In this document: positions 1 through 56,701 of the stretch, piece after piece
How positions within the stretch are numbered: the first letter of the stretch is position 1
Layout of the letters: every line of letters begins with the position of its first letter
From: an uncultured Gammaproteobacteria bacterium
GTDB taxonomy: Bacteria > Patescibacteriota > Patescibacteriia > Magasanikbacterales > UBA922
Length of the DNA stretch: 56,701 nt
Direction: 5' to 3'
NCBI GenBank assembly: GCA_964592785.1
Contig: CAZQHU010000006.1
Coordinates: forward strand, 1-56,701
Program-made: the position numbers and the translations under genes
The notes under the pieces: model-generated
The model's input: only the letters and a program-made list of their open reading frames with translations
Databases searched by the model: none
What the model was told of the DNA's origin: nothing

Positions 1-908
<908 letters not shown>

Positions 909-960
909 CTACGAAAACACACAATTGTGCTTTCGTTATTTATACTTACTTTTTTTACTT

Positions 961-982
961 GATGTCTTAAATTGTCAAAGTT
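961..982 (-). promoter_or_regulatory. boxA-like rRNA antitermination motif
   Basis: Minus strand reads AACTTTGACAATTTAAG about 55 nt upstream of 23S, resembling rrn boxA (CTTTAACAATTT / CTTTGAAAAC). Confidence 0.45.
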
Positions 983-1221
983 CTGTCCAAAATCTCTTGC
1001 CACAGGTAAACTATAATTTTTATAAATTACCTGCGACCGAAGATTTGAGTTAAAAAAAGACCGCTTCCAAGCGGTCAATTTGACAAAAAAATTTGTCGGC
1101 CTAAGCGCTTGGATTAACTGAGTATAATTTGCTAGAAGTAAACATTGTGGTTTATCTAATTTTATATACCCAGAGGTCCAAGGATATTAGGACATGGTGC
1201 AATCATTTCAGATGCCTGACA

Positions 1222-1250
1222 ATTTTACTATATAAGAAAAACCCTGTCAA
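1222..1250 (-). promoter_or_regulatory. sigma70 promoter upstream of 23S
   Basis: TTGACA (1250-1245), 17 nt, TAAAAT (1227-1222). Confidence 0.75.
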
Positions 1251-1301
1251 GAGGGTCTTCTGTGGATATATAGGGGATAAAAATCACCAAGAAACCAGAG
1301 T

Positions 1302-1574
1302 TCATCTAGCAAAAATTACTACACAATTTCCTACCCCTTCCGCAACATCCTCCACCAAGGGATGTTTTTTTAAATAATCCAGTACTTCCTTTCGCAACTT
1401 CCCTGTGCCAAAACCATAAATTATTCGTACCATGGTTGCTTTTTCTTGATAATTTTTATAAAGAAAAGACTCCAAATTTGCCAGCGCTTCCTCAACATAA
1501 AAACCATGCAAATCCAACTCTGGCATCATCGCGCCCAATTCAACTGCAAAAATTTTGGCTTCTTTGTCGTTCAT
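1302..1574 (-). CDS. Stand-alone Smr-domain protein
   Basis: ELDLHG motif and RIIYGFGTGKLR (Smr consensus IIHGxG); 90 aa. Confidence 0.85.
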   Translation of the reverse strand: MNDKEAKIFAVELGAMMPELDLHGFYVEEALANLESFLYKNYQEKATMVRIIYGFGTGKLRKEVLDYLKKHPLVEDVAEGVGNCVVIFAR

Positions 1575-1777
1575 AATCTACTATTTACTTTTAAAATCAT
1601 TATCCTTATAATAAATACATTAAAATAGTTTCTGAATGGCATTTATTACTTAAATAATATCATAAATAAACTAAATAATTAACTAGTTCGGATATAACTT
1701 GTTGTCTGAAATAGCAAAAAATCTTTTTAAGAATTAATTTTGGATTTTTTTATTTTGGATGCAAAAATTTTAAAAAT

Positions 1778-2389
1778 ATGGGCAACGAATTAACAAGTGC
1801 GCTTGTGCTGGGTCTAATCGGTGGGGTAATTCCGGGACCGGTTTTAACGGCCACATTTACCGAAATTTTACAGTCCGGTATTCCAAAAAGTATGCGGATA
1901 ATTTTATGGGCGATGTTTACTGAAACCGTCGTTGCCCTAATAAGTTTATTGGCACTTTCATCAATGAATTTTTCTGAGAGCTTTTTTCAAGGTCTTTCGA
2001 TAATCGGCGCCGCCATCCTAATTTGGATTTCGACTTCGATATGGAAAGTCCACAAAATTGATAATGAGGAAAAAGTCCATTTCAGTCTTGGAAAAATATC
2101 AGCGATGATAATGGCGAATGGGGTGTTGTGGACTTTCTGGATTACCGTATGTGTGCCAAAAGCGATATTACTTAGTGAAAAGGTGGCTTTTGGCAACTAT
2201 CTTTTTCTACTACTCGTCGAAATCGGATGGCTAATCTCAACTGTCATGGTTGCGGTGGTATTTTCACGATTCAGAAAAATTCTTTCTAATCCAAAGGTTG
2301 TGCCAATTATTTTTAAAATTTTTGCTCTGACATTCATGTATTTCGCTGTCGATATGGTTTATCGTAGCATCAAGTTTTTCCTGACCTAA
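1778..2389 (+). CDS. LysE-family translocator (cassette 1)
   Basis: N-terminal GLIGGVIPGP motif, about six hydrophobic helices, 203 aa. Confidence 0.8.
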   Translation: MGNELTSALVLGLIGGVIPGPVLTATFTEILQSGIPKSMRIILWAMFTETVVALISLLALSSMNFSESFFQGLSIIGAAILIWISTSIWKVHKIDNEEKVHFSLGKISAMIMANGVLWTFWITVCVPKAILLSEKVAFGNYLFLLLVEIGWLISTVMVAVVFSRFRKILSNPKVVPIIFKIFALTFMYFAVDMVYRSIKFFLT

Positions 2390-2441
2390 AAAAATAAAAA
2401 AATCCAAAATTAATAATAAAGAGGAAAGATTTTTCGCTACA

Positions 2442-2595
2442 TCAGACAACACCGAATATGAGGTTCAAAAAATTTGCGTCATTTAATAATCAGCGGAGTG
2501 CAAATTTTTCTCAACCCAAATTTTTGCCCTTTTTCTCTATTGATATATAATAGGGAGGCGGGCAAAAACTTCTCATATTCGGATACGTTATGTGA
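2442..2595 (+). repeat. attC-like site 1
   Basis: TCAGACAAC-ACC-GAATATGAG ... CTCATATTC-GG-ATAC-GTTATGTGA, with two internal hairpins (AAAAATTTGC/GCAAATTTTT and TTTTTGCCC/GGGCAAAAA). Confidence 0.7.
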
Positions 2596-2646
2596 AATAT
2601 TTTTATTTCTACCAATAAATACAATAATAAAGAATAATTTTATTTT

Positions 2647-3162
2647 ATGCCGATAGACCAAAACACAACAGTCCAAGTCATAACCACTACTCAAATTATT
2701 GGCATAGGTGGAGTCTCAGCGATAGCTGGAAGTTTTTTTACACTGGCAGGCATAGGTTTAAAATCATTTTTTGAAGCAAAAGAAAACAAAAAAACAAGAT
2801 TGTTTGAAGCCAGAAAAAATGCTTACTCAAAATTAATAGGTCATTTAAACAATTCTTTTGCAAAATATGAATTTACGGTAGCAAATTATGACCCAGAAAC
2901 AATTTTAAAATCCCTTACAGCATATTCTATTAATTTAGATTATGAGTTTGCCGAGGCATTACTTTTTAGTAGCAATAAAGTAATGCTAAAAATAGAAGAA
3001 TACAGAAAAAAAATATATAGTTTAAAAAGTGCTGTTTTAGCAGATGCACATGAACAAAAATTACAAGTAACTTTTCACAAAAGAGTAGAAGAATCCCAAC
3101 AAACTCATAATGTTGCAAAAGAATTAATCAAAATGATGCGCGAAGAATTGGAAATAAAATAA
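2647..3162 (+). CDS. Hypothetical protein with N-terminal TM helix and helical C-terminus (cassette 2)
   Basis: 171-aa ORF; hydrophobic IIGIGGVSAIAGSFFTLAGIGL; very AT-rich. Confidence 0.7.
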   Translation: MPIDQNTTVQVITTTQIIGIGGVSAIAGSFFTLAGIGLKSFFEAKENKKTRLFEARKNAYSKLIGHLNNSFAKYEFTVANYDPETILKSLTAYSINLDYEFAEALLFSSNKVMLKIEEYRKKIYSLKSAVLADAHEQKLQVTFHKRVEESQQTHNVAKELIKMMREELEIK

Positions 3163-3209
3163 AATTATAAATTGATCAAATTAAATTTATTAATAGAAAT
3201 AAAAATACA

Positions 3210-3827
3210 TCACATAACACGGTATATCTGGCTACACTTTAAAAAATATTTGTAATTTATTTAATAAAAATATATGACAAAAAAATTTCTTCCAATCTTA
3301 CTACTATTTCCATTATTACTAACTGGTTGTAGTTTAAAAACAAACGAGGTAGAAAATGATACCAAGGCGTTTTCGTTAAAACAAGAATGTTTTAAATACA
3401 AAGAAGGCATACAAAAAGAATTTGATAATTTCAACACAAAACAACAACCCCAAGAAAGAGCTGACAATGATGGTTCTACTAGAAAATGTTATGAAAACAA
3501 GGAATTGAAAGAAATTTTTTATAGTAATAAACTCAATTCATGTGCACAAGTAGAAGTCCAAAAAACTTATTGCAACACACCTGATATGAAGTCTTATGGG
3601 GTTTCTTATGAGTACAACATACTTTCTAATGTTCTTACTGGAGAAACACTAGAATATATAAAAACAATTTCTCGTGGGGAAGGTTTTGAAACCCCACAAA
3701 GAACAAAAGAAATAATTGATAGCTATAGATAAATTACAAATATTTTTAGTTCCGCCCATATTTCGCGCACACAAGATAATAATTTAAGGAGTGCGCGAAA
3801 CATCAGATATACACGAACGTTCAGTGA
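3210..3827 (+). repeat. attC-like site 2, split by an inserted gene
   Basis: Left arm TCACATAAC-ACG-GTATATCTG (3210-3230); right arm CAGATATAC-A-CG-AAC-GTTCAGTGA (3804-3827). Confidence 0.6.
3274..3732 (+). CDS. Putative lipoprotein (inside attC-like site 2)
   Basis: Signal peptide with lipobox LLLTG-C; 152 aa with several Cys. Confidence 0.75.
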   Translation: MTKKFLPILLLFPLLLTGCSLKTNEVENDTKAFSLKQECFKYKEGIQKEFDNFNTKQQPQERADNDGSTRKCYENKELKEIFYSNKLNSCAQVEVQKTYCNTPDMKSYGVSYEYNILSNVLTGETLEYIKTISRGEGFETPQRTKEIIDSYR

Positions 3828-3842
3828 CATACCCAAAAAACC

Positions 3843-3870
3843 AAAAATACTCTCTGATGAGAGTATTTTT
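3843..3870 (-). terminator. Intrinsic terminator downstream of tRNA-Leu
   Basis: AAAAATACTCTC-TGAT-GAGAGTATTTTT. Confidence 0.7.
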
Positions 3871-3876
3871 ATTATG

Positions 3877-3958
3877 TGCTGGCGGAGAGACTCGAACTCT
3901 CAATCCTTGCGGAACGTGCTCCTAAGGCACGCGTGTATACCAATTCCACCACGCCAGC
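3877..3958 (-). tRNA. tRNA-Leu(TAG)
   Basis: GCTGGCG acceptor, anticodon arm CGTGC-CT TAG GA-GCACG, long variable arm, TTCGA T-loop; CCA not encoded. Confidence 0.96.
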
Positions 3959-3979
3959 ATATTTAATTGTACTTATTTT

Positions 3980-4060
3980 AAGCAAGCGTGTATACCCGCC
4001 CGCCATCACAAGCATGAGCTTGCTCAGGCGTTGCGGGCGGGCCAATTTCGCCACCGCGGC
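3980..4060 (-). pseudogene. tRNA-Leu-like 5' half with a 47-nt palindrome in the D-loop
   Basis: GCCGCGGTGGCGAAATTGG[insert 4041-3995]TATACACGCTTGCTT, then AT-rich sequence; no 3' half seen in the window. Confidence 0.6.
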
Positions 4061-4195
4061 TTTTAACTGCGATATTAAACCACAAACTAGAAAAAAAATC
4101 AACCCGCCGATGAGGCGGGTTTGACTTTATAAACTTTACCTGCCCGCTCGTACCTCGCATGGTAGGCGGGTGGACTTTTTACTTTTTGAACTCAA

Positions 4196-6478
4196 TTACC
4201 GATCCCTCTTAAAAAATCCACCGCGTTTTCTGTCACCACCGCGATCATTGCCACGACCACCTCGATCAAAACTACGTCCGCCACCATCACGAACAAAAGG
4301 TGCTGGAGGCACATAGCCTTCTGGCTTAGGTTTAAGAGCCTTGATAGAAAGATTAATACGTCCCAAGTTATCTATTTCCTTTACTTGTACTTTTACTTTA
4401 TCACCAAGATTCAAGATATCACCTGGTCGGCCGACACGATTCCAATCAATCTCGCTCACATGGACTAGTCCATCTTGACCAGGAAGAATCTGCACAAAAG
4501 CGCCAAAATCTTCCAAACGAACAACTTCACCTTCATAAATTTCTCCGGCAGTTACTTCGTGAGTAATATCATTGATAATCTTGATAGCTTTCTTCATCGC
4601 CTCGGCATCTACAGAAGTGACCAGCACTCGGCCATCTTGTTCAATATCAATGGAAACTCCTGTTTCCTCGGTAATCTTTTTGATAGTCTTGCCACCCGGG
4701 CCAATAAGGTCGCCGATCTTCTCTGGATCGATGCGCACTGTTTCAATACGTGGGGCATAAGGAGAAAGTTCCTTTCTCGGTTCAGCAATCACACTGGACA
4801 TTTTTTTCAAAATTTCCAATCTAGCATCTTTGGAACGCTTAAAAGTTTCTTCCACAATTTCCCAAGTCAGTCCATGAGTCTTGGTATCCATTTGAATAGC
4901 AGTCACCCCATCCGCAGTACCAGTAATTTTGAAGTCCATACCGCCAACTCCATCTTCCACATCTTGTAAATCAGTCAAAACTTTCCAATTTTTTATATTG
5001 TATTTTTCATCCATTTCAGAAGCCAAACCCATGGCAATACCAGCTACCGGTTTTTTGATTGGTACACCAGCTGCCATAAGTGACAAGGAAGAACCACAAG
5101 TAGAAGCCATAGAAGATGAACCATTTGAACCCAAAACTTCAGAAACCACCCGAATGGCATAGGGAAAATTTTCTTCTTCTGGTAAAACGGGTTCCAACGC
5201 TCTCTCGGCCAAAGCTCCATGACCGATCGCTCGTCTACCCAGTCCTCCAATGCGACCAGTTTCGCCGTAGCTATATGGAGCATCGTTATAATGATGCATA
5301 TAACGTTTGGTTCCTTCTTCTTCCATACTATCCAAGGTTTGCACATCTCCAGGAGCACCCAGAGTGACAATCGACAAAACTTGGGTATCGCCTCTCATAA
5401 ACATTCCTGAACCATGAACACGGGGCAAAAGATCAACTTCTACTTCCAAATTACGAATTTCATCGAGTTTACGACCATCCAATCTTTGATTTTTATCCAA
5501 AATTCTCTTGGTTATCTGCTCACAAACATATTCTTTCACTCTATCCAAAGCTGGTTTTTGCAAATCTTCTTCAAAACCCTGTTCGGTAAGAAGATCAACC
5601 AGACCATGTTTGATTTCGTCCACCATTTCCACTCTCTCAGTGCGAGAAATTTTTACAGAATTAAAAATCTTACTATCAGCCAAACTAGCAATATAATCTT
5701 TAGCAGTTTGTTTAGCTTGTTCAGCAGTTTTTTCTTTATCCTGAGCATCAGCCGAAGGATTCTCTCCCTCTTTGACCAATGAAATTTTTTCTTTGCCAAC
5801 TTCTGCTTGAATCTTATTAATAAAATCAATCACTGGTTGTAATTCTTGACAACCCCATTTCATAGCTTCCACTACTTTATTTTCAGATACTTCCCTAACA
5901 GCGGCCTCGGTCATAACCAATTTATCTGGTGTACCAGCCACTACTAAATCCAAAACATTTCCTTCCACTTGACTGTTCCCAAGATTCAAAATAAATTCCC
6001 CTTTTTCATCCAAACTAACCCGAGCGGCCGCGATCGGACCATCCCAAGGAATCGATGAAACTGCCAAAGCACAACTAGCACCAATAAGACCAACAATAGC
6101 TGGATCATTTTCACCATCAAAAGCCAAAGTGGTGACCACCACCTGCACTTCATTTCTAGTGCGGTCATCAAAAAGTGGACGAATCGCCCGATCAATAAGC
6201 CGTCCCGATAGGACCGCATCATCACTCGGTCGTCCTTCTCGTTTCACAAAACGTGAACCTTTAATTCTGCCGGCAGCATACATTTTTTCTTCAAAATCCA
6301 CAGTTAATGGAAAATAATCCAAACCTACTTTTTCTTCACTACTCTTGGTCACATTGACCATTACCACTGTCTCGCCATATTGAGCAGTACAAGATACAGT
6401 GGACAACAAAGCCAATCTGCCCATTTCTATTGAGAGTTCCCTGCCGCCCCAATTGAGCGACCATTTCTTAATGTTCAT
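4196..6478 (-). CDS. pnp: Polyribonucleotide nucleotidyltransferase (PNPase)
   Basis: FFPLTVD-like, RRAIGHG, SNGSSSMAS and GDMDFK-like motifs, KH and S1 domains, RGG-rich tail. Start trimmed to MNIKK at 6478. Confidence 0.98.
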   Translation of the reverse strand: MNIKKWSLNWGGRELSIEMGRLALLSTVSCTAQYGETVVMVNVTKSSEEKVGLDYFPLTVDFEEKMYAAGRIKGSRFVKREGRPSDDAVLSGRLIDRAIRPLFDDRTRNEVQVVVTTLAFDGENDPAIVGLIGASCALAVSSIPWDGPIAAARVSLDEKGEFILNLGNSQVEGNVLDLVVAGTPDKLVMTEAAVREVSENKVVEAMKWGCQELQPVIDFINKIQAEVGKEKISLVKEGENPSADAQDKEKTAEQAKQTAKDYIASLADSKIFNSVKISRTERVEMVDEIKHGLVDLLTEQGFEEDLQKPALDRVKEYVCEQITKRILDKNQRLDGRKLDEIRNLEVEVDLLPRVHGSGMFMRGDTQVLSIVTLGAPGDVQTLDSMEEEGTKRYMHHYNDAPYSYGETGRIGGLGRRAIGHGALAERALEPVLPEEENFPYAIRVVSEVLGSNGSSSMASTCGSSLSLMAAGVPIKKPVAGIAMGLASEMDEKYNIKNWKVLTDLQDVEDGVGGMDFKITGTADGVTAIQMDTKTHGLTWEIVEETFKRSKDARLEILKKMSSVIAEPRKELSPYAPRIETVRIDPEKIGDLIGPGGKTIKKITEETGVSIDIEQDGRVLVTSVDAEAMKKAIKIINDITHEVTAGEIYEGEVVRLEDFGAFVQILPGQDGLVHVSEIDWNRVGRPGDILNLGDKVKVQVKEIDNLGRINLSIKALKPKPEGYVPPAPFVRDGGGRSFDRGGRGNDRGGDRKRGGFFKRDR

Positions 6479-6588
6479 AAATTTTTCCTTTCTGAAGATG
6501 ATCTGAAAGAGATAGATCCCCAAATATTATTTAGGACCTAGATTTTTCCAGACCATGCTTCTTAATTTTAATTATTTTTTAAATAAAA

Positions 6589-7107
6589 TCATTTTCTCTT
6601 ACCAAAATTTTCTGTCATTAAATATCTATCTTTATTTTTACTAAGATCGAGAAAATCATCAGCCTCATCAATAGTAAAATGCGAAGCGGTTTCGCCAAAG
6701 GCCACTATCTCCACTTGCTTGCCACTGCTCTTTTGTAAATATTCTACTAAAGGCAAATAATCACCATCACCGGAAACAATGACAATGGCATCCAAACTAG
6801 AAGCCAAACGAATAGCATCAACTGTTAGCCCCACATCCCAATCGGCTTTTTTCATGCCAGTGGAAAAAACTTGCAAATCTTTCTCCCGAGTTTCAATACC
6901 CAAATTGTACAAAGCATCAAAAAATGGTTTTTCATCTTTACTCTCCGTACTCACCACATAGGCAATCACTCGAATCTTTTTACGGCCAGCTACCGCATCT
7001 TCTACAATATTGCCAAAATTAACCTTGCGACCATGTAAATTTTTGGCGCTATAATATAAATTTTGTACATCAATAAACACCCCTACGCGTTGTTCGGGGT
7101 GTTTCAA
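6589..7107 (-). CDS. NYN-domain (LabA/DUF88, PIN-like) protein
   Basis: FIDVQN, KADWDVGLTVD and SGDGDYLPL motifs. Probable TTG start at 7107, just after the rpsO stop. Confidence 0.9.
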   Translation of the reverse strand: MKHPEQRVGVFIDVQNLYYSAKNLHGRKVNFGNIVEDAVAGRKKIRVIAYVVSTESKDEKPFFDALYNLGIETREKDLQVFSTGMKKADWDVGLTVDAIRLASSLDAIVIVSGDGDYLPLVEYLQKSSGKQVEIVAFGETASHFTIDEADDFLDLSKNKDRYLMTENFGKRK

Positions 7108-7114
7108 AGGATTT

Positions 7115-7468
7115 TTAGTTTTGATCTTCTTGAACAGCATCGGCATCAACTTCATCCAGCTCTTCCTCTGGCAAAGCGGCATCCACTTTGTTAAGGGTTT
7201 TAACTGGTTTTAATTTTAATTTTTTAACCAATTCCTCGTAAGAAGCAGCATTATCTTTTTGCAAATAACGCAATAATCTGCGTCTTTCACCTACTTTGCG
7301 GAGTAAACCACGGCGAGAGGAATGATCTTTGGCATGCATTTTCAAGTGCTCTGACAACTCCTCAATTTCAGCAGTGAGAATAGCAATCTGCACCTCACTT
7401 GAACCAGTGTCGCCCTCATGAGTCTGAAATTTTTTAATAATTTTTTGTTTTTTGGCTTTATCCAACAT
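7115..7468 (-). CDS. rpsO: 30S ribosomal protein S15 with acidic C-terminal extension
   Basis: [13 protein letters not shown] and [10 protein letters not shown] motifs; 117 aa. Confidence 0.98.
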
Positions 7469-7549
7469 ACATTATTTATATTATGGGCCGAAAACGGGTA
7501 TGGGGCCATTTTGGTCCTGTATTTAAACCCTCAAATAGAGAGTAAGAGC

Positions 7550-7577
7550 ATTATACCAGAAAACCTGGACTTGTCAA
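7550..7577 (-). promoter_or_regulatory. rpsO operon promoter
   Basis: TTGACA, 16 nt, TATAAT with an extended -10 TG. Confidence 0.65.
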
Positions 7578-7712
7578 TAGGAGGCTGGAGCCAGCTAAAT
7601 CATAACCAAAATAAAAACCATCCTGTTTTCTCCTGAATAATCCCCAATAATTTTGGAAATTAGTCAGGCGACAGGATGGTTCTTATCCATCAAGGCGCCC
7701 TTGAAATTGGAA

Positions 7713-8051
7713 CTAGTCGTCCCTCTTTCTTCGCTCGGTCAAATCCGAAGCGATGTAAGGATACGGACACGTTTCCCAGCGACGGAGAAAGTTTCTCAAT
7801 TCGTAAAAAATCCCATCTCGAAGAACTTCGAGCTCCTCCCCCTCGATCGTCCGCTGGGTCGTAGATTCCTGGACCAAAACCAGATCAACAGGCACCACCA
7901 CGAACATGCGATGGCGACTATGACCCTGTTCAGCCAGGCAATCACACACATCACCCTCTTCTGGGCCAGAACGCCTGGTGTACTCCACCCGATACATTTT
8001 TCCTTGAACTCGCACTTCATGAACCAGTGTACCCTCATAAATCGTAGGCAT
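7713..8051 (-). CDS. GC-rich orphan hypothetical protein
   Basis: ATG at 8051 (MPTIYEG, 112 aa) after a purine-rich RBS. Own promoter TTGACT-17-TAAACT at 8106-8078. Confidence 0.6.
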   Translation of the reverse strand: MPTIYEGTLVHEVRVQGKMYRVEYTRRSGPEEGDVCDCLAEQGHSRHRMFVVVPVDLVLVQESTTQRTIEGEELEVLRDGIFYELRNFLRRWETCPYPYIASDLTERRKRDD

Positions 8052-8171
8052 GATCCTACCCCCCAAAAGACTTATTAAGTTTAGCCCACCCCACTCCAAA
8101 AGTCAATCTGTTTTTCAATTTGATAATTTACTACTAAATGATATAATTCGTATATATTTAACTTAAATCTT

Positions 8172-8621
8172 ATGATTTATATTGGTGCTGACTACATGGG
8201 CTTCAAGCTCAAAAAACAACTAATTACTTACCTCAAAACCCAGCTCAAATTAAAAGTTGAGGATCTGGGCGCCAAAACCAAAAAAGAAGGTGATGACGCT
8301 ATAGATTATTCTACGAAAGTTGCCCGAGCGGTCGCCAAAAACAAAAATCATCGTGGAATTCTCATTTGTTATAGTGGTCATGGCATGTGCATTACTGCCA
8401 ACAAAATCAAAGGCGCACGCGCCTCGATTGGCTATAATATTGAAGGGGCGGAATTGATGAGATTGCACGATGATGCCAATATCCTCTGCTTGGCCAGTCA
8501 CCGGCTCACACTGGAACATGCTTCGGCTATTGTCAAAAAATTTTTAGAAACTGAATTTATCCCTATAGACAGGCGTGTACGTCGTCTAAAAAAACTGGAA
8601 AAATTGGAAAATAAAAAATAA
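8172..8621 (+). CDS. rpiB: Ribose-5-phosphate isomerase B
   Basis: IGADYMG, GILICYSGHGMCITANKIKGARA and DANILCL motifs (RpiB/LacA family). Confidence 0.92.
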   Translation: MIYIGADYMGFKLKKQLITYLKTQLKLKVEDLGAKTKKEGDDAIDYSTKVARAVAKNKNHRGILICYSGHGMCITANKIKGARASIGYNIEGAELMRLHDDANILCLASHRLTLEHASAIVKKFLETEFIPIDRRVRRLKKLEKLENKK

Positions 8622-8625
8622 TTTT

Positions 8626-9297
8626 ATGCAAATCATTCCTTCAATTTTTGTTACTTCTGAAGCAGAATTTATAAAACAAATAAATGCTGTACAAAATATT
8701 GTTAAGCAAATACAATTGGATATTGCTGATGGAGAATTTGTACCCGCTCAAACTTGGGCTGAACCAGAAATTGTAGAACAAAATTGTAATATCAATGTAG
8801 AACTACATCTCATGGTAAAAGATGCTTGGCTAGAACTAAACAAATGGACTGCTGTAGAAAACATCAGTCGAGTCCTCATACACTTGGAATCAAAAAATCC
8901 TGAAAAGGCGCTGGCCTTTGCCAGGGACAATGATTGGCAAGTCGGACTGGTCTTGAATCCGGAAACCAAATTGTCTGACTTGGAAAAATACTTGGACAAG
9001 ATAGACAGTGTGATGTTTATGGGTGTAAATCCTGGACGACAAGGTCAAAAATTAATACCAGAAGTTCTCGAAAAAATAAAAGAATTTACTTCCCTAAACC
9101 CCACTATATTTACCGAGCTTGATGGCGGTGTCAGTTTAGAATACTTGCCTGAAATAGTCAGGAGTGATATCAAGGCCATTTGCCCAGGCAGTGCTGTTTT
9201 TGGTAATGAAAAAACCCCGGAAGAAAATATCAAAAGTATGCAAGAAATTATTAACAGGTTGACCTCAGACAAGAAACAAGATACAATTTCCAAATAA
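8626..9297 (+). CDS. rpe: Ribulose-phosphate 3-epimerase
   Basis: IIPSI, LDIADGEFVP, ELHLMV, FMGVNPG and LDGGV motifs. Confidence 0.92.
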   Translation: MQIIPSIFVTSEAEFIKQINAVQNIVKQIQLDIADGEFVPAQTWAEPEIVEQNCNINVELHLMVKDAWLELNKWTAVENISRVLIHLESKNPEKALAFARDNDWQVGLVLNPETKLSDLEKYLDKIDSVMFMGVNPGRQGQKLIPEVLEKIKEFTSLNPTIFTELDGGVSLEYLPEIVRSDIKAICPGSAVFGNEKTPEENIKSMQEIINRLTSDKKQDTISK

Positions 9298-9343
9298 TTT
9301 CAGGTCCCAAATTACATCTTGTTTCTTGTTATTTATAATAAAT

Positions 9344-10309
9344 ATGAATTCAACTAAACTATTAGACTTAGTCATCATCGGCGCAGCCGCTGCTGGCTCC
9401 TCAGCCGCAGTCTACGCCGCCAGAAGAAATTTAAATTTTGTTATTGTCAGTAAAGACACTGGCGGAGAAGTCGCTCTCTCTGGAGAAGTAAACAATTGGC
9501 CCGGTGCTATTGCCACTACAGGTTTTCAATTGGCTCAAGATTTTACCAACCATGTAAAATCTTATAATGTGCCTATGGATATTGGTTTTGAAGTAACCAA
9601 AATCCTGCCTGAAAAAAATTATTTTTGGGTTGAGGCCAAAAACATTAGCGGAGAAGAAAAAAAATATCAAACCAAAACAGTGATCGTAGCCAGTGGTATT
9701 CACCCACGACATTTGGGACTGCCAGGGGAAGAAAATTTGCGTGGCAAAGGCGTCACTTATTGCACTGTTTGTGACGGACCTCTCTACCGTGGCAAAGTGA
9801 CTGCCACTATTGGTGCCGGCAATGCCGCTTTGGAGTCTGCTCTCATGATGAGTGGCATCGCCAAAAAGGTTTATCTAGTCACTCGCTACCCCGATAACCT
9901 GGAAAATAAAGGTGGTTTCCCCAAAGGCGAAGATATTTTGATAGAAAAAGTAAAAAATAATCCCAATATTGAAATAATTTATAATGCTGAAACCAAAGAA
10001 TTCATTGTAGATAATTTTTTGACCGGACTTAAATACCTGGATCAAACTAACAATCAAGAAAAAATTATAGAAGTCCAAGGAGCTATGGTGCACATTGGTA
10101 ATAAACCAAACTCTAGTTTTGTTGAAGTCAAAAAAGATCCAATGGGACAAATCGAAGTTGATCAAAAATGCCGAACTTCTATACCAGGAATCTTCGCGGC
10201 TGGCGATGTCACCAGTATTCCCTATAAACAAATTGTTATTTCTGCCGGACAAGGTGTCACCGCCGCTCTCTCTGCAATTGAACACCTCAACAAGTGGAAA
10301 GAAGAATAA
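9344..10309 (+). CDS. trxB: Thioredoxin reductase-like FAD oxidoreductase
   Basis: GKGVTYCTVCDG (CxxC), GAGNAALE and TSIPGIFAAGDV motifs. Confidence 0.9.
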   Translation: MNSTKLLDLVIIGAAAAGSSAAVYAARRNLNFVIVSKDTGGEVALSGEVNNWPGAIATTGFQLAQDFTNHVKSYNVPMDIGFEVTKILPEKNYFWVEAKNISGEEKKYQTKTVIVASGIHPRHLGLPGEENLRGKGVTYCTVCDGPLYRGKVTATIGAGNAALESALMMSGIAKKVYLVTRYPDNLENKGGFPKGEDILIEKVKNNPNIEIIYNAETKEFIVDNFLTGLKYLDQTNNQEKIIEVQGAMVHIGNKPNSSFVEVKKDPMGQIEVDQKCRTSIPGIFAAGDVTSIPYKQIVISAGQGVTAALSAIEHLNKWKEE

Positions 10310-10325
10310 AATAATTTAAATATAA

Positions 10326-10357
10326 AATAACCTTGGCTTCAACCAAGGTTATTTTTT
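10326..10357 (+). terminator. Intrinsic terminator after trxB
   Basis: AATAACCTTGG/CCAAGGTTATT stem followed by a T-run. Confidence 0.7.
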
Positions 10358-10410
10358 AATCTTGACAAAAAATAAAAAACCTGGTAAACAGAAAGTATAG
10401 GAGGTGAATC

Positions 10411-10800
10411 ATGAATCTTCAAGAGCAGGCCAGGCGCCAGGACAAACTTACCAACAAGTACGCGGCGAGGCTCATTTCTTTTGTGCTTCTCGGCTGGGGA
10501 ACTCTGCTCTTTTGGGCATACTCCCATTTCCATCTCTCGATGGAGGAACTACTCCTAACCATCGCCATCCCTGGATCACTCAACATGATCTCGCTCTTCC
10601 TCATCTACATCTGGGTCGACAAGGGCCGAAAGGAGATGGAGAGACGCTGGGATCAAGAATTCAAACGTCTAGAAGACAAGTTGGATATTGAGGTTCTGAT
10701 CCTCAAGGAGATGCAGAAGAACGAAACCTTGAGACAGGCCTTCCAATCTCCCACCATCCCCACACTGTCACCTCAGAAGGCGGAAGAATTGCCTTCCTAG
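10411..10800 (+). CDS. GC-rich orphan membrane protein (2 TM + coiled coil)
   Basis: 129 aa; RBS GGAGGTG; promoter TTGACA-17-TAAACA at 10362-10390. Confidence 0.75.
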   Translation: MNLQEQARRQDKLTNKYAARLISFVLLGWGTLLFWAYSHFHLSMEELLLTIAIPGSLNMISLFLIYIWVDKGRKEMERRWDQEFKRLEDKLDIEVLILKEMQKNETLRQAFQSPTIPTLSPQKAEELPS

Positions 10801-10894
10801 TTTCGAACGAGCGGATGGTCATGATCTCTTAGGCCACTCCGACTCGCCAGGTTCGCAAAAAATTGCTAACCGGGCGAGAGTGGTCTAAAAAAAT

Positions 10895-10925
10895 AAAAAC
10901 TTCCCGAGCAATCGGAAGTTTTTTG
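10895..10925 (+). terminator. Intrinsic terminator
   Basis: AAAAACTTCC/GGAAGTTTTT stem. Confidence 0.65.
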
Positions 10926-10966
10926 TTTTATGTTATAAGCCCGGTGTTTCATGATATAATACTTAC

Positions 10967-12577
10967 ATGCCTAAAACCTTCCAAAAATACTTATTTTTAT
11001 TCTTGCTCTTCGGACTTTTTGCCACGCAATTCTTTTTTATTTCTCCTCAAGGAGAATTCCCCTTAAATGATGATTGGGTACACACTGATACCATCCTGCA
11101 TTGGGCCAAGACAAATGAATTTAGACTAATGCCTTTTGCCGGACCAACTTTTTATATTCCCATTCTCTACGGCACTGCTATCACCAAAATTTTTGGATTT
11201 TCTTTCACTCTATTGCGGGTCTCTACTCTTATCCTGGCGATAATTCTACTTTTTACTTTTTACTTTCTACTCAACCGCCTCTCCAACAAACCCACCCTTG
11301 CTTTCATTGGCACCTTGCTACTCTGGTCCAATCCCATTTTTTATAATCTCTCCTTTACTTTCATGACCGACATACCGGCTTTATTTTTTTTGGTCATCTC
11401 TATATATTTTTATTACTCTGGATTTGAAAAAGAAAATAATAAATATTTATTTTGGGGTACTATTTTTGGTTTATTTTCAGCTTTTACCAGACAAACCGGA
11501 ATTTTGATTATTATCGCCGCTCTTCTTTATATTTTATTTTATCTCCGCAATTTCAAATTCAAACAATTACTTTTGTCTTTTGGATTGCCTCTGGCTATAG
11601 CGGGGGCGATATACACTTGGCTAAATATTTATGGCTTCCTGCCTCAAAACACAGGTAGCCACAGCATAGAGGGGGTTTGGCGACTCTTGGGTCACATCAA
11701 ATGGTGGCTTTTCTACATACCAATTTATTTGGGGATCTTCACTTTGCCACTAACCTTGGGCTGGTTTTTCAAGCACCATTCGCATTGGTTTAAAAAAAAC
11801 TTTTTAATAATATTATTTACAATTAGCGGACTGACGATCTTGATTAGGCAAATCTGGCATTTACAATTTCCTTATATTGGTAATATTATTTCTTACTACG
11901 GTCTAGGTCCAATGAAAAATGTGCTTTCAGGGCAACTCGCTCCTCAAATGCCCAGCTCCAGCTGGGGAATCATTACTTTATTGGCCGCTATAGGCGCAGC
12001 TCTTATTTTTTATCTTTTAACCACACAAAAAAGACACAACCGTGAGCCAGTCGGCTTTGTTTATTTATTTGGATTTTTTTATTCAATTCCCTTATTAATT
12101 TTTGAAAGTTTTGATCGTTATTTATTGCCTTTATTTTTGATTTTAATAATTGCACTTTTACAAAATATCAAGCATGTAAAATTTTCTTATTTTAGCTCTC
12201 TAATCTTAATTGCTATCTTTGCTTACTTTTCCATCACTCAAACCAAATTTTATCTGAACTGGAACCAAACACGTTGGGAGCTTGCTACCCAAGCAACTGA
12301 ATTAACAGAAGATAAAACTGTCATTGATGGCGGTTATGAATGGGACGGCTGGAATAACTACTGGTCCACACTTGAAAATGAAAAAATTTCTTTTACAGAT
12401 CAAGAAATTCAAAGTAAATTTTGGTGGCAAAGACGCTTTTTTCCAAAAAATTCACCTCTCTATTTTGTTTCTTTTTCCACTCTACCAAATTATGAAATCC
12501 TGGAAACTATAAATCTCCCAGGGGCCAATCCCAATAACAAACTTTATTTGCTAAAACACAATTTGGCGGAAAATTAA
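10967..12577 (+). CDS. GT-C fold (ArnT/PMT-like) membrane glycosyltransferase
   Basis: PLNDDW and FMTDIP motifs, more than 10 TM helices, 536 aa. Confidence 0.8.
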   Translation: MPKTFQKYLFLFLLFGLFATQFFFISPQGEFPLNDDWVHTDTILHWAKTNEFRLMPFAGPTFYIPILYGTAITKIFGFSFTLLRVSTLILAIILLFTFYFLLNRLSNKPTLAFIGTLLLWSNPIFYNLSFTFMTDIPALFFLVISIYFYYSGFEKENNKYLFWGTIFGLFSAFTRQTGILIIIAALLYILFYLRNFKFKQLLLSFGLPLAIAGAIYTWLNIYGFLPQNTGSHSIEGVWRLLGHIKWWLFYIPIYLGIFTLPLTLGWFFKHHSHWFKKNFLIILFTISGLTILIRQIWHLQFPYIGNIISYYGLGPMKNVLSGQLAPQMPSSSWGIITLLAAIGAALIFYLLTTQKRHNREPVGFVYLFGFFYSIPLLIFESFDRYLLPLFLILIIALLQNIKHVKFSYFSSLILIAIFAYFSITQTKFYLNWNQTRWELATQATELTEDKTVIDGGYEWDGWNNYWSTLENEKISFTDQEIQSKFWWQRRFFPKNSPLYFVSFSTLPNYEILETINLPGANPNNKLYLLKHNLAEN

Positions 12578-12625
12578 CAATTTTGCTATAATAAACTTTA
12601 GTTTATATCTCTTAACTATAATTAT

Positions 12626-12934
12626 ATGCTTTTGGAAAATATTTTGCCCTTCTTGCCCCTGGGTCTGGACCAGCTAATATTTTATATTATTGGTGGGCTG
12701 GGAGCTATCATGATAGTTTATGGAATTTTTTTGGAACTAGAAAGACGCCAAGACCTGGTTTTCGCAGTCGGGTCATATTGTCTGTTTATCTATGCCCTCT
12801 ACATAGGTAGCCGTTTATTCGCTGTGGCCATGTTAGGATTTTTTGTGGCCTCAGTTGTAGAGTTCATCGAAATCTATGTCGGCCTCCATAAACACAGCCC
12901 GGAAGATTTAAAACGTTATAAAAACATGCGTTAA
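12626..12934 (+). CDS. Small hypothetical membrane protein
   Basis: 102 aa, about three TM segments; apparently co-transcribed with the kinase. Confidence 0.75.
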   Translation: MLLENILPFLPLGLDQLIFYIIGGLGAIMIVYGIFLELERRQDLVFAVGSYCLFIYALYIGSRLFAVAMLGFFVASVVEFIEIYVGLHKHSPEDLKRYKNMR

Positions 12935-12935
12935 T

Positions 12936-13913
12936 ATGTTTGATGTCATTACTATAGGCGACTGCATGCTAGATACTTTTTTGGTCATTGATCACGAAGA
13001 AGCACGCTTGCAATGCGACCTGAATAAAGAAAATTGTTTACTTTGTCTCAATTATGCTGACAAAATCCCTATCCGCGAAACCGGACAGTCTGTTGGGGGT
13101 AATGCTGCCAATCTGGCAGTTGGTTTAAAAAAACTTGGATTAAAAACCGCTATTGTTAGCGAATTGGGAGATGACATCAATGGCCACATCATCAAAAACG
13201 AGCTGGAAAAATCTTCGGTCAATACCACCAATCTAAAAATTAATGCTGGCCAAGAAACTCGTTATTCCATTATCTTGGGCTACCAAGCAGAAAGAACGGT
13301 TCTTTCCTATTACACCAAGAGAAATTATCGTTTACCCACCCTCCCTCCAAGTCGTTGGATTTATTACACTTCACTTGGCCAAGGCTTTGAAAAATTGCAA
13401 GATCAATTAACCAAGCATCTACAAAAAAATCCTCAAACTAAGTTAGCCTTAAACCCTGGTTCCTACCAATTGAAAAAAAATCTACCAAAAATAAAACAAA
13501 TTTTGCCAAAAACAAATTTGTTATTTGTAAACAAGGAGGAAGCGGCTCGCTTGGTCGGCAAAAAGAAAAAAATTACCGAATATTTTACTGCCCTGCACAA
13601 GTTGGGTATTGAAATGGTGGTTATTACCGATGGCACGAATGGTTCCTATGCCAGCAATAAACAAGAGCAATATTTTATGCCCATCTTTCCTATTCCAGCG
13701 GTAGACAAAACTGGAGCCGGGGATGCCTACGCCTCGGGTTTCCTGGCCGCCCATCTTGAAAATAAAAAAATGAATGAAGCTATGTACTGGGCTACAGCCA
13801 ATGCCGGCGGGGTAACCAGAGAGATTGGAGCAGAGCACGGTCTTTCCAATCAAGCTGGCATAGAAAAAATTCTCAAAAAATACCACAATATAAAAGCCAA
13901 AAAAATCTCCTAA
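12936..13913 (+). CDS. PfkB-family carbohydrate kinase
   Basis: GGNAANLAVGL and VDKTGAGDAYASG motifs. Confidence 0.93.
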   Translation: MFDVITIGDCMLDTFLVIDHEEARLQCDLNKENCLLCLNYADKIPIRETGQSVGGNAANLAVGLKKLGLKTAIVSELGDDINGHIIKNELEKSSVNTTNLKINAGQETRYSIILGYQAERTVLSYYTKRNYRLPTLPPSRWIYYTSLGQGFEKLQDQLTKHLQKNPQTKLALNPGSYQLKKNLPKIKQILPKTNLLFVNKEEAARLVGKKKKITEYFTALHKLGIEMVVITDGTNGSYASNKQEQYFMPIFPIPAVDKTGAGDAYASGFLAAHLENKKMNEAMYWATANAGGVTREIGAEHGLSNQAGIEKILKKYHNIKAKKIS

Positions 13914-13938
13914 TTAGGAGATTTTTTTATTTTCATAC

Positions 13939-14640
13939 TCAACCTTGATAAAGTCTTTTAGTTTGTTTCCTTTCTTCAATATAATCTTCGATATTATTCA
14001 ACTCTTGAGGATATCTATGTGGTTCCAAAAGACAAAGGCCAAACTCAAACGCCCGCACTTGAGAACGGATTTCTTCTGCCACCTGAGGATGTTCCTCTTC
14101 ATCTTCAGCCATTATCCGTAAATGTCCCAAACGTTTTTCAATATCATCAAAAATGTTTTGAAAATCGACCACCAATGCTTCATATTTTTTACGATCAGTG
14201 GTGAGCACAGCCTGTTCAGTATGATGTCTTATTTCCATGTCAATTTCCAATAAATAAGATATCAAAACACTCCGTTCCTCTGCTTCAAAAAAATTAATTG
14301 GTCCTCCCAAACGCAAATCATGGTAAGTCGCTCCATGTTGTTTAAACTCCTCATAACGACGTTTCAAACTAGGAGAGAGTTTTCCCAAAAGAAATTTTTC
14401 ACCCAATTTACCTTGGTAAATTACCAAAAACTCTTGAAAGGCTTTCCAAAAGGGCCAGATTTTTTTGCCCAGAGCGATCACTACATTTTCCACTTCTACA
14501 GGAGAAATAGTATAGTCATTTTCCAAATGTTCCAAAGCATGCTGGGCTTCTTTTTTTATTTCTTCTGGCAACAAAGGCGGTAAATGATTTACATACTGAC
14601 GAAAAAGATTTATTGTATGTTTGATAGTAGCATGTTGCAT
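13939..14640 (-). CDS. Hypothetical helical protein
   Basis: 233-aa ORF with normal codon usage; no recognised motif. Confidence 0.75.
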   Translation of the reverse strand: MQHATIKHTINLFRQYVNHLPPLLPEEIKKEAQHALEHLENDYTISPVEVENVVIALGKKIWPFWKAFQEFLVIYQGKLGEKFLLGKLSPSLKRRYEEFKQHGATYHDLRLGGPINFFEAEERSVLISYLLEIDMEIRHHTEQAVLTTDRKKYEALVVDFQNIFDDIEKRLGHLRIMAEDEEEHPQVAEEIRSQVRAFEFGLCLLEPHRYPQELNNIEDYIEERKQTKRLYQG

Positions 14641-14678
14641 ATGGTTCTATTATAACAAAAAAACGGATTTAATTAAAT

Positions 14679-15377
14679 TTATTTGCCTAAATTTAAAAAA
14701 TCTCTCCAGCGCAAATACAATTCTCGTGTCGCCTGCAAATCACCAGCACAATAACGAGCAATCTTTTTGTATTCTTCATTTTTAAACATTGGCCCCACAT
14801 CATGCCCGGTCACACCATGAGACTTGGGTGACTCTATGCCAAAAGCTTTACAATAAAAATCCAAATTAAATTTACGAGCGGCATTATAAAAAGTTAATTG
14901 TTCAAGAAGATCAATATGCTGGTCAGCACTATAACGATAAGGCATCAAATTTTTACTAGGTTTGACCCCCAGCATGGCCGAACGAAGCATGAGGACCGGA
15001 CAATCAAAGCCCCGACCATTGAAAGTAACAAATTTATTGGCATGAGCGATGGCCGACCAAAATTTTTCCAAAATTTCTTTTTCATCTCCTGACCAATACT
15101 TGATGCCATTTTCCTCCCATTCTTCAAGACCAGATGATCGCTTGTCCGCCAAAGCTTTAGCGTCGGCGGAAAAATACATGGCGCCTTTCTCGGTTTCCAC
15201 ACACAACATGCCAATCGCTACAATCTCGTTGGTTGGCGCCCAGAGAGCCATCTGTTCAATAGCCTTGGCTTTTTCTTCTTCACTTTCTGCACCTTTTAGT
15301 AAATAATACTTTTGCGCTTCATCCAAACTCTCAAAATCTTGACCAATAGTTTCAATATCAAAAATTATAGTATTCAT
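14679..15377 (-). CDS. PolB-like 3'-5' exonuclease (RNase H-like fold)
   Basis: IFDIET, TFNGRGFDCP, HIDLLE and YCAGD motifs. Start trimmed to MNTII. Confidence 0.88.
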   Translation of the reverse strand: MNTIIFDIETIGQDFESLDEAQKYYLLKGAESEEEKAKAIEQMALWAPTNEIVAIGMLCVETEKGAMYFSADAKALADKRSSGLEEWEENGIKYWSGDEKEILEKFWSAIAHANKFVTFNGRGFDCPVLMLRSAMLGVKPSKNLMPYRYSADQHIDLLEQLTFYNAARKFNLDFYCKAFGIESPKSHGVTGHDVGPMFKNEEYKKIARYCAGDLQATRELYLRWRDFLNLGK

Positions 15378-15429
15378 AATCATGAGTCTTAAAATCTTTA
15401 AAGTCCATAAAGTCAAAAGATTATATTCT

Positions 15430-15912
15430 TTATAACTTTACAAACCTTGAGACTTTCTGACTTATCTCATACATCGCAATACCTGCCGCCACAGAAACAT
15501 TCAAGCTTTCTTTTTTACCATACATCGGTATGTGCACTACTACATCACATAGCTGTAAAATCTCCTCGTCTATACCATCTACTTCATTGCCCACAACCAA
15601 GGCTAAATCTTTAGTTTCCAAATTTCTCAATTTCTCAATTTCCACACTCGTTTCTATCTTCTCTAACCCAATAATAAAAAACCTCTTCTTTTTCAAATTC
15701 AAAATCAACCTTTTCAAATCTTTTCGCTTCTCCCATGGCATCCAAGTCTCGGCTCCAAGAGAAACTTTATCTATTTGCGGACGAGGAGGACAAGGAGTAT
15801 AACCAACCAAAAAAAGCTTGGTAACCCCGCAGGCATCGGCCGTGCGAAACATCGCTCCCACATTATGACAGGAACGAATATCCGGTAAAATAAGATAAAA
15901 ATCATGTTTCAT
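15430..15912 (-). CDS. SpoU/TrmH-family RNA methyltransferase
   Basis: HNVGAMFRTADACG, GNEVDGI and IPMYGKKESLNVSVA motifs. Confidence 0.93.
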   Translation of the reverse strand: MKHDFYLILPDIRSCHNVGAMFRTADACGVTKLFLVGYTPCPPRPQIDKVSLGAETWMPWEKRKDLKRLILNLKKKRFFIIGLEKIETSVEIEKLRNLETKDLALVVGNEVDGIDEEILQLCDVVVHIPMYGKKESLNVSVAAGIAMYEISQKVSRFVKL

Positions 15913-15988
15913 AAAACATGTTTATTTTCTCATAACCAAGTCAAAAAATCAAAAAACCGTTCTGGCTGAACGGCTTTGTTTAATCTTT

Positions 15989-16114
15989 TCACGTAAAACG
16001 AGGTAGTAAAAGGAAAGTGGCTGCCAAGAGCCCACAACCTGCCAACAAGTAGAAATAAACCAAAGAATAACTATTTTTTGCTCCCCAAGAAGCAAACTGT
16101 TCTTTATTTTGCAT
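15989..16114 (-). CDS. Unannotated 41-aa single-TM protein
   Basis: MQNKEQFASWGAKNSYSLVYFYLLAGCGLLAATFLLLPRFT; promoter TTGACA-17-TATAAT (16260-16232) upstream and terminator (about 15977-15945) downstream. Confidence 0.55.
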   Translation of the reverse strand: MQNKEQFASWGAKNSYSLVYFYLLAGCGLLAATFLLLPRFT

Positions 16115-16324
16115 ATTTTTTATTTTTATTTTTACTTGCCCTTCCGAAGCTGTAGCGAAGAAGGGGTTATTTTATTGATTTGAATTAAATCGGCTACTTT
16201 GAAAGCACTTTAATTAATTCAAAACATGTGTATTATAGCACAAAATTTGCCTTTTGTCAAGTTGTGTCGTACAATATAAAAGAACGATTGATAACCCCCT
16301 TCCAAATACAACAATACAAAAACT

Positions 16325-17272
16325 ATGTCTAAAACCTTATCCAATTATTTGACTGAATTTCTTGAATACCTGGAGATCGAACGCAATCGCAGTGACAAAA
16401 CTTTACGCAATTATGATTTTTATTTAAAAAGATTTACTGGCTGGCTGGGAGGAGACAAAAACCCAGAAGCTATAGACGCAGAAAAAATTCGACAATATCG
16501 TCTCTGGCTCAATCGTCTGGTAGATAATCATGGTGAACCTCTGAAAAAAAATACTCAAAACTACCATCTTATTGCTCTGCGCTCTTTTTTGAAATATTTA
16601 GCCAAACGCGATGTCAAAACTTTGGCTTCAGAAAAAATTGAATTGATGAAAATGCCAGATCGTGATGTTTCTTTTTTGGAAGGTGGCGATCTTAGCCGAC
16701 TATTGGAAGCGCCTATAAAAGAAAATGTTGATAACCAACTTATTCGTTACCGCGACAAAGCCATCTTGGAAATGCTTTTTTCCACTGGACTACGCGTCTC
16801 TGAATTGGTTGGCCTGAAGAAAGATAATCTAAATTTGAATCGTGAAGAATTTACTGTCACTGGTAAGGGGCGCAAAGCCCGAGTAGTTTTCCTTTCCGAA
16901 CAAGCCAAATACTGGCTAAAAAAATATTTGGGAGTCCGCCAAGATCCCAATCCTTTTTTATTTATTTCTCACGATTTACGCAATAGCAAAGGTAAAAAAG
17001 AAGTGACCGATCAACCACTAACAACCCGTTCAGTGGAAAGAATCGTTCGCAAATATGCACGTAGCGCCGGTATCACCAAAGCTGTCACCCCCCACACTCT
17101 ACGCCATTCCTATGCCACTGATTTATTACAAAATGGTGCAGACATTCGAAGTGTCCAAACTATGCTGGGCCACAGCTCCATCACAACCACCCAAATTTAT
17201 ACCCATATTACTGATAAAGAATTGAGAAATATTTACAAAAAATTTCATGGGAAAAATAGAGGAAATAATTGA
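16325..17272 (+). CDS. XerC/XerD-like tyrosine recombinase
   Basis: SAM-like N-terminal domain; TGLRVSEL, GKGRKAR, HTLRHSYAT and LGHSSITTTQIY catalytic motifs. Confidence 0.93.
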   Translation: MSKTLSNYLTEFLEYLEIERNRSDKTLRNYDFYLKRFTGWLGGDKNPEAIDAEKIRQYRLWLNRLVDNHGEPLKKNTQNYHLIALRSFLKYLAKRDVKTLASEKIELMKMPDRDVSFLEGGDLSRLLEAPIKENVDNQLIRYRDKAILEMLFSTGLRVSELVGLKKDNLNLNREEFTVTGKGRKARVVFLSEQAKYWLKKYLGVRQDPNPFLFISHDLRNSKGKKEVTDQPLTTRSVERIVRKYARSAGITKAVTPHTLRHSYATDLLQNGADIRSVQTMLGHSSITTTQIYTHITDKELRNIYKKFHGKNRGNN

Positions 17273-17338
17273 CAAGGACGATATTTTATTGTAATATTTC
17301 CTCATCGCCAAATTACAAATGTTTTAAAATTTGTGCTT

Positions 17339-17410
17339 GGCCCCGTAGTTCAATGGATAGAATAGAAGCCTTCTAAGCTTTAGATCTTGGTTCGATTCCA
17401 AGCGGGGTCA
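17339..17410 (+). tRNA. tRNA-Arg(TCT)
   Basis: GGCCCCG/CGGGGTC acceptor; GAAGC-CT TCT AA-GCTTT anticodon arm; promoter TTGACA-17-TAATAT at 17269-17297. Confidence 0.96.
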
Positions 17411-17436
17411 CGAAGATAATTCTTAATATATAATCT

Positions 17437-18174
17437 ATGCTAGAAACAATCATTACCGTCGTCTTGGTGATTTTCTTGGTCAGTATTCGCCAGGTAAATC
17501 AATATCAACGCGGCGTCAAATTTCAACTTGGTAAATTCGTCAAAATCATTGAACCAGGTTGGAGAATCGTGTTACCGGTCATCCAAAGTATGACCAAAGT
17601 AGATATCCGCACCAAAGCTGTGGATGTTCCTTATCAAGAAGCTATCACCAAAGACAATGTCTCGACCAAAGTCAATGCTGTGATTTATTACAAAGTTTCA
17701 GACGCTGGAAAAGCTATTTTGGAAGTAGAAAATTTTTGGTTTGCTGTTTCTCAGCTAGCACAAACTACTATGAGAAATGTCATCGGCCAAATGGAACTAG
17801 ATGAACTTTTGGCCAATCGTGAAAACGCAGCTCAAAGAATTAAAGAAATTATTGATGGTGCCACCGACAACTGGGGTATAAAAGTGGAAAGCGTAGAATT
17901 GAAAGACATTGTCCTACCAGAAGATATGCAAAGGGTGATCGCCAAACAAGCTGAAGCTGAAAGAGAAAGAAGAGCGGTAATTATCAAATCCAGCGGTGAA
18001 GTAATCGCTGCCGAAAACCTTTCCAAAGCGGCAGCTACACTCTCCAGCGCTCCTGGGGCACTACATTTACGCACACTCAATTCTATCAATGATATTTCTT
18101 CTGACCAGTCCAATACTATAGTCTTTGCTGTACCTCTGGAAATTCTCCGAGCCTTTGAAAGGATAAATAAATAA
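17437..18174 (+). CDS. SPFH/band-7 (stomatin-like) protein
   Basis: N-terminal TM; ITKDNV, AQTTMRNVIG, WGIKVESVELKD and AEAERERRA motifs. Confidence 0.93.
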   Translation: MLETIITVVLVIFLVSIRQVNQYQRGVKFQLGKFVKIIEPGWRIVLPVIQSMTKVDIRTKAVDVPYQEAITKDNVSTKVNAVIYYKVSDAGKAILEVENFWFAVSQLAQTTMRNVIGQMELDELLANRENAAQRIKEIIDGATDNWGIKVESVELKDIVLPEDMQRVIAKQAEAERERRAVIIKSSGEVIAAENLSKAAATLSSAPGALHLRTLNSINDISSDQSNTIVFAVPLEILRAFERINK

Positions 18175-18222
18175 TAAACAAAAAAATAAAATCCTCCCAA
18201 TCATCTGTTGGGAGGTTTTTTT

Positions 18223-18299
18223 TGGGGTGAGTGACCGGAGTTGAACCGGCAACCGCTGGGACCACAACCCAGTGCTCTAACCATTGAGCTACACCCACC
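18223..18299 (-). tRNA. tRNA-His(GTG)
   Basis: G-1, anticodon arm CTGGG-TT GTG GT-CCCAG, encoded CCA. Confidence 0.96.
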
Positions 18300-18348
18300 A
18301 TATCTGTATGGTCCCAATTTTACATTTTTTTCTTACTAAAGTCAAGAC

Positions 18349-18846
18349 CTAAAACTTCAAAAAATCCGGCATGCCTGTATCACCACCCATAGGATCATTA
18401 TAAAAAGTCCGAGTATCATCCTCTATTTCAAAATTGAAATTGGCATAAAACCCGCTCGGAGCTTCGGAAATGGTGGCTTGTCTGAGATAACGAACGACAA
18501 AAATACTAATACTAAAAGCTGTGATAGTGATAGCCACACCCAAGACTGCTTGCCAAATAACTTTTTTACCCTGGGTAATTTTTTCTTCACTGCCACCAGA
18601 AAGCAAAATCAAATACCCAGCATAAACCAAATAGGCCAAGAATACTACTCCCAAGGTACCCAGGATGACCTGAATAGTGTAAGCGGCAATCAAACGAGGA
18701 TCATTGGGAGTACCGAGATCAGCTCCCTGCTCACCAGTGAGAGCCCCCAGCTGGGTATAAACATCTACTGCCAAAACCGGCAAAGACCAAATGCCTGTCA
18801 AAAGTACAAAAATGGCAATCAAAAATAATTTTTTGATTTTTGTCAT
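18349..18846 (-). CDS. VirB2/TrbC-like pilin
   Basis: Signal peptide plus two-TM core VYAGYLILLSGGSEEKITQGKK..AVLG. Confidence 0.8.
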   Translation of the reverse strand: MTKIKKLFLIAIFVLLTGIWSLPVLAVDVYTQLGALTGEQGADLGTPNDPRLIAAYTIQVILGTLGVVFLAYLVYAGYLILLSGGSEEKITQGKKVIWQAVLGVAITITAFSISIFVVRYLRQATISEAPSGFYANFNFEIEDDTRTFYNDPMGGDTGMPDFLKF

Positions 18847-18861
18847 ATAAAATTATTATTG

Positions 18862-19248
18862 TCAACGAAAAGCTGCATCTCTAAAACCCTGAACAATGAA
18901 ATAAGTGATCCCATAGGATGCCAAAATTATTATGAGCCCCACTATGGCCGGGCGAATAATACTAAGAGCTTTATTGGCTTTTTCTTCATTGCCACGAGCT
19001 GTCAAAAGCATATAACCTCCATAAACTACTAACACCAAAAAAACTATTCCTACGGTTTCTAAAATAATTTGAATAAATGAAGCTATTCTGGCCTGCAAAG
19101 GAATTTCTGAATTTATCTCAGCCACGCTACCGGCAGTGCCCACTTGTTGCATTATTTCAGATTTGGAAGCAGCTAGAGTTAAAACCGGAGACAAAAAACT
19201 CAAAAACAATGCTATTAAAATAATAATTTTGGAACTGCGCAAACTCAT
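18862..19248 (-). CDS. VirB2/TrbC-like pilin
   Basis: VYGGYMLLTARGNEEKANKA..AIVGLIIILASYGI core. Confidence 0.82.
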   Translation of the reverse strand: MSLRSSKIIILIALFLSFLSPVLTLAASKSEIMQQVGTAGSVAEINSEIPLQARIASFIQIILETVGIVFLVLVVYGGYMLLTARGNEEKANKALSIIRPAIVGLIIILASYGITYFIVQGFRDAAFR

Positions 19249-19249
19249 A

Positions 19250-19627
19250 TTATTTTATGGAACGAGCCAAGATCGCCGGCACCACAAAGCTAGTGATGCT
19301 ATAGGCAGCCAAGGTAATAATCAGGCCGACAATCGCCGCGATAATAATTTTCCTGGCCTTGTCTATCTGATCTTCTTGTCCTCGGGCGGTCATCCAGAGA
19401 TAACCCGCATAGACCATGAGGATGAGAAAAATCACTCCCACAAAAGACAAAGCCGCTTTGATAATCGTCCCCAAAGTTTCAGCCAAAGTTAGTTCATCAG
19501 CATCAGCAAAACCAGCTTTACCAGCAGTATCTCTCGCCAAATCTGAACCCAAATCAATAGCCAAAGTGGAAAGCAAAGGAGTAAACAAAATGAAAGCCAC
19601 AATCACCACGTAAAATATTTTTTTCAT
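19250..19627 (-). CDS. VirB2/TrbC-like pilin
   Basis: VYAGYLWMTARGQEDQIDKARKII core. Confidence 0.85.
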   Translation of the reverse strand: MKKIFYVVIVAFILFTPLLSTLAIDLGSDLARDTAGKAGFADADELTLAETLGTIIKAALSFVGVIFLILMVYAGYLWMTARGQEDQIDKARKIIIAAIVGLIITLAAYSITSFVVPAILARSIK

Positions 19628-19633
19628 AAAAAT

Positions 19634-19951
19634 TTATTTAAACTGTGTAGTCACAAGCACAGTGATGGCATAAGCACTAACTACGATCACGAGACCGATG
19701 ACTGCCGCGATAATAATTTTCCTGGCCTTGTCTATCTGATCTTCCTCACCCCGAGCTGTCATCCAGAGATAACCCGCATAGACCATGAGGATGAGAAAAA
19801 TCAAACCTACCAAAGTTAGAGCAGTGCTAATAACTGATCCTATTAAAACTGAAATGTCGGCATTATCCTTCACACCTGCAGCGTCAGCAGTTTTGCCCAG
19901 CTCTCGACCGGCCTGACCAATCCCGGCCTGAGCCAATAAAATTTTTGACAT
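19634..19951 (-). CDS. VirB2/TrbC-like pilin
   Basis: VYAGYLWMTARGEEDQIDKARKII core; start trimmed to MSKILL. Confidence 0.85.
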   Translation of the reverse strand: MSKILLAQAGIGQAGRELGKTADAAGVKDNADISVLIGSVISTALTLVGLIFLILMVYAGYLWMTARGEEDQIDKARKIIIAAVIGLVIVVSAYAITVLVTTQFK

Positions 19952-19971
19952 ATTTTTATAACAATTAATTT

Positions 19972-20631
19972 TTATCGGCAATAATCCTTGGCGCAATTAT
20001 CATTACCCACTTCATCATCAGTATAGCGGGAAGCATTTTCATAAAATAACCAGCAACCAGCTTCTGCTTGGTCAGTACAACCTCTTTTTTCCCGTCCTTG
20101 CAAACGACAAACATTTTCCGTATTAATATAACAAGCTTTGTTGATGGCAATATTAATATCCCCCGCGCTTTCTACCCATTCCACGCAACAACCTTTGATA
20201 ACTTCCTCTGACAAGTCTGGGGTAGTATCACTCACACTAGCAGCTTGACCTTCGACAATCCTCGTCACTACCAAATTGGTGATAGCATAGCCAGAAACAA
20301 TAATCACAAGACCAATCACTGCCATGGTGATAGTATCTCTGGAACTCTTTATTCGATCCTCCTCACCTCGAGCTGTCATCCAACGGAAACCAGCATAAAC
20401 CATGAGAATAAAAAATATTGTACCCACAAAAGACAGAGCGATCTTAATCCAAAAACCAATCATTTCTGGTACGCTCTGGGGTAGATTGGTAGTAGCTATG
20501 CCAGTCGGACCCAGAGTCTGAGTAAGCACCCCGGTCGCATCATTGATAGTCTTGGCGGCAAAAGCTGGTATCGCAAACAAAGTAAAAACTAATATTACTG
20601 ACAATAAACAAAATTTACAAAATTTCACCAT
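19972..20631 (-). CDS. Pilin with Cys-rich C-terminal domain
   Basis: YAGFRWMTARGEED core followed by a Cys-rich tail. Confidence 0.82.
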   Translation of the reverse strand: MVKFCKFCLLSVILVFTLFAIPAFAAKTINDATGVLTQTLGPTGIATTNLPQSVPEMIGFWIKIALSFVGTIFFILMVYAGFRWMTARGEEDRIKSSRDTITMAVIGLVIIVSGYAITNLVVTRIVEGQAASVSDTTPDLSEEVIKGCCVEWVESAGDINIAINKACYINTENVCRLQGREKRGCTDQAEAGCWLFYENASRYTDDEVGNDNCAKDYCR

Positions 20632-20634
20632 AAC

Positions 20635-21552
20635 TTATTCATTTTTAGGCAAGCAAGATCGACGTGAAGAACCATTGAAACAATAAAAATTACTTTCACA
20701 ATCACTATTTAGCGTACATTCAGCACATTCCAAACCACTTTCACAATATCCATTAACACAATGTCCACTTTGACACTGTGAATGGGCAGAACATTTGTCG
20801 CCATTTGTACAAATCAATCCGGTACAACCTATCAAACTTGTACTTGGTAACCCTTCTGGACAAGAAGCACCTTTTTGACATGTTCCCTTTTTACATATTG
20901 AATCAATACAGTCAGCATTACTGTCACAAGACGCATTAATATTTGACTCTAGAGGCGCAGTAGGTTCAGTTTCTCCCCCACCCAAACAACTACTAAAATA
21001 GGTTTTTTCATCATTAGATAAAATATCACTATTTGAAACACCCAAAAGACACTGACTCACACAACCATCAAAATCACTATAAAAAGCTTGAAACACCTCC
21101 ACATCCATACTAGTGCAAGCATTATCACAACACTGTTCATCAGCTATCGTTCCACTTCCACCTCCTCCAGCATTCCCACCTCCACCCCCTGTCGTGGCTG
21201 TCCCACCCACACTACTAAACACAAAGTTGGTGATAGCATAGGCCGCGAGAATGATAATCAATCCAATAACTGCAGCAATCACAGTGTCCATACCTTGTTT
21301 GGCCTGTTCTTCTTTGCCATGGGCAGTCATCCAGAGAAACCCGCCAAAAATCATCAGAGCAAAAAAAATGACGCCAATAAGCGATAGCGCCGTACCTATT
21401 ACATTACCAATAAGTGTAGGAAGTTTAAGTCCAGTATTCAAACCGGCTGTTCTAGCAGTTTCCTCCAGACCATAGGCCGCCCAAGTAGTGGTAAATAAAA
21501 CCAAAGAAAAAATCACCACCAAAAAACCAGCGAAGAAAAATTTTTTGGACAT
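20635..21552 (-). CDS. Pilin with Gly linker and large Cys-rich repeat domain
   Basis: GGFLWMTAHGKEEQ core, TTGGGGGNAGGGGSG linker, CxxxxxCxxxxC-type repeats. Confidence 0.82.
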   Translation of the reverse strand: MSKKFFFAGFLVVIFSLVLFTTTWAAYGLEETARTAGLNTGLKLPTLIGNVIGTALSLIGVIFFALMIFGGFLWMTAHGKEEQAKQGMDTVIAAVIGLIIILAAYAITNFVFSSVGGTATTGGGGGNAGGGGSGTIADEQCCDNACTSMDVEVFQAFYSDFDGCVSQCLLGVSNSDILSNDEKTYFSSCLGGGETEPTAPLESNINASCDSNADCIDSICKKGTCQKGASCPEGLPSTSLIGCTGLICTNGDKCSAHSQCQSGHCVNGYCESGLECAECTLNSDCESNFYCFNGSSRRSCLPKNE

Positions 21553-21556
21553 AAGT

Positions 21557-22010
21557 TTATAAATTTATAATTTTTAATTTTAAATTTTTAAACAATCCCT
21601 AATTTTTAATTTTTAAACTATGTGTAATCTTGCTAAAAATCAAAGACAACTCATTCGCCTCTTTCCAAATTGTTCTCAATTCCACTTTAACTTCCGGATT
21701 AACTTCAGCCAAAAGTTCTATCCAATACTTAGTTTCTTGTATTTCTTTTCTAACAATATAAATCTTATTTTTAAAATCATTCCTGGAAACTCCAGCATTT
21801 GCTTCCCTATAATTCGCTCCCACACTTGTACTAGAACGAAGTAACTGATTAATTATATTTTGATTCAAAGCATGAAACTTTAAATTTTTAATTAGAGCAA
21901 TAACTTCCTTACTAAACTTCAAAGTACGTTCTTCCAAATCGTATTGCATAATTAAAAATTTTTTAATTCAAAATTGTTTAAAAATTAATAATTAATAATT
22001 AAAAATTAAA
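21557..22010. mobile_element. Heptamer-repeat inverted-repeat element carrying a four-helix-bundle gene
   Basis: Perfect 14-bp IR AATTTTTAAACAAT (21583-21596) / ATTGTTTAAAAATT (21973-21986) embedded in (T/A)AATTTT repeats. Confidence 0.6.
21599..21949 (-). CDS. Four-helix-bundle protein (23S rRNA IVP / Avd-like family)
   Basis: DLEERTLKFS, QLLRSSTSVGANYREA and ETKYWIELL motifs; 116 aa. Confidence 0.92.
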   Translation of the reverse strand: MQYDLEERTLKFSKEVIALIKNLKFHALNQNIINQLLRSSTSVGANYREANAGVSRNDFKNKIYIVRKEIQETKYWIELLAEVNPEVKVELRTIWKEANELSLIFSKITHSLKIKN

Positions 22011-22427
22011 CTAATCACTTATCTCATTATAAACATTCCCAGTGGTTGCTTGAAATAAATTCACCATTACAAAACGAGTGATACTATAGGCAGCCAAGAT
22101 TATCACCAAACCAATAACTGCTGAAAAAAGAATTTTTCTGGCACTGGAAGCGTTTTCTTCATTACCGCCGGCAGTCATCCATTTGAAACCGGCATAGATC
22201 ACGAGCACTACGGCCACAATACCGAGGAGTCCCAAAGCTACAGAAATTATCTGGGCTACCATATAGCGCACATCCTGATCCCCGAGACCAGTAGCCGCTC
22301 CATATTCTAGACCAAGATAAGGACCCGGATCAGTAGCCTCCACCTGAGCCAAGACTGGCAGAGCCAAGGTAAATAAACTAAAAGCCAAAGCCACTACACC
22401 GACGACGAACATTATTTTTTTTGACAT
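22011..22427 (-). CDS. VirB2/TrbC-like pilin
   Basis: IYAGFKWMTAGGNEENASSARKI core. Confidence 0.85.
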   Translation of the reverse strand: MSKKIMFVVGVVALAFSLFTLALPVLAQVEATDPGPYLGLEYGAATGLGDQDVRYMVAQIISVALGLLGIVAVVLVIYAGFKWMTAGGNEENASSARKILFSAVIGLVIILAAYSITRFVMVNLFQATTGNVYNEISD

Positions 22428-22436
22428 AGCAATTTA

Positions 22437-22555
22437 ATTAAAATTTACAATTTATAATTTACAAACAATCAACAATTCATCAATTATCAATTTTTAAATA
22501 TTGAAAATTGGTTCTTGAAAATTTTTTGGAAATTGTAAATTGAGAATTAAAAACT
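22437..22555. repeat. Gene-less heptamer inverted-repeat element
   Basis: AATTTACAATTT..AATTTACAAACAAT left arm and AAATTGTAAATT right arm. Confidence 0.5.
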
Positions 22556-22654
22556 TATAAAAACTTTCTTTCCTGCCCCACTTCGCATATACGAAATAGG
22601 GCAGGACAAGAAAAGTATATTTACTGTATTCCTCTCTGCTAGCAGAAAGAAATT

Positions 22655-23170
22655 TTAAAATGTTGGAATTTGACCAGCGCCTGAACCTGTAGCTTCTGCC
22701 AAACTGCGCAAAACAAAAAGAGTGATGGCCCAAGCTGACAAAATAATTGCCAAGCCAATAATACCAGCGAAGATCAATTTACGAGCTTCGGTGGTTTTTT
22801 CTTCGTTACCGCCAGCTGTCATCCATTTGAAGCCACCAGCCAAGACGATAACCACAGCGACCACACCCAAAAGACTCAAAGCCACATTGATAATTCTACC
22901 AACTGTAGTTCTTAGATCCTGGTTTCCTAATGTACCTTCAACTCCTTCATTAAATTCTGTAAGACCAAAAGGGTCTGCTGAATCTGTGCTACCTGTAGCT
23001 GCACAAACTCCGGATGAACTACACACTTCTCCGCTACCACAAGGACTGCTAGCACTACATGGAGCTCCTATTTCTGCCAAGGCCACTGTACCAATAGCCA
23101 AACTTAGAGCCAAAGCGAACACTATTACCAAAATGGTCTTATATTGTGCTAATTTTGTAAACCAATACAT
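22655..23170 (-). CDS. Pilin with N-terminal Cys module
   Basis: CSASSPCGSGEVCSSSGVC, then GGFKWMTAGGNEEK core. Confidence 0.85.
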   Translation of the reverse strand: MYWFTKLAQYKTILVIVFALALSLAIGTVALAEIGAPCSASSPCGSGEVCSSSGVCAATGSTDSADPFGLTEFNEGVEGTLGNQDLRTTVGRIINVALSLLGVVAVVIVLAGGFKWMTAGGNEEKTTEARKLIFAGIIGLAIILSAWAITLFVLRSLAEATGSGAGQIPTF

Positions 23171-23218
23171 GTTCTCACCCCCTTTCTGTTTAAAAATAAT
23201 TTTTTATAACTAAACATT

Positions 23219-23977
23219 TTAAGGACAAGTTTCACCTGGTCTCCAGACATATTGATTTGGATCATTGACATTCACTGGCGGATCATATTGTGAAGCTATA
23301 CCCTCACAATAAGCTCGTTCTTCTTCTACACAGCTTCGATCTTGTTTTGTTGGAAACAAGCATGAACCCAAAGTTTGTAGATCCGAACAGCTTCTTCCTT
23401 CTGGATAGAATAAAGCCAAATCTTTTGAAAAACACTCTGTTTCTGTCAGTTGTTCACATTTACTGGCATCACCGTCTTGTTGATACCAACAGGTCCCGGC
23501 TTTGGTATTTGTATCATCTTTTTCTTGTGTTGTGGGAGGTGAGGAAGCTGGCGGATTTTCCATTTTATAGCCAGCGGTAACTCCTTCCAAAAGCATGTTT
23601 AGTATAGCATAACTGGAAAAAATTACAAAGAGCCCAACAATCGCCCAAAGCATAGTCTGAGTGCCTTTTTTTACTTGTTCAGCATTACCAGCCGAAGTTA
23701 GCCACATAAATCCGCCGGCCACAAAAACCCCCAGAGAGAGCGCTCCCAAAACTCCCAAAACTCCACCAATAATATCCCCGATCAAATAACGAAAATCTTT
23801 ACGAGTGTCTATTTCTTTGCCATCAACTTTTATAATATTTGACCCCAAAGGATTTTCCAATTTTACTGAAGTGGGACTAAAGGTACTACCACTTTCAGTT
23901 GAAGTGGCCGCCAAAACCGCCTGACCAAAATTTAGAGATAGTAGAATAGCGATAATAAAAAATAATATTTTTTTCAT
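23219..23977 (-). CDS. Pilin with Cys-rich C-terminal domain
   Basis: GGFMWLTSAGNAEQVKKG core plus Cys-rich tail. Confidence 0.82.
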   Translation of the reverse strand: MKKILFFIIAILLSLNFGQAVLAATSTESGSTFSPTSVKLENPLGSNIIKVDGKEIDTRKDFRYLIGDIIGGVLGVLGALSLGVFVAGGFMWLTSAGNAEQVKKGTQTMLWAIVGLFVIFSSYAILNMLLEGVTAGYKMENPPASSPPTTQEKDDTNTKAGTCWYQQDGDASKCEQLTETECFSKDLALFYPEGRSCSDLQTLGSCLFPTKQDRSCVEEERAYCEGIASQYDPPVNVNDPNQYVWRPGETCP

Positions 23978-23992
23978 ATTTATCCTGTTAAA

Positions 23993-24643
23993 TTATTTTA
24001 TCACATTGAAATCACCAGCCACATTTAGGACATCTACCAGCATAAACTTGATCACGGCATAAGCAAAAAAGCAGATCAATAAGCCCACTACTGCTGCCAC
24101 CAAAATATCTCTGCCTTTCTTCACTTTCTCGGCATTACCAAAAGAAAGAATCATGGTAAAACCGCCATAAATGAAATAACCCAAAGCAAAAGTACCCAAA
24201 ATTCCAAAAAATCCTGAAGCAAAACGAATCACCAAAACCAAAAGATCATTCACATCCCTACAAGTGCCACTAAAAGCGCAATCAGGGAGAGCCACATTCT
24301 CTGCTCCTTCAGGTCTTCGATATTGTTCGACCATGAGTGACTGGGTTGGGGTAAAACATTTTTTTTGTTCACCATTCCAAATGCAAACCTTACTACCACT
24401 AGGATTATTTGGCCCACAAAGATCACCAGAAAGTTCATTACAAATGGTAGCATCAATCTTACTCAAACATTTATTTTTATTGGCAAGCCAAAAACATTCG
24501 TTTGATGCCCCACATTCACTATCTTTTAGATTCGCACAATCCGTTTGTTCCTCGGCCTTTACCACTGGAATCTCCAAAGTAAAAAAAATGCCCAACAAAA
24601 ACAAAATCAATCCTAACGTTTTAAAAAAATTTTTTCTAAACAT
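23993..24643 (-). CDS. Pilin with N-terminal Cys-rich repeats
   Basis: Two C-x6-C-x5/7-C-W repeats, then YGGFTMILSFGNAEKVKKG core. Confidence 0.82.
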   Translation of the reverse strand: MFRKNFFKTLGLILFLLGIFFTLEIPVVKAEEQTDCANLKDSECGASNECFWLANKNKCLSKIDATICNELSGDLCGPNNPSGSKVCIWNGEQKKCFTPTQSLMVEQYRRPEGAENVALPDCAFSGTCRDVNDLLVLVIRFASGFFGILGTFALGYFIYGGFTMILSFGNAEKVKKGRDILVAAVVGLLICFFAYAVIKFMLVDVLNVAGDFNVIK

Positions 24644-24659
24644 AAGAAAAAATAAAAAA

Positions 24660-26036
24660 TTACATTGTCTGTTGAATAACTCTGCTTGTAAAATTTATCA
24701 ACTCCATATTTTTTTGCAATTCATTCTTGCGAGGATCGGTAGAAGGCAAAACATAACTATGCACCAGATCAGCCATAGCTTTTTCAGCAGTGGCTATATT
24801 TCGTCCATGATACCAATTTTCTGCTTGCAAAATATAAGCCATAAAGGGAGCTAACAAAGGATCCTCTTTTTGTTTGTTTATTTGTGAACGAAGTGGAGTC
24901 GGTCGTCTCACTGCCTTGGTATATTTTTCAATATTTTCTGCTGAGGTAATGAAATTTATAAAATCCCAAGCTTCATTTTGGTGCTTGGACTTGGCCACCA
25001 CGCTCTGTACCCAATAATTGGCAACATTGAGTGGTTTGTCCTTGTTTAGTTGCAACATTGGTATAACTTCTAGACTCAACTGTGGTGCCAAAGCCCTAAT
25101 ACGAGCATAGTCATAAGCATAGCCAAAGTAAAAAATCACTTTACCACGAGCAAACTCGGTTAGTGCATCACCCATTTTTTCATTCCAAGTATATACATCA
25201 CGATCTTCGCGAGCAAAATCTGTATAAAAACGCAAAGCCGACATCATAGGATGGTTTTCTTTAGCTTGATCCAACCCCGAAGCAAAAGTCACATAATTAC
25301 CATTCGCCACTTGTACCCCACTTTGAAGCATCAATAAAGATAAAATATCAAAAGCCCGTGAAATATTATTGCCGGTCCCCAAAGCCGCTCCGGCCTGAAT
25401 AATATTTTTATCTTTATCAAATTTTCGACCATCTTTCACAGCCGTAAGAAAATCTTCCCAAGTGGCTGGGGGTTCTGGTATGCCAGCCCGATCCAAAAGA
25501 TCTTTATTATAATAAATAGCCATTGTATCAAAAGCCAAAGGCAAACCATAAACCTTCCCCTCAAAAACCACATCATCATACACGGCGCTAACATAATTAT
25601 TCTTGATATCCAAGGCAGTAATCAGTGACACCTGAGTTTGTGTGACTACAGTTTCTTTGAAATATTGTCCTTTTACAGAAATATTGGAAACATTTATAGC
25701 TCTTGGCATTGGCGAAAGTCTAGTCTGATATTTGCGTACTTCACGATTATTAACAGAAATAATATCTGGTGCTACATCATCAGCCAAAGCATTGACAAAC
25801 AGTTCATCAAATTGGTTAATACCAACTTGACGAATATTCACACTTACATAAGGACGGATTTTCTGATACTCTGTTGCCATTTCTTTCAATTGATTTACAT
25901 CATCATAAACTGTCCAAAAATTAAGTTTGACTGGTTTGATGGCTGCTTGCTCTTGCTCAGAAAGACCTTTACAACCAATGCCGACCACACCAAGCATACC
26001 AATCATGAATAATAGCTGTAATATTTTTTTAGTCAT
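24660..26036 (-). CDS. Extracellular solute-binding lipoprotein (sugar ABC SBP-like)
   Basis: Lipobox GIG-C; YGLPLAFDTMAIYYNKDLL and PPATWEDF motifs. Confidence 0.88.
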   Translation of the reverse strand: MTKKILQLLFMIGMLGVVGIGCKGLSEQEQAAIKPVKLNFWTVYDDVNQLKEMATEYQKIRPYVSVNIRQVGINQFDELFVNALADDVAPDIISVNNREVRKYQTRLSPMPRAINVSNISVKGQYFKETVVTQTQVSLITALDIKNNYVSAVYDDVVFEGKVYGLPLAFDTMAIYYNKDLLDRAGIPEPPATWEDFLTAVKDGRKFDKDKNIIQAGAALGTGNNISRAFDILSLLMLQSGVQVANGNYVTFASGLDQAKENHPMMSALRFYTDFAREDRDVYTWNEKMGDALTEFARGKVIFYFGYAYDYARIRALAPQLSLEVIPMLQLNKDKPLNVANYWVQSVVAKSKHQNEAWDFINFITSAENIEKYTKAVRRPTPLRSQINKQKEDPLLAPFMAYILQAENWYHGRNIATAEKAMADLVHSYVLPSTDPRKNELQKNMELINFTSRVIQQTM

Positions 26037-26053
26037 ATAAATTTATATATTTA

Positions 26054-27304
26054 TCAAAATGCCTCGAACACAAAATCGACCAAACCATAACTGCCCAAGA
26101 TAACTATGATACCCAAAGCTGCCCAAAGCATTATCTGCATAGCCATCTTAGTTTTTTCAGCGCTACCGCGACCAGTCATCCAAAGAAACCCGCCATAAAT
26201 AAACATCGCCAAAGCAATACTACCTATTATTTGCATAGCAGTATTTATTATTCTACCAATCACATCAGTTATTTTACTAGTCCCGAGTGGATTTAATTTT
26301 TTAACATCCAAAGCCAAATTATAATCTAAACCACCGGCGTCACGACTGTAAACAGAGCAGTCGGTACCCAAAGGCACTGACTCACAAATATAATTATTTT
26401 CACCTTTTCTCGCTGCGTTGCATTCATTTATATTATTAAAAAAACTAGGATTACAAACTTTTTTACCATCTTTGTCTGTAGTACACAAACAAAAACCACC
26501 CGCCTCTGAACAAAATTTGGAACCAATCAAAGATCCCATATTAAAAGCATTGGGACGATTACCACCCATTACTGTTTCTTTTTTTAACAAATCAATAGAA
26601 AGATTTTGATTTTGATCACCAATTATTAAAGGACTACTACAACTAATATTAAAATGGTACCAATCACCTTCTCCACAATCTAAATAATCCCATAGAGGAA
26701 TATCATCAATATATTTAAAATAATCTGGTAAGATTTTACCACTATTATAATCATTAAAAAAATCTTCTGAATTAGTATCTTCTTTGATTCTTGGTGTGTG
26801 ACACTTGTTATCATCTGTATTTACTTTAAGTTTAGGCACACAACAAGTACCTTGTTGAAGTTTAATAATTTTTTCTTGTAACGAAGCTAATTCTGATTGG
26901 GCGATAGCATCTTCCAAACTTGGTCTAATTCCTTCGGAACCTGCACTATTCATTACCAATTGAGCAGCACCACACAACCAATCATCATAAGTACTTTGGC
27001 CACCAACTGACAAAAGGTGTTTAACAGAAGTATAACCAGACAAAGGTACACAATTTTCAGAAAGTGAAATTGTATAAGCACCCATTATGTTTTCAGGTAC
27101 ATAACCTATTTGACGTGCCACTCCTTCACAAGAAACGGTTGTGCTAATATCCCCACTTAAAAAAACACAACTATTGGATGGTGTTGCGCCCTCATAATAA
27201 ACACAACAATGTGTATCTATTGCAAAAACTTTTTCTTGAAAGAAAAACAAACTAGCGACTAAAACCAAAACCAGCATCCCAAAAATTTTATAAATATTTT
27301 TCAT
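26054..27304 (-). CDS. Large Cys-rich protein with C-terminal pilin core
   Basis: Signal peptide, many Cys, YGGFLWMTGRGSAEK core at the C-terminus; start trimmed to MKNIYK. Confidence 0.8.
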   Translation of the reverse strand: MKNIYKIFGMLVLVLVASLFFFQEKVFAIDTHCCVYYEGATPSNSCVFLSGDISTTVSCEGVARQIGYVPENIMGAYTISLSENCVPLSGYTSVKHLLSVGGQSTYDDWLCGAAQLVMNSAGSEGIRPSLEDAIAQSELASLQEKIIKLQQGTCCVPKLKVNTDDNKCHTPRIKEDTNSEDFFNDYNSGKILPDYFKYIDDIPLWDYLDCGEGDWYHFNISCSSPLIIGDQNQNLSIDLLKKETVMGGNRPNAFNMGSLIGSKFCSEAGGFCLCTTDKDGKKVCNPSFFNNINECNAARKGENNYICESVPLGTDCSVYSRDAGGLDYNLALDVKKLNPLGTSKITDVIGRIINTAMQIIGSIALAMFIYGGFLWMTGRGSAEKTKMAMQIMLWAALGIIVILGSYGLVDFVFEAF

Positions 27305-27314
27305 ATTTATCCTG

Positions 27315-28181
27315 TTAAATACTTGAATCATGATCTAAAAAATATTTGGCTGTTGCCATAAGAGCCCATTTATCACCAGTATCAAAATAACGTCCACTAT
27401 ACTCATAGGCGTAGAAATCCCGACTCTGGGCCAACGTATTGGCCGCATCCAAGAACCAAATCTCGCCGGCTCGTCCACTCTTGGTCTTGGCAAGTATTGG
27501 CCAAATATCTGGTGTCAAAACATATCTCATCCCACCAATAATCAAACCTTGTTTGGATACATCTTTCAAATCTGGTTTTTCAAAAAATTTCTGGACTAAA
27601 TAAGTTTTCCCCATTCCTCGTTCCCCATTCCTCGTTCCCCTCGAATACACATTCCCATACTTCGTCATTTCTTGTTTATTTTTTATTTTTTGTACTCCGA
27701 TCACCGGGGCCTCTACTTCTGCAAAAACTTTTAACAGCTGCTTCACAGCCGGCTCACTACTACCGGCAATAATACTATCACCATCTGACAAAACAAATGA
27801 TTCATTTCCAACTGCTTTTCTAGCCATCAGCAAAGCGTGACCATTACCCAGAGCTTCCCGCTGATAAACATAGGTAATTTTAACTTTTTTGACCAACTCC
27901 ACCAAAGGCGCTAAATAATTATATTTATTTTTTTCTTTCAAAAATTTTTCAAATTTTAAATCACGCGTAAAATGATCAATAATCGCTTTTTTTTGTGGAG
28001 AAATAACAATGATTACCTCGCGAATTCCAGAATCAGCCATTTCCTCTACTAGATACTGAATAACCGGCTTATCCAAAACCGGCAAAAGTTCTTTGGGTAT
28101 GGCTTTGGTAGCAGGCAAAAAACGCGTACCCAAACCCGCGGCCAAAATCACTGCTTTTCGCACTTTTGATGTTCCTAACAT
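27315..28181 (-). CDS. galU: UTP-glucose-1-phosphate uridylyltransferase
   Basis: VILAAGLGTRFLPATKAIPKELLPVLDKP and QREALGNGHA motifs. Confidence 0.9.
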   Translation of the reverse strand: MLGTSKVRKAVILAAGLGTRFLPATKAIPKELLPVLDKPVIQYLVEEMADSGIREVIIVISPQKKAIIDHFTRDLKFEKFLKEKNKYNYLAPLVELVKKVKITYVYQREALGNGHALLMARKAVGNESFVLSDGDSIIAGSSEPAVKQLLKVFAEVEAPVIGVQKIKNKQEMTKYGNVYSRGTRNGERGMGKTYLVQKFFEKPDLKDVSKQGLIIGGMRYVLTPDIWPILAKTKSGRAGEIWFLDAANTLAQSRDFYAYEYSGRYFDTGDKWALMATAKYFLDHDSSI

Positions 28182-28206
28182 ATGGAATATTATACCAAAT
28201 TTTTAA

Positions 28207-29625
28207 TTAGTTGACCACTTCTTCCCAACTAATAAGTTCATAAGTACTTCCAACTGGAAAACCGGGTGGAGGATAGTAACGCAAATTGGCATCATAAATA
28301 TGTTCGGTATTCACATAACCAGAAATCACATTTCCATAACCATTGATATATTTCCAACCACCTCCAGAATAAGAAATTTGTGAACCAAAAATTCTTAGAA
28401 TATCTTTTAAATTTTCATAATAAAATGGCCGATAAATACCACCAAATTGGGAAAGCATGGCCGCATCTATTTCCATTTGTTCTGGAGTTTCATAGGGCAC
28501 CACGATGTCTCCTTGGGCAAAAAGCCCAATCACATCATCACTAGCTCTAGCCCCATAGACCAAGCTATTATTAATGTAAATTTTTTTGTAAGGCTCTTGA
28601 ACTGGAAATTTACCCACTGCTATCGCCACTCGACCATCAATAGTTCCTTCCACCCAAACATCATCTTCAATAAAAATCGCTCCATTGGCTGGAATATCGT
28701 GATTCTCCATGAAAGTTTCTGTCTTGATATCATAACAATAAATATCTCCATCCCAATACCAATCTTTCCATTTGCCACTATAGCGCCAACGGCCTTCGCC
28801 ATTATAACAATCCCGGGCTGAAACTTTGTAAAGATCAAAATTGGTGCCGCTGAATACCAAATGATAACCTTCTTTACCAGAAGAAGTGAGGTGAATTCCT
28901 CCATTATCTGCCAATTGACGAATACTATCCAAATCCGTGGTCACTGAATAAAAATCAATGGCCGGAACTGGAAATTGCCAAAAACTTTTGGGTTCGCCAC
29001 TCCCCCAAATACCATTTCTGGTACTGCAATTTCCCTCTCCAGGCCCTTCACAATATTCATACCGACTTTTGGCGCTCTTGATCCAAGAATCTGTGATCCC
29101 ATCAAAACGAATACCGCCATTGCTATGCACTGTGCCTTGAACCACTGTCGTAAAACCAAAATTCATATTGGCATTGGACAAAAAAGTATAGTCGGTCATG
29201 GCGGCTGCGCCCATACGTACTCGGATAGTCCGCCGAGCATTGGGTGTACTCAAAGCCCAACCGGTTGACTCCACTGTCACTACCGTACTTCCTGATAACG
29301 GAGGTGTAATTTGTAAAGAATAATAACCAATCAAGTTTCCATCTTTGTCCTCGTATTCATGAACATAGGGGCCTGGCTCTCCTGTACCATCGGTATAGTC
29401 AGTCTGATTATGGGCCAAGTGCCAACGATAATAATTTATTCCTGCTTCGGCAATTTGAAAAGCCAAATCTCGATTATGTTTACGCAAAGAAGCTTTGTTT
29501 TCAAAAATAGCATAGCTGGCCACTCCGCTAATGATCACCATAAAAGCCACTGAACCAAAAACCAAGGCAAACATCAAAATGCTCCCACGATTTTTATTAG
29601 TCAAAAATTTTAAAGCTTTAAACAT
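28207..29625 (-). CDS. PilX-like type IV pilus assembly protein
   Basis: N-terminal RGSILMFALVF..AFQIAEAGI (PilX N-terminus), beta-rich C-terminus. Confidence 0.75.
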   Translation of the reverse strand: MFKALKFLTNKNRGSILMFALVFGSVAFMVIISGVASYAIFENKASLRKHNRDLAFQIAEAGINYYRWHLAHNQTDYTDGTGEPGPYVHEYEDKDGNLIGYYSLQITPPLSGSTVVTVESTGWALSTPNARRTIRVRMGAAAMTDYTFLSNANMNFGFTTVVQGTVHSNGGIRFDGITDSWIKSAKSRYEYCEGPGEGNCSTRNGIWGSGEPKSFWQFPVPAIDFYSVTTDLDSIRQLADNGGIHLTSSGKEGYHLVFSGTNFDLYKVSARDCYNGEGRWRYSGKWKDWYWDGDIYCYDIKTETFMENHDIPANGAIFIEDDVWVEGTIDGRVAIAVGKFPVQEPYKKIYINNSLVYGARASDDVIGLFAQGDIVVPYETPEQMEIDAAMLSQFGGIYRPFYYENLKDILRIFGSQISYSGGGWKYINGYGNVISGYVNTEHIYDANLRYYPPPGFPVGSTYELISWEEVVN

Positions 29626-29685
29626 AAATAAATAGACTAAGAAATTTTGAAACTTTTCTTGTTAATTTACTAGCTTCTCAATTTT

Positions 29686-30288
29686 TTAATTACTTTTAAG
29701 ATTTCTTATTTGCGCCACGCTCTCCACACTCAAAGCCACCGGGGTCTTATCTGGATCATCTTCCAACTCCAAAAAAACTCTTACCACTCTAACTTCAGTA
29801 ACAATGACCGGCTGAACCAAAGCTGTCTCCACCCCTGTATAGTTTTGATCATAATAAGTAAAAACTGGAAAACCTCTGGCAATATTGGTCACATTGTGAG
29901 CCAAAGTAATGATTTCCTCATTGGCAGAATTGTAAGCCAAAGGATTACCACTTGGTTTGGTAATACCCTTTTGGAAGTCAGTGCCTTGTAAAAAAAATCT
30001 CACTTTTTCTTTGTAGCCATCATCATCCATATTGGCATAAAAACGAATTTCGTTTTCACTGGCCAACTCTATGGCGTAGGCCCCGGTGGAAGAAATCTCC
30101 GCTCGTCGTAAAGCATCCATTACCTGTTGTAAAACTTTACGCCCATCATTTTGTCTTTCTAGTTGTTTCCAAACAATTCGGTTATTCCGAAATGTATCAA
30201 CCATAAGCCAACTCACCGAACCAATGATCAGAGAAAAAATCCCCAAAGCGACCAACAATTCCAACAAAGTAAAACCTTTTTTATTCAT
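29686..30288 (-). CDS. Type IV minor pilin (PilW-like)
   Basis: Class III signal peptide KKG/FTLLELLVAL. Confidence 0.88.
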   Translation of the reverse strand: MNKKGFTLLELLVALGIFSLIIGSVSWLMVDTFRNNRIVWKQLERQNDGRKVLQQVMDALRRAEISSTGAYAIELASENEIRFYANMDDDGYKEKVRFFLQGTDFQKGITKPSGNPLAYNSANEEIITLAHNVTNIARGFPVFTYYDQNYTGVETALVQPVIVTEVRVVRVFLELEDDPDKTPVALSVESVAQIRNLKSN

Positions 30289-30294
30289 ATAATT

Positions 30295-32079
30295 TTAATT
30301 GGCGACTAAATCCACACCAATAACCATGCCTCCAGCCACTGAAACCGTTTGCGAAAAAGTTTGATAACCCTCACGTGAAACTTCCAAAGTATAACTATCA
30401 GCATTGAGCGCTCCAAAATATGCTTGGCCGGGTGGAGTGCAAGAAGTAATATATGTGAAAGACAAATCTGATAAAATCGGCGTGGTGGACAAATCTTCTG
30501 TGCTTAAAAAAACTTTGTAACGTAAATAACGATTGCTATTATGAATAGAATTGATCACTAAATTATTTTGATCATAATAAGTGCCACTGGTGCCGTCTGG
30601 ACCATAATAATCCCAAACTCCAACTGTGGAAGAATTACTGGTAGCAATCTGAAAACGAACTGGTGTGGCCCCTGTAGAAGTCGGCTGAGATAATGGTTCA
30701 AAAAATAAATTGACAAAATTGGCAGAAACTCCCAAATCAAAAACCGATGATTCCAAATAACCGCTCGAAACATAATTGGCTCCCACTTGGCTCAATTTGA
30801 CATCCCCACTAGGATCATTGATTTCCAATTTTCCATCATCAGCCCAATATTTGGTATTATTTATAAATTCCAATTGCCCCGTACCACCTGACCAATCAGT
30901 TTGATTGACAAAACCCACGCCAGTAGTTTTGGTTTGATCATAACCTGAAGCCGAAAGTCTGACAGTGGCGCCAGCCAAGGGCTGACCAGTAATACTATCT
31001 TTGACTGCTACCAGTAAATAATTGGTAGTGGCTGAACCCAAAATAATCTGAACCGGTTGGTTGGTTTCTGGCAATAAATTTATTGGCAAAGCTGGGATTG
31101 ATCCTAACAAATTATAACTTAAAGGACGCAAACTATAAGAATCCCAAACTAAATTATTAAAATTATAATCGCCACTGCTATTGGTAGAAATGTTTTGATT
31201 GATCAAAAAAACATCTGGTTCAATACCAATGACTTTGGTGCCCAAAATTTGCAGACCCACATTGCCAATCGAAGAGCAAGAATTATTGATAGTGGAAATA
31301 TTCAAAGAAGAAACTCTATCTATAGAAAAACTCACAGTCACCACATCTTGGGCCGCTACTGAAGCCAAAGGTTTGGTGGGATTGGGATTGGCAAGAGTGG
31401 AAGCCAAAGTACCATCGCTCGTGTATCCTTCTTTGGTAACATCTATTTGATAAACATTGATGCCAGCTGGTAAATCAACGATTTTTAGCATGCCTTCGTT
31501 GTCTGTAGTGTCAGTGATATCAATGGTAGTACTTGGAAAAGTCGCTACCACTCGAACATTGGCGCCAACTACTGGCGCGGCATTGGCGTCAAATACTTTG
31601 ATAAACAAAGCCCCGTTGGTGGCATTGCCCTCTAAATTTTTAGGAGAAATATAAGTGGATAAACGCGCGGGAGTCCGCTGGCCACAACGAGTACAAATAA
31701 TTTCCACTTCTACCAATTTATAATCTGCCGGCGCGGTATCATTGGGTGTGCCCCCGATCGTGCCGTCAAAAGGATCATCAATATTTCTAATAGTTCTCGT
31801 GATCAAAAAATCAATGCCACTTCGCGTAGTAGTAGTGGTGCGAGACAAAATACCAGCCGGACTACCATTGATAATCCCCACTTCGGTAAAAGGTAGGTTG
31901 CGAATAATCTCAATTTCTTCATTCAAAATTCCTGTTTCAATAATATGCAGACGAGAATTAAAAACAACTTTGAAAACATATTGGGTGCCAGAATAAATCC
32001 CTATAGCAAACAAAACAAACACCGCCACGCCGATGACGACTTCCAATAAACCAAAACCTCTTTTATTATTTATTTTCAT
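30295..32079 (-). CDS. Type IV prepilin with carboxypeptidase-regulatory-like beta-sandwich domains
   Basis: KRG/FGLLEVVIG; repeated ..V.D....PL.GATV.. beta-sandwich motifs. Confidence 0.82.
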   Translation of the reverse strand: MKINNKRGFGLLEVVIGVAVFVLFAIGIYSGTQYVFKVVFNSRLHIIETGILNEEIEIIRNLPFTEVGIINGSPAGILSRTTTTTRSGIDFLITRTIRNIDDPFDGTIGGTPNDTAPADYKLVEVEIICTRCGQRTPARLSTYISPKNLEGNATNGALFIKVFDANAAPVVGANVRVVATFPSTTIDITDTTDNEGMLKIVDLPAGINVYQIDVTKEGYTSDGTLASTLANPNPTKPLASVAAQDVVTVSFSIDRVSSLNISTINNSCSSIGNVGLQILGTKVIGIEPDVFLINQNISTNSSGDYNFNNLVWDSYSLRPLSYNLLGSIPALPINLLPETNQPVQIILGSATTNYLLVAVKDSITGQPLAGATVRLSASGYDQTKTTGVGFVNQTDWSGGTGQLEFINNTKYWADDGKLEINDPSGDVKLSQVGANYVSSGYLESSVFDLGVSANFVNLFFEPLSQPTSTGATPVRFQIATSNSSTVGVWDYYGPDGTSGTYYDQNNLVINSIHNSNRYLRYKVFLSTEDLSTTPILSDLSFTYITSCTPPGQAYFGALNADSYTLEVSREGYQTFSQTVSVAGGMVIGVDLVAN

Positions 32080-32198
32080 TGGCAGTATTATACCACATTT
32101 TCCAGATCTTGACTTTTTTGAGAAAATCTATCATAATATCCGAACTTTAACTAAAACTGCTCTTCCTGTTTTCGCAGGAATGATGCTTATAAAATATT

Positions 32199-33518
32199 AT
32201 GTCCCATACATTAAAAAAACTGGATAAATCTCAAGTGGAATTAATTGTGACCATTGAACCTCAAGATTATGAAAAACACTTGCAAACTGCGGCCACCAGA
32301 CTTTCACAAAGAACTGCTATCAAGGGTTTCCGTCCTGGACATGTGCCTTTTGAAGTTTTGAAAAAAGAAGTTGGAGAAATGGCTATTTTGAATGAAGCTT
32401 TGGAACAAATCGTGCAAGAAAGTTTTTATCAAGCTGTAACCAGTGAAAAACTGGAAACCATCGGCATGCCAAAGATTGAATTGGAAAAAGTAGCCCCTGG
32501 CAACAACCTGATTTACAAAGCCACCGTGGCTCTTTTGCCAACAGTAAAATTACCAGATCTAACAAAAATTAAAATTGAGAAAAAAATCAAAACTGTGGAA
32601 GAAAAGCATGTGGACGAAGTTATTGAAAACTTGCGCAAAATGCAAGCCAAAGAAGTAATAAAAAATGATAAAAAAGCCACAGCCGAAGACAAACTGGTGA
32701 TTGACATGGACATGTTTCTGGATAAAGTCCCAGTAGAAGGTGGTCAGGCCAAAGATTATCAAGTTTATTTAAGCGAACCTCATTATATTCCAGGATTCAA
32801 TGAACAGCTTCTGGGTTTAGGCAAAGATGAAGAAAAAGAATTCTCTCTTGATTTTCCACCTACACACTATCAAAAACACTTGGCAGGAAAAAATGTGCAG
32901 ATCAAAGTCAAAGTCAAAGATGTTTATGAGAGACAACTGCCGGAAATTTCTGATGACTTAGCCAAAAATCTAGGACAAGAATCTTTGGCCAAACTGCGTG
33001 AACTGATCAATGCCAACTTGGTAAACGAAGCCACCCAAAAAGCTGAGGAACAATTGGAGATTGCTATTTTGGAAGAACTGATTGCCAAATCTGAATTTCA
33101 AGAATTACCCGAGGTTTTGCTCGACGCGGAAAAACAAAAAATCTTTTATGAATTGCGCCATGACCTGGAAAAGCATGGGGTGACTATTAAACAATATTTG
33201 GCAGACATCAAAAAAAATCAAGAAGAATTGCAAGCAGGATTTCAAGAACAGGCTCTTAAACGTGCCAAAGCTTCTCTCATTTCTCGCCAAATCGCTACAG
33301 AAAATCATATTCATATCCACGATGAAGAACTGGATAAGGAAATAAAATTCATGGAAGATATTTACAAAGAAAACAAAGAATATCTAGAAAATCTCAAACG
33401 TCCTGAAGTGCGCGAAACTATTGCCCTCACTCTGCAAAATAAAAAAGTCATGCAATGGCTCAAAGCCAAAGTTCTAGGTGAAGAAATTCCTGAGGGAATT
33501 GTTCATGAACACCATTAA
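32199..33518 (+). CDS. tig: Trigger factor
   Basis: IKGFRPGHVP signature; FKBP-like YIPGFNEQLLG and FPPTHY. Confidence 0.96.
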   Translation: MSHTLKKLDKSQVELIVTIEPQDYEKHLQTAATRLSQRTAIKGFRPGHVPFEVLKKEVGEMAILNEALEQIVQESFYQAVTSEKLETIGMPKIELEKVAPGNNLIYKATVALLPTVKLPDLTKIKIEKKIKTVEEKHVDEVIENLRKMQAKEVIKNDKKATAEDKLVIDMDMFLDKVPVEGGQAKDYQVYLSEPHYIPGFNEQLLGLGKDEEKEFSLDFPPTHYQKHLAGKNVQIKVKVKDVYERQLPEISDDLAKNLGQESLAKLRELINANLVNEATQKAEEQLEIAILEELIAKSEFQELPEVLLDAEKQKIFYELRHDLEKHGVTIKQYLADIKKNQEELQAGFQEQALKRAKASLISRQIATENHIHIHDEELDKEIKFMEDIYKENKEYLENLKRPEVRETIALTLQNKKVMQWLKAKVLGEEIPEGIVHEHH

Positions 33519-33519
33519 A

Positions 33520-33617
33520 CCTTCCCCCCCTTGTAGGGGGAGATAAAGAGGGGGTTTATTTTAGTAACACGAACCCCACCGTCCGCTCTGAGCGGACACC
33601 TCCCCTACAAGGGGAGG
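33520..33617. repeat. Bipartite GC-rich palindromic element
   Basis: CCCCCC-TTGT-AGGGGGAG..GGGGG and CCCCACC-GTCCGCT/AGCGGAC-CCTCCCC-TACA-AGGGGAGG in inverted orientation. Confidence 0.7.
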
Positions 33618-33711
33618 AACACACAAAACCCGCCAGCAAAGCGGGTTTTATTTTAATCAAAACCTGCTATAATAAACATCATATAACTTTATCAACTTTC
33701 AACTTTTACCT

Positions 33712-34491
33712 ATGACCCCAGAACTAAAAATTGCCGTGCAAATTACCCAGGCTGTAAATAAATTGTTAATGAGCAAATTTAAACGGACTGGCAATGGCCA
33801 CATCCAATTTAAAAAACACGCGGAAATTGTCACCAACGCTGATCTGGAAGCCAATAAATATATTACCACCAAACTTCTCAAGCACTTTCCTGATCATGAT
33901 ATCATTAGTGAAGAAGCCAAAAAAATTGATAACCCAGGAATCAAAACTTGGTATATTGACCCGCTGGATGGCACTACCAATTTTGCCTATGGTTTTTTGG
34001 AATTTGCCACTTGTCTTTCTTTACAAAACAAAAAAGAAATTTTGTTGGGGGTTATTGGTTTGCCACCAGCTCAAGAAGTTTATTATGCAGAAAAAAAAGC
34101 AGGAGCTTGGTGCAATGGCAAAAAAATAAAAGTTTCTTCCACAGTCGCTATGGAAAATAGTATGTTTTTGCTTTGCACAGGACATTCCCCCGTTGGCAGA
34201 GGTCGTTATCAAAAATTATTGCAAAAACTGGACATCATTAAACTACGCTTCCGCTTTTTTTCTTCAGCTGGAGTAGAGCTCAGTGCCGTGGCCTCGGGAA
34301 AAGCCGATGCTGCTATTTTGGCCGAGGTTCATCCTTGGGATGTTTTGAGTGGAGTTCTGCTTATTCGTGAAGCTGGTGGTAGAGTCACCAACTGGCAGGG
34401 AAAAGATTGGCAAATCACGGATAATAATTTGATCGCCAGTAATGGTAAAATTCATGACAAAATTGTCAGATTGACGAAGGATATTAAATAA
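33712..34491 (+). CDS. suhB: Inositol monophosphatase family protein
   Basis: ISEE, WYIDPLDGTTNF and PWDVLSG motifs. Gene symbol is family-level. Confidence 0.88.
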   Translation: MTPELKIAVQITQAVNKLLMSKFKRTGNGHIQFKKHAEIVTNADLEANKYITTKLLKHFPDHDIISEEAKKIDNPGIKTWYIDPLDGTTNFAYGFLEFATCLSLQNKKEILLGVIGLPPAQEVYYAEKKAGAWCNGKKIKVSSTVAMENSMFLLCTGHSPVGRGRYQKLLQKLDIIKLRFRFFSSAGVELSAVASGKADAAILAEVHPWDVLSGVLLIREAGGRVTNWQGKDWQITDNNLIASNGKIHDKIVRLTKDIK

Positions 34492-34492
34492 T

Positions 34493-34717
34493 ATGCCAAC
34501 CTATAAACTAAAAATTGTTCCTAATTCCAGTAGAAATGAAATTGCGGAAGAAATGGCCGATGGCACTCTCAAAGTCAGACTCAAAGCTCCACCGGTAGAT
34601 GGCGAAGCCAATAAAGAACTGGTAAAATTTCTCAGCAAAGAGTGGAAAATCCCCAAAAGTAGCATAGAAATAAAAAAAGGAAAGACCAATAAAAATAAAA
34701 TAATTGAAATAAAATAA
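34493..34717 (+). CDS. DUF167 (YggU) family protein
   Basis: KAPPVDGEANKEL motif. Confidence 0.9.
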   Translation: MPTYKLKIVPNSSRNEIAEEMADGTLKVRLKAPPVDGEANKELVKFLSKEWKIPKSSIEIKKGKTNKNKIIEIK

Positions 34718-34788
34718 AAAACTGGGAAACTAAATTGCCGCTATCAAGCGGCAATTTTAATTTTTTAATTTCCTAGTTTTCAATTATT

Positions 34789-35913
34789 TTATTGTCTAAT
34801 CGGCATCACAATATAGAGATAGTCATCTTTATTTTTTTCCTTGAATAAACAAGGAGCATCTGGACCATTCATTTTAAATTCTCCTTCCTCAGTATTCATA
34901 CTTTGTAAACCGTCCAAAACATAACGATGATTCAATAATATGGAATTTTCTTCGCCACTTACTTCCGCCTCGATTTCTGAACTGTGTTCACCAGTCTGCG
35001 TAGAAGTGGACGAGATCGCGATCGACCCTTCACCAGCATTTAGATCAAAAGAAACCGCGTTGACCCCGGTCGTGGTAAATAAACTGGCAGCTTTTATTTT
35101 ATTCACCATGGTGGTAATGGCAAAAATAGCACTAGTCTTGAAATTGGCAGGAATGATCTGAGTATAGTCAGGATATTTTCCTTCTATCAAACGACTGGTC
35201 AATTCAAAATCATCAAAACGAATGGCAATCTGATTTTCACTAATCCACAATCTTACTTGATTTTCGCCCTGTTCTTCTTTGGAAAGAGTCAATAAACGAA
35301 TCACTTCTTGAACCGTTCTTGAAGGAACTATGGCTTTGGTAGATTCATTGCCTTGTTCTACTGACAGTTTTTTTTCTGATAAACGATAAGAATCAGTAGC
35401 CGCCAAAACCAAACCCTCATAATGATCAGTAAATAAGCCAAAATAAACCCCGGACAATTCTGGACGAATTTCATTTTTGGCTGTGGCTACCACCACTTGA
35501 GACAAGGAAGTTTTAAAATTATCAACTTTCACTACATAACCAAATTTTTCTTCCACTTCGGGCACGACTGGATACTCATCAGCCGGCGCGCCTTTTATTT
35601 TGGTTGAAGAAGTGCCACACTTGATCAGTAATTCATTTTCTTGCAACTCCACCTCTACTTGCTGATCTGGTAAAAGATGAACAAAATCAGTCAAAGTTTT
35701 GGCTGGTACTGTGAAAGATCCAGTTTTTTCCACCTTGGCTCGAAGATTGGCTCGTACTGCCATTTCTAGATTGGTGGCTACCAGACGCACTCCGGTTTCT
35801 TCTACTTGAATTAAAATATTTAATAAAATCGGTAAGTTGACCTGTTTGCCGGCAGCACTACTTACCAAATCCAAGGCGTGAGCCAAATTTTCTTTTAGGC
35901 AAGTGAACTTCAT
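34789..35913 (-). CDS. dnaN: DNA polymerase III beta clamp
   Basis: ATNLE, ATDSYRL, RLIEGKYPDY and C-terminal IVMPIR motifs. Confidence 0.98.
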   Translation of the reverse strand: MKFTCLKENLAHALDLVSSAAGKQVNLPILLNILIQVEETGVRLVATNLEMAVRANLRAKVEKTGSFTVPAKTLTDFVHLLPDQQVEVELQENELLIKCGTSSTKIKGAPADEYPVVPEVEEKFGYVVKVDNFKTSLSQVVVATAKNEIRPELSGVYFGLFTDHYEGLVLAATDSYRLSEKKLSVEQGNESTKAIVPSRTVQEVIRLLTLSKEEQGENQVRLWISENQIAIRFDDFELTSRLIEGKYPDYTQIIPANFKTSAIFAITTMVNKIKAASLFTTTGVNAVSFDLNAGEGSIAISSTSTQTGEHSSEIEAEVSGEENSILLNHRYVLDGLQSMNTEEGEFKMNGPDAPCLFKEKNKDDYLYIVMPIRQ

Positions 35914-36142
35914 ATTATTTTGTCTAATTTATATTTATATAAACAGTTATAGTAATAGGTATTGTGGACAAGGTGGATAAGTTGATTTTATTATTGAGAA
36001 ATTTGTTTTTAGTGGTGTTAATATTTTTTGTTTTGGTTCTTGATAAACTGTGTTTGTTTTTGTTTAGTTTTTTTGAGTTGTGTTTTAGTTGTTGATATTT
36101 GTGTTTTTTGTTAACAAGCTTATTTGGTTTTTACACAGCTTG
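35914..36142. other. Replication origin oriC (unwinding region)
   Basis: AT cluster, TAG-TAA-TAG trios (35950-35958) and tandem DnaA boxes TGTGGACAA/GGTGGATAA (35963-35980) between dnaA and dnaN. Strand composition visibly switches from C/A-rich to G/T-rich on + here. Confidence 0.85.
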
Positions 36143-37525
36143 TCAGATGTTATTGACGTATAATCTTTCTTTTATAGCTTTGATTTCTTGCTTGAGTTTG
36201 GCATCGTTTTCTATATCAGTACCGATCTTGGTGTGGGCGTGCATGGCGGTAGTATGGTCGCGTCCGCCCAGCTCTGAACCGATCGCGGGATAGGACATCT
36301 TGAGTTCTTCGCGCATGAGAAACATGATGATCTGTCGAGGAGTGGCCAAACGTTTTTCTCGGCTCTTGCCAGTGATGTCTTCAATAGCTACATCATAAAA
36401 TTCGGAAACTGTGAAAACCAATTCTTTGGGTGTGAGTGAACGTTTCATGCTTTGAGCTTCAAAACTGGAGAGAATGGATTTGATGCTTTCTTTATTTGGT
36501 TCAATGTTTTTTAGTTGATGAAAAGCAATCAATTTATTGAGTGCGCCTTCCAGTTCACGAATATTACTTTGAACAGTGGAAGCAACTAGGTTTAATAATT
36601 CTGGACTTAAATTGAAATTGTTTTCTTGACTGCGACGGCCCAAGATCGCGATGCGAGTTTCCAAATCAGGAGCAGCGATGTCTGCGATCATCCCCCACTC
36701 AAAACGAGAACGTAAGCGATCTTCTAGAGCAGGAATAGCTTTGGGTGGCCGGTCAGAAGTGAGTACCACTTGTTTGCCTTGTTGGTGAAGTTCATTGAAA
36801 GTATGAAAAAATTCTTCTTGAGTTTGTTCTTTGCCACCAATAAACTGTATATCATCGATCAAAAGCAAATCTACATTGCGATAGCGATCTTTGAATTCTT
36901 TTCCTCGTCCTTCTTTGACCGAAGAAATAAATTCATTGGTAAATTTTTCTGAAGTAACATAAAGAATTTTGGTGAGAGGATTGTTTTCCAGCATAGCATG
37001 CCCCACTGCTTGCAGGAGATGGGTTTTGCCTAGCCCTACCCCGCCGTAAATATAGAGAGGATTATAAGCTTCGCCCGGACGATTGGTGACTGCTTGAGCT
37101 GCTGCATGGGCCAATTCATTATGTTTGCCAACAATAAAATTGGCAAAAGTGTATTTGGGATTGAGACCAAACTTCGCGCCCAAAGATTTGGCAGGCTGAG
37201 AATAAATCGGATTATTGATAGTAGAAACAGCCGGAGCTTCTTCGCTCAAGGTGCATTCTTTTTCTTCGATCATCTTCATGTTTTCAACGCGATATTCTAT
37301 TTTTTTTACCGGTTTATTGGTAACACGCTCAATAGTTTTGACAATATCTGAATTGTATTTTTTTTCCAACCAACTCTTGGTAAAAGTATTGGGAACGCAA
37401 ATAGTCACTTGTCCGCCATTATAATTGGCAATGCCGGTATTTTTAAACCAAGTTGTAAAATTAGCTTTGGAAATTTTTAGTTCGAAATCAGCCAAGACTG
37501 ACTGCCAGATCTCATAATTAGTCAT
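36143..37525 (-). CDS. dnaA: Chromosomal replication initiator DnaA
   Basis: YNPLYIYGGVGLGKTHLL, IDDIQF and GGRDHTT motifs. Confidence 0.99.
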   Translation of the reverse strand: MTNYEIWQSVLADFELKISKANFTTWFKNTGIANYNGGQVTICVPNTFTKSWLEKKYNSDIVKTIERVTNKPVKKIEYRVENMKMIEEKECTLSEEAPAVSTINNPIYSQPAKSLGAKFGLNPKYTFANFIVGKHNELAHAAAQAVTNRPGEAYNPLYIYGGVGLGKTHLLQAVGHAMLENNPLTKILYVTSEKFTNEFISSVKEGRGKEFKDRYRNVDLLLIDDIQFIGGKEQTQEEFFHTFNELHQQGKQVVLTSDRPPKAIPALEDRLRSRFEWGMIADIAAPDLETRIAILGRRSQENNFNLSPELLNLVASTVQSNIRELEGALNKLIAFHQLKNIEPNKESIKSILSSFEAQSMKRSLTPKELVFTVSEFYDVAIEDITGKSREKRLATPRQIIMFLMREELKMSYPAIGSELGGRDHTTAMHAHTKIGTDIENDAKLKQEIKAIKERLYVNNI

Positions 37526-37623
37526 AATTTGAATATTTTGTAAGTAAATAGTAAGGCAGAAGCTATTTTAGCATAAAAATAATATTTGAAAAATGGCTAA
37601 AAATAGCCAAAAAGTGAGTAAAA

Positions 37624-37652
37624 TGGGGACAAACTGTGGATTCTGTGGATAT
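37624..37652. promoter_or_regulatory. Degenerate DnaA boxes upstream of dnaA
   Basis: TGGGGACAA, TGTGGATTC, TGTGGATAT. Confidence 0.6.
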
Positions 37653-37686
37653 TTACCAATTTAGTATTAATTTTTTGTTCAATTAC

Positions 37687-37715
37687 TTGACAAATAAAAT
37701 TGGATATAATATAAT
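37687..37715 (+). promoter_or_regulatory. rpmH operon promoter
   Basis: TTGACA-17-TATAAT. Confidence 0.75.
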
Positions 37716-37738
37716 CACCTCACTTTTAATAATGAACT

Positions 37739-37915
37739 ATGCCAAAAAGAACTTATCAACCAAAAAAGAGACACAGAGCCAAATCCCATGGTTTTTTGGC
37801 TAAAATGAGCACAAAAGGCGGTCGTAGTGTATTGGCTAGACGTCGTGCCAAAGGTAGAAAAAAGCTGTCCACTAGTGATGAATTGAAAGGCAAAAGAACC
37901 AGAAAAACTCGTTAA
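37739..37915 (+). CDS. rpmH: 50S ribosomal protein L34 (not in the ORF track), with C-terminal extension
   Basis: [58 protein letters not shown], 58 aa, translated by hand. Confidence 0.97.
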
Positions 37916-37989
37916 TTTTGCTAAAATCAGCCAAAAACCTCGTTTTAGCGAGGTTTTTGTGTTATAATAGTCTTGGTTTAAGTGAGAGT

Positions 37990-38370
37990 ATGCTCCCCAG
38001 AGAAAACAGATTAACCAAAATGAAAGATTTTGAAATTCTCTTTAAAGAAGGTCGGTTTTTTAGTGCTCCTCTGCTTCAGGCCAAAGTTTGGAAAATAGAT
38101 CCAAACAAATATCCTCGTCGTAAGTATTCTTTAGAAGATTTGAAAATTGGTTTTACTGTCGGTCTCAAAATAGACAAGCGAGCTGTGGTTCGTAATCGTT
38201 TGAAACGGCAAATGCGCGAAATTGTCCGCCTGCTTTTGAAATCAGATAAATTAAAATCTGGTTTGATGCTACTTTTAATCGCTAAAAAAGAAATGATTGG
38301 CAAAGAATATGGAGAGATTGAAAAATCTGTGATTGAAGTGCTGAGGAAAAGTAATGTTTTGAATTTTTAA
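37990..38370 (+). CDS. rnpA: RNase P protein component
   Basis: MLPRENRL, KIGFTVGLKI and AVVRNRLKRQMRE (RNR motif). Confidence 0.95.
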   Translation: MLPRENRLTKMKDFEILFKEGRFFSAPLLQAKVWKIDPNKYPRRKYSLEDLKIGFTVGLKIDKRAVVRNRLKRQMREIVRLLLKSDKLKSGLMLLLIAKKEMIGKEYGEIEKSVIEVLRKSNVLNF

Positions 38371-38460
38371 TTTGAAATTTAGAATTTTTAAACAATTTTA
38401 AATAATTCAATATTTTAATATTAAAAATTGTTTTTAAATTAAAAATTAAAAATTTTAAAT
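38365..38460. repeat. Gene-less heptamer inverted-repeat element
   Basis: AATTTTTAAACAAT at 38383-38396 is identical to the left arm at 21583; right arm ATTGTTTTTAAATT at 38427-38440. Confidence 0.6.
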
Positions 38461-38461
38461 T

Positions 38462-38728
38462 GTGAAAAGTTTTTTTAAAAAATTATTATCTTTACCACGC
38501 TATCCATTATTATGGGTGATAAAGCTGTATCAGCACACAATCTCTCCAGATCATGGCTGGTTTAAGTTCTTGCATCCGCACGGTTATTGTCGCTACTATC
38601 CCACTTGTAGCGAGTATGGATACCAAGTAATAAAAAAAAGAGGAATAATTATTGGTATCTCCAAAACTATTTGGCGAATTTTGCGTTGCAATCCTTGGAG
38701 TAGGGGTGGGATAGATTTGCCCCAATAA
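38462..38728 (+). CDS. yidD: Membrane protein insertion efficiency factor
   Basis: [10 protein letters not shown] and [11 protein letters not shown] motifs; follows rpmH-rnpA. Confidence 0.95.
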
Positions 38729-38760
38729 AAATCCGCTCCGCATATTGCGGGGCGGATTTT
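38727..38760. terminator. Bidirectional terminator between yidD and mscL
   Basis: AAAATCCGCTCCGCA/TGCGGGGCGGATTTT. Confidence 0.7.
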
Positions 38761-38766
38761 CTTTCT

Positions 38767-39150
38767 TTATTTTTTTAGTGAGTCTCTAATTTCCCTAAGT
38801 AATAATATTTCTTCGCTCGGCAGGACGGGCTTTTCTTCTTCTTTTTTTCTAAATTTATTTATTTGTCTGATCACGATAAAAATAGAAAAAGAAATAATAA
38901 TAAAATCAGTAATAGTATTGATAAAAGTTCCATAATTTAGTGTCAGCGCCGGAGCAGTTTCGGTGGCGGTTTTGAGAGTTATTTTGAGATTGGTAAAATT
39001 TATTCCACCGGTCAAAAAACCGAGAGGTGGTATGATCACATCGGCTACAAAAGAGCTAACGATCTTACCAAAAGCTCCACCAATGATCACGCCAATGGCC
39101 ATATCCAGGACATTGCCTTTCATGGCAAATTTTTTAAATTCTTGAAGCAT
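38767..39150 (-). CDS. mscL: Large-conductance mechanosensitive channel
   Basis: [28 protein letters not shown] and LLREIRD motifs. Confidence 0.97.
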
Positions 39151-39244
39151 ATAATATATTCTATTTTAATAATAAATTTATTTTATCATTAGGCTAAACA
39201 AAAAACAATCCTTTAACAGTATGTAGGAGGATTGTTTTAGTTTT

Positions 39245-40303
39245 TTATTCTTCCACATTTTCTTTTTCTCCAATCTTGCCTTCTTCTTCCTCTGGAGCTT
39301 GGCCTTTTTCTACAGCTTCCCAAATCTTTTCTCGAATAGCTTTCATGAGTTTGGGATTTTCGCGCAGATATTGTTTGGCTTTTTCTCGGCCTACTCCCAG
39401 CTTTTCTTCACCATAGGTGTAGCTATTGCCGGTCTTGTTGATCACTTTGTGGGAGACGCCGGTGTCTAGCAGATCTCCGGAAACAGAGATACCTTCGTTG
39501 TACATGATGTCAAACTCGCAGGTGCGGAAAGGCGCGGCTACTTTATTTTTAACAATCTTGGCTTTTACTCTATTGCCGATAATACTTTCACCTTGTTTAA
39601 TCTGGGCGGCGCGACGGACTTCTACTCTTACAGAACAGTAAAACTTGAGAGCATTGCCACCAGGAGTGGTCTCGGGATTGCCAAAAAAGACGCCGATCTT
39701 ATGTCTTATCTGGTTGATAAAAATAACCACAGTCTTGGTCTTGCTGACAATGCCGGTGAGTTTTCGGAGAGCTTGGCTCATTAGCCGGGCTTGGAGGCCC
39801 ATGTGCTGGTCACCCATTTCTCCTTCAATTTCTGCTTTTGGCACCAGGGCGGCGACAGAGTCGATGACTATTACATCTACAGCATTACTGCGCACCAGAG
39901 TTTCTACGATTTCCAGGGCTTGTTCACCAGTGTCTGGCTGGGAAATAAGCAGATTGTCTACATCCACGCCGATTTTTCTGGCATAGTCTGGGTCTAGGGC
40001 ATGTTCTGCGTCCACAAAAGCGGCCACCCCACCTTGTTTTTGAACTTCGGCTACAATATGCTGGGCCAAAGTGGTTTTGCCAGAGGCTTCGGGTCCAAAA
40101 ATTTCAATAATTCTTCCTCGAGGCACGCCTTTGACACCGAGAGCAATATCTAGTGAAATAGAGCCGGTAGAAACTGCTTCCACATCTAGACTCTTGGCTT
40201 CGCCAAATTTCATAATAGCGCCGTCGCCATAGCGTTCTTTGATTTGGTCAATGGCCGATTGGGCGGCTTGCAAGCGTTCATTTAGTACTTCTTTTTTGGG
40301 CAT
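39245..40303 (-). CDS. recA: Recombinase RecA
   Basis: [20 protein letters not shown] and GGNALKFY motifs. Confidence 0.99.
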
Positions 40304-40311
40304 ATTTAGTT

Positions 40312-40397
40312 GTTATTCCTGCCCTCGTTTACACGAGGGTAAACTCCAGTAGGAATCTAGTTAATAAATTATGGACCCCTGCCTTCGCAGGGGTGAC
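40312..40397. repeat. Composite palindromic element upstream of recA
   Basis: GTTATTCCT..AGGAATCTA and TGGACCCCTGC-CTTC-GCAGGGGTGAC in inverted arrangement. Confidence 0.65.
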
Positions 40398-40470
40398 AGT
40401 GAAAAAAAATAAGGATTTCCCTCACTTAGAATACTGATTTTTTGGGTAACTGTCAACAGTTAATTATTAT

Positions 40471-41148
40471 TCAATTTTCTGTGGGTTTGTAAACTACATG
40501 ACGAACTATGGTGGTAGTTTTCCCGTGTTTTTTTTGAGCGACAATAGTGATGGTATTGACCCCGGCTGAAAGATAAATAGTTTCTTTGAATTGGCCTTTT
40601 TCACTGTTTTTTATTTCACGGCCATTGAGACTGACAGTGGTTTCTTTTTCAGTTTGACCGACCACCAGGGTGTAGTCATGGGGTGTAATAAAACCTTCAG
40701 TCGGAGAAAAAATTATTAGTTCTGGCGGTTCGACAATATTTTTTACTTGCCAACCCAAGTAGGTAAAAAGAAATAGAATGATGATAGCAAAAAATCCCAC
40801 CCGCAGATAAGCAGGCAGATTGCACCAGAAATTATTTTTGATAGCCACGTGTGGGTGCTTGGTGATTTTTTCTTTTTTGGTTTCTTCCAGGAGATATTGA
40901 GAGAGAAATGAATCGGGTTTGACGCCCAGACACTCCACATAACGACGGACAATATTTTTTTGGTAAACTGTGGCTTTGGGCAAATTTTCAAATTGACAGT
41001 TTTCCAGAGCTTTTAAATATTTTTTATCAATTTTGGTTTTGTCGGCCAATTCTTCCAGAGAAATATTTTTTTGTTGTCGCAGTTCACGCAGACGGATGCA
41101 GACTCGTTCTGGTGGCGGAGCCAATTTTTTACAAAAAAAAGCTGACAT
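40471..41148 (-). CDS. RodZ-like HTH + TM + Ig-like domain protein
   Basis: XRE-type HTH (LRELRQQKNISLEELADKTKI..YLKALE), central TM, beta-rich C-terminus. Confidence 0.8.
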   Translation of the reverse strand: MSAFFCKKLAPPPERVCIRLRELRQQKNISLEELADKTKIDKKYLKALENCQFENLPKATVYQKNIVRRYVECLGVKPDSFLSQYLLEETKKEKITKHPHVAIKNNFWCNLPAYLRVGFFAIIILFLFTYLGWQVKNIVEPPELIIFSPTEGFITPHDYTLVVGQTEKETTVSLNGREIKNSEKGQFKETIYLSAGVNTITIVAQKKHGKTTTIVRHVVYKPTEN

Positions 41149-41170
41149 AATTTAGGGTGATGGAAAAATT

Positions 41171-43513
41171 TTAATATTTTTCTTCTTCGTTATTTTCATC
41201 TTCTGGTGATTCTTCTACTATTTCTTCTATCTCTTGATCTACGATCACATCAGAAATTTTTTCTTCCTCTTCATTATTTTTTTCTTCTTCAAAAACATTA
41301 AATTCACCGCCCGCATTCATAGTCTCTGGTTCAGCGCTGGCCAGGATCTCTCTCGGTTTGGCGCCATCGGCCGGGCCAATGATCCCCGCAGCCTCCAGCT
41401 CATCTAGGATTCTGGCAGCTCTGGCATAGCCCACTTTGAATCTTCTTTGCAAGAAAGAAGCGCTGGCTTTGCCGGTTTTCAAAATTTCAGCTTTGGCTTC
41501 ATGAAACAGTGGGTCTTGGTCATCGCTGGCTCCACCAAAAAGATTGAGTGTGCCACCTTGGCCAGAATTTTTTTCTACAATTGATTGATCGTATTCTGCT
41601 GGTTCATCGCCTTTGAGGTATTCAGCCACATTTTTTACTTCTTCCTCAGAGACATAGGCGCCCTGGATTCTCACTGGCCGGCTAAGCTCAGCTGTCAAAA
41701 GCAACATGTCGCCTCGGCCCAAAAGTTTTTCGGCTCCCGGAGTATCCAAGATGGTACGAGAGTCAATGAGCGAAGCTACGGAAAAAGCAATGCGAGCCGG
41801 GATATTGGCTTTCATGAGGCCGGTAATAATATCCACGCTTGGTCTTTGGGTGGCGACGATCAAGTGAATGCCCACGGCGCGGGCCATTTGCGCTAGACGA
41901 ATAATGCCAGCTTCCACTTCTGAAGCAGCAGCTGCCATGAGGTCGGCCAATTCATCAATAATGAAAACCATGTGGGGTAATTTTTCCTGGGGATGTTTGG
42001 AATTGTAGGAGCTAATATCTCGGCTTTGGTCTTGCGACAGCAGTTCAAATCTTCTGTCCATTTCACCAATTGTCCATTTGAGGGCATTGACCGTTTTTTG
42101 AACATTGGTGATCACCGGAGTGAGCAAATGCGGGATGCCATTGTAAAGAGTCAGTTCTACGCGTTTGGGATCGACCATGATCATGCGCAAAGTTTCGGCA
42201 GTATTTTGATAAAGCAAACTCATGATAATGGTATTGATACAAACAGTCTTACCTGAGCCTGTGGCTCCAGCCACGAGGAGATGAGGCATTTTGGCCAAGT
42301 CAGCAAACCAAACTTTGCCGGCCACATCTTTTCCCAGGGCGATCATCAAACTATGTTGGCGGCTGTGAAATTCTTTGCTTTCCAAAAGTTCTTTGAGTGT
42401 GACCATGGCGGTTTTATAATTCGGCACTTCAATACCGACTAGAGATTTGCCTGGGATGGGCGCTTCGATTCGGATTGGGTGAGCTGCCAAGGCCAGAGAC
42501 AGATCATTATTAAGAGCAGTAATGCGGGAAAGCTTCACGCCCTTGTCTGGTTTGAGAGAATATTGTGTGACAGTCGGACCCACTCGCACTTCTCCCATTT
42601 CCACATCAATATTAAATTCATGGAGCGTATCATGGATAGTTTGGGCATTGGCAGTGATGTCGCCACTGGTTGGTTTGCTTTGTTTGGAAGTCAAAAGATT
42701 TAGTGGTGGCAGGTTTTTGATAAGCACGGGTTTGGTCCAAGGAGTGGCAAGAGGTTTTTTTTCTGTTTTTTCTTCTTCATTATCCTCATCATTTTCTGCT
42801 GACATTTTTTTGGAGAAAAATTTACGTCGATTTTCTTCTTTTTCATCTTCGCTTTCTTCAAGTTTTATAGTTTTGCCAGTAGTTTTTTCTTCTTCCTCTT
42901 CCTCCTCTTCTTCATCATAGTTACCATTGATTTGTAGTTGTTGTTGGCCATTATCTTTTACAAATAAACCAAAAAGATTGAGTACTGCTTTTCCACCCAG
43001 ACCCAAACCAGCAAAAACTTTTTTATTGAACATCACAAAAGCAGTAATGGCGGTATTGAAAATCAAAAAGATAGAAACTGCTACCATGCCGACCAAGATA
43101 ACCACTCCGGCGATTGAACCTAAATACGATTTCAATACCCAGGCAAACATGCCAAAAACACCACCACCGATTCCGTTTAGAGCCTCATTCCACATTTCTT
43201 CAGTAGCAAAGCCGATATGGAAAAGCGAAGACATGGCCAAGAAAAATAAAAAGGCGCCGATGCCATGAGTAGGATGATAATTGTATTCCACATCTTTGAA
43301 AAGAAACCAGGCCAAAATCAAGAGTACTATTGGTGTGGCATAGCGCATGGAACCAAAAAGAAAACTTAAGGCATATTGGTCCAGCATGATGCCGACTGTT
43401 CCTGCCTTGCCAAAAAAACTTAAAGTAAAAATAATTGCGGCTACCAGTAAAATAATTGCTAGAATGCCACGAGAAAGAATTGGATCATAAGAATGTTTAG
43501 GTCGGCGTCCCAT
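41171..43513 (-). CDS. ftsK: DNA translocase FtsK/SpoIIIE
   Basis: N-terminal TMs; PHLLVAGATGSGKT, IIDELADLM, QRPSVD and gamma domain LQRRFKVGYARAAR. Confidence 0.98.
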   Translation of the reverse strand: MGRRPKHSYDPILSRGILAIILLVAAIIFTLSFFGKAGTVGIMLDQYALSFLFGSMRYATPIVLLILAWFLFKDVEYNYHPTHGIGAFLFFLAMSSLFHIGFATEEMWNEALNGIGGGVFGMFAWVLKSYLGSIAGVVILVGMVAVSIFLIFNTAITAFVMFNKKVFAGLGLGGKAVLNLFGLFVKDNGQQQLQINGNYDEEEEEEEEEKTTGKTIKLEESEDEKEENRRKFFSKKMSAENDEDNEEEKTEKKPLATPWTKPVLIKNLPPLNLLTSKQSKPTSGDITANAQTIHDTLHEFNIDVEMGEVRVGPTVTQYSLKPDKGVKLSRITALNNDLSLALAAHPIRIEAPIPGKSLVGIEVPNYKTAMVTLKELLESKEFHSRQHSLMIALGKDVAGKVWFADLAKMPHLLVAGATGSGKTVCINTIIMSLLYQNTAETLRMIMVDPKRVELTLYNGIPHLLTPVITNVQKTVNALKWTIGEMDRRFELLSQDQSRDISSYNSKHPQEKLPHMVFIIDELADLMAAAASEVEAGIIRLAQMARAVGIHLIVATQRPSVDIITGLMKANIPARIAFSVASLIDSRTILDTPGAEKLLGRGDMLLLTAELSRPVRIQGAYVSEEEVKNVAEYLKGDEPAEYDQSIVEKNSGQGGTLNLFGGASDDQDPLFHEAKAEILKTGKASASFLQRRFKVGYARAARILDELEAAGIIGPADGAKPREILASAEPETMNAGGEFNVFEEEKNNEEEEKISDVIVDQEIEEIVEESPEDENNEEEKY

Positions 43514-43602
43514 AAATTTTTATTAAAGTATAAAACAGTAGTATTTTATCACAAAATTGGAAAATAAAAAAGACGGGCCGTAGCCCGTCTTTTTGCATCA
43601 AT

Positions 43603-45642
43603 TTAGAATAAACCACTTACTGTGAAAACTCCTGCAAAAATCAAGGAAACCACACTCATCAACTTGATAAGAATGTTAATACTTGGTCCAGAGGTATCCT
43701 TGAATGGATCACCCACAGTATCACCGACTACTGCGGCTTTGTGGGTAGGAGAACCTTTGCCTCCGTGTTCGCCACCTTCAATAAATTTTTTGGCATTGTC
43801 CCAAGCACCACCAGAGTTGGCCATGGAGATAGCGAGCATTACCCCAGAGACCAGAGAACCGGCCAAGAGTCCGCCCAAAGCAGCAGAACCGAGAATAAAA
43901 CCAACAGCTATTGGTACGATCACTGCCATAAGTCCTGGGGCTACCATCTCTCGGATAGCAGCTTTGGTTGAAATATCTACACATTTTTTGGTGTCGCCTT
44001 TGGCTTTACCTTCCATCAAGCCCGGGATTTCTTTGAATTGTTTTCGAACTTCATTGATCATGTCAAAAGCTGCGCGACCAACGGCAGACATGGTAAGGGC
44101 AGAAAACATAAATGGCAACATGGCGCCAATCAATAGACCAACTACCACATTGGTTTGCATAAGATCAATAGTATCCAAACCAGCAGCATGGGCATAGGCA
44201 GCAAAAAGTGCCAGAGCAGTCAAAGCTGCAGAACCAATAGCAAAACCTTTACCAATGGCAGCAGTGGTATTGCCAGCAGCATCCAAGGCATCAGTCCTTT
44301 TTCTAATATCTTCACCAAGCTTGGCCATTTCGGCAATACCGCCGGCATTGTCAGCTACTGGACCATAGGCATCGATCGCCAAAGAAATTCCCAAAGTGGA
44401 AAGCATGCCCACAGCTGAAATAGCTACACCAAAAAGTCCGGCAAAACGGTAAGCTAAGAAAATGCCTACACAAATTACAATCACTGGAAGAGCAGTAGAT
44501 AAATAACCTAGAGCTAAACCTTGGATGATATTGGTGGCAGCTCCAGTCTGTGAAGCATCAGCCAATTTTTTTACTGGTTTATAGCTTCCAGAAGTGTAAT
44601 ATTCTGTTAGCAAACCAACAATGATTCCTACCACCAATCCGGAAACTACGGCAATAAACACACCCCAATAATTTTCACTGATGAACAATTTGCTCAAGAA
44701 AAAAGCAGCAACTAAAACCAAAGCAGAAGCGCTCCACAAGCCACTTTTTAGAGCTGTATGAATATTTCCTTTTTTACCAATTTTTACCAAGAAAACTCCA
44801 AAAATGGAGGCCACGATCCCTACTGCTGATAAGACCAAAGGTAGAAAAATACCATTTAAACCATAAATGGCAAAACCCAAAATCATAGCCGAAATAATAG
44901 CTCCGACATAAGATTCAAAAAGATCAGCACCCATACCAGCCACATCACCCACATTGTCCCCAACATTATCGGCGATTACCGCTGGGTTTCGAGGATCATC
45001 TTCGGGAATACCAGCTTCAACTTTTCCAACCAAATCCGCACCCACATCAGCAGCTTTGGTATAAATTCCTCCACCAACACGAGCAAATAAGGCAATAGAA
45101 GAAGCGCCTAGACCAAAACCAGTAATAACATTTAAAATCAAATCTACAGGAAGATTTAAAAGTTTAAAAAATATGAAAAATAAAATGGAAAGTCCAAAAA
45201 GTCCCAATCCAACCACCGAAAGACCCATGACTGAACCAGAACGAAAAGCAATAATTAAAGCTTTGTTCAAAGTTTCACGGGCGGCATTGGCGGTTCGGAC
45301 ATTGGCTTTGGTGGCGATTTTCATTCCAAAAAAACCAGCCAATACACTGGATAGAGCACCATATATAAAAGAAACAGCCGTCAGGAGGCCTTCGTGAGCA
45401 GAGGTATCTTTTTTATCCAAAAAAACTACCAAGACGATTGCCAAGATAATTACAAAAATGGAAATTACCCGATATTCACGCTTCAAAAAAGCCATAGCTC
45501 CTTCTTCAATAGAATGTGAGATAGCTTTCATAGCGTCTGTACCAGGATCTTTCTTTAATACCCATCTGGCCAATCCATAAGCAACCCCCAGACTTAATAG
45601 ACTAGCAAATATTGTTAGCCCCAAAAGCGAAAATTCGCTCAT
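43603..45642 (-). CDS. hppA: Membrane-integral pyrophosphatase, K+-dependent, probably Na+-pumping
   Basis: [36 protein letters not shown] and GNTTAA motifs. Start trimmed to MSEFS. Confidence 0.95.
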
Positions 45643-45791
45643 AAAATGTTGGTTAAGAATAAGTAAAATTGCGGAATTATTATATAGGTAACTAATAAAA
45701 TTGTCAACTAAACAGCTTCGGAAAAAGTGCAAAATGTGGTATGATTGTGGTTGACTAAAGGCAAGATTTTTGCGATAATAGTGCCCTCTTT

Positions 45792-47144
45792 ATGAAGATC
45801 TGGAAGTATAAGTTTTTATTTATAATTCTAAGAATTTTGGTTTATGCCAAGCGGACTTTGGTTTGGCTTTTGCAAAAGACCTGGCAGTTTTTTGTTTCTA
45901 TCCAAGTGTTTTTTAGAAATAGTATTGGTTTTTATTTTTATAAATGGGGTTTTAAACTTAAGCAAAAAATAGGCAAAGAAAATCTTTCTTGGGGTAGTGT
46001 CTGGCGTGAGTTGATAGGCAAAAGAGGAGTTTTACAAGTATTTTTTTTATTTTTAATAGTCATGGTCATGTACCCGCACAGTCGGCTCAAAGCTTTTGAA
46101 AGCACCCATTTGCCGGGTCGTGGTACTACACTTTATCAGTTACTGGGTCCGGGAGATCAAGATTTTAGTTTGGAAGAAATCAATATGGACTACATGCCAG
46201 TGGCTGTGGATTTGCCAACTTGGCGTGAAGGCGCGGCCATCGCTCAGCCCAGTGCCGGGGCGATTTCTGTTTCTTTACCAGATGTTACCAATATTACCAT
46301 TGGCGGTAGTGCTTTGGGCAAGGTAAATATTATTCCTGGAGCATCTTTACCACAATCAGTTAGTGGTAGTAGTAGCCGAACAGAAATTATTTATCATACA
46401 GTCGAATCAGGTGATACGATCGGTGGTATAGCTGAACGTTATCAAGTGAGTGTAGTAACAATTTTGTGGGCTAATAATTTAACTGCCAATTCTTATATTC
46501 GTCCTGGTGATAAATTGAAAATTTTACCAGTTTCTGGCTTGGTTCACAAAGTTGCCAAAGGTGATACTCTTTTGAAAATTGCCAAACTTTATAAAGTAGA
46601 AACTGATAAAATTATTGAATTTAATAAATTAAAAGAAGATGGTTCAGATTTGGTGATTGGCGAAGAATTGATGATCCCTGGAGGTGCCAAACCAACTCCG
46701 GCCTATGTGGCCCCAACTCGTACTTATACTAGTTTTAGTAATGTTTCAGCTCCGCCAATTTCAGCCGAAGGCCCGGCCACCACTGGCTATCTCTGGCCAG
46801 CTGGGGTGCGGCGTATCACTCAATATTATGGTTTGCGTCATACGGGTGTGGATATTGCTGGTCCAGTTGGTACTGGGCTCTATGCTACTCGTGCCGGTAA
46901 AGTGACAGTTTCCCAATGTGGTTGGAATGGCGGCTATGGTTGTTATGTTATTATTGATCATGGCGACGGGGTTAGCAGTCTCTATGGCCATGCTTCTCGT
47001 CTCTTGGTAAGTGTGGGTGACCAAGTTGAACAAGGACAGAATATTGCTCTTATGGGTTCTACTGGGCGTTCTACAGGATCTCATTTGCATTTTGAAATTA
47101 GAATCGGCAGTAAACGAGTCAATCCATTTATCTATATTAGATAA
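45792..47144 (+). CDS. LysM + M23 peptidase protein
   Basis: Two LysM repeats; HTGVDI, YGHASR and STGSHLHFE motifs. Confidence 0.93.
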   Translation: MKIWKYKFLFIILRILVYAKRTLVWLLQKTWQFFVSIQVFFRNSIGFYFYKWGFKLKQKIGKENLSWGSVWRELIGKRGVLQVFFLFLIVMVMYPHSRLKAFESTHLPGRGTTLYQLLGPGDQDFSLEEINMDYMPVAVDLPTWREGAAIAQPSAGAISVSLPDVTNITIGGSALGKVNIIPGASLPQSVSGSSSRTEIIYHTVESGDTIGGIAERYQVSVVTILWANNLTANSYIRPGDKLKILPVSGLVHKVAKGDTLLKIAKLYKVETDKIIEFNKLKEDGSDLVIGEELMIPGGAKPTPAYVAPTRTYTSFSNVSAPPISAEGPATTGYLWPAGVRRITQYYGLRHTGVDIAGPVGTGLYATRAGKVTVSQCGWNGGYGCYVIIDHGDGVSSLYGHASRLLVSVGDQVEQGQNIALMGSTGRSTGSHLHFEIRIGSKRVNPFIYIR

Positions 47145-47155
47145 AAAATAAATAT

Positions 47156-47188
47156 AAAAAAGCACCTCGCAAAACGAGGTGTTTTTTT
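47156..47188. terminator. Bidirectional terminator
   Basis: AAAAAAGCACCTCG/CGAGGTGTTTTTTT. Confidence 0.75.
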
Positions 47189-48705
47189 TATTCTATTTTG
47201 GTGCGGTATTGTAGAGCTTCGGCCAAGTGCTCTGTTTGAATATTTTCTTGTCCCCCGAGATCGGCAATAGTTCTCGCTAGTTTCAAAATTCGGTGATAGC
47301 CACGAGCTGAAAGATGCATTTGTGTTACAGCTTGACGCAAGAGATTTACTGATTCATCAGTAAGCTGGCAAAATTCTTTTATTTCTTGACCGCGCATTTC
47401 AGAATTGCTTTGCAGATTTTTATTAGCAAAACGGCGTTGTTGAATTTGTCTAGCTTTTTCTACTCGTTCTCTAATTTTTTCAGAGCTTTCTGCCAATTCA
47501 TTTTTGTTCAATTTTTCAAATTTCACACGGGGTACTTCTACATGGAGATCGATCCTATCAATGATTGGTCCGCTAACTCTTTTTTGATAATTATTTATTT
47601 GCATTGGACTGCAAGTACAGTGGCGATCAGGATCACTGGCATAGCCACAAGGGCAAGGATTTTGACTGGCTACCAGAGTGAAACGTGCAGGAAAAGTGAT
47701 TGTTCCTTGGGCGCGAGAAATCGTGATGATTCCATCTTCCAAAGGTTGGCGTAAATTTTCCAAAACAATTCTGGGAAATTCAGGAAATTCATCTAGAAAT
47801 AAAACTCCGCGATGGGCTAGTGAAATTTCTCCTGGTCTGGGAAATTTACCACCACCAACCAAGGCCACCCCGCTGGCTGTGTGGTGTGGGGTGCGAAAGG
47901 GTCGTTCGGTTATTAAAGGTTTGTCATTTGGTAACATCCCTGCCACAGAATAAATCTTTGTTACTTCAATAGCTTCATGACGATTCATTTTGGGTAGGAT
48001 AGTTGGTAGAGTTCTTGCTAACAAAGTTTTTCCTGAACCAGGAGGGCCGGAAAGCAAAATATTGTGGGCGCCAGCCGCAGCGATTTCGAGCGCTCGTTTC
48101 ACAAATTCTTGACCTTTGACATAGGCCATGTCCATGTCAGAAATTATTTCTTCACCATTTTTTATTTCCTGTGGCTGAGCCATGTTTATTCCTTCCCCAG
48201 TATTTAAATAGACAAGGAGCTGTTGAAAATTTTCTACTGGATAAACTTCTATTTCAGAAATCAAACTGGCTTCATTGGCATTACAACTAGGTACAAAAAG
48301 TTTTTTGTAGCCATGTTGCATGGCGAAGATTGCCAATGGCAAAATTCCATTGGTATGTCGCAAAGTTCCATCCAGCGCCAGTTCCCCGACAAATAAAGAA
48401 CCAGCTAGATTTATTTCCAGTTCACTGTGAGAAAGATAAATCCCCACAGCGATCGGCAGATCAAAAGCTGAACCTTCTTTTTTTACATCAGCTGGCGCCA
48501 GATTGACGAGAATATTATGGCCACTAGGAAATTTTTCTCCAGAGTTGCGCCACATGGTTCGTATGCGATCTTTGGCTTCGCGAATCGCTGTATCTGCTAA
48601 ACCGATAATATTAAAACCTGGGAAACCTTTTCCCAGATTTACTTCAACAGTGATTGGTTCACATTCCAGACCGAGCACAGCAGCAGAATTTATTTTGGTG
48701 AACAT
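47188..48705 (-). CDS. comM: YifB/ComM Mg-chelatase-like AAA+ ATPase
   Basis: NLAPADVKKEGSAFDLPIA, GPPGSGKTLLA and LAHRGVLFLDEFPEF motifs. Confidence 0.94.
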   Translation of the reverse strand: MFTKINSAAVLGLECEPITVEVNLGKGFPGFNIIGLADTAIREAKDRIRTMWRNSGEKFPSGHNILVNLAPADVKKEGSAFDLPIAVGIYLSHSELEINLAGSLFVGELALDGTLRHTNGILPLAIFAMQHGYKKLFVPSCNANEASLISEIEVYPVENFQQLLVYLNTGEGINMAQPQEIKNGEEIISDMDMAYVKGQEFVKRALEIAAAGAHNILLSGPPGSGKTLLARTLPTILPKMNRHEAIEVTKIYSVAGMLPNDKPLITERPFRTPHHTASGVALVGGGKFPRPGEISLAHRGVLFLDEFPEFPRIVLENLRQPLEDGIITISRAQGTITFPARFTLVASQNPCPCGYASDPDRHCTCSPMQINNYQKRVSGPIIDRIDLHVEVPRVKFEKLNKNELAESSEKIRERVEKARQIQQRRFANKNLQSNSEMRGQEIKEFCQLTDESVNLLRQAVTQMHLSARGYHRILKLARTIADLGGQENIQTEHLAEALQYRTKIE

Positions 48706-48827
48706 AATATCATGAAAACATTAAAACAAAAAAACATTAAAACAATTATAACATTTTTTAGTTTTTTTCTAAAACAAAAAACAGTCTTTCGACCGCTTGT
48801 TTTTATTTTTAAATTTTAAATTAAAAA

Positions 48828-49277
48828 TTATAAATTTTTTTTATTATTTTTAAATAATAAAAGTGTTACACCCCCCACAATCATTACATCTGCCAGATTT
48901 ATAATTCCAGTTAAGACTCGTAGGTAGTCTATAGTCACTCCAAATAAGATGCGGTCAATATAATTAGACAGGGCGCCAAGTATTATCAAATTTATTGCCA
49001 AGAACTTAGAACTCTGAATTTTGAACTCCGAACTTTTTACCAACCAAAAAATTAAACCTAATAAAATGAATGGTGTTACAAAAACAATTAACCAATTTGG
49101 CACTGGTAAAGAAAAAGCAATTCCTGTGTTGGCATAATATTCCCAACCCAACCAATTTTTCCAAAGATAAAAAGCTTGTTCTGGATTTAGACGAGCAAAA
49201 TATTTTAGTATTTGATCCAAACCAAACAAAAACCCGCTTATTAAAATATAAATTATTAAGCGGGTATTTTTATTCAT
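48828..49277 (-). CDS. lspA: Lipoprotein signal peptidase
   Basis: LDQILK, NTGIAFS, GALSNYIDR and INLADVMI motifs. Confidence 0.9.
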   Translation of the reverse strand: MNKNTRLIIYILISGFLFGLDQILKYFARLNPEQAFYLWKNWLGWEYYANTGIAFSLPVPNWLIVFVTPFILLGLIFWLVKSSEFKIQSSKFLAINLIILGALSNYIDRILFGVTIDYLRVLTGIINLADVMIVGGVTLLLFKNNKKNL

Positions 49278-49323
49278 AGTTTTATCAAGACCCATAAGCT
49301 ATTAGCTACGAGCTAAAAGTTAT

Positions 49324-49716
49324 TTAGACCTCTTGTGTCAGGGTTTTTTTGCATTCTACGCAAGCGCTGGAGGTTGGCCGAGCCAGTAATCTTTTTTCAT
49401 CAATGGAATGTCCACAATATTTACAAATGCCATAATTTCCTTTTTTCATTCTATCAATAGACTGGTTGACATCGCGTAATTCTTTTTCCAAAGCTAGTTC
49501 TAGCGGTTTATTGGTTGTATAAGCAGCAACTTCCATAGCATTTTCATCTTCCTTGTCTCCGTATTCAGGAAAAGTGGCATCATAGTCATCACTATCATGA
49601 GGGTTTTTTTTGGTGAATTTTTTTAGTTCGTTTTCTAAACGATTTTTTTCTTCTAGCAAGATTTTATTTATTTTTTCTAAAAAATCTTGTCCAAAAGCAT
49701 TTTGTTTCTTGTTCAT
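49324..49716 (-). CDS. dksA: TraR/DksA C4 zinc-finger protein
   Basis: YGICKYCGHSIDEKRLLARP..CVEC; promoter TTGACA-17-TACAAT at 49792-49764. Confidence 0.88.
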   Translation of the reverse strand: MNKKQNAFGQDFLEKINKILLEEKNRLENELKKFTKKNPHDSDDYDATFPEYGDKEDENAMEVAAYTTNKPLELALEKELRDVNQSIDRMKKGNYGICKYCGHSIDEKRLLARPTSSACVECKKTLTQEV

Positions 49717-49825
49717 ATACCTATATTTTAGCAGTTTTTTTAAAAAAGGTAAATAAGGATATTATTGTAGCCGATGTTATTATTTTTGTCAACCTACTCC
49801 TAATTAAATAATGGTTTTTTTGAAA

Positions 49826-49851
49826 AAAAGCAAATCCTGCCGAAGGCAGGA
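49826..49851 (-). terminator. Intrinsic terminator with a UUCG loop
   Basis: TCCTGCC-TTCG-GCAGGA-type stem followed by a T-rich tract on the minus strand. Confidence 0.65.
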
Positions 49852-49864
49852 ATTAATGGAGTAT

Positions 49865-50268
49865 AAAAAAAGGCGGATCGCGCCCTAGGTAATTGAATGG
49901 CTGACCGCCTTTACAGATCCCAGGGACGCGCCTATCAGGCAATCCCAGGGTTGAATCTTTGATTCAAGGCCTCGGAACGCCTGACTGGCAAGCCGTCTCA
50001 CAGGGACGGATCTTCCCTTTTACCACCCATGCTGGTGTTAGCTCCAAACGCTCACGGTTTTTTAGGCACGAAGCGCATTATCAGGAGTCACCAAAGGTTT
50101 CGGACTAGCTTTTGGATTTGTGGTTTTTACTTTTATTTTTGTTTTGTAAAACCTCCTAGTCACAAATTGTGCTATTAGCAGGAGTTAGTCCGAAAAATAG
50201 AGTAGTGAAAAGGGGACATGCTCCATCCGACGAGAGTCTGATAGAACATATTCTTTTTGTAATGATCT
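49865..50268 (-). ncRNA. Putative large structured ncRNA of unknown family
   Basis: Consensus promoter TTGACA-17-TATAAT (50303-50275), about 400 nt with many nested stems, terminal stem plus U-tract, no ORF with both RBS and start. Confidence 0.6.
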
Positions 50269-50350
50269 GGGTATATTATAACACATTTATGCACTTTTGT
50301 CAATAGTTGGCTTATTTTAGCAAAAAATGGCTTATTTTAGCCATTTTATC

Positions 50351-50486
50351 TGTGGATAAATGTATAGGATAGTATATACTTTTGGGTATTTATTATTAAT
50401 TTGTATATAACAATCTATACATTTATCCCCAATTTAGCTTATTAATCCCCAGACTTATCCACAGTTTGTATAGGATAGTGTATACA
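50351..50486. promoter_or_regulatory. DnaA-box cluster interleaved with TGTATA-N8-TATACA palindromes
   Basis: TGTGGATAA 50351, TTATCCCCA 50423, TTATCCACA 50455; palindromes at 50361, 50402 and 50467. Confidence 0.65.
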
Positions 50487-50588
50487 AATTAAACTAGCAA
50501 TATTCACGGATTTTCTATGATTTGAGTAATATTGTCAAAAAAGTAGATTTTGGTATAATATTAATATAATTAATTTATATAAAATAAT

Positions 50589-50870
50589 ATGAGTGATAGA
50601 TTATCTAGATTTGTTGATAATGGGAAAAAAGTTCCTCTTAAACCTGCTCCCATTGACAATTTAAACTACCCAAAGATTCCTGGTTCAGAAGAGCCATCCT
50701 TATTTAGTTTAAAAAAACAAGCTGAATCTCTTGAGAGGCAAATTGACAGACTAAGATTTAGGGGTGAGTCTGATTCATTGGAATTCAAGGCTTTGCAAAC
50801 TGAGTTGAGTGAATTGGAAAGACAAATAAGAGAATTAGAAGAGGGCAAAGCAATTAAAATGTTTTATTAA
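50589..50870 (+). CDS. Hypothetical protein with coiled-coil C-terminus
   Basis: 93 aa; upstream TGnTATAAT; downstream hairpin at 50874-50905. Confidence 0.65.
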   Translation: MSDRLSRFVDNGKKVPLKPAPIDNLNYPKIPGSEEPSLFSLKKQAESLERQIDRLRFRGESDSLEFKALQTELSELERQIRELEEGKAIKMFY

Positions 50871-50920
50871 AAAACCCGGCTTCGCTATGCTATGCCGGGT
50901 TTTTTGTTTATTGTAAAAGT

Positions 50921-51175
50921 TTATATTTTTTTTAATGAATCTAAATCAATTTCAAAATTATTGAAAGAATTTTTTAATAATTCTTTTGTTTTTTCAATTC
51001 CCAAGTTATAAATTTCTGGTCCAATATTTTCTAAAAAGAAATCTAGAATATTTTCTGCGGCTAAGACTCCAATTTCTTCGTCTCTTTGTTCTCTAAAAAA
51101 AGAAATTATTTTTTCAATATATAGTTTTCTTTTTTCATTTGGCAAGAAGTCCCAGGTTTTTTTGGTATTATTCAT
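50921..51175 (-). CDS. DUF2164 family protein
   Basis: EEIGVLAAENILDFF..IGPEIYNLG motif. Confidence 0.85.
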   Translation of the reverse strand: MNNTKKTWDFLPNEKRKLYIEKIISFFREQRDEEIGVLAAENILDFFLENIGPEIYNLGIEKTKELLKNSFNNFEIDLDSLKKI

Positions 51176-51180
51176 AATAT

Positions 51181-52266
51181 TTAATTTGCTATGTGAAAAT
51201 AAACTGTATCACCGTCTTTAACAATATAATCTTTTCCTTCCAATCTTAACTTTCCAGAAGTTTTGATACCAGACCAACCACCAAATTCTACAAAATCTTT
51301 CCAATCACAGACATCAGCTTTGACAAAGCCTTTGATAAAATCTGTATGAATTACTCCGGCTGCATCTGGAGCCGTGGTTCCCGCTCGTACAGTCCAAGCA
51401 CGAGTCTCTGGTTCACCACTAGTCAGAAATGTCACGAGATTTAAAAGTTTATAGCCAGCCATGATCAACTTATCTAAGCCTGTTTCATTCATTCCCAATT
51501 CTTTCAAATATTCTTTTGCTTCTTCTGGGCTTAGGTCAGCCAATTCAGCTTCTAGTTTGGCAGAAATTTCAATTTGTGGAATATTTTCATCTATTCTCAG
51601 ACTTTCTGACTTTGTAGACTTTTGACTTTGAACTTCGTCTATATTCACCACATACAGCATTGGTTTCATTGTCAGCAAGTGTAAATCTTTTACAATTTCC
51701 ATTTCATCCTCAGTAAATTCCAAGTTGCTGGCGAATTTTTCTGCTTCCAGACATTTAAAAATTTTTTCCAAAACATCAATTTGGTTTTTCATTTCTTTGG
51801 CGGCTGCGCCTTTGGCATCTTTTTTGGCATTGGCAAGTTTTTTGCTTACAGTTTGCATGTCAGCCAAAATCAATTCCAAATTAATAGTGAGAGCATCATC
51901 TTTCGGGTCTACTTTATTGTTAACATGAATAACATTGCTGTCAGAAAAATTTCTTACAACCTGAACAATAGCATCTACTTCGCGAATATGTGATAAAAAT
52001 TTATTGCCGAGTCCCTGCCCTTCGCTGGCGCCCTTGACTAGTCCGGCGATATCTACAAATTGGATGGCAGTAGGAATTATTTTTTTTGATTTGCTAATTT
52101 CTGCGAGTTTTTCCAGTCTTTCGTCCGGTACCTCAACTACACCAATGTTTGGATCAATGGTACAAAAAGGAAAATTTTGAGCATTGGCTTGTTTACTGCG
52201 AGTGAGAGCATTGAAAAGTGTTGATTTGCCAACATTTGGCAGTCCGACAATTCCGATTGAAAGCAT
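51181..52266 (-). CDS. ychF: Redox-regulated ATPase YchF
   Basis: GIVGLPNVGKSTLFNAL, NFPFCTIDPN, VDIAGLVKGAS and EGKDYIVKDGD motifs. Confidence 0.98.
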   Translation of the reverse strand: MLSIGIVGLPNVGKSTLFNALTRSKQANAQNFPFCTIDPNIGVVEVPDERLEKLAEISKSKKIIPTAIQFVDIAGLVKGASEGQGLGNKFLSHIREVDAIVQVVRNFSDSNVIHVNNKVDPKDDALTINLELILADMQTVSKKLANAKKDAKGAAAKEMKNQIDVLEKIFKCLEAEKFASNLEFTEDEMEIVKDLHLLTMKPMLYVVNIDEVQSQKSTKSESLRIDENIPQIEISAKLEAELADLSPEEAKEYLKELGMNETGLDKLIMAGYKLLNLVTFLTSGEPETRAWTVRAGTTAPDAAGVIHTDFIKGFVKADVCDWKDFVEFGGWSGIKTSGKLRLEGKDYIVKDGDTVYFHIAN

Positions 52267-52267
52267 A

Positions 52268-53674
52268 TTATATTTTCAAATTAAAAATTTCCAGTTTTTC
52301 CAAGAGAACTAGGGCGCTGAAAATACCAAAAAAAATAAAAATTAAAAACATGATTATTTTTCGCCAAAGTTTGGGTTGGAAAATTTTTGGCAAACTTTTG
52401 TGGTTCAAAATAGATACGAGAGCAATATGAATAAACATGGCAAAGGCATTGATCACTGCTCCAAGAACAATGAGAGTTTTTGGTTCATAAAAATTCAGGA
52501 GAAAAAGAATAATACCAAAAGCGATTTGCAACCAGAGAAAAATATAATATATTTTGGAAAGTTCAATAGGCTTGTCAGGGGTTTTGTTTAGTTTAATAAT
52601 CGCCGCATTTTCTGCCATGATCCTACTAGTGGAGTCCATTATTCCTAGCTGTGTTTGAAAGAGCATAACAGAAACTACCAACAAAAAAAGTGTACCCACA
52701 ATAGGAGTGAGTATTTTGCCAATAGCCAGGCCTTCATTGATGACAAAATTAATTCCTTGAGCATTTCCTTCCAAACCAAAAGTCGTGGAATAAGACAGAA
52801 GCATGAGTAGGAGCATGGAAAGACTGCCAATAAACCAAAATACCATTAAATGTTCCAGGTTAATTGTTTTCCACCAAGCTTTGAAGCTAGCAATGTTTTC
52901 TGGATTGTTGATATCAAATTCTTCCCCAGTAAGTTTTATTTTTTGTTTTTCTTTACTGCGAAATAGTCCAGCGATCTTTTGAGAATAATAGCCCATGCCA
53001 TAACCTTTTTCTTTGATGTAAATTGATTGTGTTAAATTTAAATTTCCACCGGCCCCAGAATAAGCAAAAGCTCCGAGAAAAGTTGCTAAAATAATTCCCG
53101 GTGGTAAAAACCAATAACCATCACCCAGACCAATTAGGCCTTTGCCAAGATCAACCAGACCAGTTTTGGAACTCAGAAATATTGCCAGAATAAAAATAAA
53201 AGGCACCCCCAGAAGAATTATTGTTTTGGTGATTTTTTCCATCATGCCATAAACAGTTTTGCCAATACTTAAAATCAAACCAATAATTATTAACAAAGCA
53301 ATCGCCAGCCATTTAAAATTTTCTATTCCTAAAACAGTTGCCAAAACTTTGGCTGAAGCCGCAATAATTCCTGGCAAGCCAAAGCCCACAAAAGTAGAAA
53401 GAATAAACCAAAAAGTGGCCCATTTAAAAATTTTGGCAATGCCAACAAAAACACTCTCGCCTTTTACTAGAGCATAACGTTCAATCTCCATGTTCATGAA
53501 AAATTGAAAAGTGATTCCGAGTACTGCACCCCAAACAATTCCCAAACCATAATTGGAAGAAAGATATGGCCAGAGAATAACTTCCCCTGATCCCAATCCT
53601 AAAGCCAAAATTACAAAACTCGGACCAAGAATTTTTTTGATGCTAAGAGATTTCGGAAAATTTTTTGTTGTCAT
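52268..53674 (-). CDS. Nramp-like transporter
   Basis: GPSFVILALGLGSGEVILWP motif, about 11 TM helices. Confidence 0.75.
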   Translation of the reverse strand: MTTKNFPKSLSIKKILGPSFVILALGLGSGEVILWPYLSSNYGLGIVWGAVLGITFQFFMNMEIERYALVKGESVFVGIAKIFKWATFWFILSTFVGFGLPGIIAASAKVLATVLGIENFKWLAIALLIIIGLILSIGKTVYGMMEKITKTIILLGVPFIFILAIFLSSKTGLVDLGKGLIGLGDGYWFLPPGIILATFLGAFAYSGAGGNLNLTQSIYIKEKGYGMGYYSQKIAGLFRSKEKQKIKLTGEEFDINNPENIASFKAWWKTINLEHLMVFWFIGSLSMLLLMLLSYSTTFGLEGNAQGINFVINEGLAIGKILTPIVGTLFLLVVSVMLFQTQLGIMDSTSRIMAENAAIIKLNKTPDKPIELSKIYYIFLWLQIAFGIILFLLNFYEPKTLIVLGAVINAFAMFIHIALVSILNHKSLPKIFQPKLWRKIIMFLIFIFFGIFSALVLLEKLEIFNLKI

Positions 53675-53733
53675 ATTATATTTATAATTTAAGACGCAAA
53701 CATTTGCGTCTTTTAATTATATCATATAAATCT

Positions 53734-53809
53734 TGGTGGACCTTAGCGGATTTGAACCGCTGACCTCTTCCATGCCATGGAAGCGCTCTACCAGCTAAGC
53801 TAAAGGCCC
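53734..53809 (-). tRNA. tRNA-Ala(GGC)
   Basis: G3:U70 pair; CTTCC-AT GGC AT-GGAAG anticodon arm; encoded CCA. Confidence 0.96.
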
Positions 53810-54059
53810 TTTGTGTGAAAAATTATACCAGATTGTTTTTGATTTGGCAAGGTTTATCAACTGCTTTATCTTTTTGTAATAAAAAAATATGAAAAAGTTT
53901 TTGGGATAGTTTAAATTGTTGCTGTTAAAATGTTTTTTAATTTGTTTATTATGTTAAATATAAATAATTATTTTACGACACTATTATTTATTATAAAATA
54001 GCTAATATATCAAATAAATAATAAAAATAACCTGAATAATCCCCTATTTTTCATAAAAT

Positions 54060-54213
54060 TGTTCTATGAGGAACAATACTATTAAAATATAAAAAATTGT
54101 TAAAATATTAGAATAGTAATTTAGATTTTAGTTTTTGTATTTTAATGTCTCAGTGGTTTGGTAATTTTGTATACAATAATCTATACAAATTAAAAAATGT
54201 TCTATGAGGAACA
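54060..54213. other. Two identical parS-like 16-mers
   Basis: TGTTCTATGAGGAACA at 54060-54075 and 54198-54213; 13/16 match to TGTTCCACGTGGAACA. Confidence 0.5.
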
Positions 54214-54241
54214 TTTTTTATGTATAAGCTATATTATACTT

Positions 54242-54315
54242 TGGTGGACCTAGGCAGAATCGAACTGCCGTCTCAGCAATGCGAATGCTATGTTCTACCA
54301 CTGAACCATAGGCCC
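54242..54315 (-). tRNA. tRNA-Ala(CGC)
   Basis: G3:U70 pair; TAGCA-TT CGC AT-TGCTG anticodon arm; encoded CCA. Confidence 0.93.
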
Positions 54316-54358
54316 TTTTGCTTGCCGGCCGTAGTTACTATTAAATAGGAACGAAAGC

Positions 54359-54433
54359 TGGTGCCCCCAGCATGAATTGAACACACATTTTGCCCTTAGG
54401 ACGGGCCTGTTCTATCCGTTGAACTATGGGGGC
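54359..54433 (-). tRNA. tRNA-Arg(CCT)
   Basis: GCCCCCA/TGGGGGC acceptor; GCCC-GT CCT AA-GGGC anticodon arm; encoded CCA; weak T-stem. Confidence 0.88.
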
Positions 54434-54482
54434 GTTATGAGGCTATATTTTATCATTATTTTTTATTTTGGCAAGAGGATAA

Positions 54483-55235
54483 CTAATGATTTTTTAAGTT
54501 ATTCCAAATAAAATTAAACATGAATCTTTGAGCTTGGACAATTTCCATGCTTTCTACCATGACAGCCACTAATTCTTGTTTTTGAGCGATAAAAATTACT
54601 TTACGTGGCAAAATATAAACACCAGAACCAAAAGCCTCCTGATAATTTTTGGATAAAAATTTTACTTCCCTTTTCAATTCCTCATTTCTTTTTTGATGAC
54701 TCAGGCCTTTTGCATTATAGTCAACTATTAATCTGGTTTTAATGCCACGGTCAGCGCGTCTTTGTAAAAATTTATTAAAATATTTTTCGTCCATTTTAAG
54801 CCAATCGCTTTCAGCGCTTAAAATATCGTATTCTTTTAGGTTTTTTTCTTTTAAGATCATTTCGTAAATTTGTTTTATACCATCTAAACCGCGATAAAAA
54901 CGTGCCAGAGGGCGGTGCTCGGCAGATTGGTAGAGCGCCAACAAATCCCCACCCACTTCTTTTATTAATTTTTCTCGTTCACTCATTTCTTCAATTATTT
55001 TTTTGGGATTTTCAATGGTATAGTGTTTTATTCTACCTTTTTGTATTTCTGTTACTAAATTTTTTCTTTCTAAACTTTTTAGTAAGCTATAGGTTGTAGT
55101 TCTAATTACTTCAGATTTTTGTGATATTTCCTGTCCACTGGCTACTCCTAATTCCAAAAGAGCCAAATAAACTTTAGTTTCTTTTTCGTCTAGACCATAG
55201 CCAATTAGCGCTTGTTTTAATTTATCTTGATCCAT
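54483..55235 (-). CDS. TrmB-family transcriptional regulator
   Basis: YGLDEKETKVYLALLELG..EISQKSEVIRTTTYSLLKSL wHTH plus a PLD-like effector domain. Start trimmed to MDQDKL. Confidence 0.88.
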   Translation of the reverse strand: MDQDKLKQALIGYGLDEKETKVYLALLELGVASGQEISQKSEVIRTTTYSLLKSLERKNLVTEIQKGRIKHYTIENPKKIIEEMSEREKLIKEVGGDLLALYQSAEHRPLARFYRGLDGIKQIYEMILKEKNLKEYDILSAESDWLKMDEKYFNKFLQRRADRGIKTRLIVDYNAKGLSHQKRNEELKREVKFLSKNYQEAFGSGVYILPRKVIFIAQKQELVAVMVESMEIVQAQRFMFNFIWNNLKNH

Positions 55236-55252
55236 AAGTAGATAATTATATT

Positions 55253-55366
55253 TTGACGAAAATTTCGTCAATTGCTATATTATAATTTTATCATAATATA
55301 GCAATTTTGTCAATTTTATATTTTTTTGTCTTAATTATTGACATTTTATTAAAATTATCTTATAAT
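55253..55366. promoter_or_regulatory. Divergent promoters with two palindromic operators
   Basis: Minus TTGACA-17-TAAAAT (55313-55285); plus TTGACA-17-TATAAT (55338-55366); IRs at 55270-55306 and 55253-55271. Confidence 0.7.
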
Positions 55367-55403
55367 GAATTGTTCGAAATTACTCGAACTGAGGGAGGGA
55401 ATT

Positions 55404-55625
55404 ATGTTTAAACGCATTCGCACTTTCTTTTCGAAGAGAGCTTGTAAACGCAAAGAATGTGAGCAAACATTGCTTGAGTGGAGGTACAAAAATTGGCGTA
55501 GTGAAGATTGGGAAAGGTATGAATACCAACAGACACAGTACGGTGAAGAGGAAGCCTTTCAAGATCTCTCCCGCGTGATCATTGTTTTTCTTCTCATGAT
55601 CCTTATTTGTTGGCTCTTTCAATAG
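55404..55625 (+). CDS. Small orphan protein with C-terminal TM
   Basis: 73 aa; RBS GAGGAGGGG; consensus promoter. Confidence 0.7.
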   Translation: MFKRIRTFFSKRACKRKECEQTLLEWRYKNWRSEDWERYEYQQTQYGEEEAFQDLSRVIIVFLLMILICWLFQ

Positions 55626-55727
55626 CCTACCTGGCGGCGCTTTAAATTGCCAGGATTCCACAACGCGCGTGTTGTAAGAAACAAAAAAGATCTCATTGAA
55701 TTGAGACTTTTTTGTTTATAAAATTAT

Positions 55728-56126
55728 TTATAGTTTTATACCTTTACCCCTTTGTTCTTCCAAATAAATTAAATAGGTCCAATATTCCTGAACTTTGGCT
55801 AGATACTCGGTCATGGCAGTTTTTAGTTCAGTCAAATTTGGTGGGAATTTATCAACCACCTGTTCATATTCTTTTTTAGCTAACTCTAGTAAATATTGGA
55901 TACTTATGGCTTCATTTAAAGTGGGTTTTTTACCGCTAGTAGCTACAATAAGGTCAACCCCAGACTGAAGATTAGACAAGGATGTTTCCAGAGCAAGTAT
56001 TTGTGCATATTCGCCAATCAAAAATCCTTCCTCATCTTTGGGCATTTGGGCGATAAGTTCTCTAACTCTGCTTAAGTTTGGCGGAAGAGCAAATAGAGTG
56101 TCTCTTCGTGGATCTTTTTCTGACAT
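55728..56126 (-). CDS. Hypothetical helical protein
   Basis: 132-aa ORF; no recognised motif. Confidence 0.65.
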   Translation of the reverse strand: MSEKDPRRDTLFALPPNLSRVRELIAQMPKDEEGFLIGEYAQILALETSLSNLQSGVDLIVATSGKKPTLNEAISIQYLLELAKKEYEQVVDKFPPNLTELKTAMTEYLAKVQEYWTYLIYLEEQRGKGIKL

Positions 56127-56205
56127 ATTTATGGTAATAATTTTATAATAGCTTAATATTTTTTAATTTGCAAATAAAGGGGGAAAAAGGTAGAATGTAA
56201 GCACT

Positions 56206-56701
56206 ATGCAAACAACTTTACTTATAATTATTTCACTAGGTTTTATTGGCGCGGTAGTCTTGCTATATATAATGTATAAAAAATTGAGTGAAATTCAAAA
56301 ACCCAAAGAAGGTGACCAAAATTTATTTGTCATGTTACAAAACCAAATTCAAGATTTGACTCGCATGGTAGATCAAAAAGTAACAGACACGCACAAAGTG
56401 GTCATGGATAATCAATTGCATTTAAATAACACCATGCAATCACAATTTAATCAGAGTACAAAAATTATTACTGATGTTACCGAACGTCTAACTAAGCTTG
56501 ACGAAACAAATAGACAAGTAGTGGGTGTAGCCGAGCAACTGCAAGGATTAGAAAATGTTCTTAAAAATCCCAAGCATCGTGGCGTTTTGGGGGAATATTT
56601 TTTGGAAAATGTGTTGAAAAATGTGATGCCACCTGGTAGCTACGAGATGCAATACAAATTTTCCGACGGTGATATTGTCGACGCCGCGATTTTTGTCAAA
56701 G
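56206..56701 (+). CDS. rmuC: DNA recombination protein RmuC (5' partial, not in the ORF track)
   Basis: N-terminal TM, coiled coil and LKNPKHRGVLGEYFLENVL..YEMQY..DAAIF motif; runs off the window end. Confidence 0.93.
   Translation, partial: MQTTLLIIISLGFIGAVVLLYIMYKKLSEIQKPKEGDQNLFVMLQNQIQDLTRMVDQKVTDTHKVVMDNQLHLNNTMQSQFNQSTKIITDVTERLTKLDETNRQVVGVAEQLQGLENVLKNPKHRGVLGEYFLENVLKNVMPPGSYEMQYKFSDGDIVDAAIFVK

Follow-up and report, generated by a model that had tools for sequence, protein, structure and literature searches.

Between a cluster of DnaA boxes and a dksA-like gene, the minus strand of the window (by which we mean the whole stretch of DNA analysed, 56,701 nucleotides) carries the gene of a large structured RNA. 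The locus is a GC island, with 50–58% GC against ~25% in the flanks, and the RNA is predicted to extend over 404 nt, from a transcription start site (TSS) at A50268 to the end of a U-tract. In the direction in which the RNA is read, the features of the locus are:

50351–50463: DnaA-box cluster upstream of the RNA promoter, with boxes at 50351–50359, 50423–50431 and 50455–50463
50275–50303, minus strand: RNA promoter (TTGACA at 50303–50298, 17-nt spacer, TATAAT at 50280–50275)
49865–50268, minus strand: whole RNA, 404 nt
49835–49851, minus strand: second, back-up terminator hairpin (UCCUGCC-UUC-GGCAGGA and a U-run), from the terminator scan
49764–49792, minus strand: dksA promoter (TTGACA-17-TACAAT), 3' of both terminators
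49324–49716: dksA-like gene
48828–49295: lspA

The RNA promoter is of the sigma-70 type and agrees with the consensus at 12 of 12 positions, as the initial annotation of this DNA had seen when it called the promoter perfect; among homologues, 37 of 39 score 11–12/12 with the same 17-nt spacer. A terminator scan of the window recovered two terminator-like hairpins (49886–49870 and 49851–49835), which match the 8-bp stem with U-tract and the second terminator described in that annotation. The first belongs to a 3' element in which, according to our structural model, helices P9 and P10, the 3' strand of a pseudoknot and a run of seven U residues form an intrinsic terminator, and a U-run follows the terminator stem in nearly all of the 42 homologues whose 3' domains were aligned. 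Two covariance models score the interval 49865–50268 at 157 and 147 bits, and the median length of full-length homologues is 397 nt.

The RNA of the window has a minimum free energy (MFE) of −152 kcal/mol (z = −5.5), which none of 100 shuffled sequences equals. The 47 sequences submitted to MAFFT and RNAalifold were too divergent to align; two domain-wise covariance models were used. Together these give ~90% pairing, with compensatory changes at 78 of the 84 modelled pairs. The core domain (55 distinct sequences) is 90.6% paired and has two-sided changes at 38 of 43 pairs, with a covariation of 0.516 against 0.189 in shuffles, while the 3' domain (42 sequences) is 89.7% paired with two-sided changes at 40 of 41 pairs and a covariation of 0.551, against 0.204 in shuffles and 0.05–0.13 in slid controls. 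A mutual-information scan, which is independent of the models, ranks the known pairs at the top. The larger number of G-U than of A-C pairs (336 vs 100) is consistent with transcription from the minus strand. The model is a two-domain fold: the predicted 5' domain consists of hairpin P1 followed by a three-way junction that is closed by P2 and has P3 and P4/P5 as its arms, and the predicted 3' domain consists of hairpins P6 and P7 followed by the P9/P10 terminator stem, locked by a pseudoknot. From 5' to 3', the elements are:

50254–50268, minus strand: 5'-terminal single-stranded motif AGAUCAUUACAAAAA (consensus AGWUCNUUNAAAA), which resembles boxA
50216–50251, minus strand: P1, the 5' hairpin, 12 + 3 bp in the MFE fold
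50200–50214, minus strand: P2 5' strand, CCCUUUU-C-ACUACUC, of the long-range helix closing the 5' domain
50186–50195, minus strand: P3 5' strand, UUUCGGACUA
50153–50184, minus strand: P3a, a variable hairpin in the P3 junction, in the window copy a CUCCU/AGGAG stem
50124–50147, minus strand: A-rich single-stranded junction, with its core AAAACAAAAAUAAAAG at 50145–50130
50098–50107, minus strand: P3 3' strand, UAGUCCGAAA
50034–50092, minus strand: P4 (GGUG-A-CUCC with GGAG...CACC) enclosing hairpin P5 (50076–50048)
50015–50028, minus strand: P2 3' strand, GGGUGGU-AAAAGGG
49993–50009, minus strand: P6 hairpin, CCGUC...GACGG, with 6 of 6 pairs changing on both sides
49927–49992, minus strand: P7, an extended hairpin whose tip varies, with two-sided changes at all 19 pairs
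49919–49923, minus strand: pseudoknot 5' strand CUGGG, with its partner CCUAG at 49889–49885 in the P10 loop
49865–49912, minus strand: 3' element, P9 (AAAGGCGG/CCGCCUUU) enclosing P10 (GCC/GGC), then U7 at 49871–49865

Helices P2–P7, P9 and P10 are supported by compensatory changes among the compared sequences, and the 3' pseudoknot is so more weakly. The two segments of P2 are 89% and 95% paired, 11 of its 13 pairs change on both sides in the core model, and its ACU/GGU segment, which includes a U-G wobble, is invariant in 54–55 of 55 sequences. P3 is 90.5% paired, with two-sided changes at 9 of 9 pairs; the P3a hairpin is present in all homologues, its length, sequence and GGAGG content varying. 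The helices of P4/P5 are 83–99% paired, with strong covariation in inner P4 and P5 and a nearly invariant GGUG/CACC. The two main segments of P7 are 89–92% paired, and mutual information adds distal pairs. P9 (94.4% paired) covaries at 7 of 7 pairs and P10 (94.5% paired) at 4 of 4. Pairing of 80–89% and G-C/G-U/A-U exchanges at 4 of 5 pairs, in columns that were not fitted by the model, lend the pseudoknot moderate support. P1 is predicted from single-sequence folds; it is present in the RNAalifold consensus of 17 homologues, and nearly every homologue has a hairpin at its position, usually of 8–14 bp and of differing sequence.

Several pairings of the initial annotation reappear in this fold: its 10-bp 5' hairpin is P1, its long-range helix is P2 (50214–50200 with 50028–50015), the perfect 10-bp stem enclosed by that helix is P3, and CCGTC/GACGG and TCAGGC/GCCTGA belong to P6 and P7, respectively, all but the first with covariation. 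Others do not. Conservation is lacking for the AGATCC/GGATCT closing helix, in which AGAU/AUCU pairs in just 44% of cells and the G residues belong instead to the pseudoknot with the terminator loop. TTGAATC/GATTCAA is no more than the variable tip of P7, which is absent from L007, L015 and L024, three of the 15 homologues first aligned. The AGGAGG that had been read as sequestered is part of the P3a stem in the window and is not conserved across homologues. Two further candidates were dropped: an MFE-predicted pairing of GAUC in the 5' leader with the GGGAU junction, rejected on inspecting the homologues, and a mini-helix (P3b) between the end of the A-tract and AGCU, which is just 61% paired and is better replaced by an extension of P3 through C31-G106.

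Collecting homologues upstream of dksA, a check for covariation that the initial annotation had put forward, yielded this abundant covariation and a consistent genomic setting. Homologues lie directly upstream of dksA in at least 56 of ~78 species-level Candidatus Magasanikbacteria loci (R2 model, plus strand), the denominator being the species-level loci with enough upstream sequence. Weak matches occupy the equivalent position in 13 further loci, and about six species have a coding gene directly upstream of dksA in place of the RNA. A first DNA pattern was unspecific, its 111 viral matches all being false by the covariance model; a stricter RNA pattern run on metagenomes gave 35 matches, 21 of them true. 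In the RNA-first metagenome scan, dksA was found 70–435 nt downstream in 20 of the 20 true homologues with room for it, so the linkage to dksA is not a sampling artefact. Pattern-selected viral decoys, phages and plasmids gave no match (covariance model; blastn against phage and plasmid collections), and the family appears, as far as sampled, to be confined to Candidatus Magasanikbacteria (Patescibacteria/CPR).

Conservation is greatest in a part of the RNA that does not pair. No element is more conserved among the homologues than the 16-nt A-rich junction (AAAACAAAAAYAAAAG), which is unpaired in both the MFE and the consensus structure, in agreement with the unpaired A/C-rich tract first described. 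Its core is made of six consecutive A-R-N triplets, with non-A bases 6 nt apart; the invariant tract carries no covariation signal and may serve in a tertiary contact, as a protein site or as a Rho/S1 site, and a search for complementary sites across the window found nothing meaningful. The 5'-terminal motif is likewise conserved: nearly all homologues begin with it. The consensus of boxA is GYTCTTTAANA (PMC5725501). With this gamma-proteobacterial consensus as reference, 24 of 39 leaders have at most two mismatches, compared with 5.8% of shuffles, and those of L013 and L019 match perfectly; the motif of the window has three mismatches. Other boxA-like matches in the window fall within coding regions. 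With rRNA operon leaders and boxA transcripts the gene has in common a consensus-strength promoter, a boxA-near motif after it and an untranslated, highly structured product—the window's own 23S leader has AGAACTTTGACAATTTAAG—but the RNA has no LSU or SSU match, and its motif varies freely at position 5, a core position of boxA. The 12/12 promoter, the boxA-like 5' motif and the place beside the DnaA-box cluster resemble the expression signals of rRNA, which suggests an abundant, growth-linked housekeeping role.

The Rfam check proposed in the initial annotation assigned the RNA to no family. All 4227 families of Rfam 15 were searched, with the gathering score as cut-off for the whole window and E < 10 for the locus, 14 homologues and 12 further loci, and none was matched in the window or consistently across the 14 homologues; the chance matches were terminator- or hairpin-like (the rnk leader at E = 0.49, and miRNA precursors on P7). 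Riboswitch and T-box models gave no match on the RNA at E < 10, with two weak SAM-II matches (E about 4) outside it. ARAGORN detected no tmRNA in the window, nor in related loci totalling 527 kb, and the standard, alpha, beta and cyano tmRNA models did not match the window or the 14 homologues at E < 10. This agrees with the early reading that signatures of tmRNA, RNase P, SRP and common riboswitches are not evident. Literature searches did not find a published description of the RNA. Taken together, the comparative evidence indicates that this is a genuine new family of large non-coding RNA (ncRNA), which no described family matches.

Among bacterial RNAs, the closest parallels are of a general kind. 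The large ornate RNAs of the OLE, ROOL and GOLLD class have been reviewed (PMC12286853). The RNA described here is like these in being large (several hundred nt or more), multi-helix, covariation-supported, lineage-restricted and found by comparative genomics, and differs in its smaller size (400 nt), its CPR-specific occurrence and its association with a cluster of DnaA boxes, which is not a feature of OLE, ROOL or GOLLD; the OLE, GOLLD, ROOL, HEARO and raiA models did not match (Rfam 15, gathering score and E < 10). The OLE gene adjoins the gene of its protein partner. The raiA motif RNA of Firmicutes and Actinobacteria, a structured ncRNA of unknown biochemical function transcribed from its own promoter to its own terminator, is regarded as trans-acting. 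It shares with the present RNA this self-contained transcription unit and a usual place just upstream of one stress- or growth-related gene; the present RNA shows no sequence or structure match to it, is about twice as long, and lies beside dksA rather than raiA in another phylum. 6S RNA (ssrS) is likewise a stand-alone regulatory RNA whose gene keeps a constant, unrelated neighbour on its downstream side (ssrS-ygfA in E. coli), and it is functionally tied to RNA polymerase, as DksA is.

In another reading, the RNA would be a universal housekeeping RNA (tmRNA, RNase P RNA, 6S or SRP RNA) so divergent in this lineage that it escapes the standard models. Its size of ~400 nt, strong promoter and stable-RNA architecture would suit a tmRNA or RNase P RNA, and searches of the window located no member of these families. 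The tmRNA shares with our RNA a similar size, a long-range helix around an A-rich single strand and hairpins, pseudoknots and a strongly promoted stand-alone gene, and a frame in the window ends in ...PDNALRA. In tmRNA, however, the two ends pair as an acceptor stem carrying G3-U70, accompanied by a T-arm and a 3' CCA, and a tag frame has a resume codon and an in-frame stop, whereas here the consensus 5' end is single-stranded, the 3' end is a terminator hairpin with its U-tract, and there is no end pairing, T-arm, CCA end or conserved tag frame; the initial annotation had been right to see no tRNA-like domain. Bacterial RNase P RNA is marked by the P4 long-range pseudoknot with CR-I (GGAAAGUCC) and CR-V (ACAGAA...). 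The mutual-information scan shows no extra long-range helix of this type, Rfam gives no RNase P match, and the CR-I-like GGAAGAUCCG of the window is variable in other species. Nor does the branched, two-domain fold of ~400 nt with unpaired ends resemble the ~180-nt rod of 6S RNA, with its paired ends and large central bubble, and Rfam gives no 6S match. With the housekeeping models silent at E < 10 in the window and in 14 divergent homologues, and ARAGORN negative over 527 kb, a disguised housekeeping RNA is very improbable. That the locus instead encodes one or more small proteins, its structure being incidental, has next to no probability. Short open reading frames do exist in the window, but the candidates (24-aa MFYQ... 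and 33-aa ...PDNALRA) were rejected as not conserved: indels interrupt the frames in L007 and L009, the start codon is not conserved and lies within the P1 stem, and the substitutions are compensatory base-pair exchanges, not codon-like ones. The two coding hints of the initial annotation are refuted by this lack of conservation, the PDNALRA frame as a tmRNA tag (indels of 1, 2 and 4 nt break it, and its stop is lost in L009) and the MFYQTLVG upstream frame, whose AUG inside P1 is UUG, CUG or GAG in other species. The RNA encodes no conserved peptide.

The initial annotation had proposed either a new large ncRNA class or a complex attenuator, and of these the ncRNA class is borne out by the lack of Rfam and ARAGORN matches and by covariation in at least 56 species. 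Were the 400-nt fold a cis-acting leader of the dksA-lspA operon, a signal sensed by it would determine whether RNA polymerase terminates at P9 or continues into dksA. The RNA is indeed immediately upstream of dksA and co-oriented with it, its intrinsic terminator ends 53–277 nt before the gene in 41 homologous loci, and the pair stays together while the upstream neighbours vary; such strict adjacency also fits a cis role or read-through co-transcription. Against this stands the promoter that the initial annotation had assigned to dksA itself. Although a consensus match only, a sigma-70-type promoter with a 16–18 nt spacer lies between terminator and dksA in 41 of 41 loci at 9/12 or better (11/12 in the window), and at 10/12 or better in 30 of 41, compared with 6% of shuffled spacers. 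Because dksA has this conserved promoter of its own, control by attenuation is quite unlikely. Moreover, the terminator stem, inner hairpin and pseudoknot covary as permanent features of the structure, a second terminator follows in the window, riboswitch and T-box models remain silent even with the cut-off relaxed to E < 10, and the mutual-information scan contains no conserved anti-terminator pairing (invariant segments being outside the reach of covariation). That a coding gene, and no RNA of this kind, directly precedes dksA in about six species indicates that dksA can do without the RNA in cis.

The DnaA boxes raise a different alternative, in which the gene would be part of an oriC or DnaA-controlled module and its transcript or transcription would help or time initiation, or DnaA would set the level of the RNA. 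The cluster, the sole one of at least three DnaA boxes in the 56.7-kb window, possibly marks an oriC or a DnaA-controlled region. Boxes occur at the matching upstream position in nearly all homologous loci. In 26 of 39 loci a pair of boxes is spaced by exactly 32 nt, at about −195 and −163 relative to the TSS, and about one third of loci carry an additional, inverted box closer to the promoter. Palindromes and AT-rich DNA flank the boxes, L009 and L227 have dnaA-rpmH-rnpA-yidD just upstream, and the linkage persists where the upstream gene differs. An elaborate covarying fold and a terminator are unneeded, however, for transcriptional activation of an origin. The upstream genes are often co-oriented with the RNA, not divergent, and the GC skew of the window has no turning point at 50.4 kb, a result that could neither confirm nor exclude an origin. 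Clusters of DnaA boxes are, besides, not restricted to origins, as datA/DARS in E. coli and the clusters of B. subtilis illustrate. We regard an origin-linked function as unlikely.

We favor, as the probable reading, a stand-alone, strongly and probably constitutively transcribed, stable structured RNA of ~400 nt that founds a new Magasanikbacteria family; its most likely mode of action is in trans, either as a stable RNA by itself or within a ribonucleoprotein. Its wide conservation and its fixed place between DnaA boxes and dksA suggest that it is probably a cellular RNA of importance. The near-5' hairpin and the pseudoknotted 3' end may shield it from exonucleases. Three invariant surfaces—the 16-nt A-rich junction strand, the P2 ACU/GGU with its fixed U-G wobble and the P4 GGUG/CACC—would probably serve as sites of recognition or activity, with a protein or a nucleic acid as the partner, and the boxA-like 5' motif could recruit NusB/S10. 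More speculatively, and in our view rather unlikely as a whole, the RNA could be the subunit of a lineage-specific ribonucleoprotein coupled to growth control, made like rRNA, controlled by DnaA beside the origin and working with the DksA-like neighbour, RNA polymerase or DnaA; if true, transcription or replication in ultra-small CPR bacteria would involve an RNA regulator, or catalyst, of a new kind.

Apart from the classic examples (rRNA, RNase P, tmRNA, group I/II introns), large and intricate RNAs are rare in bacteria, and earlier ones (OLE, GOLLD, ROOL, raiA) each opened a line of work. Because genomes of the Candidate Phyla Radiation are small (~1 Mb) and strongly streamlined, a conserved, covarying RNA of 400 nt with a very strong promoter is probably not dispensable. 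The family offers a testable object, with a defined fold, three invariant surfaces, fixed neighbours (DnaA boxes and a DksA-like RNA-polymerase factor) and rRNA-like signals. As by-products, the alignment and models can be used as a marker for annotating Magasanikbacteria genomes, and the phylum gains a candidate origin in the conserved DnaA-box module. Should the RNA prove to be a growth-control regulator or a ribozyme, it would reveal biology peculiar to organisms that still resist cultivation on their own.

The stretch upstream of the dksA-like gene is a real feature, a new large non-coding RNA family in a CPR phylum, as the initial annotation had proposed in calling it a candidate new large ncRNA class. 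Within the window its G+C content is 50-58%, against ~25% in the flanking DNA, and its single-sequence fold reaches -152 kcal/mol against a mean of -116 for dinucleotide shuffles (z = -5.5), with 0/100 shuffles reaching that stability. The RNA and its surroundings are organized as follows.

Features of the RNA locus in the window
50488-50465, 50420-50403 and 50380-50360: TTGTATA-N6-8-TATACAA palindromes beside the DnaA boxes
50351-50463: DnaA-box cluster upstream of the RNA promoter (boxes at 50351-50359, 50423-50431 and 50455-50463)
50309-50342: hairpin with a T-run, AAAATGGCT-AAAATA-AGCCATTTTTT, just upstream of the -35 hexamer of the RNA promoter
50303-50275, minus: RNA promoter, TTGACA-17-TATAAT, a perfect sigma-70 match in sequence
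50268-49865, minus: RNA body, 404 nt, a GC island ending in a GC-rich hairpin and U7
50251-50216, minus: P1
50214-50200 with 50028-50015, minus: P2
50195-50186 with 50107-50098, minus: P3
50184-50153, minus: P3a, variable hairpin
50147-50124, minus: A-rich junction
50092-50084 with 50045-50034, minus: P4
50076-50048, minus: P5
50009-49993, minus: P6
49992-49927, minus: P7
49923-49919 with 49889-49885, minus: pseudoknot CUGGG/CCUAG
49912-49869, minus: P9/P10 terminator
49871-49865, minus: U7 tract
49851-49835, minus: second terminator-type hairpin, past the RNA end
49792-49764, minus: dksA-side promoter, TTGACA-17-TACAAT, downstream of the RNA
49324-49716, minus: DksA/TraR-family gene, closest to the Bacillus yteA family, though scoring under its curated cut-off

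The hairpin before the -35 hexamer may serve as a terminator in both directions or as an insulator; a second GCTAAAATAAGCC copy comes after it, and a related TTTAGCC...AA sequence is present in two of the compared loci (L007 and L009). Downstream of the RNA lie also lspA and a YifB/ComM-type ATPase gene, the dksA-like gene and lspA together spanning 48828-49716 in an order that we take to be reminiscent of ylyA-lspA in Bacillus subtilis. On the other side, a gene for a 93-aa protein (50589-50870, plus strand) diverges from the RNA, its synteny with the RNA not being kept in other species, and a 468-aa multi-pass membrane protein is encoded upstream (52268-53674, minus strand); neither protein has a Pfam match.

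The fold is conserved. Two domain models were built from hand-annotated alignments and used to realign all matches, so that the following pair counts are biased towards structure: the core domain (55 distinct sequences) has 90.6% of cells paired, with changes on both sides in 38/43 pairs and a covariation score of 0.516 against 0.189 for shuffles and 0.07-0.13 for slid controls, and the 3' domain (42 sequences) has 89.7% paired, both-side changes in 40 of 41 pairs and a score of 0.551 against 0.204 for column shuffles and 0.05-0.13 with partners slid by 1-3 columns. Independent checks were provided by a structure-blind mutual-information ranking, in which the annotated pairs come top, and by RNAalifold, which regained P1, P2, P3, P4, P5, P7 and P9 from an ordinary MAFFT alignment of 17 sequences. 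The 3' pseudoknot is moderately supported by comparative sequence, being 80-89% paired with G-C/G-U/A-U exchanges even though its columns lie outside the model. The excess of G-U over A-C pairs (336 : 100) fits transcription of the RNA from the minus strand.

The neighbouring DksA-like protein places the organism in Candidatus Magasanikbacteria (Patescibacteria/CPR). Contigs carrying its close and distant relatives all have a gene-free gap of >700 nt upstream of dksA, bordered by a gene that differs by contig (ychF/DUF2164, TrmB, an HTH protein or rnpA-yidD), and in this gap blastn, followed by iterated nhmmer, located full-length relatives of the RNA. When one genome per GTDB species was scanned with DksA as the guide, 80 loci were obtained; the core-domain covariance model matched 56 sources on the plus strand directly upstream of dksA (E < 0.001) and, with filters off, 13 additional loci weakly at the equivalent position, pattern-selected viral decoys scoring ≤25 bits, which sets the practical noise level. 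In ~6 loci a coding gene abuts dksA instead, a divergent frame of ~460 aa in L028, L030, L062 and L070 (1-1424, minus strand) and, in L073 and L076, shorter ones, and these species have neither RNA nor DnaA boxes at that position. Several GTDB records with a Magasanikbacteria-type locus bear discordant organism titles, such as L054 (Firestonebacteria; its RNA identical to that of L010 and L040) and L086 (Acutalibacteraceae), as do many "uncultured Gammaproteobacteria" TPA records, which suggests mis-binning or mislabelled submissions.

Could the locus be something already described, or a gene for a protein? The RNA lies outside known families: across the whole window Rfam 15 (4227 families) at the gathering score matched only the 23S fragment and tRNAs, the best match on the locus at E < 10 was a terminator-shaped one to the Pseudomonas rnk leader (E = 0.49), and 14 divergent homologues shared no family, their sole matches being miRNA-precursor noise at the long hairpin P7. 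Neither the window nor 527 kb of related DNA yielded a tmRNA with ARAGORN, and a tmRNA signature had not been evident in the initial annotation either; blastn against phage and plasmid collections returned no match to the RNA, and full-text literature searches turned up no account of it. A divergent universal RNA is a very improbable identity. The promoter, terminators and structured stretch are as initially described, whereas other elements of that description are not conserved: the AGATCC/GGATCT helix held to close the 3' domain has its AGAU part paired in 44% of cells, the TTGAATC/GATTCAA stem is merely the variable tip of P7, and the sequestered AGGAGG belongs to the variable P3a and is missing in many species. 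The RNA is also non-coding. The frame ending in PDNALRA is broken by indels in homologues, and the AUG of the proposed uORF, located within P1, a stem that covaries, is replaced by UUG, CUG or GAG in other species; we give the reading as a small-protein gene practically no weight.

A leader acting in cis on dksA would accord with the synteny, which is fixed. Since collecting loci through DksA might fake this linkage, metagenome contigs were scanned with an RNA-only pattern; 21 of the 35 matches were true homologues by nhmmer, and each of the 20 that had 350 nt or more of sequence downstream was followed by a co-oriented dksA at a distance of 70-435 nt, while the genes upstream varied (ychF, TrmB-like, rpsF-ssb, yidD-rnpA, a sigma factor and others). 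However, the terminator-to-dksA spacer (53-277 nt) contains a predicted sigma-70-type promoter with 16-18 nt spacing in 41/41 homologous loci as well as in the window, where the initial annotation had noted it. Its usual form is TTGCCA-17-TATAAT, and a score of 10/12 or better is reached in 30 of the 41 loci, compared with 6% of shuffled spacers. The promoter of the RNA itself matches at 11-12/12 positions in 37/39 species, and the terminator covaries as a constitutive element of the fold. These predicted elements argue for two back-to-back transcription units and against the complex attenuator once considered, and we regard a cis leader as unlikely.

Against a background of freely covarying helices, three blocks resist change: the junction strand AAAACAAAAAYAAAAG, readable as six A-R-N triplets with non-A bases at 6-nt spacing; P2 ACU/GGU, with a U-G wobble in 55/55 sequences; and, in the core-domain alignment, P4 GGUG/CACC. 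Invariance within a covarying RNA is usually a sign of a contact or active site. The transcript start is likewise conserved, as AGWUCNUUNAAAA (window 50254-50268), and resembles boxA, the antitermination element at which NusB/S10 is loaded in rRNA operons, a lead rather than a demonstration: the boxA consensus GYTCTTTAANA (PMC5725501) is matched perfectly in the leaders of two species and with ≤2 mismatches in 24/39 leaders against 5.8% of shuffles, the window copy having three mismatches. The 23S leader of the window has AGAACTTTGACAATTTAAG at ~965-985 (minus strand), ~80 nt ahead of the 5' end of mature 23S. The 23S gene itself (1-908, minus strand) runs off the window end, and its 908 nt span only model positions 1-645, which implies that ~260 nt are additional, as an insertion or expansion; the window has no 16S gene upstream of the 23S gene, and the rRNA genes therefore appear unlinked.

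Nearly every homologous locus (L007-L091 and L203-L237 among them) has DnaA boxes ahead of the RNA. Two boxes stand exactly 32 nt apart, at ~-195/-163 from the predicted transcription start, in 26/39 loci; ten further loci have an extra box between them (spacings 12 + 20 nt), and about one third have an additional inverted box closer to the RNA promoter, mostly near -95. The cluster before the RNA is the sole one of at least three boxes within the window, where it is adjoined by AT-rich DNA; GC skew along the window has no turning point at 50.4 kb. The adjacent palindromes, present also in distant loci (L010, ~1805-1835 and ~1895-1920; L011, ~1748-1775 and ~1838-1860), could be bound by a second DNA-binding protein, and the region is a candidate oriC or DnaA-controlled region in Magasanikbacteria. 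An origin- or DnaA-coupled role for the RNA itself, which overlaps a trans-acting one and does not exclude it, seems to us rather unlikely. The RNA is probably a stable, trans-acting RNA or RNP, in which P1 and the pseudoknotted terminator would protect the ends and the invariant A-rich junction and helix segments would provide the functional surfaces. Expression signals resembling those of rRNA and the DnaA-box neighbourhood, as read from sequence, suggest that the RNA is abundant in a growth-linked way.
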